From a virus, in the IMG/VR virus record IMGVR_UViG_3300042516_001671, positions 1 to 64,000 of that record: a DNA stretch of 64,000 nucleotides; one strand, 5' to 3'. Position numbers and translations under genes: made by a program. Every line of letters starts with the position of its first letter. The first letter of the stretch is position 1. The notes below the pieces were generated by a model, which saw only the letters and a list, made by a program, of their open reading frames with translations, ran no database searches and had not been told where the DNA came from. Shown one piece after another: positions 1 through 64,000 of this stretch.

Positions 1-8028: not shown

Positions 8029-8937
8029 TCAGGCCCCAGGCGAACCGAACGCCCCAAGGGGGTCGCTCACTCCAAACGAGTACCTCTCACGCGCCTTGTA
8101 CCGGCTGTTGCCCGTGTCGAAGTCAGCATCCATGGACGTTGCCAGGGGCACGCGCACGAAGTGCTTCAGACCGTTGGGCACATCGGTGGTCAGGAACCAC
8201 GCGTTGGTATCGGTCAACCAGTGGTTGATCGTGTAGCCCTCGGGGATCGAGCCATTGTTCTTCAGGGCGTTGATGTCGTTGTCGGCGGTGCCAACACGGA
8301 GGTTGGTTTCCAACAGACGCGTTGCAACGAACTGAAGCGCCGGGGGCACGATCAGCTTGCGGGGCTTGGCGGCGATCAGGAGGCCGCGCTCATCGGTCCA
8401 GCCAGCGATCTGGATGACCGCAGCTTCCAGCGAGGTCTCGTTCAGGTCAGCGCCGACCGTGGGACGGTTGCTGTTGGAACCACCAGACACCAGCGGGTGA
8501 GCGGTGCTGAACAGCGATTGGCCGTCCCCGTAGGTCACGGAGGCGTTGAAACCGTTGTTCAGGATGGCGGCAGCCTTGACCTGCTTCGTATACGCCATGG
8601 CCCGGGCAAGGGCCTTGGTGTACCGCGCCGAGAGACTGTCGTACAGGTTGTCTTCCATCGCCTCTTCGGTGATGGAGAAACCCATAGCGATGGTCTCGTG
8701 GTTGTAACGAGCGGTCCAGGCTTCCTGCGCATTGTCATACGCGATGGCTTGGCCTTCGTTCTTCACCGGGGCGGCGCTGAAGCCGGAGAGCTTGGTCTCC
8801 TCTTCAAACGAACGCTCGGAGGTCTCCGTCTCGTAGATCTCCTTGTGCTCTTCGCCGTAACGCTTGTACTCCAGGCCGAACAGGGCGTTCAGTCCAGGGA
8901 GCAGTTCCTTGAGTAGTTGGGCACGAGAAATTGCCAT
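8029..8937 (-). CDS. Major capsid protein (Mu gpT-like, HK97 fold)
   Basis: MAISRAQLLKELLPGLNALFGLEY...SITEEAMEDNLY...YKARERYSFG; strong RBS, biased codons, terminator. Confidence 0.9.
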   Translation of the reverse strand: MAISRAQLLKELLPGLNALFGLEYKRYGEEHKEIYETETSERSFEEETKLSGFSAAPVKNEGQAIAYDNAQEAWTARYNHETIAMGFSITEEAMEDNLYDSLSARYTKALARAMAYTKQVKAAAILNNGFNASVTYGDGQSLFSTAHPLVSGGSNSNRPTVGADLNETSLEAAVIQIAGWTDERGLLIAAKPRKLIVPPALQFVATRLLETNLRVGTADNDINALKNNGSIPEGYTINHWLTDTNAWFLTTDVPNGLKHFVRVPLATSMDADFDTGNSRYKARERYSFGVSDPLGAFGSPGA

Positions 8938-8949
8938 GATGTGTGCTCC

Positions 8950-9876
8950 TTAGACGCCAGCAGCCAGCAGGTAGCTGTGGTAGCCGAAGTTCCAGCCAAC
9001 GATCACTTCCGGGTAGCCCACGAAAGAGACACCGCCTCCACTAGTGGCGGTAACGTTGGCGCTGACCGTGATGGTCTTGGTGCTGGTGACAACACCCGTG
9101 ACCGTCAGGTTGCTGCCCGGCGAGCCTGCGGTCGTGCTGGAGATACCAGCAATAACGCACTGCATACCGGGTTGGATGCCCGTAACGGAATCGACCGTGA
9201 AAGTCGTGCCGCCCGCAGGCGACGAGGTCAAAACCGTTGCAACGGTGACCGCCGTATCCGGGACCATCTGGATCACGCGCAGGCACGGCGAAGTGCCAGC
9301 CCCGGTGCCGACCGTTTGACGGATGTTGCCCGCCACGGAAGACGCGACCGTCGGGTTTGCGCCCGAGATCGCCATGGCCGAGTTGCCCGTCGTGATGCTG
9401 CCCGCATTTCCTGCAACCAGGAACGCATTGGAACCAAGGAACGACGGCGACATGTAGCCGATGGTCGTGCCCGTGTTCAGTTGCGTGTTGGCCGAGCCTT
9501 GGGGCTGGGTGACCACCGCCGCCTTGAAGAGGGCGTTGGGGTCGTCCAGCACATAGGCCACCGCGTCAGGAGCGTTGGTCCCTGCGGGCCATTGCTCATT
9601 GCGCAGCTTGCCGAACACCGGCCCGCCCGTGGGGGTGTACTCGCAGCCGAGGAAGACACCGAGGATGTCCCCAGCGGCAGCGGCGGATTGCGTGTCCGCG
9701 TTGTACGGGGTGATGATGGTGTTGCCGTTGGAAAGACCCACAACGTCGCCCGTGAAGAGGCCCGTGTTGTAGCCCTGACCAATCGGAATCATCCGGGTAG
9801 ACCCAGCGAAGGGGATGCCCCCGCGCAGGTTCACCGGCTTTAGGCCGTAAGGCCCGTCGATGATGGGATAAGCCAT
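8950..9876 (-). CDS. Capsid decoration/cement protein
   Basis: PYGLKPVN...F.GD.V...GVFLGCEY...AYVLDDP..LF motif immediately upstream of MCP. Confidence 0.7.
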   Translation of the reverse strand: MAYPIIDGPYGLKPVNLRGGIPFAGSTRMIPIGQGYNTGLFTGDVVGLSNGNTIITPYNADTQSAAAAGDILGVFLGCEYTPTGGPVFGKLRNEQWPAGTNAPDAVAYVLDDPNALFKAAVVTQPQGSANTQLNTGTTIGYMSPSFLGSNAFLVAGNAGSITTGNSAMAISGANPTVASSVAGNIRQTVGTGAGTSPCLRVIQMVPDTAVTVATVLTSSPAGGTTFTVDSVTGIQPGMQCVIAGISSTTAGSPGSNLTVTGVVTSTKTITVSANVTATSGGGVSFVGYPEVIVGWNFGYHSYLLAAGV

Positions 9877-9890
9877 TTAAGACTCCTTGA

Positions 9891-10340
9891 TTACTGACCG
9901 CGTCCGAACGAGACCTCAGACCGCCGGTTCTTGAAGAGCGGCATACGAGGATCGTTCTCGCGCATGAAGGTGTTGTCCACGGACTCCATCTGACCAGACG
10001 CCTGACCCTGGTAGAAGGCATTCCGTTGATCAACAAGTTCTTTTGGGGTTCGGCAAAGCACCAGACCGCCGATCTCCAGCGCATCAGGAATCCGGGATTT
10101 CGGATCGCATAGATGTTGGAGTTCGGGATGATCTGCCACCTTGACAGGCTCCCAGCCTTCGCGGAACTTGGAGGTGATATTCCTTGGGTCGGCGGTGCCC
10201 AAGGTGCTGACGCGAACCCACCGATAGACATATCCAGGATCCGGGATCGGATCCGGGAGAAGTTCAGCGGGCTTCCAGGTCATGGGTCGCTCCGCCTTGG
10301 CGCGAGATTCCGCTTCGCGGGGGGTACGTTGGTCAGCCAT
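9891..10340 (-). CDS. Conserved head-assembly protein
   Basis: W.P..LL..P...PGY..RW.R...REGWEPV...IGGL.LC..P motif between scaffold and capsid genes. Confidence 0.7.
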   Translation of the reverse strand: MADQRTPREAESRAKAERPMTWKPAELLPDPIPDPGYVYRWVRVSTLGTADPRNITSKFREGWEPVKVADHPELQHLCDPKSRIPDALEIGGLVLCRTPKELVDQRNAFYQGQASGQMESVDNTFMRENDPRMPLFKNRRSEVSFGRGQ

Positions 10341-11268
10341 TGTCTTTCCTCATCTGTTCAGCTACTGCACGCGCGTACTGCTCAGGGGTGAGCCCGAGGC
10401 GCTTTGCAAGGGTTACCTGGGTTTGCGTCAGCACGATCTTCTTGGGCGCGGTGCTGCGCGTTGCCGGGGCAACTACAGATGACTTCTTCTTCTCCTGGGT
10501 AAACGCTCCAGGGAAAGTAGATTTCATCTCAGAGTCGATACGATTGAAGTACTCGTCGCTTCCGGCGGGCACCCCTTCTCGCTCAAGTTCTCTGTGAATC
10601 TCCATCGCCACAGCCGACATTCGGAGATTTGACCCAAACCACGGATTGGCTTCTTGCCACGCTCGGGTTTTTGGGTCAACTTGTGGCGTTGGCGGCGTTT
10701 GTACAACATTTTCCGGCGTTTGTACAGGGGTGGGTTTCGGCGGGCGGAATGCCGCCAGCTTTTCCGCCTTCAGCTTGACCGAGAAAAGCTCTTCCTGGGC
10801 AGCAAGAACTGCCTTGGCATCGCCTTCTTCATAAGCCTTTTCATACTTCTTCCGGGCCGCGTCCAATTCGCCTTCGACAGCTTTTTTGGCTTGTTCGATG
10901 GCGACTTGCTGGCTTTGTCCTGCCGATTTCTGGAGCTTTTGGTTCTCTTCCAGAAGCCTTTGGGTGAGACGTAGTGCCTCTTCCCGCTCTCGCAGCGCCG
11001 CTTCTTTCGCCCTACGCTCCTCGTGGTAGCCCTTCGAGAAGTGTTGGATGCGCTGCTTGACCCCTTCGGAGTATTTCGCCAACTCGTCGTCGGTGACATC
11101 CGCAGGCGGCTCCTTCATTGGAGCGCGGCCCTTGTCTGCCTCTGGGGTGTCGTCCACCACCTCGATCTCTGCGTCACCTTCGATCTCAAAATCGACCTTC
11201 TTGTCGTCGGCCTTGGTGTCCACCTGAACTTCGTCGGGGAACTTGAACTCTTCTTTGTCCAGTGCCAT
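10333..11268 (-). CDS. Scaffolding protein
   Basis: Acidic N-terminus, long coiled coil, W..ANPWFG, C-terminal AKRLGL.PEQYA. Confidence 0.75.
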   Translation of the reverse strand: MALDKEEFKFPDEVQVDTKADDKKVDFEIEGDAEIEVVDDTPEADKGRAPMKEPPADVTDDELAKYSEGVKQRIQHFSKGYHEERRAKEAALREREEALRLTQRLLEENQKLQKSAGQSQQVAIEQAKKAVEGELDAARKKYEKAYEEGDAKAVLAAQEELFSVKLKAEKLAAFRPPKPTPVQTPENVVQTPPTPQVDPKTRAWQEANPWFGSNLRMSAVAMEIHRELEREGVPAGSDEYFNRIDSEMKSTFPGAFTQEKKKSSVVAPATRSTAPKKIVLTQTQVTLAKRLGLTPEQYARAVAEQMRKDNG

Positions 11269-11270
11269 GG

Positions 11271-11669
11271 TTATGCCCTCTGAATGCCACGCGGGTCTTG
11301 AACGACGGCTTCTACGCTGTCGTCATTGATGATTCGGAACTCTTGTCCGTGGATCTTGATCCGAGTGCCACTGTTTGGGCGGACAAGAATGAAGTCACCC
11401 ACCTTGCAGGAGGGGCCGGAGGGGAACCGAATGGGGTCTTTGTAGCAGTCCGGGCCCATCTTCATGACGAACAGCACCGGGGAGAGAACCTCCTCGAAGT
11501 GCATCGTCTGACCGGCCTTCAGGAGCCCACTTTCATAGGACTCTTCGGACTTTGGCAGGACGCAGAGGATGTGATACGTCCTTGGATCGGGCACCTGACG
11601 GGCCTTTTCCTCTGGAGTTTGGGGTAGAACGGTTTCGCACTGCCCATCGGACAGGAGTAGCTCACTCAT
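11271..11669 (-). CDS. Phage co-chaperonin, GroES-like
   Basis: P.P..Y.IL..LP...SGL...V.KMGPDCY...CKVGD..L...GT....G.EFR.INDD.V.AVV. Confidence 0.85.
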   Translation of the reverse strand: MSELLLSDGQCETVLPQTPEEKARQVPDPRTYHILCVLPKSEESYESGLLKAGQTMHFEEVLSPVLFVMKMGPDCYKDPIRFPSGPSCKVGDFILVRPNSGTRIKIHGQEFRIINDDSVEAVVQDPRGIQRA

Positions 11670-11859
11670 CTTCAGATCTTTCAAGTCGGTCTACGAGGTC
11701 GGTGATGTAAACATGAGCCTGCGATAGACCTCGGATCTCGCCGGTCATGGACTTGTACTCAGAAAAGTCCCGTGCGCCGCCGGAGATGAGGGCTTGGGCG
11801 ATTTGCTCGCGCCTGTCTTCAATCTCTTTTAGCACCACGGAGAACGCAGTGGTTGCCAT
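11662..11859 (-). CDS. Small conserved head-block protein
   Basis: L.SGGA.DF.EYK...GEIRGL motif between portal and GroES. Confidence 0.7.
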   Translation of the reverse strand: MATTAFSVVLKEIEDRREQIAQALISGGARDFSEYKSMTGEIRGLSQAHVYITDLVDRLERSEDE

Positions 11860-11928
11860 AAAGCTCCTTTCGGAGGTTTCAAGATGTCCGAAATGCCGTT
11901 TTTGGACGTTTTGGACTGATTTCAGTCA

Positions 11929-14340
11929 TTACTGGGTGGGTTTTGACTGTTGTTTCTGCTGAGAAGGGCGAACCATGGTCTTGACAAGGTCCGTCCGCAG
12001 CTTTTTGTCCGTCTGGGCAGCTTGTGACTGCAGTCTGGACTGTTCCTTGAGCATTTCAGCCTTGATTCGCTCTTGCTCAAGGGCGATTTTCTGTTGGGCA
12101 ATCTGGAAATCCCGTTGACTATCAGCCTCCTTTCGCTGAAGTTCTTGTGCCCGAAGCTGAAGTTCAGCTTGTTGAAGCTGCAACTCAGGGTTTTGTGCCT
12201 GCTGTTGAGCCTGCTGCTGGGCAAACATGGCTTGGTTTTGCACCATCGTCCTCTGGGCTGCCGCCGCGATAAGAGGAGCAAGTGCCTTTTCATCCTCCGG
12301 GGCGATGGGAGCGTTGTCTTCCTCGTCCAATTCTGGAAGAGGCACGCCCAACTGCATCTCAACCTGCGCCCGGTAGGCAAACGCCGCATGTTCTGCCATG
12401 TGAGCCATCAGCGCAGCCATCATTTGCTGAGACATGGGGTTCTGCCCCAGGACCGCAGCAATGTTCGGGTCTTGCATGAATGCCTGATGGGTAGCCATGT
12501 GGGCCTGATGATCCTGGTATGCAAACGCCTTGACGGGCTGCATACGAAGGACAGCCATGTTCTCCGACACCGGATCCCTTGGCTTTTGATCATCGGAGGT
12601 CGGAACCAGCTTTTCTGCATCCTTGATCCCCAAAACCTCCAGCATCTGCCTGTGGAGCTTGGGAAGGTCATAGATCTGAGGGGCGCCTTGGGCCAGTTGG
12701 AGGGCCGCTTGGTACTGCATGATCCGCTGGGCCATCGTGGCCGCATTGGGATCACTGACCGGGATCACCTCCACCATGTCGTAGTCGGACTGTTTCAACG
12801 ACCTATTCCCACCCTCTGGGACATAGGAATACGCCGGCGACATGAAGTCCCTGATGATCTTCTTCAGGAGCTTGAACTCCATCCGAAGACTTGCGTGGAC
12901 CCGGGCCTGGACGGCACTCATGGTCTTGAGTTGCCGCTCCAGGATAGCCAGGGTGGTCCCCACAGGAGCCTGGGCCGACATGTCGCTGACCTTCAGATCA
13001 GCGATGGCCGCGAGTCTTCGTCCGTCTTCCGTGATTCGATCCAAGAGAGCCGCCAGAACTTGGCTGGGCTCCTTGTACGGAAGGGGCATGATGTTCTCTT
13101 TGACCGTACCAGAAGGAACATCAACATCCCGGAACTCTCCAGGAGCAATCGGGGTGTCGTCTCCCTTGATTCTCAAGCCCCGAGCCTTCAGGCCCCCAGG
13201 GAGGTTGCTCAAGGTTCCCGCATCCACCAGTTGCCTGATAAGGGAAGTGCCTGCTCGTGCGTATCCACCGATCAGATGGATGTAGCCCAAACCATACGCA
13301 CCAAACCCAGGGATGTAGGTGTACTGGACGAAGTGCTGACGCTTCTGCTGTTTCTCGTCATCCTCTTCCCAGTTCCGCCGGATGGACAGAACGGTGTTGT
13401 TCCCCTTCTCAATGGTCACCACATATGGGAGGGCAACGTCCTCTTCATACCCCGGGAGATCCAGGTCGGCATGGATCTCAAAGATCCGATACCGATCATC
13501 ATCTTGAAGACTGAAGCCCTGCTCCTCTGCCTTCTTCTTCTCAATGTCCGTGAAGAACTGCGTGGGCTCTCCCAGCTCCACATCCCGGTAGAACCCGCTG
13601 ACTTGTAGCTTACGGATCTCGTTCTTCGTCTTGCGCATCACATGAGTGACGCGCTCTGCCGTGTAAACGTTGGATGCGCCGTAGGGAATGATGAGATCTT
13701 CTGCCGGGACAAAGGGGGCGGCGGGGAGTGCCGTGTTGTCATCTGGGTAGATCTTCTTGAATGCCGCTCCTGAGAGGCCCAGGGAATACAGCATCCGCTC
13801 ATGCTCTGACCTGTAGTCCACCATCTTCTCGGTCAAGGTGACGTTCATATCCTCCCGGACACGATCAGCCACCTCTTCCTTGACTCTGGTGATCTCCCCA
13901 ATGATCTGGGTCTTGACCGGCCCTTGAGCGGGGAACGTTTCAACGATCATCTCTGACTGGAACCTGACAGCGGCTTCCGTCAAGAGGGGAGAGAAGACAC
14001 CACAGGCCCCAGACCACGGCTCCGTCCTCTCTTCATACTTCATCCCCAAGACCTCCAGACCCTTGATGTACATCTCGGTCCAGTCTTTGCGGGAGTTGAT
14101 GTCTGCGTCTACAAGCTCCACAAGCTCAGAGGCAAGAGAACTCAGTGCCCCCTCATCCATGAACTCTGCGAGGTTCGCCCCGAACTCTTCTGCTGTCTCT
14201 TCTTCTGGCTCAAGGACAACCTCCAGACCATCCATGCCGACGGTCACCTTGTCCGGGTTCTCAATCTCAATCTCCATGACGGACTCAGAAACCACCGGGA
14301 TATCAGCAGGCACCATCGCCCGGTCAATGTTTGTTGCCAT
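11929..14340 (-). CDS. Portal protein
   Basis: ~803 aa after terL; SRKDW...PLL.EA.VRFQ...GSAFKK-like, RQLVDAGTL.NLP, Q-rich C-terminal helix. Confidence 0.88.
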   Translation of the reverse strand: MATNIDRAMVPADIPVVSESVMEIEIENPDKVTVGMDGLEVVLEPEEETAEEFGANLAEFMDEGALSSLASELVELVDADINSRKDWTEMYIKGLEVLGMKYEERTEPWSGACGVFSPLLTEAAVRFQSEMIVETFPAQGPVKTQIIGEITRVKEEVADRVREDMNVTLTEKMVDYRSEHERMLYSLGLSGAAFKKIYPDDNTALPAAPFVPAEDLIIPYGASNVYTAERVTHVMRKTKNEIRKLQVSGFYRDVELGEPTQFFTDIEKKKAEEQGFSLQDDDRYRIFEIHADLDLPGYEEDVALPYVVTIEKGNNTVLSIRRNWEEDDEKQQKRQHFVQYTYIPGFGAYGLGYIHLIGGYARAGTSLIRQLVDAGTLSNLPGGLKARGLRIKGDDTPIAPGEFRDVDVPSGTVKENIMPLPYKEPSQVLAALLDRITEDGRRLAAIADLKVSDMSAQAPVGTTLAILERQLKTMSAVQARVHASLRMEFKLLKKIIRDFMSPAYSYVPEGGNRSLKQSDYDMVEVIPVSDPNAATMAQRIMQYQAALQLAQGAPQIYDLPKLHRQMLEVLGIKDAEKLVPTSDDQKPRDPVSENMAVLRMQPVKAFAYQDHQAHMATHQAFMQDPNIAAVLGQNPMSQQMMAALMAHMAEHAAFAYRAQVEMQLGVPLPELDEEDNAPIAPEDEKALAPLIAAAAQRTMVQNQAMFAQQQAQQQAQNPELQLQQAELQLRAQELQRKEADSQRDFQIAQQKIALEQERIKAEMLKEQSRLQSQAAQTDKKLRTDLVKTMVRPSQQKQQSKPTQ

Positions 14341-14360
14341 GTCTTGTCCTTGTAAACGCA

Positions 14361-15857
14361 TCAATAATAACTGACGGGCCGTCTGTAAGCCATCTCATCA
14401 GGCTCATCCGAGGCAATGGAGATGAAGCCTCCCTTGCGGAACCTCATCAATGCCTGAGAGGCAGAGTCCGTCAAGTCATCATGCTCCCCATAGGGGAACT
14501 CTGCCATCTCTTCAGAAACCTCCTCCGCCCACCTCCGGTCAGGTCTCCAAACCATCCCAGAGGCAAACAGATCCACCACGGCATTCACCCGGGAGATCTT
14601 GTCCTGCCCTTTGTAGGGGGTGTATTCAGAGACCGGGACTCCGGCCTTACGAAGCTCATACACCAAAGGAGCGCCAGCGGCTCTCTTTTCAATGATCGTC
14701 GTGTCAGGGCTCCATTCCCTGTAAAGCTCCACAGCCTTCCTCTTCAGGTCCGGGAACTCCATCCGCTGCTTCAACGCATCCAGAAGGATGATGTTGGGAA
14801 CCATGTTCCCATGTCTATCCTCCCGGTCAAACACCCCCCAGGTGGTACATGCCGAGTAGTCAGCCCTGTTGGATGTCTCAAAAGCGGTGTCCCAAGACTG
14901 AATGATGTACTGGCACGGCGGAGGACTCTCCCCCTCCCATATCTTCCAGTACTCCCTCTTAACTATCGCCCCCTCTTCCGAGGTTGGGTTCTGCTGGTAC
15001 TGAGCCTCCCACTTGGCTACAGGGATCTCAGCCTTGATCGACTCCAACTCCTCCTTCTTCCAGAACCCAGGCCACAAGGGAGTGCCAGAAGGAAGAATGG
15101 CCGGGAACTCAATGATCTCCCAGTCATCAGTGCCATCTTTTGAAGAGTTCTTCAGGATCTGCCCGGTCAAGTCCTTCTTGGACCACCGGGTCATCACAAC
15201 AATGATCGCTCCCCCAGGCTGTAAACGCTGTCTCGGTCCAGAGGTGTACCACTCATACACAGCGTCATACACCGCAGGGTTCCCCTGCTTGGCCTCCTGC
15301 TCACTATGGGGATCGTCAATGATCAACAGATCCGCACCCTTACCCGTCACCGCCCCACCAACACCGATAGCGAAGTAGTCCCCACCCTTGTCTGTGTTCC
15401 ATCTCCCAGCAGCCTTCGAGTCACTGGAAAGCTGAGTCCCAAAGACCTTCTTGTAATCCTCCGACGAGACAAGGTTGCGAACCTTCCGGCCAAACCCCAC
15501 AGCCAATTCCGCTGTATGTGCCGTCTGGATGATCTTCTTCTCAGGAAACTTCCCAAGGAACCAAGCAGGAAGCAGATACGAAGCAAACTCAGACTTGGTG
15601 TGTCTCGGAGGCATGTTGATGATCAGCCTCTTCAACTCCCCATTGGCAACCCTCTCGAAAGCATCAGCCATGATCTGATGATGCTTCCCAGAGATAAACA
15701 CAGGCCACATCTGCTTGACAAAGAACAGGAAGCTCTCCCGGCACCTCTGTACCCTGTCCATCTCAAGAAGAGCCTTGATCTTCTTCCTGTCCCCCTCCGA
15801 CACCTTGTCCACTATCTGAAGATAACTTGAGATCTCCTGCCTTGACAACAATGTCAT
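14361..15857 (-). CDS. terL: Terminase large subunit
   Basis: INMPPRHTKS Walker A, LIIDDP Walker B, VMTRW, YQQNP, SWDTA nuclease, HDDLTD. Confidence 0.95.
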   Translation of the reverse strand: MTLLSRQEISSYLQIVDKVSEGDRKKIKALLEMDRVQRCRESFLFFVKQMWPVFISGKHHQIMADAFERVANGELKRLIINMPPRHTKSEFASYLLPAWFLGKFPEKKIIQTAHTAELAVGFGRKVRNLVSSEDYKKVFGTQLSSDSKAAGRWNTDKGGDYFAIGVGGAVTGKGADLLIIDDPHSEQEAKQGNPAVYDAVYEWYTSGPRQRLQPGGAIIVVMTRWSKKDLTGQILKNSSKDGTDDWEIIEFPAILPSGTPLWPGFWKKEELESIKAEIPVAKWEAQYQQNPTSEEGAIVKREYWKIWEGESPPPCQYIIQSWDTAFETSNRADYSACTTWGVFDREDRHGNMVPNIILLDALKQRMEFPDLKRKAVELYREWSPDTTIIEKRAAGAPLVYELRKAGVPVSEYTPYKGQDKISRVNAVVDLFASGMVWRPDRRWAEEVSEEMAEFPYGEHDDLTDSASQALMRFRKGGFISIASDEPDEMAYRRPVSYY

Positions 15858-16038
15858 ATCGCCCTCTGTCCTTTGATATATATCCCTTGTCCCTCAGCGC
15901 CCCCACCAACCTGTACGTGCCGCCACATGATCTGACCTTGCAGCCTATCGCTATCACCCTGTACGTCGGAACAACGCCCCATTTCCTCTTGTACGCCTCT
16001 ATAAACTCCAGGACGAACCTCTGTCTCCTGGTCAACAT
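15763..16038 (-). CDS. LexA N-terminal-like winged-helix DNA-binding protein (no peptidase domain)
   Basis: LTRRQRFVLEFI..Y....G..PTYR.IA......S....RLV.AL..KGYI. Confidence 0.75.
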   Translation of the reverse strand: MLTRRQRFVLEFIEAYKRKWGVVPTYRVIAIGCKVRSCGGTYRLVGALRDKGYISKDRGRYDIVVKAGDLKLSSDSGQGVGGGQEEDQGSS

Positions 16039-16145
16039 ACATCCGGCTTTTTCCATTTCTCAACATGACCGGGGGGTGTCTCTATATATATAGGGGGTGG
16101 GGGTCTGGAGGATGGGAATGAAAGGGGGTGGGCTGGATATTGGGG

Positions 16146-16212
16146 GAAATGTTTGAGTGGAATCGGGGTGAAATGTTTGAGTGGAATCTAGGGGAAATGT
16201 TTGAGTGGAATC
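16146..16212. repeat. Three exact 19-bp direct repeats GAAATGTTTGAGTGGAATC, 24-bp period
   Basis: Copies at 16146, 16170 and 16194 in a G-run-rich noncoding gap. Confidence 0.95.
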
Positions 16213-16308
16213 GAGCGTAACGTGGCGGAGGGTGGTCATCGCAGCCCAGCCCCCCTCCCCCACCGGTGCCCTCCCGCTCACCCGCTCCCGTGTACACGCA
16301 CCCGCGTT

Positions 16309-16980
16309 TCAACGCTCGTCAGTGCCGGTCTTGCCCACTAGGCGCAGGTGCTGCGCGAGGTCGCGTCGCAGTGCATCGGGCGACGCGGTCTTGTCCTGCT
16401 GTTGAGGTGCTGATGTAAACGCGCCGGAGGCCTTGCCGAGCATTTCAAGGGCTCGCAGCCGTGTCGTGTCCGATGCCCCCTTACTCAACTCCACCAGACT
16501 CTTCAGCACATACCGTCTCGCCGCCGCCTGATCCTCCACCAGCGCCTCCTGGGTCTCATCCCATGCTGCCTGGATGATTGCCCGGATCCTTGGGTTCTTG
16601 CTCAGCCTGGACGCTGCGACGCTCACTGCCTCATCTGATGCATGCGACCCATACGCTTGTCTGTACGCTGCGCGGAGGCCCATCCCCTCGATAACGCCTC
16701 TGGCGAAGGACAGTTGCTTCTGCGTCAGAGGACGCACCCTCCTGAAGTCAGGCGCTCCCCTTAGCTGCCCATCAGCCCTCTTCCCTGGTCCTGGTGATGT
16801 CCAGGCCGACTGTTCCGCTTCGCTTCCCTCCTGGCCGGGGCTTGATGCGTTTACACGCTCGAGGTCTTCCTCGGCCTGCTCCAGGGCAGCGAGTAGCTCC
16901 TCGGAGGTCGCTCGGCCCCTTCCCTCTCCCGGGCGCTGGTCTTTTCCTGGATGCATGTACAGCCCTGATGTTCTATCCAA
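16309..16980 (-). CDS. terS: Terminase small subunit-like protein
   Basis: LTQKQ..FA.....G.....AYR.AY......A....ASRL..NP.I HTH; RLRALEMLGK; start uncertain. Confidence 0.75.
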   Translation of the reverse strand: MDRTSGLYMHPGKDQRPGEGRGRATSEELLAALEQAEEDLERVNASSPGQEGSEAEQSAWTSPGPGKRADGQLRGAPDFRRVRPLTQKQLSFARGVIEGMGLRAAYRQAYGSHASDEAVSVAASRLSKNPRIRAIIQAAWDETQEALVEDQAAARRYVLKSLVELSKGASDTTRLRALEMLGKASGAFTSAPQQQDKTASPDALRRDLAQHLRLVGKTGTDER

Positions 16981-16982
16981 TG

Positions 16983-17041
16983 GTGTTCACATTATCCACA
17001 GGTTGTTCAAACAGAGCAAGTTGTCCACAGGCTGTGGATAA
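16983..17041. promoter_or_regulatory. DnaA-box cluster
   Basis: TTATCCACA 16992-17000 (perfect), TTGTCCACA 17021-17029 (1 mismatch), TGTGGATAA 17033-17041 (perfect, reverse). Confidence 0.75.
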
Positions 17042-17162
17042 ACTCTTGACCCTTGGGTTTACTTGGTCTTCTGTCCCTGCTACTCACGCGTGCGGGCGCA
17101 CGCATTCGTTGTCCGGCTGGCCGGGCCTTGTGCTGCTAGTGCAGTCCTCGCGCAACACCCTA

Positions 17163-17191
17163 TTGCAATTACCCGTTTAACACGGTATGCT
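17163..17191 (+). promoter_or_regulatory. Sigma70-type early promoter
   Basis: TTGCAA-17 bp-TATGCT upstream of ACAGGAG RBS and ATG 17253. Confidence 0.7.
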
Positions 17192-17252
17192 CGCGGTGCC
17201 CGCAAGGGCCCCCGCAGCGAAGGTCGCAGCGGCGGCAGAACAGGAGTTCGAG

Positions 17253-17825
17253 ATGTCCTATCAGACCCGCGAGGAGTGGCTCACTGCCGCCCTCGGCATC
17301 ATCCGGGACCGCGTGCCCGGCGTCGCGTCACGCGTGCGTGTCGCGTGCGGCTTCCCCTCGACCTACACCCGGTCCGGCACTCTGTCGGAGTGCTGGCCCG
17401 ACCAAGCATCCCGGGACGGCACCTGGGAAGTTCTCATCTCCCCGACCGTCGCCCTCCCCACTGAAGTGTTCGCCCTGCTCCTGGGCAGCGTGCTGCATAC
17501 CCTCCCGGGCGCTGCCTCGAAGACGTCCAACACCTACCGGGCGGCCTGCTTGGATGCTGGTCTGGCCCCCGCCGACGACGCGTGGAAGTCCCTGACCGGC
17601 ACCGAGTACTTGTGGGAGGCATGCGGGGCAGACCTTGAGGCCATCGGGCCTTACCCCCATGCCGAGATCCAGGCCGGGACCAAGAAGGTCCAGACAACCC
17701 GCATGCTCAAGCTCACCTGCCCTCAGTGCGGCTACATCGTCCGCACCAGCGCCCGCTGGCTCGCCACCGGCGTTCCGACCTGCCACGACGGCGCCCAGTT
17801 CAATGTTGAGGAGTCCGCAGAATGA
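17253..17825 (+). CDS. SprT-like protein with C-terminal Zn ribbon; HExxH degenerate
   Basis: TREEWL...VRV.CGFP...ECW....S.DGT.E..ISP...GPYPHA...TRMLK..CPQCGYIVR...W...G.P.C; expected HExxH reads GSVLH. Confidence 0.75.
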   Translation: MSYQTREEWLTAALGIIRDRVPGVASRVRVACGFPSTYTRSGTLSECWPDQASRDGTWEVLISPTVALPTEVFALLLGSVLHTLPGAASKTSNTYRAACLDAGLAPADDAWKSLTGTEYLWEACGADLEAIGPYPHAEIQAGTKKVQTTRMLKLTCPQCGYIVRTSARWLATGVPTCHDGAQFNVEESAE

Positions 17826-19339
17826 ATTCAATCCAGGCCCAGGCCGCGCTGGCCTCCATCCCCATGCCTGCTCTGCTCGCTGCCTATCGGGCCCTGACGG
17901 GCGATATGGCATCGACCGTGTCCCGGTCCAAGGTCATCCAGTCCCTGGCATCACTGGTCGGCAAGGGTCAACTGACCGTTGACGACATCCGCAACAACGG
18001 TGCCCAGGCTGGCCGCGCCACGTTGGGTCGCGCCACGCCCGCATTCACCCCCCCAGCAGCCCCCGCCCTCGATGCCCGCGTCATGCAGCATGTAGCCGAC
18101 GCGAAGGACGCAGCCGAGGCAGTCCGCCAGCAGGAGGAGGCATCCGCCCGAGCCCTGGCTGCCCGCATCGACGGGGTCGCTCGGGACATTGGATCCCTGG
18201 CCTCGACTGTGTCCGCCCGGGTGACGTCCATCGACGGCACCATCGCAGACCTGGGCACCAAGATCGGCGCCCTGGCGACCGACCTGCGCAGGGTTGCGCG
18301 GTCCGATGCTGACCAGATCCAGACCCAGGTGGCCGAGGCAGTGTCTGCCGCACTGCGTCCGATCCTGGCGGTGATCGAGGAGCGCCCCGAGCTTGTCCCC
18401 CAGGTCGCCCAGGCTGCAGCAACTCCGGTCCTGGCCGACTGCGATGAGGTCTTCGGCCTCGATGTCCGCGACCCCCGGGGCGAGCCGCTGCGGTTCTCTG
18501 TCTACGCGCACCCCGAGGCGCCCGCGATTGACGGTCACCATCTCTGGACCGAACGCATGGTGCGCTACCTCGCCCTCGCCCAGGCTACCGGGCGAAATGT
18601 CTGGCTAGGTGGTCCCGCTGGCACGGGCAAGACACAGACCGTCGCGCAGTTCGCCGCCCGCACCGGACGCATGTTCCGGCGCTTTGTCTTCGACCGGCTG
18701 GCGACCCGCGAGGACTACCTCGGCGCCATCGGCCTGCAGCAGGGCTCGACCGTGTTTCAACAGGGTCCGGTGTTGGACGTTTACACCACGCCCGGTGCGG
18801 TCTGCCTGCTCGATGAGGTCGGCATGGGCAATGCGAGCGCCCTGTCCAGCCTCAATGGCTGGCTCGAACCCGGCGCCCGCATGGCTTATGCCGACAAGGT
18901 CTGGCACCGCGCCGCAGGGTCGATGTTCTTCGCGTGCGACAACTCGCTCACCCAGGGTGACCAGTCTGGTAGGTATGCCGGGGTTGGACAGATGAACGTG
19001 GCCTTCGCTGACCGGTTCAGCTTTGTCGTGCCGATGACATACCTCGACCCCGACCAGGAGGCCGACGCTATCGCCCGGCACACTGGCTGCTCGGTCGCCC
19101 TGGCGCGGCACGTAGTCGATGCCCTGGCCGTTTGCCGCTCGAAGGTTGACAAGGGCGAGATCATCGACGCCCCGTCGATCAGACAGGCTATCGCCTTCGT
19201 CGAGGCGTGCCGGTTCCTGCCCGTCGCTGAGGCGTGGCAACTGGCGATCCTGGCCCGCCAGCCCGCCGAGTCCTCGGTCGCGCTGGCTGCGGTCTACGCA
19301 TCCACCATCAGCGAATACCTGATCATGCAGGAGGTCTGA
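17822..19339 (+). CDS. MoxR/CobS-type AAA+ ATPase
   Basis: GPAGTGKT Walker A, CLLDE Walker B, N sensor, DRF, SIRQ; N-terminal coiled coil. Confidence 0.9.
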   Translation: MNSIQAQAALASIPMPALLAAYRALTGDMASTVSRSKVIQSLASLVGKGQLTVDDIRNNGAQAGRATLGRATPAFTPPAAPALDARVMQHVADAKDAAEAVRQQEEASARALAARIDGVARDIGSLASTVSARVTSIDGTIADLGTKIGALATDLRRVARSDADQIQTQVAEAVSAALRPILAVIEERPELVPQVAQAAATPVLADCDEVFGLDVRDPRGEPLRFSVYAHPEAPAIDGHHLWTERMVRYLALAQATGRNVWLGGPAGTGKTQTVAQFAARTGRMFRRFVFDRLATREDYLGAIGLQQGSTVFQQGPVLDVYTTPGAVCLLDEVGMGNASALSSLNGWLEPGARMAYADKVWHRAAGSMFFACDNSLTQGDQSGRYAGVGQMNVAFADRFSFVVPMTYLDPDQEADAIARHTGCSVALARHVVDALAVCRSKVDKGEIIDAPSIRQAIAFVEACRFLPVAEAWQLAILARQPAESSVALAAVYASTISEYLIMQEV

Positions 19340-19340
19340 C

Positions 19341-21089
19341 ATGTCCGCCCTCGCCACCCTCGCCCCCATCATGGCCCGCCCCTGGGTCCACGGTCACGCC
19401 TTCCGGCGTGGCATCGAGACGTTCGCTCACCACGCTTGCGCAGCCCTGGGCCTCGCCCCGGTGGAGGTCGCGTGGACCAACTACATCATGACCGCAGCTA
19501 TCAACGCGCACGGCACGATGCTCCTGCCCGACTGCGCCGACGACGAACGCAAGACGCGTGGTGACGTTGCCCGCATCGCTGGGTACGTGACGCACGAACT
19601 CCTGCACCGCAAGTACACCGACTTCACCGCCCGCGACAAGCGCCCCTATGTCGCCGCCCTGCACAACGCAATCGAGGATGCATGGATCGAGCGCCGCGCC
19701 GCCCGCGAAGGCCTGCTCGGCAATATCCGGCCCCTGCTCGGGGCCATGATCGAGGACATGGTGACCGAGTCCCTGGCCGCTAACCCCGACTGGACCGACC
19801 CAGCACAGTACCCATGGTCCCTGGCAGTCCTGGCTCGGGGCTATGGGGTGACCGTCCCGATCCCCGGCACCCTCCTGCCCGCCTTCCGGTCGGTCGCTGA
19901 CGGGGTCGATGGATGCAGCACCTCTCACGACACCCTCGCCCTGGCGCAATGGCTCTTCGACCAACTGCAGCAAGACCCGCAGGACCAGGACCAGCAGCAG
20001 GACCAGGATCAGCAGCAGGATCAGCAGCAGGACTCGCAAGGCCAGGACGGAGAGGGCCAGGACGATGCCGCCCAGGACGGGCAGCAGGATGGCCCGCAGG
20101 GCGCCCAGGACGGAGAGGGCCAGGACGGGCAGCAGGATGCCCAGGACGGAGAGGGCCAGGACGGGCAGCAGGACGGGCAGCAGCAGGGCCAGGAAGGCCA
20201 GCAGCAGGGCCAGCAGCAGGGCGATGCCCCCGCCGACGCAGGCCCCGCGCAGCGCCCCGGCCCCCATACGACGCCCCGCGAGACTGAGCCGCACCCGGGG
20301 CACGGGACCGGGCCCGCATCCGGCGGCAGCTACCAGCGCAAACCGGCGCCCCCCGGGAAGCTGGGCTCCTATGCATCAGTGTCCTGGGCCGCGAACCTCG
20401 CAGTCCCCGCCCGCCTGCGCTATGAGGTCCGCAGGCTCTTCGAGAACTCAGCCCGTGAGTGGAGAGACGGTGGCTTTAGGTCCGGCACCCTGCACCGCGC
20501 CGCCCTGCACAAGGTGCCGCTGGACCGACCCGAGGTCTTCGCCCGACGGTTCAGTGAGGAGGGGATCGATTCCGCCGTGGTGATCCTGCTCGACATCTCC
20601 GGGTCGATGAACCCCGAATTCTTCCAGCCGCCCTACATCGAGCAATCAAAGATTGCGACTGCGGTGTCCTCCTGCATCATGCTCATGGACTGCCTCGCCC
20701 AGGCGGGGGCTCAATCGATGGTCATCGCGTTCGGCATGAACACGCACGTGATCAAGGGCTGGAATCAGAACTGGCGTACCGTGGTGCCTACCCTGCAGCA
20801 GATCGGGACCGAGGGCGACACGAACGACTTCCATGCTCTGCGCCTCGCGCATGAGCATCTACTGCAGCACCCCGCACAACGTCGCGTGGTGTTCGCCCTG
20901 ACCGATGGCGAGGGAAACAAGGACGACACCCGGGCGCAGCGGGCCAGCGGGGAGGCACTGGGAATCCAGCACTGGTGCCTGGGCATCCAGCACGACGCCC
21001 GCCATACCTGGGGCCCGAACACCATCCGCGTGGACCGCGTCGCAGACCTGGGCCGGGTGGCCTTTCAACAGATCAAGCAAGCCGCTTGA
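19341..21089 (+). CDS. CobT-like vWA protein (HExxH N-domain, Q/D linker, MIDAS)
   Basis: THELLH, NAIED.WIE, LDISGSM, TDGE. Confidence 0.88.
19968..20222 (+). repeat. Q/D/G-rich tandem repeats (CAGGAC/CAGCAG; GCCCAGGACGGAGAGGGCCAGGACGGGCAGCAGGA units)
   Basis: Visible nested tandem duplications encoding QDQQQD and [12 protein letters not shown]. Confidence 0.9.
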
Positions 21090-21132
21090 AACCAGTAGCC
21101 CCCCACTGGGGGAATCAACAGGAGGTGTAAAC

Positions 21133-21426
21133 ATGTTCGCAGAACTCTTCCAGAACGAGGCCCAGGCCCGCGCCCGCCTCGACGCCTGGGCAGCAGGCAT
21201 CCGGGACGATTGGTCCGTCGGGCCCGTCGTCGAGGCCCGCAGGGGCCCGGACAGCCCCGCGCCACACTGGAGCGCCGACAGCGTGGCGCCCGTGCAGCGC
21301 CCCCAGGTGACCGGCCCGCTGCGCGTCCTGCGCCGAGAGGCCCGGGGACTGTGGGCCGGCGCCGGGGCATGGGGCACGAGCCGCGCCGCCATCGAGGTCG
21401 CCTTCCCCGTGGAGGCGCAGCAATGA
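21133..21426 (+). CDS. Hypothetical early protein
   Basis: ACAGGAGG RBS + ATG; ATGA coupling to next gene. Confidence 0.65.
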   Translation: MFAELFQNEAQARARLDAWAAGIRDDWSVGPVVEARRGPDSPAPHWSADSVAPVQRPQVTGPLRVLRREARGLWAGAGAWGTSRAAIEVAFPVEAQQ

Positions 21427-21746
21427 TTGACTCAATCATCAGAGCCCTGGACGCTGGCAGGGACTGCGCGATAGCCGCAGGAGAGGCGGACTATCAATCC
21501 GCCCAGCAACTCGAACGCCAGGGTATGCAGGGATCAGCCGCCCGGGCGCACGACAGCTACAAGCGGCGCATGGCCGCGCTGCACGTAATCGAAGCGGCAC
21601 GGGCGCGGGCGCGACTGCTCCCGGAACTAGTGGAAGCCCTTCGCTGGGCACTGTCCCAGGTGGAGGATGACATGGACCCGGACCACCGGGCCGCGCTCAC
21701 CGCCGCCCGCAAGGTGCTGGCCCTGGCCGAGGAGGGGCAGCCGTGA
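21423..21746 (+). CDS. Hypothetical early protein
   Basis: Coupled ORF ending PELVEAL...AARK.LA.AE.G. Confidence 0.6.
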   Translation: MIDSIIRALDAGRDCAIAAGEADYQSAQQLERQGMQGSAARAHDSYKRRMAALHVIEAARARARLLPELVEALRWALSQVEDDMDPDHRAALTAARKVLALAEEGQP

Positions 21747-21934
21747 GCAAATACGACGAAGAGGAGTCCCCCCTCGACGGACGCACGTTTACATGTAAAC
21801 GATGCGGGGAGCAATGCCAAGCCCGCTTTGTCGACAACGGAATCGGGCCCTACGAATACTGGGGCGCCGCCGGGCGCCATTCTCAGATCGACATCGAATC
21901 TATCTGCTGCGGCAGTTCCGTGGAGGAACAATGA
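21743..21934 (+). CDS. Small Zn-binding protein
   Basis: CxxC...DNGIGPYEYWG...S.CC motif; GAGGAG RBS. Confidence 0.7.
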   Translation: MSKYDEEESPLDGRTFTCKRCGEQCQARFVDNGIGPYEYWGAAGRHSQIDIESICCGSSVEEQ

Positions 21935-22302
21935 ACACTCACAAACTCGCTATCGGAATCATCCGAGAGGTTTCCCTCGGGAAACGGGAAGCATGGGACG
22001 TTCTTTGCCTTGTGGCAGAGCATGAGCCCGATGCACTGTGCCGGTCGCTGGGGATCTCCATCCCTTCGGGGTTTGCTCGGGCAGGAGCCACGGCCCCGGG
22101 GTGGGTCGAGGAGGCTCGACAGTTTTTGGCGGCAGGCAATATGGTCGCGGCTATCAAGCATGTCCGCACCCACCGTGGTTTTGGCTTGAAGGGAGCCAAG
22201 GACGTTGTCGATTACTCCAAGCAATTCACCAACGACGAGCAGTGCCGCGAGGCTTTGGCGACATGGGTTCCCCCTCCGGCTAACTCATCAATTCCGTTCT
22301 GA
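21931..22302 (+). CDS. Protein with ribosomal bL12 (L7/L12) C-terminal-domain-like motif
   Basis: VAAIKHVRTHRGFGLKGAKDVVD vs bL12 I.VIK.VR..TGLGLKEAKD.V. Confidence 0.7.
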   Translation: MNTHKLAIGIIREVSLGKREAWDVLCLVAEHEPDALCRSLGISIPSGFARAGATAPGWVEEARQFLAAGNMVAAIKHVRTHRGFGLKGAKDVVDYSKQFTNDEQCREALATWVPPPANSSIPF

Positions 22303-22304
22303 AC

Positions 22305-22370
22305 ATGGAAAGATATATTCTTCCCGTTTACATCTTGATCATCCTCCTTCTGCTGACGGGGGTTATATGA
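22305..22370 (+). CDS. 21-aa single-TM micropeptide
   Basis: MERYILPVYILIILLLLTGVI; fills the gap exactly; ATGA overlap with next gene. Confidence 0.5.
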   Translation: MERYILPVYILIILLLLTGVI

Positions 22371-22603
22371 TCAAGACCATCACCCACCATGCCCCACAGT
22401 TCCTCAAAGATACATGGAGGCAACATGAGGTTTCTCTGGTTCTGGTGCCGACGATTGACCATGTGCTGGCCGGCGAACTGTTCATTCAGTGGCAGGGCAA
22501 GGCATACGGTCTGTATAGACTGACCCAAGACCGGGCGCCTCGGTTCATCGGTCTTTACAGGGACATCATGGGCGCCCTGTTCAAAGCAGAGCAGCTGGAC
22601 TGA
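22367..22603 (+). CDS. Hypothetical protein
   Basis: 78-aa ORF ending before terminator. Confidence 0.55.
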   Translation: MIKTITHHAPQFLKDTWRQHEVSLVLVPTIDHVLAGELFIQWQGKAYGLYRLTQDRAPRFIGLYRDIMGALFKAEQLD

Positions 22604-22621
22604 AATCGACCATTTCAATCC

Positions 22622-22657
22622 GACAAAAAACGGGGCCTCGGCCCCGTTGTCTTTTGT
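22622..22657. terminator. Bidirectional intrinsic terminator between convergent blocks
   Basis: AAAAAACGGGGC-CTCG-GCCCCGTTGTCTTTT. Confidence 0.85.
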
Positions 22658-24348
22658 CAGAACGCGTCTAGGTTCTCGGTGTACGTCCCTGCCGTACGGT
22701 TGAAGAGGAGGGTCGTTTCTCCCTGTGTCCCGACCCACCGATACCGGCATTTCCAAACAGCTATCTCGACGTATTTGTCCTGCCGGTGGACCGTCAAGCC
22801 GCAGTCTGCCTTGGCCCACCATGCCATTGACCCGCTGATGCTCATGCCATCTGGCCGGGGTTGATCTGTCCCTGACCGCGTCATCTTCGATGGGTGAGCG
22901 ACAAACCATGTGTGAACGTCCTGCGCCTTGCAAAACCTTTGGACCCTGGTCAGCATCTGACTGATAGCGTCAGTTTCTGTCGTGTCCTTACGGTCCAGGT
23001 CAATGTAGTTGTACGGGTCTATGACCATTCCCCGCACACCCATGCGCTTGACTGCTGCCCGGGCTCTGGTCAGGATGCTATCCAGAGTGTTGGGCTCTTC
23101 CCCCGCTGAGTCGATGAAGAGGAAGTGTTCCTTGACCCATGTAAACGCATCCTCCTTCTCCTTCTCAGTCATCCGATCCCGACCCTCGAAGAATCTCTTC
23201 CTCGTATAGATCTCCATCAGGCGACTGATATGGATCTCCGGGCTGTTCTCAAACGACGCAACAGCGAACTTCCAATCACTGTCCCTTGCGAGGTTGACCA
23301 TCAACTGATCAACGAAATTGGACTTGCCAGAAGATGGGTAGCCGGTGACCACGGTCAACTGCCCCGGCGCTACCGTGTAAATGGTGTCTAGAGACGAGTA
23401 CCCGGTTGTGAACCCCGACCCCTGACCCTTGGTGTATAGGTCGTTTACACGTTCCTCGAAGGTGCCGGCATCCGACAGGCCAGCGATGGGGTACGGCTCC
23501 GCAGCCTGGACGATCCGCTGCACCTCCTCCTTCCCATTCCGAGATGGGTCATTGAGGATCTCGTTGAAGTCCTTTGCATCGAACTTCGCAAGCCGGCACT
23601 TGTCCTTGCCGATCCTTCGCGCAAGCTCTTCAGCCAACGCTTGACCCGGAGGATCCTGATCCGTTGCCAAGACGACGTAAGGAACAGCATCCAGAAGTTC
23701 GCGTGCGTTCCATACAAATGCGAACTTTTTGTCCTCGGAAGGCATGACCTTCCCGTCCGCAACCTTCAAAGGCGCACCTCCCGGGACGCTGACGACGTTC
23801 TCTATCCCCGCTTCTTTTGCAGAGAGAACATCAATCTCTCCCTCAACGATAACCAGAGGCTTTGTCTTGTCTGTCCACTGCATTCCGAAGAAGTCATGTG
23901 CCCCTCCTGAATCTTGTGTAAATGCCTTGTCTGGTACGGCACGGTACTTCGCCGCGACTATCGTGCCATCTCTGAAGTATGGAAAGCCGATGGCATCTTC
24001 TTCCCTGTCCAGTTTGTTGAAGTACTTCCGAGAGGAGAACAGCTTGGCCTCGTCTGCCGTGAGCCTTGATATGCCTCTTCCTTCAAGCCACTGGTAATGC
24101 TGTTCTGTAAGCGTTGTGTCCTCGATCTTGGGGACTGCTTGCACGTATCTCTCCTTCCTGTGTTCTCTGTTATCCCTCGAAGGGATGATTCCGTTTACAC
24201 CGCAGTGATGGCAAAAGTAGAGCACTGACCCGTCTTCTTTACGGGTCAGGGTCATGTCTTTGCTTCTTGTCTTTTTCCTGTCCCCGGTGCATTCGGGACA
24301 GACTACGCGGGCGTTGTCTTGAAAATGAATCCCATCAAGGGCTATCAC
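22657..24348 (-). CDS. T7 gp4/Twinkle-like primase-helicase
   Basis: CPEC...CHHC Zn domain, VEGEID and ATDQD Toprim motifs, TGYPSSGKS Walker A, IDPYN, VAHP, ISGS. Confidence 0.93.
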   Translation of the reverse strand: MIALDGIHFQDNARVVCPECTGDRKKTRSKDMTLTRKEDGSVLYFCHHCGVNGIIPSRDNREHRKERYVQAVPKIEDTTLTEQHYQWLEGRGISRLTADEAKLFSSRKYFNKLDREEDAIGFPYFRDGTIVAAKYRAVPDKAFTQDSGGAHDFFGMQWTDKTKPLVIVEGEIDVLSAKEAGIENVVSVPGGAPLKVADGKVMPSEDKKFAFVWNARELLDAVPYVVLATDQDPPGQALAEELARRIGKDKCRLAKFDAKDFNEILNDPSRNGKEEVQRIVQAAEPYPIAGLSDAGTFEERVNDLYTKGQGSGFTTGYSSLDTIYTVAPGQLTVVTGYPSSGKSNFVDQLMVNLARDSDWKFAVASFENSPEIHISRLMEIYTRKRFFEGRDRMTEKEKEDAFTWVKEHFLFIDSAGEEPNTLDSILTRARAAVKRMGVRGMVIDPYNYIDLDRKDTTETDAISQMLTRVQRFCKAQDVHTWFVAHPSKMTRSGTDQPRPDGMSISGSMAWWAKADCGLTVHRQDKYVEIAVWKCRYRWVGTQGETTLLFNRTAGTYTENLDAF

Positions 24349-24590
24349 TTCATTGACCCGTCCTTCCTCCTTGGGAAGCTACGGTTCTTGGACGGAGTCT
24401 GCAGCTTGTACCCGTCCTTGTTTGAACCGCCCTTGGACAGCGCAACGGTGTGAGCTACGTCTTGCCCTTGCCTGTTCACTTCCTTCGCGTCCAGAGCCCT
24501 TCTGGCCCTTTGGCGCTCCATCCGAGAGGGGTGTTCGTCCCTCTGCTTCTGGGTCTTGTACTCCTGCTTGTAGTCTCTTTTGGTCATCAT
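24345..24590 (-). CDS. Small HNH-like protein
   Basis: RDYKQEY...R.RARR...G.DVAH..ALSKGGSN...SKNRS. Confidence 0.65.
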   Translation of the reverse strand: MMTKRDYKQEYKTQKQRDEHPSRMERQRARRALDAKEVNRQGQDVAHTVALSKGGSNKDGYKLQTPSKNRSFPRRKDGSMK

Positions 24591-24599
24591 TCTGCCCCT

Positions 24600-25061
24600 T
24601 TACAAGCTCTTGAGACGACGTACTGCCCTTGCTTGACAGGCGTACCCGCGCCAAATCCGGCGGGAACAAACGCTGTGGAGAACTCCGTCATTGAATATCA
24701 CGAAGTCCCCCTCTCGCATCGGGCGGAATTCTTTCCCAACCTGAAGAAAGAGGTCTTGAAACTTGGCAATTTCTACCAACCAAAACATTCCGGCATGCCG
24801 TATCGGCCTGAGTTTTCCTAGCCATTCATCTACGTGCGGCTCAACACATTTCATTCGGAGGGCTACGCCTGTTTGCCTGTCTAGCTCCCATGGAATTCTG
24901 CATGGGACTTCGCCAAAACTTTCTGGTACTACGGCTGTAAACGAGTCATCCGCATATTCCTTAAGCATTCTCTTTTGGAATGCCGAAGGTTTTTGGTTGC
25001 CATGGTAATAAATCACGGCAACCTCACTGCATGGTTTCAGGGGTACGGTGGCTATCTGCAT
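24600..25061 (-). CDS. 2OG-Fe(II) oxygenase/cupin-like protein
   Basis: PHVD (HxD) ... GDFVIFND..LHSV. Confidence 0.55.
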   Translation of the reverse strand: MQIATVPLKPCSEVAVIYYHGNQKPSAFQKRMLKEYADDSFTAVVPESFGEVPCRIPWELDRQTGVALRMKCVEPHVDEWLGKLRPIRHAGMFWLVEIAKFQDLFLQVGKEFRPMREGDFVIFNDGVLHSVCSRRIWRGYACQARAVRRLKSL

Positions 25062-25290
25062 TCAGGTCATCCCCAAGCATCTTGACGGCCTCCACCAAGG
25101 TGACCAAGACCCCGAGGGCCTCCATGTTGAAACTCGCCATGTTGATCTTTATGGCATCTTTCGTCTCATCCACGTAGATGACGATGGCCGCAACCCCTGA
25201 GCCATTCCTGATGCCACGGGTCAGTGCCTCGATTTCATCAAGGCCGGCGAGGATGGGCTTGTCTTCTTTCTGCACGGCTTCTCTATTCAC
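25024..25290 (-). CDS. Hypothetical protein
   Basis: 88-aa coupled ORF with GGAG RBS. Confidence 0.55.
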   Translation of the reverse strand: MNREAVQKEDKPILAGLDEIEALTRGIRNGSGVAAIVIYVDETKDAIKINMASFNMEALGVLVTLVEAVKMLGDDLNADSHRTPETMQ

Positions 25291-25598
25291 TTGGATCTCC
25301 AGACGGGCTGTGCCCGCGCATGACTCCTGACTGAACGGCTGCTTCTGTACTCGCCCGTCTTCTCAATGAGCTTGAGCTTGGACATATGTAAACAGACCGC
25401 TCCCCATGCGTTCGGAGAGGGGGGCTCAGGAAAGCCGTTACGCTCCGCCCGGATCCGCACCTCTTCAAACAGGGCACCTTTGTACCCTATGTCTTTGAGG
25501 TATGCAAGTGCTATCTTGACAGCATCGCTATGCCAATCACCGCCTGCGCTGTCCAAGGCTCTCTTGGCGCCGTCGTCACGAAGTTGCTGGCCGTCCAT
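25287..25598 (-). CDS. Winged-helix-like hypothetical protein
   Basis: G.QLRD.G...W...EEVR......P..PNAWGA...S...SHA....VWRS family; start re-called. Confidence 0.65.
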   Translation of the reverse strand: MDGQQLRDDGAKRALDSAGGDWHSDAVKIALAYLKDIGYKGALFEEVRIRAERNGFPEPPSPNAWGAVCLHMSKLKLIEKTGEYRSSRSVRSHARAQPVWRSK

Positions 25599-25937
25599 GC
25601 GTTCTCCCATAGGTCTGCCAAAGCCAGGGGTTGGGTGATCCCCCCTGTCTTGCTCTGCCCTCAAGGAAGGAATCCTGAGAACAGCTTGTCATCCTCCGTG
25701 ATGCCTGTCATCCTCTGTATCGGATGCTGACCGATTGAGAAGGTGGGTAAGTCCTTCCGGCTGGTCCCTGCCGCCCCGCACATCACCCTGTACGCATCAT
25801 TCGCTTCCTGTGCTGGAGGGCACATGAAGCCCGGTCCCCTGGATCACCGGCGTTGACAGGCCCGCCCACATGCTCTGAGCGGTGAGGTGTTTCCCGGGTG
25901 CGGTCCATGCAGACCCATTTGCTAACGCGCCCTGACG

Positions 25938-26030
25938 ACCATCTGCACTGAAAACCCCCGGCACCTGGGGTCAGAGGCTCAGTCTGATTGCCCAAGGGTG
26001 AGAGCCCCGGGGGTCATCAGTGAAGACGGC
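25938..26030 (-). ncRNA. Structured 5' leader / ncRNA of replication operon
   Basis: Starts at predicted +1; GCCGUCU/AGAUGGU, CACUGA/UCAGUG, CCCCCGG/CCGGGGG stems enclosing a GGCUC/GAGCC branch. Confidence 0.55.
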
Positions 26031-26036
26031 ATGAAC

Positions 26037-26087
26037 ATCCTAAGACAAGTTCAAAGGCTTTGCAAGGGTCAACCTCTGTGTTATCCT
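26037..26087. promoter_or_regulatory. Back-to-back sigma70 promoters sharing a palindromic -35 (TTGCAA 26060-26065)
   Basis: Minus: TTGCAA-17-TAGGAT; plus: TTGCAA-16-(TG)n-TATCCT. Confidence 0.7.
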
Positions 26088-26539
26088 TGTCTCCGCTCTG
26101 TTGCTGGAGCGATCTCCCTCCTGTGGCGCTTCGGCGCCTTGGCCCCGGTTGACCTCCGTCCCGGGGCCTTTTTTTGTCCCGGCATCTCCCGGACGGTGAT
26201 GACACATCGAGGGCACTCCTTGTCTTGATGCCAGTAGATGTGCTTCTCCTTGACCTGTCTGTCGTTTACATAGAGCCTTCCCTGGAGCAGATCCAAGATG
26301 AGGCTCTCGTCCAAGTCTGGCCGTCGGGAGGCGTACCAGATATGGATCTCCGCAGAGACATCCTTGTCCGTGGGGTTCTCCGCCGGGGCGCATTGCTGTT
26401 GAAACATCTCTGAGTAGGTTAGGGCCTTCTGGCTCTTGATCAGCCGAGACATCCCGCCGAACCGGACGACCCTCCTGCTGTTGGCCTTGCTCGCAGGCTC
26501 ACCAAAAATTTCTCTGGTTTCGCAGAAAAGTGCTTGCAC
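26081..26539 (-). CDS. rusA: RusA-like Holliday junction resolvase
   Basis: GEPASKANSR...RRPDLD...LD.LQG..Y.NDRQV; GTG start inferred; basic tail reads through the sRNA locus. Confidence 0.8.
   Translation of the reverse strand: MQALFCETREIFGEPASKANSRRVVRFGGMSRLIKSQKALTYSEMFQQQCAPAENPTDKDVSAEIHIWYASRRPDLDESLILDLLQGRLYVNDRQVKEKHIYWHQDKECPRCVITVREMPGQKKAPGRRSTGAKAPKRHRREIAPATERRQG
26094..26175 (+). ncRNA. Candidate ~80-nt small RNA with anti-Shine-Dalgarno segments
   Basis: Promoter, hairpin 26094-26111, unpaired AUCUCCCUCCUGU, C(UUCG)G hairpin, terminator hairpin with CUCC loop, U7. Confidence 0.7.
26141..26175 (+). terminator. Intrinsic terminator of the candidate sRNA
   Basis: GGCCCCGG..GAC-CTCC-GTC-CCGGGGCC-TTTTTTT. 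Confidence 0.85.
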
Positions 26540-26562
26540 ATCTTCGGCACTAGTGCTAGGAT
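26534..26562 (+). promoter_or_regulatory. Sigma70-type promoter with palindrome GCACTAGTGC in the spacer
   Basis: TTGCAC-17-(TG)n-TAGGAT upstream of CAGGAGG RBS. Confidence 0.7.
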
Positions 26563-26592
26563 CTGTCTCATCGTTCAACACAGGAGGTCTCC

Positions 26593-27468
26593 TTGATCAT
26601 CACGAACAACCATGGCGCCCCGGCTACGCTGGTCGCCTTGGCCCGGAAGAACTACTACTCGAAGGGGGACTCGGACTACTCCGTCACGGAGCTTCTGTCT
26701 CCCCCCAGGGTTCGACGGCTTCAGGAACGGCACGATGCCGCCCTGACAAAGGATGTCTCTGACATGCTCTGGGCCCTGCTCGGATCGGCACTCCATGTGG
26801 TAGCTGAGCGGGCCTCTGCCGAGGATCATGTCACAGAAGAGAGGATCGTCGCAGAGATCGACGGCGTCAAGGTCTCTGGCGGCATTGATCTCCAGGAGAT
26901 GACCCCCGAGGGAGTGATCATCACCGACTACAAGTTCACCTCTGCCTACTCCGTGATGAACGAGAAGAAGGAGTGGGAAGAGCAGTTGAACCTGTACAAG
27001 TGGCTGGTGGAATCCGTCAAGCGGATTCCGGTCAAGGGCCTTCGGATCTGCGCCCTGATCCGGGACTTCTCTCGCCATGACCGGCGGGAAAACTACCCGG
27101 ACGCTCCGATCCACATGGTGGACATCCCCATGTGGGACTCGGTGACCGCAGAGGCGTTTGTCCGCTCCCGTTTACAGCTTCACACTGAAGCCAAGTTTGC
27201 AGATGCGATGGAGGAGCCCCTTCCTCCATGCTCTGCGGAAGAGCGTTGGTTTTCCGAGACGACCTACGCTGTGAAGAAGGAAGGCAGGAAGACTGCCGTC
27301 CGCGTGTTCAAGACCATCGAAGAGGCCCAAGAGTTGGCCGCAAAGGAGAAGGGATATGTCGAAACCCGAGCAGGAGAGCCCCGCCGCTGCACCGGAAACT
27401 TCTGTGGAGTCGCAGAGTTCTGCGAGCAGTACCAGTCAGAAGTCAGTCTACGACTTGCTGAAACTTGA
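26593..27468 (+). CDS. PD-(D/E)xK exonuclease (RecB/Cas4-like) of recombination module
   Basis: SVTELL...G.ALH...E.R...SGGID...DYK...QLN.Y; C-terminal C...C..FC....FC. Confidence 0.85.
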   Translation: MIITNNHGAPATLVALARKNYYSKGDSDYSVTELLSPPRVRRLQERHDAALTKDVSDMLWALLGSALHVVAERASAEDHVTEERIVAEIDGVKVSGGIDLQEMTPEGVIITDYKFTSAYSVMNEKKEWEEQLNLYKWLVESVKRIPVKGLRICALIRDFSRHDRRENYPDAPIHMVDIPMWDSVTAEAFVRSRLQLHTEAKFADAMEEPLPPCSAEERWFSETTYAVKKEGRKTAVRVFKTIEEAQELAAKEKGYVETRAGEPRRCTGNFCGVAEFCEQYQSEVSLRLAET

Positions 27469-28132
27469 TGTCAGCAAGTTCATCGAGAAGAAGCAAGGGC
27501 TCAGCTACGTCTCCTGGGCTCATGCCTGGGCGATTGCCCTGAACGCAGATCCATACGCGAACTTCCGCGTCCATACGTTCGGGCCCAACGGTGACGAGTG
27601 CTACATGCGTGTAAATGGAACCGCGATGGTATGGGTGGATGTCACCCTCTTCTCCAAGTCCGTCACCTGCTGGCTGCCGGTCATGGACCACCGCAACAAG
27701 CCTATCGCTGACCCGGATTCTTTCCAGGTCAACACGGCACTCATGCGGTGTTTGACGAAGGCGCTGGGGTTCCACGGCCTGGGGCTGAACGTCTATGCCG
27801 GGGAAGATCTGCCTCTGTCCGTACCTGGAGAGGAAGAAGAGAAGCCCGCCAAAACGCCCGCAAAGGCTCAGAAGGACTCTCCCAAGGAGCCCGTGAAGGA
27901 GCCCGTGAAGGAGGAGGCGAAGAGCCCCGATGAAGATCCCCAACTGTCTGCAGAACTGTTTACAGAGGGGTTTGTGGAATACATGATCGTTGTGCAAAGC
28001 ACGGACGGCCTGAACAGCTACTGGAAGTCCAACCAGACCAAGCTGGACAAGCTCAAGGCGAAGTACCCCGATCTGTATGAGCGATGCCTGTCCGTTGCCA
28101 AGGACAGGAAGCAGCAACTGAGCAAGGAGTGA
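27356..28132 (+). CDS. Sak3/DUF1071-type single-strand annealing protein
   Basis: EKKQGLSYVSWAHAW...LPVMDHRNK...NT..MRCL.KA...GLGL..YAGEDLP. Confidence 0.85.
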   Translation: MSKPEQESPAAAPETSVESQSSASSTSQKSVYDLLKLDVSKFIEKKQGLSYVSWAHAWAIALNADPYANFRVHTFGPNGDECYMRVNGTAMVWVDVTLFSKSVTCWLPVMDHRNKPIADPDSFQVNTALMRCLTKALGFHGLGLNVYAGEDLPLSVPGEEEEKPAKTPAKAQKDSPKEPVKEPVKEEAKSPDEDPQLSAELFTEGFVEYMIVVQSTDGLNSYWKSNQTKLDKLKAKYPDLYERCLSVAKDRKQQLSKE

Positions 28133-28134
28133 TC

Positions 28135-28413
28135 ATGGCATTTGAACAACGTCCCGATTCCGGGCGGCTGATGGCCGCTCAGAGCAAGCGCAGCGAGAAA
28201 GCCCCGGACTACTGGGGTGAGATCGCCATCAACATCAAGGACTTGACCAACGCACAGGTCGAGAAGGGCTTTGTCACCTTCAAGCTCTCGGGCTGGAAGA
28301 AGCAGAGCAAGACTGGCGTCACCTACCTCTCGCTGGCGATTGATCGCCGTGTGAAGGATGAAGCGCCGAGCAAGCCGACCCGTCCTCAAGACGATAACGA
28401 CGTTCCCTTCTAA
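28135..28413 (+). CDS. Phage single-stranded DNA-binding protein
   Basis: K..KAPDY.G...LSGW...SK.G..YLSL; acidic DDNDVPF tail. Confidence 0.75.
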   Translation: MAFEQRPDSGRLMAAQSKRSEKAPDYWGEIAINIKDLTNAQVEKGFVTFKLSGWKKQSKTGVTYLSLAIDRRVKDEAPSKPTRPQDDNDVPF

Positions 28414-28422
28414 GGAGTTGAG

Positions 28423-28758
28423 ATGAGCAAGAGCAAAGAAGCTGAAGACCTGTTTCGCGCTGACCCCAAGGTTTCCGTAAAGGAAGTGGCAGAGAAGGTC
28501 GGGATCACCGTGGCACATTCCTACGCTGTGCGGCGCAGGGTGATCGGCCCGGTTTACGGAAAGAAGCGCCGGAAGGCTCGCGTTTCAACGGGCACAGTTC
28601 TGACCGTGGTGTCTCGCCCCGAGACGAGCCCCGAAGCAGAGAAGATGGAGAACTCCAACATCCTTCTGCATGCTCAACTGAACGAGGCACTGCGGGAGCT
28701 TGAGGACTGCCGTGCCGTGATTCGGTATCTGGAGAAGAAGATTGCCGATGCAGTTTGA
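28423..28758 (+). CDS. HTH DNA-binding protein
   Basis: SVKEVAEKVGI.....Y.VR; C-terminal coiled coil; TAAGGAG RBS. Confidence 0.65.
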   Translation: MSKSKEAEDLFRADPKVSVKEVAEKVGITVAHSYAVRRRVIGPVYGKKRRKARVSTGTVLTVVSRPETSPEAEKMENSNILLHAQLNEALRELEDCRAVIRYLEKKIADAV

Positions 28759-29119
28759 GGCGCGGAAGGTCGCCCTCAAGCAGGACAGGACAGGGTTCGT
28801 ACTGACCCTGTCCGTCCACCCCGACGAGTTCCCCTCAGAGCTTCTGAGGGACTTCGTCGGGGCAAGGTATGCCTGCGCGATGGTGCGGATCAACGAAGAC
28901 GAAACGCCCGTCACCTACAAGAACCGGGTCCAGCAAGCAGCCATGCTTTGCAAGAACCCGTCGTTTCAACAGTTCCTTGGCACCGATGGAGAAGATGCCA
29001 CTGCGAAAGCCCTGTGTTCCCGTCTGGGGATTGACTCCCGGACAGAACTCAATGGCAACTCCTTGGCTCAATCCCTCTTCGATGACCTTGTGGCGGAGTT
29101 TGAAAATGAAGCCTTCTAA
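28748..29119 (+). CDS. Hypothetical protein
   Basis: A.MLC.NP.F..FL...LC..LGI.SR.EL motif. Confidence 0.65.
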   Translation: MQFEARKVALKQDRTGFVLTLSVHPDEFPSELLRDFVGARYACAMVRINEDETPVTYKNRVQQAAMLCKNPSFQQFLGTDGEDATAKALCSRLGIDSRTELNGNSLAQSLFDDLVAEFENEAF

Positions 29120-29483
29120 GCTACGCCCCTTCTTCGCCTATCTTACCGACGAGCAGTATGCATCGTTGAAACAGTTCAGCGGAGAGACGGGGTCATCCAT
29201 GACTCAACTCATCAGGGAAAGTGTCGATGCGCGGCTGTCCAAAGGCGACCAGTATGTCGCCGGGTACAACCAAGCTATCAAGGATGCGATCCAGACAATC
29301 AACGGTAACAACCTGTCGAAGATGGCATTCCCCTCTGGGAAGACCTTTGGGGAAGTGATCATCGAGGACATCTCTGCACACATGAGGCACAACGATGGAA
29401 CTGGAACAAGCGGAGCCGATGCGCAAGAGCGTCAAGCGAGTGAAGAGCAAGGGCTCTCTCCCAACCCCGGAGCAGCAACGTGA
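29106..29483 (+). CDS. Ribbon-helix-helix DNA-binding protein
   Basis: FFAYLTDEQY..LK.....TG.SMTQLIRE.VD. Confidence 0.65.
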   Translation: MKPSKLRPFFAYLTDEQYASLKQFSGETGSSMTQLIRESVDARLSKGDQYVAGYNQAIKDAIQTINGNNLSKMAFPSGKTFGEVIIEDISAHMRHNDGTGTSGADAQERQASEEQGLSPNPGAAT

Positions 29484-29889
29484 AGCGCAGCGGCTCAAGG
29501 ACGCGGCGATCCGAGCCTGGGCATCTGACCGAAAGGTCGGAACTCAACCCCCAACGTTCCCGGAACGTCGCTAACTGGCCCTTCCCCATTTCCATCATCG
29601 ATGGAGAGGTGGTGAGAAACGTTTACAGGTTCGACCGCAAGGCATTCCTTGCGGCTCAGCAGGAGGCTCTTCTATGAATCCCATGCATCTCAACAAGCCG
29701 GCGGAGAGAGATCTTCAAGACGCCTATGTACTTGGGAAGATCATCTGTCTGCCCCATTACGTCGAGAAGGGGAAATTTGTCTGGCCGGGGCACACCAAAG
29801 ATGCCCCTCGGATCGTCTCAAGGACGGAACTGATCAACCGGGGAGCCAAGAAGGTTGACCTATATCTCTGGAAGAGGGCCTACGCATGA
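29480..29889 (+). CDS. Two small hypothetical genes (29480-29677, 29674-29889)
   Basis: Stop/start-coupled ORFs with RBS. Confidence 0.55.
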
Positions 29890-30194
29890 TGACCTACCCC
29901 ATCGTGGAACTGGAGGTGATCCGCTGGGCTGAGGCCCGGGGCATCATTCCCAATGCAACCACCAAGTCACAGCTTCTCAAGGCTATGTCTGAGTTCGGTG
30001 AACTTGCAGATGCTGAGGGCAAAGGAGACATGGAGGCCATCAAGGATGCCGTTGGGGATGTGATGGTCTGCTTGATCAATTACTGCGCCCTCCACGACAT
30101 CAACCTTGTTTCATGCCTGAACGGTGCGTTTGAACAGATCAAGCACCGCAAGGGCCGGCTGATGCCTGATGGCACTTTCGTGAAGGAAGCGTGA
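29886..30194 (+). CDS. MazG-like nucleotide pyrophosphohydrolase
   Basis: WAEARG....QLLK.MSE.GELA......IKDAVGD..V.L...I..RKG. Confidence 0.85.
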   Translation: MMTYPIVELEVIRWAEARGIIPNATTKSQLLKAMSEFGELADAEGKGDMEAIKDAVGDVMVCLINYCALHDINLVSCLNGAFEQIKHRKGRLMPDGTFVKEA

Positions 30195-30243
30195 TGAGGA
30201 TGTTGATCCGGGCGCTCTTGGCTGGGTGCGTGGAGCAGAGAAC

Positions 30244-30730
30244 ATGAGCGGCGGCTTCTTTGGTTACGCTCAGTACAAGATCGATCAGATCGCGGATCAG
30301 ATCTCTGATGTGATCCAAAGAAACGATCAGACCCCCTTCCCGCACTCCCCAGCCACCATTCAAAGACTGACAGAAGCTGTCCGGGCTTTGGAGATCGCCT
30401 TCGTTTACGCGAATAGAACTGACTGGCTCCTCAGCAACGATGACTCAGAGGAAAGTTTCGAGAAGCGTCTTCAGCAAGACCTGATCGCCGTGGACGAAGA
30501 TCTGAAGGACTGACATGGACAAGCTCTACGTCATTTCTTTTGATTCCGTTGGAAACGTCATTGACACCAAACGGGTCGCTGTAAACGCCAAATCCCCAGA
30601 CCGGGCATTGGATGCGTTCTGGTGCTGGGCGCGGCTTCAACCCTGGTATATGCACACCTGGGATTTGAAGATCCATTTGGAAGAGATCCGCCAGATCGAT
30701 TCCCCAGTGGGGCCAGTCAAACTGAACTAA
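30244..30730 (+). CDS. Two hypothetical genes (30244-30513 MSGG.F.Y family; 30515-30730)
   Basis: Coupled ORFs. Confidence 0.55.
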
Positions 30731-30824
30731 GGGTTAGCACTAGTAGACAGATCTATCTCATCTGCGATGCTATCGCTAGCTGTGATGACAGCAACGTCAC
30801 AATCAATGTGAACCAGGAGCAAGC

Positions 30825-31730
30825 ATGAAAACCAAGATGCTAACCAAGGCCCGTCGCCTATGGAACACGGGCAACACGCGCCTTGACCGGCGCAACCAAC
30901 GGGAATGGGTTCGTGCCATCCGCCGTCTGGGCGATAAGTGGCTGCTGGCGGTGCCGGTGGCGCGGAAGGAGGGGGTATGAAAGACACCGGAGGACCGGCG
31001 TTCCCCGTGAAGACGGCGATGTTCGACTGCACGCAGTCCGGCATGACCCTGCGCGACTACTTTGCGGCGAAGGCGATGCAGGCGCTGATTACGCGAATTT
31101 CCATGTCGGGTGTGGATCAAGCAAGAAAAGCGTACGAAATAGCCGACTCTATGCTGAAAGCGAGGAGCCAATGAGCAAGCACACACCGGGGCCGTGGGTG
31201 GTCGGCAACCAAGACCCGCTGAACTTTGGCGTGCCGCGCGGTTGGGGAACAGAACCCATCGGCTTTGTGTACGGCCCCAGCTTCCCAGAGCATTCTGAAG
31301 TCGGGCAACGCGCCCTTGCTAACGCCCGCCTGATCGCCGCCGCACCTGAGTTGCTGGAGGCGCTCCGAAGCATCGCGGACTGCTGCGATGAAGAACACGC
31401 CGCACGCGATTACGCATCTCGGCAGGCTGAGATTCGCGGCATTGCCCGCGCCGCCATCGCCAAAGCCACAGGAGAGCAACCATGACCCCCGAAGAAGAGA
31501 TCCGCCGCGTATTGCACCCGGAAGCGCATGAGCGTTTGAACGATGTCTACAAACCGATGGAGTTCAACCCTCGACCACAGGCCGCTGAGCCCTGCATCGA
31601 CCCCGACGAGATCGGCGGCAGGCCGTGGTATCAGGAGCAGCCAGAGCCGTGGTGGCCGTACATCTTGGGTGCAGTTTGCGCCATCCTGGCGCTGGTGCTG
31701 GTGTTTGCGCCGGTGGGGGTGCTGAAATGA
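30825..31730 (+). CDS. Four small coupled genes (30825-30980, 30977-31174 GGPAFP/GMTLRDYFA family, 31171-31485 HTPGPW/ANARLIAAAP family, 31482-31730)
   Basis: ATGA-overlapping chain; motifs typical of phage hyperplastic regions. Confidence 0.7.
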
Positions 31731-32305
31731 TCTACACCACACTCAACAAAATCTTCATCCACAACCCTTGTGCTGACGACTGGTCCAAACTGCTGCGCCA
31801 CCTTAACAAGGGGCTGCCAGATGATGAGCCTGTCGATTTGCTGACGATCCTTGAGAGCAACGGGCTGGACGATGCGCTCTGGTGTTTATGCGCGGTTGAT
31901 GACTTTCAACGAGAGATACGTTTATATGCTGTCTGGTGCGCTCGGCAGGTACAAAACTTCATGCCAGATCAACGTTCGCTAGAAGCCTTGGATGTTGCAG
32001 AGCGCCACGCCAACGGGCAGGCGACGGATAAAGACCTAGCAGAAGCGAGACAAGAAGCAAGGTGCGCGGCCATAGATGCAGCGCGACACGGCTACAAGCC
32101 GTATCTTCCATCGATAGACGCAGCAAATCATGCCGCTTTTCATGCAACACGAGCTGATGGGTCGATTGCGGCGCGAGGCGCTGCCCGCGATGCTGCGCGT
32201 GCTTTGTTTTGGGCCGGCAAAGGCGGGTGGGATGAAATAAGAGAGTCGCAATCTGCCGAGTTCCGGAGGGTGGCTGGTGTTTGCGCCGCTGGGGGTGTGA
32301 AATGA
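31727..32305 (+). CDS. Hypothetical protein (TTLN.I....PC...W.KLL / SNGLDDALW family), flanked by direct repeats
   Basis: 192-aa ORF; 34-bp imperfect repeats at 31697-31730 and 32273-32305. Confidence 0.75.
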   Translation: MIYTTLNKIFIHNPCADDWSKLLRHLNKGLPDDEPVDLLTILESNGLDDALWCLCAVDDFQREIRLYAVWCARQVQNFMPDQRSLEALDVAERHANGQATDKDLAEARQEARCAAIDAARHGYKPYLPSIDAANHAAFHATRADGSIAARGAARDAARALFWAGKGGWDEIRESQSAEFRRVAGVCAAGGVK

Positions 32306-32666
32306 CCAGAACACTTGCGGCAAAAGTGATAGCGGGCATACACAGCCAACGCTGGACGCTTAGCGGCTATGGCGGCACTTGGGCCGGAGCCATGCGCCCG
32401 CTGGAGGAGTACGTCAAGCGCAAGGTTGAGAAAGCCGTGGCCGCTGAGCGCGAGGCCATCATCCAAGCCATGCCCGGCGGGCACAGCGTTGACCCGCAGT
32501 GGGTGTGCGACATGATCAGAGCAAGGGGGAACAAATGACCATCAACCCCCGAGCCTTCCTCCGCAGGTGCTTTACCTGCAACAAAGACTACCGCGACCAC
32601 CCGGGCAGCAGTCTGCGGCGGAAAATTTGGAGATGTGCGGAATGCACGAAGAAAGGGACTCAATGA
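32302..32666 (+). CDS. Two small genes (32302-32538; 32535-32666 Zn finger CxxC...CxxC)
   Basis: ATGA-coupled chain; second translated by hand. Confidence 0.6.
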
Positions 32667-33331
32667 CGCCTCTCATAACTGAGTTTGTAAGGGTCACCAA
32701 GGATGCTGAACGGTGGACTTGGTTTGATGTGGGAAGCATTCCAGAACTTGTGGAGGCATTGCTTGATGATGAATTATTTGCTATGCCATATCCACGCACC
32801 GCGTTTTGCGGCGTTGATGTGGACGGAAGTAAGTTTTGCGTGGCGCTGATTACTGGTGACAACCATGTAAGCGTAGCCGGCAGGTATGACACCGGCAAAT
32901 TCCCCGCAATCATCAAGCCATTTTCTTACATAAACACCGACGAAGGGATACGCATCTACGGAGGAGAAGGCATGGAGCCTCCTCCTCGGGCGCATTACCT
33001 ACCAGTCATCGCGCTCGTCAGTCGTTTCGCACAAAGCCTAAACGCTGTGACGCAAACGGCGTATTTGCCGACGCCCAAAAAGTCCCTTCTGAATGCCGCT
33101 CGTGCCGCCAAGGGGAAGCCATTGGCGTTGTTTGATTGGCACACCGTTGAGATTGCGCCCAGAAAACCCAAGAGCGAGCCGCAGGGCGGGACCCACGCAT
33201 CACCAAGATTGCATGACAGGCGCGGTCATTGGCGCATCTGTAAGGGCGGCAAAAAGGCTTGGGTCAAAGCCTGCAAGGTTGGTGACGCCAGCAAAGGCGT
33301 TGTGTTCAAGGACTATGAGGTGAAAGTATGA
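32663..33331 (+). CDS. Hypothetical protein with C-terminal SPR.H.RRGHWR motif
   Basis: GGTHASPRLHDRRGHWR...WVK...VGD...G...KDY. Confidence 0.75.
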   Translation: MTPLITEFVRVTKDAERWTWFDVGSIPELVEALLDDELFAMPYPRTAFCGVDVDGSKFCVALITGDNHVSVAGRYDTGKFPAIIKPFSYINTDEGIRIYGGEGMEPPPRAHYLPVIALVSRFAQSLNAVTQTAYLPTPKKSLLNAARAAKGKPLALFDWHTVEIAPRKPKSEPQGGTHASPRLHDRRGHWRICKGGKKAWVKACKVGDASKGVVFKDYEVKV

Positions 33332-34495
33332 CCACCATGCAGATTGACCGCGCCGTGGTTGAGCAGGCGCTGGATGCGTTGGAGAGTTATGCGACGCATA
33401 GGCCGCTTCCCGGACGTTGCCCAGTCAGGGACGTTGAATACGCCCTGCGCACCGTGCTGGCAGAGCCCGAAACCTGCACATGGCAGCAAGACGGCGACAG
33501 TGATTCAGGCCTGTATGCCACATCGTGCCGCCACTACTTCAACCTTGAAGACGGCACGCCGGAAGACAACAAGCTGGCGTGGTGCTGCTACTGCGGTAAG
33601 AAGCTGGCGCAGGAACTGATTACGGAGGACGGCGATGAGTGACTTGAGAGCCGCCGCCCAGCGGGCGCTGGAGGCGCTGGAGAACTGCTCCAGCGAGTAT
33701 GGGCACAGGTGCAACCGCTGCGACAGCGAGGTTGACGAAGGAGGCAAGGTTGCTTCCGCCCTCCGCGCCGCGCTGGCGCAGCAGGATGAGCCCGACCTCT
33801 CTCGTTGCCCCCAATGCAACGGCCCCGCCGACAACGGTTTCGACCGCAGCATCCCGCCAAACCCTTACCTTTGCACGAAGTGCATGGCCGAGCCGGTGGA
33901 GCCGGTGGTGACGCTGACCGCTCAGCGCGATGCGCTGCTGGAGGCGTTGAAGTTTGTGATCCGTGGAGTGCCCGACACATGGGAAGGCGTGCAGAAAGCT
34001 CGCGCCGCAATCAAGATGGTGGAGGGAACCAAATGATCGACGCAACAAAGATCCAATGCCTCACGACGGCAAACTGGCTGAAAGGCTACGCATCCACACT
34101 GGACGCCGATCTACACTCGGCGCTCATCCACAGACTCAACCAAGCATCGCAACTGCTGCAACAGGTGTGGAATGAGTACGAAAGAGCGCAAGGGGAAACA
34201 CATGAACCGCGATGACATTCTCCGCATGGCGCGGGAGGCTGGGTTGACCTCTGTTATAGACGCACACCACAAAGAGTACGGAAGCGGGGCGTTCGATTTG
34301 TCGTTGTACGAAGAGGTAACGCGCTTCTCCGCTTTTGTCGCCGCTGCCGAGCGTGAGGCGTGTGCGAAGGTGTGTGAGGACATTGAAGAGGCATACCAAC
34401 GCCAAGAAAGCATACGCTACCCAGCACTGAGAACAGACGCCGAAACAGGGTCTGGGGAATGCGCCGCCGCCATCCGCGCAAGGGGGATCAAATGA
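33328..34495 (+). CDS. Four coupled small genes (33328-33642, 33635-34036, 34033-34215, 34202-34495), several Zn-finger-like
   Basis: ALEALE, AEREACA..C, AAAIRARG modules. Confidence 0.65.
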
Positions 34496-34854
34496 GCGAC
34501 AGGGAAATGCTGGAGTTTGCCGCGAAGGCGGCGGGGCTGCGTGTTGGCTTTGAACCCGATGGAAAAGAGCGAGGCAGGCATGACCTGTACTGGAGCAACG
34601 TCCATCACCAACTCGCATGGCACGGCAAGAGTGCAGGCTCCAAATACCCGAGACCGGTCTTCTGGAACCCCCTCGCCGACGACGGCGATGCGCTGCGGTT
34701 GGCGGTGCGGCTCAACATCCCGGTGTTCCCTTACGAAGACGAAACCAGCACCGGCACCATCGGTGTTCGCGCTAAAAACTGGGGGAGCAAGGAGGCAAAC
34801 ACCCGCCGCGCCATCGTCCGCGCTGCGGCAGAGATTGGGAGGAGCATGACATGA
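34492..34854 (+). CDS. Phage ABA-sandwich-like protein
   Basis: LEFAAKAAG...WNPLADDGDALRLAV...TRRAIVRAAAEIG. Confidence 0.6.
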   Translation: MSDREMLEFAAKAAGLRVGFEPDGKERGRHDLYWSNVHHQLAWHGKSAGSKYPRPVFWNPLADDGDALRLAVRLNIPVFPYEDETSTGTIGVRAKNWGSKEANTRRAIVRAAAEIGRSMT

Positions 34855-35624
34855 TAGGCTTCGGCCCCGTGCCCCTAAAACGCGAAGGCGCAATAGCGGA
34901 TCCCGACGAATACACCTGGGAATGTAACCTTGACGAGTGCGCCGATTGCCGCAAGCATTACCTTGAGTGGAAACAGAAGTATCTTGAACAGGAGCGACAG
35001 CATGACCCGCGAACAACACCTCAACATCCTCATCCTGATCAGCGCCTTGGAGTCGCTGATGTTGGCGCACAAAGTGCCGTTTCCGGCGGGGCTGTCTGAA
35101 GACCTCGATCTGGTTACAGAGGCGCTCCGGGAGGCAGTGCTGAAAGAATGATTTTTCTCAAAATCTTGCTGCGGCGCGATTTATTAGAGGAGCATAAATG
35201 AATTTAACACCATGGTTTCTTGGAAACACACATCCCATCAGGCCGGGGGTGTATCAGAGAGACTTTGGCCGTGAACGAAAATATGCCTACTGGGATGGAC
35301 AGCACTGGCTATGGGGGGCTGCGACTCCAGAAAGGGCTGTTGAAACAGAAGGGTTTTCCGCCGTCCAGCTTCAGCTTGTCTCTGTTCTCTGGCGTGGACT
35401 GATGGAGGAATCAAATGACCCTGCCATATGACATTGCCCGCTGCCTCGGCACCAAGAAGGCAGAATGCGAAGACTGCCTACGCAGGACTTCCCCGCCCGG
35501 CCCATGGCAATCATGGATAGCGGCCCGGTATTCCACAACCCCATGCAAATCAAGGATTGCCAGTGAGGTGCCCGAAATGTCAGAAGGAAGGAAAAAGCCC
35601 AGTCTTGGAAAGCCGCCCGCATGA
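34851..35624 (+). CDS. Small coupled genes (34851-35099, 35002-35151, 35198-35431, 35415-35624)
   Basis: LTPWF....P.R.GVYQ and DIARC.G...C..CLR motifs; RBS/overlaps. Confidence 0.55.
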
Positions 35625-35745
35625 TGGGGATGTTTGGAGACGGCGCTACTGCAAGTTCTGTTTCAACGTGTTTGTTTCCCGTGAAACAGCAGAGCCTGGG
35701 ATGAAGATGCCCCCGGAGACTTGGTCAAAAAATAGGAAGAAATGA
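35557..35745 (+). CDS. NrdR N-terminal-like Zn-ribbon protein
   Basis: CPKC.....VLESR......RRR.C..C...F.S.E. Confidence 0.7.
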   Translation: MPVRCPKCQKEGKSPVLESRPHDGDVWRRRYCKFCFNVFVSRETAEPGMKMPPETWSKNRKK

Positions 35746-35999
35746 ACAACAAGCTAAACGCCGCAGAGAGGGAGCACCTACGCAGGGTCAAGGAGCTACC
35801 CTGCGGGGTCTGCGGAGCTTCGGGCCCTTCTGATGCTCATCACATCAAGCAAGGGCTCCAGTACCTCTGCATCCCCCTATGTAGGGACTGTCATCAAGGG
35901 AGTTTCAACGGCATCCATGGACAGGCCAGGATCTGGTCTGTCCTCAAGAAGGATGAGATGACCGTCCTGAACGATGTCATTGCGCGTCTATCATCTTAA
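35742..35999 (+). CDS. Ref/DUF968-like HNH-type protein
   Basis: LPC.VCG....DAHHI.....IPLC..CH....GIH. Confidence 0.75.
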   Translation: MNNKLNAAEREHLRRVKELPCGVCGASGPSDAHHIKQGLQYLCIPLCRDCHQGSFNGIHGQARIWSVLKKDEMTVLNDVIARLSS

Positions 36000-37555
36000 T
36001 ATGAAGTTTGGTTCTGTTTGCAGCGGTATTGAAGCCGCCAGCGTGGCATGGCACTTGTTGGGCTGGCATGCCTCTTGGTTTAGCGAGATCGAGCCGTTCC
36101 CGTCGGCGGTGCTGGCGCATCACTACCCGGGCGCGCCCAACTTGGGGGACATGACGACGCTGCCTGATCGCATTCTGTCGGGTGAGGTTGAGGCGCCTGA
36201 CCTGTTCTGTGGGGGCACGCCGTGTCAGGCGTTCAGTGTGGCCGGCCTGCGCCGGTCGCTGGATGATGCCCGGGGCAACCTTTCTCTTATCTTCTGCGAG
36301 ATCGCCGATGCAATTGACCATGTTCGACTTGCTGGAGGAGAGCCTGCCAGCATCGTCTTCTGGGAGAACGTGCCCGGAGTCCTCTCAACCAAGGACAACG
36401 CCTTCGGGTGCCTCCTCGCACGTCTATGCGGGGGTGATGAGCCACTGCATGCGCCCGACGGCTGGCCGGATGCGGGTTGCGTTTCTGGACCCACGAGAAC
36501 AGCGGCGTGGCGCGTCTTGGATGCCCAATACTTCGGCTTGGCCCAACGACGCCGCCGCGTGTTCGTTGTCGCGAGTGCTAGAGACGGGTTCGATCCCGCC
36601 CAGGTTCTTCTTGAGTTCGAAGGCGTGCGCCGGGATTCTGCGCCGCGCCGAGAAGCGGGGGAAGGAGTTGCCCGAGGCGCTGCGCCGAGCTTTGGAATCC
36701 GTAGCGCGAACACCAGCAGCAACGGATGGGGAATCCAGCGAGAACTGACGCACACACTGGACACGGCGTCGCCTCAGATCGTGGCGCAAGCCTTTGGTGG
36801 CGGGCAGAACTGCGCTCAGACTGATGTGAGTACAACGCTGAGTGCCCATCCTGGTGGGTCAACGCTGGACTTCCAGACGGAGACGTTTGTCGCTCACACC
36901 CTGCGCGGCGAAGGCTTCGACGCCAGCGAGGACGGCACTGGGCGGGGGACGCCGCTGGTGCCGGTGGCGTTCAGCATCATGCCCATGAACAGCGGCAAGG
37001 ACTACAAGGCCCGAGAGGTCGATGTGGCGCAACCGCTGATGGCTGCAGGCCCCTTTGGCGGGAATCAGGGTGGTGATTTCATTGCGCAGCCGGTGGAGCC
37101 GGTGCCTATGATCAATATGCAAGGCAGCAAAGGCAATGCAGTCGCGCAAGCTGACGGCCCGAGCTTCACGCTCAACGCCATGCACGGCCACGATATGCAC
37201 GCTGTAGCGGTGCCGGTGGCGATGCGCGAGTCTGGCCAGGGCTACTGGATGCAGGACGATATTGCCGGAACGATAGATGCCAACATGGGCATGAGCGGAC
37301 ACGCCAATCGGCCTGCCGTCATCAAGCAGCAAGCCATGCAAGTCCGCCGCCTCACGCCCGTTGAGTGCGAGCGGCTGCAAGGCTTCCCAGACGGCTACAC
37401 CGCCATCCCCTGGCGCGGCAAGCCCGCCAGCGAGTGCCCTGACGGCCCGCGCTACAAGGCCCTGGGCAACTCTTGGGCCGTGCCGGTGGTGCGGTGGATT
37501 GGAAGACGAATTGATGATCTGTTGAAGCAAAACCTTATTGCGCGTCTATCATCTT
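35979..37555. repeat. 19-bp exact direct repeats ATTGCGCGTCTATCATCTT flanking the methyltransferase
   Basis: Copies at 35979-35997 and 37537-37555. Confidence 0.95.
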
Positions 37556-37560
37556 CTTGA
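36001..37560 (+). CDS. DNA (cytosine-5) methyltransferase with long modular variable region
   Basis: SVCSGIEAA (I), GGTPCQAFS (IV), WENVPG (VI), QRRRR (VIII), RRLTPVECERLQGFP, YKALGNS (X). Confidence 0.95.
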   Translation: MKFGSVCSGIEAASVAWHLLGWHASWFSEIEPFPSAVLAHHYPGAPNLGDMTTLPDRILSGEVEAPDLFCGGTPCQAFSVAGLRRSLDDARGNLSLIFCEIADAIDHVRLAGGEPASIVFWENVPGVLSTKDNAFGCLLARLCGGDEPLHAPDGWPDAGCVSGPTRTAAWRVLDAQYFGLAQRRRRVFVVASARDGFDPAQVLLEFEGVRRDSAPRREAGEGVARGAAPSFGIRSANTSSNGWGIQRELTHTLDTASPQIVAQAFGGGQNCAQTDVSTTLSAHPGGSTLDFQTETFVAHTLRGEGFDASEDGTGRGTPLVPVAFSIMPMNSGKDYKAREVDVAQPLMAAGPFGGNQGGDFIAQPVEPVPMINMQGSKGNAVAQADGPSFTLNAMHGHDMHAVAVPVAMRESGQGYWMQDDIAGTIDANMGMSGHANRPAVIKQQAMQVRRLTPVECERLQGFPDGYTAIPWRGKPASECPDGPRYKALGNSWAVPVVRWIGRRIDDLLKQNLIARLSSS

Positions 37561-40500
37561 TCTCTTGGATGTTGGAGGCTAGGTTGTTCTCCAACTCCGT
37601 GATGTTGGCGATGATGTCCTTCTTTCCCTCTGCATCCATGGTGGAGGCGCGGACAAAGTTCTTCATCTCCCGGTACTGCTTCATGGACTTTTCCAGATCC
37701 AGGACAAAGTCCTTCGTGGCGAGGAGACCCATGTTCTCCTGCATGAACTCTCCCCATTCCTGGGGTTTCATGTTCCTCTCCAGGAGGTTGGCCGTCCGGA
37801 CAGCCTCGTCTACAGAGTTCTTCAACTCGTAGTACGCGGTGACTTGTCCTCGCGCCAGAGGATCCACAGCAAACCGCCGGATGACGGGCATCTGTTCAAA
37901 CCGCTTTGCTGCCTTGGGGGCATCGGTATTCATGTCATAGATGGCATCGAACAGATCCATCATGTATCCACCGATGGTTCCCGTATAGCCTCTGATCATC
38001 TCGTCAATCTTGACCGGAGACAGTTGGAGTGCCGTGGGTAGATCCTTGGTTGCTCCGCCGATCAGTTCTCCAATCCGGGATGTGCCGGGCGCGATCTGGT
38101 AAGCCGGGTTTACATCTTCCAGTCCCTGAGAGACGATAGGCCGTCCGGTGAAGAACGAGTAGTTCGTCACGGATTCAATGAGAGGAAGGGCTGTCTGGGG
38201 GATCGGGTTAAACGACAAGGTGCTGGTCAACTGCCTTGTCATGGACTTCAGGAAGTCCTTCCCGGTGTCGTCCCCAAAGCTGTACTCCAGGATCCGCTCA
38301 GGGATCACCTTGAACAGGACGCCGATTTCAAAGGGGATAGGGATCTTGACATCACCCAAGATCCAGTAGTTGTCCCGCGTTTCCTGCTCTTGTCTCTTCC
38401 ACTCATCATCTTCGGAGGCAAGCATCCAGTACATCGTGGACAGGGCTGCAATGGTCATGCCCCGGATGAAGAAGCTCTTCTGGATCTCCTTGGCGTTTGC
38501 TTCCGTGCCCCTCCCAAATGCCGCCCGGTACAGAACATCAAGGCCCTGCATCCGCGCATTCAAGAACGGCACTGCTGCGGTCAGAACCCGAACCATGGGG
38601 TTGTTGCCCTTCCGGTTGAAGTTCATCACCTCCACCGCCCGGAACAGAGCTTCCGCCTCATTGCCCGTCTCAGCAAGGGTCTTCTTGTAGACCTCCATAC
38701 GAGTTGCTGCGTCAGAGGCCGTCGTTCCCTTTTCAAGGGCATCCCAAAGAGAGACAAAGGGGCGGGCCAACTGCTCTGCTGGCGTATAAACACCCGCTTC
38801 CTTGCGAAGGGCCCGGTCAAACCTTTGTGCGCTGATCTCTACCCCTTGGGAGTAGTCATAGCCACCGATCACCCCAGAGTTGAGAAGTGCCGCGTATTCG
38901 GGGTTCTGCCCTCTTAGGGCCTTGGTGAAGTTTGTCAGGGTATCCACCATGGGTGTCATCTTGACCCCGGAAGACACCCAGGCAGACATCGAGTCCCGCA
39001 TCATGTTGGCAAGCATGAAGGCAGGATCCTTTGTGACCAAGTTCCGCAGCAGGTTTGCCGGCCCGGCCAGCAGGCCGATGAACGGCAGATCCCCCAGGTT
39101 CAGACTCTTCATGGCTTCCACGAAGAGAGGATCCTTGGTGGCGTAATATGAAGTTAGTCCATTTTCCAGAACTTTAATCACATTTGGAGCAGAAGAGGCA
39201 TAGTTCAGCCTATTGGCTTGTCCAATAAGCACAGCAGTGTTTACAGCCCTCTGTGCTGCGACGTTTTTCATCCCCGCTTCAATGGAATATTGGACGTTCC
39301 GAACCACGGTCTCCAGGAATTCTCCAATCTTTAATTCTGACTCTTTAAGTTTCTTCGGTGCGCGGACCCCTGACAAGGATGCAAAGATCTGGGGCCCGAC
39401 AGTCTCCTCCCCTTCTACCTGCCGATAGAAGGGGATGTAGTCCGAATACTTGACAAACTCCTTGGCCGCTTCTTCAGAGAGAACCCCGGTGTCCTTCAGA
39501 TATTTAACCAGACCATTGTTGAACTTGATCCATTCATCATGGATGTCTTTGAACTCAGGATGATCCTTGAGGATCTGCGCGGCAGTAGCACGATCTGCCG
39601 GCGTGATGATCCCGGTTTCTCTACCCTGTCCGTACAAACGGATGCCCCTGTTTATAGCGGCCCAGGTCTGGTACTTCTGGTAGATGAACGGATCGTTGTA
39701 CTTCGCCAGCGGGGCGAAGATGGCAATCGGCCCCTTGACCGTGTTGTTGTTGTTGACGATCTTGGTGTGACCGTTTACATACACAGGGATGCCGCCAACA
39801 CCGTCATGCACCCCCATGGCCCCGGCCAGAACACCGGCACTCAGATCAGACATGAGCGCAGCGCCATGAGAACTTGCATCTGCAAGCAGAGGAGCGCCGC
39901 CCATCAGGCGGACAAGCTCTTTGTCGTACTCGCTCAGACGGTTGTACCGATCCAGGAAAGCCGCCCGGAAGGACGATGCAGACTTCGGGGCAATGGCCTC
40001 GGTAATCCGCTTGATGAAGGACTTCTCTTCCCGTGGGGTGGTGATCTGATCAACCCGGGCACGGGTGACAGGATCTGTCGTATCACGCAGGCTTGCCTTG
40101 ATGCTCGGATCTACAGGATCAAACTTTCCAACGTTGCCGATGGCAGATTTGATCTGGGTAGGATTGAAAGCAACAATCTCCGTCAGCTTTCCATCCCGGT
40201 ACTGCATGAGACCGTCATAGCCCTGAGAAAGGGCTCGGTTCATCACTTGTTTTCCGATGTAGCCCTTCTCTTCATAAGCCTTCTCCACCATGGCCTCGGC
40301 CTTGTCCTGCTTCATGCCAAGCTGGACAAGAGCCATGATCATCGGGTCTTCGTTGCCTTTGTGTTTCAACAGCAAAGGTTTTTGCAGAGACACATACAGC
40401 GGCATTACATTGGGCGACTCGCCCTCTGCGTAATACGAAGCAAAACTTGCGCTTGGGGTCGTGTAAATGCCAGCACCAAGGGCGCCTTCTTTAGATACCC

Positions 40501-43500
40501 GGGCCGTAGTGCCGTAGTCAGTATCAACACCACGGTAAACAACCAAAGGCCTTCCATCATCATCAACAACGGCACTATCCTTGAACCACCTCCAGAAGTT
40601 CTTGGTTCCTTCTTCAGTGGGGTAGATAGGCTTGTTGGTGCTGCTGGTGGTGGGACGTTCAGTACCGTCTACGTTGACAGTGTCACGCAGGCTGGGCTTG
40701 GCAATCGGGATGATCTTCTTGCCGGCCTTGATCTTCTCTTGGTCTCGGATGACAACGGTGTCTCCGTCCCTCTCCCGGTCGTAATCGACAAAGAACCCAT
40801 CGTGCCGTAGTGCGGCGTCTTCTGGCCTGCCCGTCCTGTCCTTGTTGGTCAGGCCGATGATCATGCCCTTGTTGAAGAGGTTGCCCTTCTGGCCGGGCCG
40901 AGGATCCAGGAACCGGGCGTCGTAGTTGTCGCCGTTCCAGACCTGGAACTTGTCCCCGGTCTTCTCGTCCAGCACAAAGTCGGGCATGTCCCGCTTGCTT
41001 GTAAACGCCATCGCCACGTTGAACCCATTGTTCAAACGCTTGATCATGGCGTCCCAGTTGGATCCGACACCAACCGTCTTTCCTTCAACAACCTGAGCCG
41101 CGCCGTCAGAGCTATAGGTCAGGTGGTGGTTGTCAGCAATCGGGCCCGGCGTTGCCAGCTTGGTGTAGTCATAGAACCGGACGCCAGGGAACCCCTCAAT
41201 GAACGGCTTGAGCATCTTCGGCGGGAAGTCGCTCGTCACGTTCAGACGTATAGCAGGTGTGTAAACCTGCTTCTTAACGCGACTTTTTTCTCCGTTCTCT
41301 TCCGTGATGACCTCAAAGCCCTTGTCGCTCTTGGCCCAGGATTCAAACTTCTTGATCTCGTCGTAGAGGACGATGCCGAACTCTTCCGGGTGCATCACCA
41401 GAGCTTCGGTCTTGAGATACTGAGACAGCCTGGGGCCGGCGCGGAACGGACCATCACCGCCGTAAAGCTGGTTCTGACCGCTGGTCTCACCCAGGCACAG
41501 ACCCTCACACCGGGCCGACTGCGGGCAGGTAGACAGGTTGCGCTCGTTGATCTTCTGGGCGCTGGCAAGCCCAAGCCCCAGAGACGCCACGCTGTTCTGG
41601 ATGTCTTCCGGAAGCTGGTACTCGTTCAAGCGGGTCTTCTGCAGCTTCCCGTTTTCACCAAGGAGGGTGCCGACGTTGTGCTCGTCCTTGAGCACCTGCC
41701 GGGCCTGGGCGAGCTTGGCACGCTGATCTGCCGGCGAGAGTTGCTTGTACGCAGAGATGGCAGACTCAAGGCCCTTGCCGATGTCACCAATCGTCGTGGT
41801 CTTGGCGATAGCCTCGCTGCGCGGCTTGTAGAGCGTGAACAGCTTGGTCATCTTCATCTTCTCGGCGAAGGCATTGCCCTCTGCCAGTTGGATGAAGAAG
41901 TCCTTCCGGCCATCCGAATGCTCCATGTCGAACTGGAGCATCTCCGGCGGCACCTGAACCATCACGTTGGCTTCAATCGGACCCTGATCGATGTTGCCAG
42001 CCCTGGTCCGGACAGCAGCAGGATTGGACTCGTTGGTCAGGTAGATCCGGTTGGACGTTGGGCTGGTCGCCTTGAGTCTCTTGGTCTTGGCGACTTCCCG
42101 GGCGGACAGATTGCTGGTCGGGAAGTACAGGGTGACCGTGCCATTCGCGTTGAGCGGCACGTTCAGAACAGGATGGTTCTCCTTGCCCTTGGCAAGCTCT
42201 TTCTCCCCATACGGGGCTTTGATGGAGAGCTTGGGCGTTTCAACAGGCGCCTCGATCTGCCCCGCCGAGGTGTAGGGAAGAATGCCGTTCTGCTCTTCGT
42301 ACTTCTCGGCGTCCTTCTCTTCCTGTGCAGTGTCTTTCCAAGAATCGGGCTCGATGGGGCCGGCACGAAGCTCGCCCCGCTCGGCCTTCTTGAATATCCG
42401 CTCTGCATCAAGCGCGGCACCAAATGCCTCCTTGATAGCCTGGAAGAAGTTCTGGATCTTCTTCAGCAGAGCCTGGAGCATCCCAGCAGGAGCCTTGGTG
42501 GCGCTGAAATCGGCAAAGGCATCAGCGATAGCCTCCTCCAGCATCGCCTCTTCGTCGCCGCCGTAGAACTTCATGTAGGCGTCGTACCGGGACATCTGCC
42601 CTTCTTGCAGAGGCTGTCTGTTTACATTCTTCTTCTTCAGGTACTGATCGACCCACTTCTCCTTGGCCTGCCTCTCCAAAGACTTCCACTGCGCCGGGGA
42701 GAAGAAGCCAAGCTCCTTCATGGCATGGATTGCTTCATGCCTCAGAGCAACGACAGGATCTGTCGCATCAAGTGCCAGACTGAGAACCTTGGAGGCGTAC
42801 TCCCCCTCGGCCTTCATGTCGGCAACCAACCGGAGACCCACATCCTTCAGGCCATACCGGGTCAGGATCCTCTGAAGAGCCTTGCCAAGTGCATCAATCT
42901 TGGCCTCAACATCCTTGGGAAGTTCCTTGGGCTCAGCTTCCCGGACAGAGGGCTTCTCTTCCGGCTTCTCTGCAGGCTCCATCTCCTTGCGGATCTCTTG
43001 CACAAGCTCAGGAGAGCTTGACCAGTTATCCCAGGACGCTTTCTGCTGACGGAGTTCCTTCTCCCGCTTCTTGAGTGCCTCGGGATCCTTGATGTCGATC
43101 CCTTCCTTCTTGGCGATCTCCGGGCGCCTGCTGGCGCCAGAGATGGCAGCAAGCCTCTGCGCAATCTGGTTCTGCTTGAGAGTGGCGATCTTCGCCATCT
43201 CCTCAGCTTCCTTCATGGCGGAGTCATCAAACCCAAAGAGGTCACCACCCTCTAGCGCAGGACGGCCCTTGGAGATCTCCTGTACCGCCTTGATGATGTT
43301 TACAGCAGCAAGAGGGCTCTTCCCCTCCTGGATGGCCTTTATGCCGACTGCTTGGAGTCGGGAGTCTCCGGGGGCGGCGTTGGCGATTGCGGCTGCGCCT
43401 GCGTCAGGGATGACATCGGCACGATGCGCCGCAACAAGCTCGGGACTTCCTTTGGTTGCGATGGCGAAGCCTTGCTTTCCCGGAGCCCGCGCCAGAAGAC

Positions 43501-45430
43501 CTCTTGCGTCGGCATCTGCTTCTGGGATTCCTGCATTTTCAAAGTAGGCGACATAGTCCTTGACCTTCCCCTGTTGGTCCCGAATGTTCAACTCGGCATC
43601 CAGCATCGCTGCCTGTTTGGCATCGAAACCAGTAGCCTCTTCATGGATCTGGGCAGGGATGGTTTGTTCTCCACTGCGCTGGGCAAGATCCAACCTATGC
43701 CGCCCGGAGATCACCTCCATGCGGCCATCGTTTCGCTTCCAGACCTGGATGGGCGCGACACCGCGCCGGTCAAACGTGCCGCCCAGGGCCTCAACAACAC
43801 CCTTGGCATCAGCATCCGACTTGAACTGAGGAACGTCTTTCGACAGCATCAACTCAGCAAGGGGCAACTCAATGACGGGATAGCCAGCGACCGCGTGCTG
43901 CTCTGACGCTTGCTCGGCCTTCGCCTCATCCGCCGCGGCTTGCTCTTCTTCTTTGGTCTCAGCCTGGGCCGGCTTGGTCTCGGTGGGCTTGGCCTGCTCA
44001 GGGATCTCGGTGGCTGGCTTCTCTGCCGTTTCAACGGGAGTGAGCGGCAGCGTTGTCGGCGCAGCGCCTTCTGCAGGCTGTGTAGCCGTTTGTGTAACGA
44101 GATCGGGCGGGACAGTCTTCTCTCGGGGAACCCGCTGCGCCAGGATGGATTGAAGCGTGGATGCCCGCTGCTCCGGCGGCAGGTTCATGGCATACGCCCT
44201 CACCTGATCCAGAGTGCCGACTGATCCATCGGGAAGGCGGAAGACATCCTCTCCCTCCGGGGCCGTTGAAACAACAGGCTCAGTGGGGGCGGCGGGCGGC
44301 GTCACCGGGGCAAGAGGCTGTTCTGCACGCCGAGCGGCGTCGATCTCCCGGCTCATCCTACGGGCGAAAGCAGAGTCGGACTCACCCTCTTGTTGACCCG
44401 GCAAACGCTCCACACCAGTGCGAGGAACAGCAAGTCCACCACCCAGGATGGCCCCGGCAGCACCTTCCATTGCGCCAGCACCAAAGACATTCCTGAACAG
44501 AGGAACATCAAAGCCTTCACTCCTCAAGGCTATGTTCTGGGCAAGTTGAGACTGTCCAGCTTGTGCGAACTCAGGAGCGCCTTCTTGAAGAGCGCCAAGA
44601 CCGACGCGGGACAGCAGGCCCCTCTCGGCATCTCGAAGAGCTTGCTGCTCTGCAACATCCTTGACAGCACCTCTGCTCAGCATGGACGTCAGAGGACGTT
44701 CAATGCCCATACCGCCAGCAATTGCCCCCAACCCACCGGCAGCAACCATGGACGGAAGATTGGAACTTGCATAGGACTGAGCCTCTAGAGCCTTGGCCCG
44801 AGCGATCTCATCGGAGGCGCCCTTCTCCTTGTAAGCCTGCTCGACAGCCTCGTAGATGGAGCCCTTGACCTCACCAACCCCCATGGCCGCGCCGACAGCA
44901 GGCATGGCAACAGCACCGGCACGGGCCACACCAAGAGCAGCCCCAACAGGGCCAGAAGCAAGACCAGCAATGATTACCGGCGCGGTAGACCCAAGAGCCT
45001 GGGCCAGCGTATCTACAGGGGCGGTGGCTAGAGCCCGAAGACCAGCACCAACCTGAGCAAGGACACCCTTGTCTTCTGCCTCCTTGAGGATCTCTGCAAC
45101 CCTTCTCTGGTCATTCTTTGCCTGAGAAGACAGAAGATCTGCCAGCCAAGTATCGGCAGACTTGAGTGCCTCTGATGCCGAAGATCCCGCCCCGAAGAGG
45201 TCGGCCAGCATCCTGATGCCACCAACACCGCCCCGGACAACCTGAAGGGGAACATCGAGGATCTGCCGAAGAACGCCGCTCTGTTCTGGCTGAGGGGCCG
45301 GAGGAGCAGTGATGGCCTGTCGTCCAACTTGAGATTGGACATATTGAATGATCTGGTCTTGTGTTGCTCCCTCCGGGGCAGTAACACGATACCGATTGCC
45401 ATCAGGAGCAGTGACTTCGTAAGTCGGCAT
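37535..45430 (-). CDS. Large polyvalent ejection protein (ParB-like, zincin HExxH, GP88-like Cys domain, ART-PolyVal-like, LPD38-like)
   Basis: PIQVW...VISGRHR; RHEAIH; Cx5Cx3C + RLNVTSD + FYDYTK; F.RWF..S.VVD..G.PLVVYRG...GYDG...F.P.QIKS; PFLNA..QG...IP.PFE. Confidence 0.88.
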   Translation of the reverse strand: MPTYEVTAPDGNRYRVTAPEGATQDQIIQYVQSQVGRQAITAPPAPQPEQSGVLRQILDVPLQVVRGGVGGIRMLADLFGAGSSASEALKSADTWLADLLSSQAKNDQRRVAEILKEAEDKGVLAQVGAGLRALATAPVDTLAQALGSTAPVIIAGLASGPVGAALGVARAGAVAMPAVGAAMGVGEVKGSIYEAVEQAYKEKGASDEIARAKALEAQSYASSNLPSMVAAGGLGAIAGGMGIERPLTSMLSRGAVKDVAEQQALRDAERGLLSRVGLGALQEGAPEFAQAGQSQLAQNIALRSEGFDVPLFRNVFGAGAMEGAAGAILGGGLAVPRTGVERLPGQQEGESDSAFARRMSREIDAARRAEQPLAPVTPPAAPTEPVVSTAPEGEDVFRLPDGSVGTLDQVRAYAMNLPPEQRASTLQSILAQRVPREKTVPPDLVTQTATQPAEGAAPTTLPLTPVETAEKPATEIPEQAKPTETKPAQAETKEEEQAAADEAKAEQASEQHAVAGYPVIELPLAELMLSKDVPQFKSDADAKGVVEALGGTFDRRGVAPIQVWKRNDGRMEVISGRHRLDLAQRSGEQTIPAQIHEEATGFDAKQAAMLDAELNIRDQQGKVKDYVAYFENAGIPEADADARGLLARAPGKQGFAIATKGSPELVAAHRADVIPDAGAAAIANAAPGDSRLQAVGIKAIQEGKSPLAAVNIIKAVQEISKGRPALEGGDLFGFDDSAMKEAEEMAKIATLKQNQIAQRLAAISGASRRPEIAKKEGIDIKDPEALKKREKELRQQKASWDNWSSSPELVQEIRKEMEPAEKPEEKPSVREAEPKELPKDVEAKIDALGKALQRILTRYGLKDVGLRLVADMKAEGEYASKVLSLALDATDPVVALRHEAIHAMKELGFFSPAQWKSLERQAKEKWVDQYLKKKNVNRQPLQEGQMSRYDAYMKFYGGDEEAMLEEAIADAFADFSATKAPAGMLQALLKKIQNFFQAIKEAFGAALDAERIFKKAERGELRAGPIEPDSWKDTAQEEKDAEKYEEQNGILPYTSAGQIEAPVETPKLSIKAPYGEKELAKGKENHPVLNVPLNANGTVTLYFPTSNLSAREVAKTKRLKATSPTSNRIYLTNESNPAAVRTRAGNIDQGPIEANVMVQVPPEMLQFDMEHSDGRKDFFIQLAEGNAFAEKMKMTKLFTLYKPRSEAIAKTTTIGDIGKGLESAISAYKQLSPADQRAKLAQARQVLKDEHNVGTLLGENGKLQKTRLNEYQLPEDIQNSVASLGLGLASAQKINERNLSTCPQSARCEGLCLGETSGQNQLYGGDGPFRAGPRLSQYLKTEALVMHPEEFGIVLYDEIKKFESWAKSDKGFEVITEENGEKSRVKKQVYTPAIRLNVTSDFPPKMLKPFIEGFPGVRFYDYTKLATPGPIADNHHLTYSSDGAAQVVEGKTVGVGSNWDAMIKRLNNGFNVAMAFTSKRDMPDFVLDEKTGDKFQVWNGDNYDARFLDPRPGQKGNLFNKGMIIGLTNKDRTGRPEDAALRHDGFFVDYDRERDGDTVVIRDQEKIKAGKKIIPIAKPSLRDTVNVDGTERPTTSSTNKPIYPTEEGTKNFWRWFKDSAVVDDDGRPLVVYRGVDTDYGTTARVSKEGALGAGIYTTPSASFASYYAEGESPNVMPLYVSLQKPLLLKHKGNEDPMIMALVQLGMKQDKAEAMVEKAYEEKGYIGKQVMNRALSQGYDGLMQYRDGKLTEIVAFNPTQIKSAIGNVGKFDPVDPSIKASLRDTTDPVTRARVDQITTPREEKSFIKRITEAIAPKSASSFRAAFLDRYNRLSEYDKELVRLMGGAPLLADASSHGAALMSDLSAGVLAGAMGVHDGVGGIPVYVNGHTKIVNNNNTVKGPIAIFAPLAKYNDPFIYQKYQTWAAINRGIRLYGQGRETGIITPADRATAAQILKDHPEFKDIHDEWIKFNNGLVKYLKDTGVLSEEAAKEFVKYSDYIPFYRQVEGEETVGPQIFASLSGVRAPKKLKESELKIGEFLETVVRNVQYSIEAGMKNVAAQRAVNTAVLIGQANRLNYASSAPNVIKVLENGLTSYYATKDPLFVEAMKSLNLGDLPFIGLLAGPANLLRNLVTKDPAFMLANMMRDSMSAWVSSGVKMTPMVDTLTNFTKALRGQNPEYAALLNSGVIGGYDYSQGVEISAQRFDRALRKEAGVYTPAEQLARPFVSLWDALEKGTTASDAATRMEVYKKTLAETGNEAEALFRAVEVMNFNRKGNNPMVRVLTAAVPFLNARMQGLDVLYRAAFGRGTEANAKEIQKSFFIRGMTIAALSTMYWMLASEDDEWKRQEQETRDNYWILGDVKIPIPFEIGVLFKVIPERILEYSFGDDTGKDFLKSMTRQLTSTLSFNPIPQTALPLIESVTNYSFFTGRPIVSQGLEDVNPAYQIAPGTSRIGELIGGATKDLPTALQLSPVKIDEMIRGYTGTIGGYMMDLFDAIYDMNTDAPKAAKRFEQMPVIRRFAVDPLARGQVTAYYELKNSVDEAVRTANLLERNMKPQEWGEFMQENMGLLATKDFVLDLEKSMKQYREMKNFVRASTMDAEGKKDIIANITELENNLASNIQEIKKMIDAQ

Positions 45431-45432
45431 GG

Positions 45433-47079
45433 TTATTCCTGGCCGGGCGTTTTAACTTTTTCAATACTCCATCCTGCGGTGTTTACAGAGGATGGCATGG
45501 GAACACCTGCCTCTTGGCTCATTCTGGAAATGGCAGCATCAAGATTGCGGATTTCCTGGCTGTTTTTGAAAGACGTTTCAAAATCTTGTTGCATTTTTTC
45601 CCAAGCATCAGTCTTTTCTTTTGGTGCGTTGGGTGCGGAAGCGGCCATTTGAGCCAGTTTGACTGGAGTGCTGTTTAACCAATCCGCCCTTGCTTTTTGA
45701 TACGTTTTGTTCCGGTTGTCCAGTGCTACGGTCAACCTCTGCAGACCGATCATTTCTCGCCCTTGTGCCGCGGAATCTCTTGAGGCCCTTGCCGCCGATT
45801 CCCGAGCTTTAACATCTTGAAGCCTAGTATCGATCTCGGCTTGCGTCTGCCGCATTCTGACGTTGTTATCGGCAATCTTCTGATCCGTCTCCCGCTTCAG
45901 ATCTGCGTCACGGTTTTGGATGGCATACTTCCTCTGTTCTTCCAAAAACTCAGACTCTTGATACTGAGAATTGAGAAGACGAACCTTCTCGTTGAGAACA
46001 GAGATGCCCTCTTCTGCCTTCTCGGCCCTAGCTCTCCTGCCAGCAAGAATAGAGGATAGGCCCCCGGCCAGGGAGCCCATCGTCTTGCCGCGCTGAGGAT
46101 TGATGCTTGCCGCAAGTGAAAGCAGGGCTTCAGGATCATCAATCAACGGACGCCGGGCAGCATCAATCCTTCCTTGAAGTTGCCTGATTCCTTCTGAACG
46201 AATCTTCTCCGCGTCCTGTTGAGACCGTTGAAGCCTTCCCGCTGAGAGTTGTTCCATGCGCTGCCGCGCAGCCAACACCTCTGGAGAGATGGCCGCCCCC
46301 TCTTGGACGATTCGATTTCGTTCTTCTTCCGCTCTTTCAAGTCTTTGAGAGTAGGGCGAAAGACCTGTTGGAGCCTCTGCCGCAGGCGAAGTTGCGGCGG
46401 GCGGAGTAAAGATCGAGGTAAGCGGCGTCACGCCGGTCGCAGAGCGTGCGGCGGGCGGAGATGACGAAGCGGCGGTGCGGGCAGGTGTTTGAGCAGCAGA
46501 CCGCCCTTGCGCCAACCATGGATGCTGCTGCAGCATCCGTTGCACTGCAGGCTCAGACCCGGATGCTTGAACAAATTCAAATTGCTGGCGAATCCTTTGG
46601 CGCCGAGCCTCTTCAACTCGCGCAGCATCTTCTTGGTCAGTGACACGTGAGCCGCCAAAGCTAGGATCAAGCTGAGCAACGATGTCCCCGTCAAGATCGC
46701 CAACCTCCCCGCCAGGGGCATAAGACTTCATCTCCCCACCAGAAGCAGCCATGACAGCCATGACCTGATCTGCCACTGGAGGCGTTTGTTGCGCCGCAGC
46801 ATTCTGGGCTTGAGCTTGTTGGCCCATGGCTCCTTGTTGTAGAGCCTTGGCCTTCATCGCATCGGCATAAGCAGAAGCAACAGCCCACTTGGGCCGCATG
46901 TCATTTGGGTCGTTGTAGATCCTGATCAGGTCTTCTGCTGGGATCTGTTTCAACGCCCTGGTGTATGCAACAGGGTTTCGCCCTTGTTGTGCAGGAAGGG
47001 CTGTAAACGCCCCTGCTTGGCCGGGCATGGCAGGTTTGTTTCCGCCTTGGATAAGGGATTGAAGACCTGCCATGATCAT
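45433..47079 (-). CDS. Internal/ejection protein with AASGG and YAPGG motifs
   Basis: Helical Q/A-rich, glycine zipper GSLAGGLSSILAG; position before the polyvalent protein. Confidence 0.7.
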   Translation of the reverse strand: MIMAGLQSLIQGGNKPAMPGQAGAFTALPAQQGRNPVAYTRALKQIPAEDLIRIYNDPNDMRPKWAVASAYADAMKAKALQQGAMGQQAQAQNAAAQQTPPVADQVMAVMAASGGEMKSYAPGGEVGDLDGDIVAQLDPSFGGSRVTDQEDAARVEEARRQRIRQQFEFVQASGSEPAVQRMLQQHPWLAQGRSAAQTPARTAASSSPPAARSATGVTPLTSIFTPPAATSPAAEAPTGLSPYSQRLERAEEERNRIVQEGAAISPEVLAARQRMEQLSAGRLQRSQQDAEKIRSEGIRQLQGRIDAARRPLIDDPEALLSLAASINPQRGKTMGSLAGGLSSILAGRRARAEKAEEGISVLNEKVRLLNSQYQESEFLEEQRKYAIQNRDADLKRETDQKIADNNVRMRQTQAEIDTRLQDVKARESAARASRDSAAQGREMIGLQRLTVALDNRNKTYQKARADWLNSTPVKLAQMAASAPNAPKEKTDAWEKMQQDFETSFKNSQEIRNLDAAISRMSQEAGVPMPSSVNTAGWSIEKVKTPGQE

Positions 47080-47927
47080 CCCGTCGTGGTGTTGGACTGG
47101 TTCCCGAACAGCATCTGATACAGAGCCAGCCCGCCGATGCCGCCTTGGGTCAGCGCCCCCAGCAAGGAGTCGCCTTCACTGTACTTCGGAGCTTCAAGCG
47201 GGAGGCCCTGCAAGAGGCTCTGCATGTACGTCGCCTGCTGGTAGGGATACTTCAGAGACTCCTGGAACTGCTGGTAGCCAAAGTCCAACGGCTGTTGAGC
47301 GATGGCCCGCTCTTTCTCGCCCGCAGCCATTTGCTGCTGGAGTGCATCCAGCCCGAACTTGGCGCCGTACTGCTGCGCCTGCTCGCCGTACTGTTGGGAT
47401 TTCAGCCCAAGCTCAGACTCGGCAAGACGTTGTTTCTGGGCCTGATCAAACGCAGCCTGCAATCCCTTGATGTTGATGTCCGAGATCTGTTGACCCAGGT
47501 TGCGCTGCCGCTCCGCCTCCATGATCGCCTGTCGGCTACCGCCGTAGGCGCCCGCTTGAGCAAGCCGCGCCTGCTCCGATTGGCGGCTGATGTCAGCCTG
47601 CCTGCGGGCTTCCCGTGCAGCGATGTCAGTGACATTACTCGTATACGGGTTCATGTAGTCTTGAACAGAACCCAGAGCGCCAAGACCCGTGTTGAACTGC
47701 GTTGGGTTGTACGTGCCCAGGTTCTGAAATCCTGTAAACGCGTTCTTTAGCGCATCAGGCGTTGCAGCAAACCGATCACCTGTAAACGGCTGGTAGGCTT
47801 GATTGGCCGCGCCCCATCCTTTGGACAACATGTCCTGAACATAGGGTCCGAAGCTGGCAGAGAGCGTGGACTGACCCGGGGTGATCGCCGGGCTGGTCGT
47901 GCCGGTAGTTGTGGTGACATCCATCAC
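47076..47927 (-). CDS. DNA injection/pilot protein
   Basis: YMNPY...AGAYGGSRQA motif, Q-rich helices, C-terminal glycine zipper. Confidence 0.72.
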   Translation of the reverse strand: MMDVTTTTGTTSPAITPGQSTLSASFGPYVQDMLSKGWGAANQAYQPFTGDRFAATPDALKNAFTGFQNLGTYNPTQFNTGLGALGSVQDYMNPYTSNVTDIAAREARRQADISRQSEQARLAQAGAYGGSRQAIMEAERQRNLGQQISDINIKGLQAAFDQAQKQRLAESELGLKSQQYGEQAQQYGAKFGLDALQQQMAAGEKERAIAQQPLDFGYQQFQESLKYPYQQATYMQSLLQGLPLEAPKYSEGDSLLGALTQGGIGGLALYQMLFGNQSNTTTG

Positions 47928-48676
47928 GCTCTCCTTTGAAGCTGGTTCATCAGCGCGTAGAGTGCCTTGGCGCCGCCTGCTTGGTTGACTGCACGCTTGG
48001 GCACGTAGGCTTCTCCGTTGGACACCCTGGCCGGGGTGTTCCCATCGATTGTCGCAGGGATGTGGTCGCTTGTGCCAGTCCCCGGGCCCACAATCGGTCG
48101 AGCGCCGGGAAGCATTTGAGCAATACCCCTTGGGCCCCCAGCGCCGTCCACCGCCCGCTTGGTCATCACGAAGCCGCCATCCTCCATGCGAAGAGGGTTC
48201 TTGTGGGTGCCTGTGACAGCACCGCCATGGGCATAGGCGTGCATAAGACCGCCTTGGGCAGCGTACTGAGCGATGGGCCCGTACTTCCCCTGCACCATGG
48301 TGCGGTTCGTCGGAGTGGGAGATGCCACCTGGGTATAACCGCCGCCCGAAGGACTGGCGCGGTTCAGTGCCCCAAGAAGCGCCATCAGACCCACTGTGCC
48401 GCCCATCCCGACGCCGGATCTCATCAGGCTGTTGAACGCCTGCATGGACGGGTTTGAGAGAAACGCCCTGAGAGGGTCAAGGGCGCTGGCTTGATATGAC
48501 CCCGCTGCTGTGGGATTGTTGGCACCAGATACGCCGGGGCCTTCTTGCGCGGCGGTTTCTGACATACCGCTGAGCCACGTATAGGCCGGAGGAATGTCGT
48601 ACCCCAATGCGGCGTTTACATCCGCATCAGACACACCGGGCAAGTAATAATCTTCAGCGGTGTAATAATCATCCAT
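47924..48676 (-). CDS. Internal virion protein with AAQGG/YAHGG and GPGTGTSD.IPA...SNGE motifs
   Basis: Motifs in translation; hydrophobic Gly-rich helix; start re-called after GGAGG. Confidence 0.72.
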   Translation of the reverse strand: MDDYYTAEDYYLPGVSDADVNAALGYDIPPAYTWLSGMSETAAQEGPGVSGANNPTAAGSYQASALDPLRAFLSNPSMQAFNSLMRSGVGMGGTVGLMALLGALNRASPSGGGYTQVASPTPTNRTMVQGKYGPIAQYAAQGGLMHAYAHGGAVTGTHKNPLRMEDGGFVMTKRAVDGAGGPRGIAQMLPGARPIVGPGTGTSDHIPATIDGNTPARVSNGEAYVPKRAVNQAGGAKALYALMNQLQRRA

Positions 48677-48677
48677 A

Positions 48678-51347
48678 TCATCCTCCGTAGGGCAATCCAT
48701 AGGGCGACATTCTCAGCCCTGCTTGAACATCTGCAATGTTGGGCCGATCCTGTTCTTGCTTCTTCTGCTGATTCATCATTGCCATCAGCGCGAATAAGCC
48801 CTGTAGGTCTCCCATTGGCGAGCGGGTGGGCGCGGGTGGGCGCGGCGCCGGAGCGGGTGCTGGGGCTGGTGCCGGCGCAGGAGCGGGCGCAGGAGCAGGC
48901 GACGGGGCCGCGATGACATTCCCCGCGTAGTCCACGATGTTGCCCGTGGAGGACTCAAGTCCTTGATCTGCGCCGCCAGGGACGATAGCACCAGGGACGC
49001 CATTCAGTTGCTCCAACAGGTCAAAAATTTCCTGCCCATAGTCCCCTTCGGTAGCAGCAGTATCTAGCGTCAGCGTGCCGCCGTAGGTTGGGTCAAAGAC
49101 GCTTTCTTGCGTTAGGTCGTAACCTTCATCCACGCTTCCGACGCCACCCTCTGGCGGCAAAGTAGGAAGAATCTCTTCCAGGATTTGCTCCCACTCGTCC
49201 TTTGCTGGTAAACCAGTATCAATGACAGGTCGTTGGGTCGCGACATCTTCATCAATGTACTTGAAGATGTCATCAAGCGACGGGGGAGGCGGCTCAACAG
49301 GAAGTGGTTCCGCAAAGGTCGGCTCTGCAGGAGGCTGCTCAACAACCGGTAATTCAACAAACGGCGGCTCTACAGGCGGTGGCTCAACAAACGGTGGTTC
49401 GGTAAGAAATGGCTCCTCAAACTCAGGAAAAAAGGGCGGCGGCTCAACAGGCGGTGGTTCTGTAAGAAGAGGCTCTTCAAACTCGGGGAAAATGGGTGGC
49501 GGCTCAGCAAGAGGCGGCTCAGCAGGAGCGGGTTCGGTAAGGGGCGGCTCCTCAAACTCGGGGAAAAGGGGTGGTTCTGCAACAGGCAGCTCTACAGGAG
49601 GCGGCTCTGTAAAAAGCGGTTCTTCAAACTCCGGGAATAGCGGCGTCTCTTCAAAGAACGGAGGCTCAACAGGAGGCGGCTCTACGGGCTCAGGCTCAAC
49701 AGGCGCCAAGTCGTAAATATTGGGCGTGAAGTATTCCGGCTCGGGCTCGAAGAACGGCGGCGCTGTGACCTCTACCGGGGGCTCATCAGACGGAGGTGCT
49801 TCTGTTGCTTCGCTGGGTGTCGTGATGTACGGCTCAACGAATTCATCCTTCGGCTGTTGAGTTTCTGGAGTGAAGATGTCGGGCTCTGCTGGCTCTGTGG
49901 GCAGCGTGACCGGCGGATTGATGTTCAGCAGTTCTTCTGCAAGATCTTCAATCGTTCTTTCAGTCTCAAAATCCCCGCTAAAAACATCTCCTTCACCGCC
50001 TGTAAACGCGTCTTCTTCAGACACAACATCGCGTGACGGCTGAACTACATCCAGGGCCCGTGAAGGATCTCTGTATGCCTGATCAATAACGGCTTGCTGT
50101 TGATTTTCTTCAAGCTGTTGGACAAAGTCAGTAGCCGCCGTGAGCGCCTTCATCGGGTCGATCTTGCCGGAGGTGCCAAGCTCAACAGCCCCCCGAACAA
50201 CGCTTGACGGCAGACCCAAAGTCTCACTAGCAGACCCAATAGCGGAGCCTGTCAAACTACCCACGACAGCGTCGCCAAAGTCCTGCTTGCCGCTAAGCTC
50301 CCCCATGATGCCGCTGGTGATGGCACGCTCTGCAGCTTTCTCCAATGGGCCAAGGGATTCAGGCACAAGGCCGCTAACAACACTGGACACACCTGTGCCG
50401 GCCAAGGGCAAAACGCCTGCCTTGGCTACATCGCCCAGGTCACCGCCAGTGATTGCGGACAAGCCCGCATTCACAATGCCCTTACCTACCGCAGCCGTTA
50501 CTGCAGCTTCCGAGACCCCCAATGCGCCTGCAATGCCCTTGGCTGCTTCAGCAGGAAGAAGCGCATTGCCAAGGGATGAGATTGCCTCTCCCCCGTAGCC
50601 AGGGATACCGACGACGGTTGTGGCTACCGGCAGCACAAAGTCCTTAAAGAAGGACTTGATGTCGTCGTCGTCGCCCGTCTTGGTCTGCGCAACAACCTCT
50701 CCAGACGGCAGTTTGAATCCCGTGTAGTTGTTGTAGTTATGGAAATTGCTGCGCTTGGAAACAAAGTCGTAGCCCTCTGCCCGCTTTTGGTCTACGAACT
50801 GCTGCAGTGCCCTTGTGGGATTGCCCTGCATGAAGCCGCCTTCACTATCGTAGCCGACTTCAAACATTTGCCCCTTGAACCCAAGCTGCGGCGCAACTTG
50901 AGCCCAACGGCTGTAATCTACCGGGCCCTGAGACGGCACGCCTCCTTCGTCAGTCTGAACGTAGTCAGGAACCCATTCGGAGTAGATCTTTGACGCGGGC
51001 TCGTATGCTTGCGTAAACGGCAGTACCGCAGACTCCCAAGAGCCAAACGCTTTCTTGCTGAAAAACGGAGATGCCTTTTCAAAGCCTTCCAGCACCTTCA
51101 TTGCATAGCCAAGGCGCTCCTGATCTGATGCCTTGGAAACATCCTCTGGGACGCTGTCGGCTGCGTCGGTGTAGTCACGAATGACGCGCTGCCCTGAGCC
51201 CTTGACATTGGTTCCCCAAGCGTCAAGAACCTTGTCAACCGCTGACTTGACCTTGGGGTCAACCACGCTGCGCTGCGCCATCAAGGCAGCCGGCATAACC
51301 GGCCCGAAGGAGTAGTCGATTGCGGAGTTATCAGGAGCTGTTGTCAT
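48678..51347 (-). CDS. Internal virion protein with glycine zippers and Pro/Glu-rich repeat region
   Basis: 889 aa; EPPPVEPP.FPEFEEP repeats, (PA)n tract. Confidence 0.75.
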   Translation of the reverse strand: MTTAPDNSAIDYSFGPVMPAALMAQRSVVDPKVKSAVDKVLDAWGTNVKGSGQRVIRDYTDAADSVPEDVSKASDQERLGYAMKVLEGFEKASPFFSKKAFGSWESAVLPFTQAYEPASKIYSEWVPDYVQTDEGGVPSQGPVDYSRWAQVAPQLGFKGQMFEVGYDSEGGFMQGNPTRALQQFVDQKRAEGYDFVSKRSNFHNYNNYTGFKLPSGEVVAQTKTGDDDDIKSFFKDFVLPVATTVVGIPGYGGEAISSLGNALLPAEAAKGIAGALGVSEAAVTAAVGKGIVNAGLSAITGGDLGDVAKAGVLPLAGTGVSSVVSGLVPESLGPLEKAAERAITSGIMGELSGKQDFGDAVVGSLTGSAIGSASETLGLPSSVVRGAVELGTSGKIDPMKALTAATDFVQQLEENQQQAVIDQAYRDPSRALDVVQPSRDVVSEEDAFTGGEGDVFSGDFETERTIEDLAEELLNINPPVTLPTEPAEPDIFTPETQQPKDEFVEPYITTPSEATEAPPSDEPPVEVTAPPFFEPEPEYFTPNIYDLAPVEPEPVEPPPVEPPFFEETPLFPEFEEPLFTEPPPVELPVAEPPLFPEFEEPPLTEPAPAEPPLAEPPPIFPEFEEPLLTEPPPVEPPPFFPEFEEPFLTEPPFVEPPPVEPPFVELPVVEQPPAEPTFAEPLPVEPPPPSLDDIFKYIDEDVATQRPVIDTGLPAKDEWEQILEEILPTLPPEGGVGSVDEGYDLTQESVFDPTYGGTLTLDTAATEGDYGQEIFDLLEQLNGVPGAIVPGGADQGLESSTGNIVDYAGNVIAAPSPAPAPAPAPAPAPAPAPAPRPPAPTRSPMGDLQGLFALMAMMNQQKKQEQDRPNIADVQAGLRMSPYGLPYGG
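49280..49790 (-). repeat. Degenerate tandem repeats encoding EPP(P)VEPP / FPEFEEP
   Basis: Recurrent GGCGGCTC..CAGG and CTC.TCAAACTC.GG units. Confidence 0.85.
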
Positions 51348-52693
51348 GTCAGATCCCAGAACGCCATCGTGCCGATGGCATCATGCGTGCCGCTCAGTGC
51401 GCGAACCGCGATGGTGTAGGTATCGCTTACCCCCGCCAGAGTGGCGCCAAGCTGCAGATCCCAGTTGTAGTCGGCGCCATTGGCGATTGGTGCAGACGAT
51501 TGCGTTGATGCCACGACATAGCTTGAGAAGATGATCGTGCCCCCGGTCAGGGCAGTGGCCGACAGGTCTTGCTCCACATTAGCCGATGGGGACGCTGCCC
51601 AAGAGGCGCCGGTCAAGGTGGCATTCTTGATCATCGCCACTTCAAACGTGACGGTTGAGGTCGCGGTTGGCAGCACCGAGTACCCGTCCGGGATCACAAC
51701 CGCCCCCGTTCGTCCAGAAGCCAGCCTGATAGACATCAGAGGCACAAAGTTGACACCAATGTTGGTGTTGGCCGTCGTCATGCGGACAACGTCAGTAGCC
51801 ACTCGCTTCTCATAGCCACCCTCAGAAATCACCGTGGAGCAGATCTGCTTGAGCGTAGCCGCAGTGCTGACCCCAGTGTTGGTGATCTCGTACCTGACCG
51901 GCAGGATTGCCGTGGTCATGTAAACGCTGGTCAGGTTGTTGGCGTTTTGGAACGTGTGGCAGATGATGACCTGACCGTTGATGACAAACCCAGCCCGGAC
52001 GGAGCCAACACCAAGCCACTCGAAGTCTTCCCAGAAGATCTGCGCCTTGGTCAAGTCAAGCGTGAAGCCCGAGTCTCCGGTGCCATTGAGCTTGTCGCCG
52101 TTCCAATCGGCCTGGGCCACGCGGGTGTCCACCGCCACCCCCGTGACATACGTCCTGCGGACGATGTACACCGTGGTGCCGTCGCGCTCCAGGAACACCC
52201 CGTTTTCGGTGTTGAAGTAACCAATACGGATGCGTTGGTTCTCGTTTGCCGTGGGCATCACGAAGGTGTTCAGCACCAGCAGGCTTTTCCCAGGCTGGTA
52301 AGAGAATGACCGATACGTCTGGCGCACAACCTCCGAGCCGCTGCTCGTGGTGACGTTTAACTCAACCGTGCTGGAGTTGGCGCTGTAGGTCACATTGCCG
52401 CCCGTAGCGGTGCTCTCACTGAACAGGTCGTTCTTGGCGTAGCGGTTCTGGCTGTCGAACAGTGTGAAAGGCTGGCTGAAGCGAGCGCGTCCAAACGCAT
52501 CCAGCGCGGAGCCGTAGAAATTAACCGCCACTGGGGATGCGCTCACAATCTGCTCCAGGAGGTTGTCAAGCTGGTTGAAGTAAATCCGCAGAACGCTCAG
52601 CAGCTTGTCGAAGTACTGCGGATCGTAGGTGCGCGAGGCGACCGGCAGTGCCGGAGCCTTGAACCGCTTGATGATGTTGGCCCAGATACTCAC
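51344..52693 (-). CDS. Tail-associated protein (short N-anchor + DAFGR beta-sandwich domain)
   Basis: APALP.....YD......L...LRIYFNQLD then DAFGR...P.TLFD...YQPGKS...WLGVG.VR. Confidence 0.7.
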   Translation of the reverse strand: MSIWANIIKRFKAPALPVASRTYDPQYFDKLLSVLRIYFNQLDNLLEQIVSASPVAVNFYGSALDAFGRARFSQPFTLFDSQNRYAKNDLFSESTATGGNVTYSANSSTVELNVTTSSGSEVVRQTYRSFSYQPGKSLLVLNTFVMPTANENQRIRIGYFNTENGVFLERDGTTVYIVRRTYVTGVAVDTRVAQADWNGDKLNGTGDSGFTLDLTKAQIFWEDFEWLGVGSVRAGFVINGQVIICHTFQNANNLTSVYMTTAILPVRYEITNTGVSTAATLKQICSTVISEGGYEKRVATDVVRMTTANTNIGVNFVPLMSIRLASGRTGAVVIPDGYSVLPTATSTVTFEVAMIKNATLTGASWAASPSANVEQDLSATALTGGTIIFSSYVVASTQSSAPIANGADYNWDLQLGATLAGVSDTYTIAVRALSGTHDAIGTMAFWDLT

Positions 52694-54843
52694 GATTTGC
52701 GCCCGTCAGGACGAAGATCGATCCGGAACTTGCCCAACTGCCACTGCACGCCCAGCGAGTTTGAACGCGCCTTGACCGCCATCTGCCTGCCGCGCACGCG
52801 GATGTACAGGTTGCCCTGGTAGGGTGTGATGGTGCCTGAGAAGCGCTCGACGCCGTTGTTGGCGTCACGCTGGATCGTGCGCTCGTTGTTGAGTGCCACC
52901 GACATGTTGGCCGAAGGCGCCACGTTCGTCACCCCCCGCGTGTACCCGGAGCCCGAGTTCTGCAGGGGCAGGAGCGACATATTCAGGGACTGGTTCTCAA
53001 CCGCTGTGGTAGACCCTGCAAAAGTCACATCAGGCAGCATCCGCGTGACAAAGCCAAAGTTGTGGCCGTCGTCAATGTCGAATTCGGAGGAAACGATGTA
53101 GGAGTCAATAGCCACTGGAGGATTCACCGACCCGTCGTCACAACCGATCTCGTGGTACAGCAGTTGATAGTTGTAGTCCGCTGCTACGGGGATGTTGGAA
53201 AAGACACTGGCGTCGTTCCAAGCCGTCCGAGCCATGCTGCCGTAGTACCAGATCTTTTCAGCGTAGTTGTAGACGGCGTAGCGGTCAACCGTAGTTGAGG
53301 AAGCGGAGCAGTAGAACCACCACACTTCACTGAACTGCTCAACGGTGGACGCAAAGACCTGAAGGTTTTGGCCTTGATTGAAGTCGTCAAAGATGAACTT
53401 GCGGATGTCGCACTGAAGCGTGCTCGTGCGCCCGTCGAAGACGTAGAACTTCTCGTCGCCCATCCAGTACACCACGCCCGCCGCCACAGCCCAGGCGCGG
53501 TCACTGACGATGGTGACGTTGTCAGCAAGGATCTGCGAGCCCCAGACGATGGGCGGGCCGAGGTACTGCAGGGAGTACAGCGCCGTGTCCGTCCAGACCA
53601 GGATCTCCTGACGCGTTTGCGCCACGGCAGCGATTGCCGAGCCCCGAGACAGCGTCAGACTTCCCGCCTGCCCCGTAGCGGCGGGGGTCCAGTTGGCGGC
53701 GCTTTCCTGATCCGACCAGCGAATCAGCATGGGGTTGAGCGTGGTCGAGCCATAGTCCGTCGTGCCGAAGGCTAGGACGAAGCGCGAGGCGTCGGAGACA
53801 AGCCGGAAGAGCGCCGCAGACGGCGTGTCGCTGGCGCCGGGCAGGGTGGAGATGTCTACACCACGGTTCGTGAATCCCGCTGAAGAGTCCCAGTAATAGA
53901 TCCCGCCGCCCTTGGGGCCGTAGATTAGATCCTCACCGAAGTTGGCGTGGTTCCACAGCCCGATCTGCAGGGGGTTGCCGAAAGTGAACGCCCCGCCCCC
54001 GCCCCAGCTACCGCTGCCCCAGCCGCCCCCGCCCCAGCCCGTGCTTGTCGTACTGGTAACCTGTTGGAGTTCCGACCCAGCGCTGACTTGGTAGTTAGAC
54101 ACTACCCCTGCACCACCTGAAGCACTAGAGGTAGCGTTGGTGGACGCTTGGATGAAATACGTAGCTACGTTCTCAGCGCCAAGCTGCGCGCCCGCAGGGA
54201 TGTCGCTCGTAAACGCACTGCTGAGCGTGTACACGCCCGCCCCGCCCGTACCAGTGATTGTGCGCGTCTCACCGTTGTAATCCAGCGAAGCACCGGAAAC
54301 AATGATCCCTGGAGAGTTGACTGCACTGACAGTCAACGTAGTGCCGCTGGATGAGCAAGTGATCAGCGTGACGTTCGAGAGGATTTGATACTCGGAAGTA
54401 CCGCCGACACCTGCGGTATTGAGGTTTATGCCACCAATAGTCCCGGGGGACGTAAAGGTGACGTAGGAACCCACCGTGAGCAGTCCGTTGACGAACGTCC
54501 CGACACCGGTAGAGGTGTCAACCACGGCGACATACGGGAAGCCGTTATAGGTGTTGAGAGACGTCAGCGCCCCAGTGACTCGGATCGGCGTGATGTCGTA
54601 GTACTGCCCGTAGTACACGTAGTACTTCAGGTGCGTGCCAAGGCCCAGGTAGATGTTCCAAGGCCACAGGGCACGACAGACACCCAGGAAGGTATCGTTG
54701 TTGAGTTGTTGCCAGCCGCCGATCTTCTCCGGTTGCCCGGAGCGAAAACGCACTTTGTCGCACTCGTACCATCCGCCTTCTGCGGAGTAGCGGGTGTTTT
54801 CCCGGAAGATCCCGGGACGAAGTTGTAGCGTCTTCAGGGGCAT
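52690..54843 (-). CDS. Tail nozzle / P22 gp10-like stabilisation protein
   Basis: PGI.RE.T.Y..EG.W..C.KVRFR.G.PEKIGGW...IRWSDQE...W....RTAW...R.RGRQ...D.RPDGR. Confidence 0.82.
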   Translation of the reverse strand: MPLKTLQLRPGIFRENTRYSAEGGWYECDKVRFRSGQPEKIGGWQQLNNDTFLGVCRALWPWNIYLGLGTHLKYYVYYGQYYDITPIRVTGALTSLNTYNGFPYVAVVDTSTGVGTFVNGLLTVGSYVTFTSPGTIGGINLNTAGVGGTSEYQILSNVTLITCSSSGTTLTVSAVNSPGIIVSGASLDYNGETRTITGTGGAGVYTLSSAFTSDIPAGAQLGAENVATYFIQASTNATSSASGGAGVVSNYQVSAGSELQQVTSTTSTGWGGGGWGSGSWGGGGAFTFGNPLQIGLWNHANFGEDLIYGPKGGGIYYWDSSAGFTNRGVDISTLPGASDTPSAALFRLVSDASRFVLAFGTTDYGSTTLNPMLIRWSDQESAANWTPAATGQAGSLTLSRGSAIAAVAQTRQEILVWTDTALYSLQYLGPPIVWGSQILADNVTIVSDRAWAVAAGVVYWMGDEKFYVFDGRTSTLQCDIRKFIFDDFNQGQNLQVFASTVEQFSEVWWFYCSASSTTVDRYAVYNYAEKIWYYGSMARTAWNDASVFSNIPVAADYNYQLLYHEIGCDDGSVNPPVAIDSYIVSSEFDIDDGHNFGFVTRMLPDVTFAGSTTAVENQSLNMSLLPLQNSGSGYTRGVTNVAPSANMSVALNNERTIQRDANNGVERFSGTITPYQGNLYIRVRGRQMAVKARSNSLGVQWQLGKFRIDLRPDGRKS

Positions 54844-54847
54844 AGCA

Positions 54848-55375
54848 TTACCTCAAGAACAGCGTCCGCTCATCACGGCGGCGCTTGACGAGGCCCGGAA
54901 GTTCTTTGCCGCCACCTTTGGTCCACTGCATGAACGCATCAGCAGCCCCTTCAATATCACCGCGATTGGCCTTCATGCGGATCTGACTGCGCTGGAGGTT
55001 GCCTAGCCCTGCATTGAACGCAAAACTGACCAAAGCGTCGAACCGGCCTTGATGACCAGCACAGCCGGGAACCAGACGAAGAACGCCTCGTTCAAAAGCA
55101 GCGACATCCATCGAGAATAGTCTCTCGATCTCTTCCTTGGACCAGACACGGTTGTCCTCCGGCTTGAGCGGGTACTCCCGACGGATCATCGGGATGTCCT
55201 GCGTGGTCTTGTCAGGCGGACGCACCATGGGTAGGCGAATCTGATCCTGATACAGAACATGCCCGTACCCAATGGTCCAGATGTGCGCAGGGCACAGGTA
55301 GGGCCGCGTGCGGTAGCCCTCGTACCTGTGCATGAGATCTGCGCCAACCGGGCTCAGTTTCACTTCTTGCTCCAC
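54848..55375 (-). CDS. Endolysin (GH24 lysozyme)
   Basis: EG....PY.CPA..WTIGYGH, FDALVSFAFN.G, GLVKRR..E. Confidence 0.92.
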   Translation of the reverse strand: MEQEVKLSPVGADLMHRYEGYRTRPYLCPAHIWTIGYGHVLYQDQIRLPMVRPPDKTTQDIPMIRREYPLKPEDNRVWSKEEIERLFSMDVAAFERGVLRLVPGCAGHQGRFDALVSFAFNAGLGNLQRSQIRMKANRGDIEGAADAFMQWTKGGGKELPGLVKRRRDERTLFLR

Positions 55376-55863
55376 TGCCGACTCCCGAACCAGAAGCTGA
55401 TGATGCCGCTTAACATCACCATTTCATCTTCGCTAAAGATGATGGCCGTCACGCGGATCAGGTCATCAACACTCTGGATCAGGCCAGGATGCTTCCAGAC
55501 ATAGAGCGTCAGGGCTGCGTTGATCAACACAAGCTCGATGATGAAGATGTAGGTGACCGTGGGGCGCACCGTCCCAACGTAGTTCGCCACCCACCGGCTG
55601 GCACGATCCAAGACCTTCTCGTCGTGCTGCAGCGCAGCCTGGGTCATCTGCGCCTCAGTCTGCATCGCAACCTGCTCGGTGCGGATCTCCTCCATCTTGG
55701 CCTGGGCGGCATAGCCCTGGGCGGCAAGCTGAAGCTCGCGCTCCGTCTGGAGCCGCGCCATTGCGATCTCGTGCTTCTGGTCGGACTTGTTCTGGAAGAA
55801 CTCCAGCAGTTTTGGCAGACCGCTGATCAGGAGGCCACCGAGGGTGGAGAGCAGGCTGAGCAT
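55360..55863 (-). CDS. Holin-like membrane protein
   Basis: VRP.VTY + TM helices + FWFGSR terminus; adjacent to endolysin. Confidence 0.7.
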   Translation of the reverse strand: MLSLLSTLGGLLISGLPKLLEFFQNKSDQKHEIAMARLQTERELQLAAQGYAAQAKMEEIRTEQVAMQTEAQMTQAALQHDEKVLDRASRWVANYVGTVRPTVTYIFIIELVLINAALTLYVWKHPGLIQSVDDLIRVTAIIFSEDEMVMLSGIISFWFGSRQWSKK

Positions 55864-55865
55864 GA

Positions 55866-64000: not shown

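Follow-up and report, generated by a model that had tools for sequence, protein, structure and literature searches.

The window analyzed here covers the opening 64 kb of an IMG/VR virus record of 95,467 bp that is rated complete. The locus under study comprises the rusA gene, the recombination genes divergent from it, and a primase-helicase gene on the other side.

26081-26581, minus strand: rusA, encoding a Holliday-junction resolvase (Pfam RusA, E = 6e-7, residues 27-131).
26593-27468, plus strand: exo, encoding a PD-(D/E)XK exonuclease; TTG start at 26593; divergent from rusA.
27356-28132, plus strand: gene for a Sak-type annealing protein.
22657-24348, minus strand: primase-helicase gene, with small open reading frames (ORFs) between it and rusA.

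The exo gene is the first gene of an exo-Sak recombination operon. Through a palindromic pair of Shine-Dalgarno (SD) sequences at 26583-26595, the rusA and exo mRNAs would be antisense to each other at their 5′ ends. At the other end of rusA, the initial annotation had placed an unannotated small RNA (sRNA) gene on the plus strand, and each of the elements it described was recovered there in the form described. Together with a promoter on the opposite strand, they are as follows.

26037-26042, minus strand: −10 of a minus-strand promoter (TTGCAA-17-TAGGAT), back to back with the sRNA promoter and sharing its palindromic −35.
26060-26065, plus strand: −35-like hexamer TTGCAA, a palindrome that is also the −35 of the minus-strand promoter.
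26079-26087, plus strand: extended −10 (TG-t-TATCCT), 16-nt spacer from TTGCAA; predicted +1 at about 26094/5.
26094-26111, plus strand: predicted 5′ end and hairpin 1 (CGCUCU/GGAGCG), the loop of which bears the family motif (C)UGUUGC.
26112-26124, plus strand: unpaired CU-rich seed AUCUCCCUCCUGU (anti-Shine-Dalgarno).
26125-26138, plus strand: hairpin 2 (GGCGC-UUCG-GCGCC), of the C(UUCG)G type.
26141-26168, plus strand: terminator hairpin with an 8-bp GC stem, an inner 3-bp stem, and a CUCC loop.
26169-26175, plus strand: U7 run of the intrinsic terminator.

When positions 26094-26176 were folded with RNAfold, the minimum-free-energy structure consisted of exactly these three hairpins with the seed open (−39.2 kcal/mol), and none of 200 shuffled sequences was equally stable (z = −4.0). 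The seed (26112-26124) is single-stranded in both the minimum-free-energy and the centroid folds. A U-rich stretch precedes the terminator, and the U-tail has at least six residues, features that bear on a possible dependence on Hfq or ProQ. As modeled, the combination of a 5′ hairpin, an open CU stretch, a U-rich tract, and a terminator with its U-tail matches the usual architecture of regulatory RNAs that act by base pairing. From these features we infer transcription from the element’s own σ70-type plus-strand promoter, convergent with rusA, and termination at the intrinsic terminator within the last rusA codons, giving a predicted RNA of about 80 nt. The promoter matches the consensus at 8 of 12 positions plus the TG, a weak match that falls below the cut-off of the promoter scan and was therefore not listed by it; the terminator scan of the window listed the inner part of the hairpin only. 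The element occurs a single time in the 95,467-bp record.

The rusA ORF spans the entire element. Read in reverse complement, the final ~30 codons of rusA constitute the predicted sRNA gene, and the rusA stop codon (26081-26083, minus strand) overlaps the −10 box of the sRNA promoter. On the plus strand, ORFs of 30 to 32 amino acids with TTG starts overlap the element but lack an SD sequence; the 50- to 65-nt forms found in relatives leave no space for such ORFs.

To place the element among related phages, two sets of loci were collected. A RusA-based search of IMG/VR returned 53 loci, from which about 33 distinct sequences were read antisense to rusA. An alignment-based search indicated that this type of RusA is encoded in at least 569 IMG/VR stretches; 80 of them were retrieved, and 48 new distinct sequences, picked without regard to the RNA, formed the second set. 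Altogether, about 80 distinct relatives were examined, with RusA identities of 52 to 98%. The gene order was kept throughout, with sak and exo reading away from rusA, the sRNA antisense to rusA, and then a variable region and the primase/helicase gene (sak<-exo<- / ->rusA-[sRNA antisense]-variable region-primase/helicase).

On the antisense strand, all ~33 distinct first-set sequences showed the same layout. It opens with a −10-like hexamer (TACACT, TAAACT, TATACT, or TACAAT in most cases), and a hairpin follows after about 7 nt; next come an unpaired run rich in C and U (for example, CUCCUU or CUCCCU), a GC-rich hairpin, and a U-run. In most relatives the 5′ hairpin carries GCAGUUG in its loop or 3′ arm, and the motif is near-invariant in alignment A1. 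The predicted RNAs of the relatives are 51 to 88 nt long, and the CU-rich stretch is open in all 33 that were folded. Hairpin 2 is an insertion between the seed and the terminator, found only in a “long form” comprising the window clade (loci L002 to L005, L007, and L065), L008/L009, and L158. The seed is invariant in the window clade and in L158, which is more distant; L158 retains UCUCCCUCCUGUG, and its hairpins are new in sequence but still complementary. The −35 hexamer TTGCAA is kept in L002 to L005 and L007, with TTGTCA at the same spot in L008/L009, and a good −35 is absent from most other relatives. The overlap with the rusA ORF is limited to the terminator in most relatives.

This recurrence lies far above chance expectation. 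In the first set, each of the 34 distinct upstream regions contained a −10-like box (T1, A2, and T6 present, at least 4/6 matches), whereas the opposite strand had one in 8 of 34 and shuffling predicted 12.7 ± 2.6 of 34. In the second set, an antisense terminator was found at the rusA end in 47 of 48 sequences. The −10-like box was present in 47 of 47 (opposite strand, 12; shuffles, 23.8 ± 3.3), and CTCC or TCCT lay within 45 nt of the terminator in 46 of 47 (23.6 ± 3.4 in shuffles), with GGAG or AGGA in that position in only 2. The GUUG motif was seen in 29. Because the samples are small and their members are related, we read these conservation numbers, and the covariation values given below, as supportive and not as probabilities. 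A covariance model (R1) gave one strong match per locus, in the right place and on the right strand, with scores of 28 to 68 bits, also in sequences outside the seed alignment of the model, and it matched at the same place in 24 of 60 further loci.

The strongest part of the layout is the terminator, and the element might accordingly be read as a bare terminator that protects rusA and exo against stray plus-strand transcription, with no discrete RNA being made and with the −10-like box and the conserved motifs acting as other signals, for instance as operators of the minus-strand promoter. The window clade matches R1 by its terminator alone (13.9 bits), the −35 elements are mostly poor, and the conserved 7-mer could be a DNA site, all of which fit this reading. 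It leaves aside, however, that a −10-like box occurs on the same strand at a fixed short distance in 81 of 81 relatives, versus about a quarter on the other strand, and that the 7-mer is a single copy with no dyad. Compensatory changes in helices 1 and 2, and the distribution of G·U pairs, which favors the sRNA strand, also speak against it. We consider a bare terminator quite improbable.

The compensatory changes were evaluated helix by helix. For the terminator helix, 35 distinct sequences were aligned with structure taken into account, and the covariation score was 0.288, compared with 0.075 in shuffled alignments (0 of 500 as high) and at most 0.088 in controls with slid partners. Within the window clade plus L008/L009, all three helices show at least one two-sided change, and 88.7% of the cells are paired, versus at most 53% when the partners are slid. 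At the sixth pair of hairpin 1, the window and L065 have U·G, whereas L003 to L005 have A-U. Hairpin 2 has the compensatory variants GACGCC/GGCGUC (L004), GGCGU/ACGCC (L065), and GCGGC/GCCGC (L158). In the terminator stem, GGCCCCGG changes to GACCCCGG, and the 3′ side compensates (G-C to A-U). The initial annotation had made its proposal hinge in part on the hairpins and the CU-rich seed being conserved in related phages; both are conserved, and with compensatory changes, which supports an unannotated plus-strand sRNA gene with an exposed CU stretch, antisense to the 3′ end of rusA.

Since both strands of the element fold equally well (the two-strand free energies do not differ significantly; p = 0.12), folding alone does not decide which strand is used. 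Other features are asymmetric. Of the two strands, the antisense one has 29 G·U pairs in its predicted helices and the rusA one 10. Only on the sRNA strand does a U-run come after the hairpin, the rusA strand having an A-run before the hairpin, and the −10 boxes are on the sRNA strand. As for coding constraint, the conserved 7-mer falls in rusA frames 0, 1, and 2 in 14, 7, and 11 relatives, respectively, and the rusA stop codon precedes the motif in 23 of 32 sequences. In L005, the conserved DNA is read in a frame different from that of its close relatives. Because the motif occurs in all three frames, lies mostly past the rusA stop, and persists through the frame change of L005, the constraint acts on the RNA or DNA and not on the protein.

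The A-run on the rusA strand also invites a reading in terms of translation, namely, a −1 programmed frameshift in rusA at the slippery sequence A_AAA_AAG (26174-26168, minus strand), stimulated by the hairpin and yielding two alternative C-terminal tails. The window and many relatives have this heptamer in the zero frame, followed by a strong hairpin. This hairpin, however, begins at the last base of the heptamer, leaving a spacer of 0, whereas at known dnaX-type −1 sites the stimulatory structure typically lies 5 to 9 nt after the heptamer. Several relatives have no proper X_XXY_YYZ heptamer (C_AAA_AAG, G_AAA_AAA, or A_AAA_AAT instead), and because loop lengths range from 4 to 14 nt, the conserved DNA farther downstream falls in every one of the three frames, so that no −1 product is conserved. 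A frameshift would also leave the −10 box unexplained, and we regard it as very improbable.

The overlap has a counterpart in the RusA protein. In its tail, K138 and P140 are invariant; the former corresponds to the U-run read in reverse and the latter to the GGG of the stem, and the RusA residues between K138 and P140 vary with the stem (P-R...R-G versus P-A...R-A). Read in this way, the sequences indicate that the terminator dictates the C-terminal residues of RusA, its Lys-Lys-x-Pro being the reverse of the U-run and stem.

The initial annotation had also considered a type I-like antitoxin, and a small antisense RNA ending in a terminator does have the corresponding layout. This suggestion did not survive inspection of the locus: no small hydrophobic ORF lies opposite or beside the element, the opposite strand encodes the RusA tail, and most relatives have no room for a toxin gene, the compact ones having only about 40 nt between the rusA stop and the sRNA promoter. 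An antitoxin role is, in our view, barely credible.

We then compared the element with known RNA families. In Rfam 15, no family reached its gathering threshold for the element in the window or in the loci of 20 relatives. The Xanthomonas sRNA sX13 (RF02232) gave 16.5 bits in the window (E = 2; gathering threshold, 50) through a match driven by the terminator, and weak matches to NsiR1 and ar14 were likewise terminator driven. The sX13 RNA resembles the element in its small size, in ending at a terminator, and in exposing C/U-rich sequence that could pair with G-rich ribosome-binding sites (RBSs). It differs in that its motifs lie in hairpin loops, whereas here the motif is in a linker, and the present element is phage encoded and antisense to a gene end. 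C- or CU-rich anti-Shine-Dalgarno sRNAs are also known from the RsaE/RoxS and CcsR types. Among phages, P22 sar and P1/P7 c4 are small RNAs that mask the RBS of a phage gene; they are encoded opposite or next to the target RBS and are processed from longer transcripts, whereas roughly 450 nt of the same strand separate the present element from the candidate RBS discussed below. No description of an antisense sRNA at rusA was found in the literature. As far as its accessible part goes, a catalogue listing 10,006 candidate viral RNAs mentions only candidates upstream of RusA (PMC10690425).

The exposed CU-rich seed suggests pairing with the SD region of an mRNA, which would block ribosome access, and the best candidate lies at the head of the divergent operon.

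26579-26587, plus strand: candidate trans target CACAGGAGG, the SD region of exo, a 9-nt perfect complement to 26116-26124.

Among 168 start regions in the window, the exo RBS ranked first for the seed, with −18.2 kcal/mol compared with −16.1 kcal/mol for the next, and cofolding of the seed RNA with the exo RBS gave a ΔΔG of −9.8 kcal/mol. The ACAGGAG RBSs that the initial annotation had listed at 17240, 21118, 26580, and 31468 are present, and its 9-nt match to the exo RBS was reproduced; the 10-nt match at 31465-31474 is obtained when the first bases of hairpin 2 are included and is lost otherwise. CU-rich RNAs of any kind match SD sequences. A multi-gene regulon was not borne out: with a 16-nt seed and complements of at least 8 nt, the window contains 25 seed complements, against 20.2 ± 4.0 in simulated sequences, and ACA-prefixed GGAG RBSs (4 of 63, versus a background of 2.3%) are only mildly enriched.

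If the seed and the exo RBS were partners, each sRNA would be expected to fit its own exo RBS better than that of another phage. In 21 clade representatives, the longest complementary stretch (LCS) was 5.67 nt for cognate pairs versus 4.93 nt for swapped pairs (p = 0.002), and the duplex energy of the same representatives also favored the cognate over the swapped exo RBS (p = 0.013). Examples of cognate sRNA/exo-RBS pairs are UCACUCCA/UGGAGUGA, ACUCUCC/GGAGAGU, UACUCCUU/AAGGAGUA, and CCUCCUGUG/CACAGGAGG. An independent set of 47 sequences again gave a cognate advantage at the exo RBS (energy, p = 0.003; LCS, p = 0.02 to 0.04). No such advantage was detected at the sak, rusA, primase, or o204 RBSs (p = 0.72 to 0.98), nor at the rusA RBS used as a control in the 47-sequence set (p = 0.76 to 0.94). 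The advantage at exo is small, about 0.3 to 0.7 nt or 1 kcal/mol, is driven by some clades, and was computed ignoring kinship; moreover, the reverse-complement control of this comparison already reached p = 0.05 to 0.11. L158, which keeps a window-type seed next to a different exo RBS, is a partial counterexample. The cognate fit is thus suggestive, not decisive, and we put the likelihood that the exo RBS is the real target of the seed at roughly one in three. The earlier proposal of a repressor of recombination genes stands insofar as the exo RBS is the best partner and shows a small cognate gain, and it is weakened by the reverse-complement control and by L158.

Other pairings were explored as well. 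A search of the relatives’ loci and the window for a second, trans copy of the GCAACTG complement yielded no consistent site. Simultaneous pairing of GUUGC and the CU stretch with the exo leader is topologically impossible, since the order of the two is crossed. Mimicry of the 16S rRNA 3′ end was rejected using real 16S ends from two genomes: only the anti-SD core is alike (mean z, 1.6), and the GCGGCUGG part is not (z = −0.3). None of the tests made accounts for the strongly conserved GCAGUUG.

The phage element whose layout comes closest is the OOP RNA of lambda, to which it is not homologous: R1 scored at most 1.2 bits on lambda 38300-38900, and the two were also compared by eye. OOP is transcribed from pO and ends at tO inside cII, overlapping the cII 3′ end by 52 nt, just before the replication gene O (PMC5869508), and convergent transcription from pO lowers pR transcription ahead of the replication genes (PMC3985674). 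Judged here by sequence evidence, our element shares with OOP a short length and a dedicated promoter that faces the upstream gene, and its intrinsic terminator, too, lies inside the 3′ coding end of that gene (window and 47 of 48 new relatives). It likewise sits just ahead of replication genes, where convergent transcription can lower read-through, as in lambda (PMC3985674). The partner gene is rusA here and cII in lambda, and the open CU stretch and the 7-mer are conserved here beyond what cis pairing needs.

The parallel with lambda raises the possibility of a purely cis-acting element of the pO/OOP type, in which the rusA transcript is the sole partner and the double-stranded RNA is cleaved, or in which convergent transcription limits read-through, the CU stretch having no trans target. 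With OOP-type RNAs, cleavage of the paired mRNA is RNase III dependent. By construction, the RNA would match the rusA 3′ end perfectly; its terminator is embedded in the coding end of rusA across relatives; and the replication genes, together with a promoter of the same direction, come immediately after the element. With the lambda precedent (PMC5869508, PMC3985674) and the weak statistics for a trans target, these points make a cis-only element a serious, if unlikely, contender. A purely cis antisense RNA, however, needs no conserved primary sequence, and here the CU stretch and GCAGUUG are kept although the flanks, the loop sizes, and the overlapped rusA frame change; the limited overlap with the rusA ORF in most relatives, confined to the terminator, weighs in the same direction. 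A conserved partner is therefore favored.

The reading that we prefer combines both modes of action: a real, conserved sRNA gene with its own promoter, the seed of which likely pairs with SD sequences, best with that of the exo RBS, and which also has effects in cis. We give this combined reading about an even chance of being right. In it, the CU stretch would occupy the SD region of exo at 26579-26587 and keep ribosomes from it. The sRNA would also pair with the 3′ end of the rusA transcript, as is expected from its full complementarity to that end, and its convergent promoter could dampen read-through from rusA into the primase-helicase genes in the manner of lambda pO/OOP. Such an sRNA would probably tune the recombination genes of the phage. 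A more elaborate version, which we hold to be rather unlikely, has one sRNA coupling both recombination nucleases: antisense pairing would act on the rusA mRNA, a co-evolving seed would mask the exo/Sak RBS, the rusA and exo mRNAs would pair at their 5′ ends, and the resulting three-RNA circuit, conserved in many uncultured phages, would time the passage from resection and annealing to junction resolution and replication, with GCAGUUG as the handle for a protein partner.

To define how widely the RNA occurs, isolated phages and bacterial genomes were also inspected. The nearest isolated phages (Planktothrix/Synechococcus; 41% identical in exo and 49% in RusA) infect cyanobacteria but are distant; they carry no such RNA and have convergent genes after rusA. 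RusA relatives in metagenome-assembled genomes (MAGs) and in Burkholderiales prophages are without an R1-type RNA, and a search of 151 genomes from a single order did not reveal it either, yielding generic terminators only, with no rusA or exo nearby. The occurrence of RusA relatives in betaproteobacterial MAG bins and in Burkholderiales prophages, together with a Betaproteobacteria-1 RNA (RF02932) between rusA and the primase gene in three relatives, suggests that the hosts are probably Proteobacteria, with weak hints that they are perhaps Betaproteobacteria. Seven sequencing runs share words with the window, each covering a small share of it, and they are mostly labeled aquatic (one soil and one marine). 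They consist of assembled contigs, which cannot show a small RNA, and four are probably DNA. The contigs of the sole true RNA run leave 26094-26176 uncovered.

Overall, if the element is transcribed, it would represent an undescribed RNA family, outside Rfam 15, distributed across a large group of uncultured aquatic phages, and the layout of lambda OOP would recur beyond the lambdoid phages. It would also mean that an RNA terminator can set the C-terminal residues of a protein. The pairing proposed between the sRNA and the exo RBS is open to direct test by compensatory mutations.

At the start of the exonuclease gene, a single palindrome, AGGAGGTCTCCTT (window 26579-26597), provides the Shine-Dalgarno sequences of the divergent exonuclease and rusA genes together. 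With 12 nt separating their start codons, the exonuclease and rusA mRNAs must be complementary to each other at their predicted 5' ends. We read one possible exonuclease promoter, which the scan tool did not list:

Window 26534-26562, plus strand, within rusA: TTGCAC-17-TAGGAT

Downstream, the predicted start of the annealing protein Sak lies 113 nt within the exonuclease ORF in a different frame (window 27356-27468), and its Shine-Dalgarno sequence (AAGGAG) is made by the exonuclease codons for K-E-K-G.

Among the relatives' loci encoding related RusA, most of L010-L054 carry 2 to 9 copies of an 8-bp palindrome, GTTTAAAC, per locus of about 6 kb, where about 0.1 would be expected (nine in L050, one in L051). 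The copies are intergenic and intragenic alike and often overlap the -10 box of the sRNA, as GTTTAAACT. The entire 64-kb window lacks the palindrome, and no copy was found in the sequence examined at loci L002-L009. Examples from one locus are:

L041, positions 3453, 3501 and 3553: palindrome GTTTAAAC

Many related IMG/VR contigs are 60 to 65 kb long, suggesting that this is a common genome size among the relatives; the window's own record is 95 kb.

Two contigs from metagenome-assembled genomes (L069 and L070) carry a different small unit in the same place as the sRNA, on the antisense strand downstream of rusA. A consensus promoter, TTGACA-17-TATAAT (-10 TATGAT in L069), is followed by an exposed AAGCCUCCUGU and then by a terminator with a run of U7 to U8. 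From its sequence, this unit is a candidate second anti-Shine-Dalgarno RNA, unrelated in appearance to the window-type sRNA.

Beside the sRNA, a promoter facing the other way was read from the sequence:

Window 26037-26065, minus strand: TTGCAA-17-TAGGAT

Its palindromic -35 element is common to the sRNA promoter. Downstream lies a long stem structure (26030-25940; 161-nt fold, z -3.5), whose outer stem covaries from UGAUGACCCCC/GGGGGUUUUCA in the window to UGACCACCCUC/GGGGGUGGUCA in L003, of the same clade; on this account the structure is read as a putative structured leader and not a terminator. The equivalent place in other relatives holds a promoter and structured RNAs of different kinds. 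Between rusA and the primase gene, three relatives match the Rfam Betaproteobacteria-1 RNA (RF02932) at 92 to 95 bits, and another carries a tRNA:

L010, 3900-4017, rusA strand: RF02932
L024, 2556-2673, rusA strand: RF02932
L025, 3679-3795, rusA strand: RF02932
L021, 3940-4015: tRNA

The RF02932 matches hint at the host, and overall the intergenic slot between rusA and the primase gene is shown to be home to varied RNA genes.
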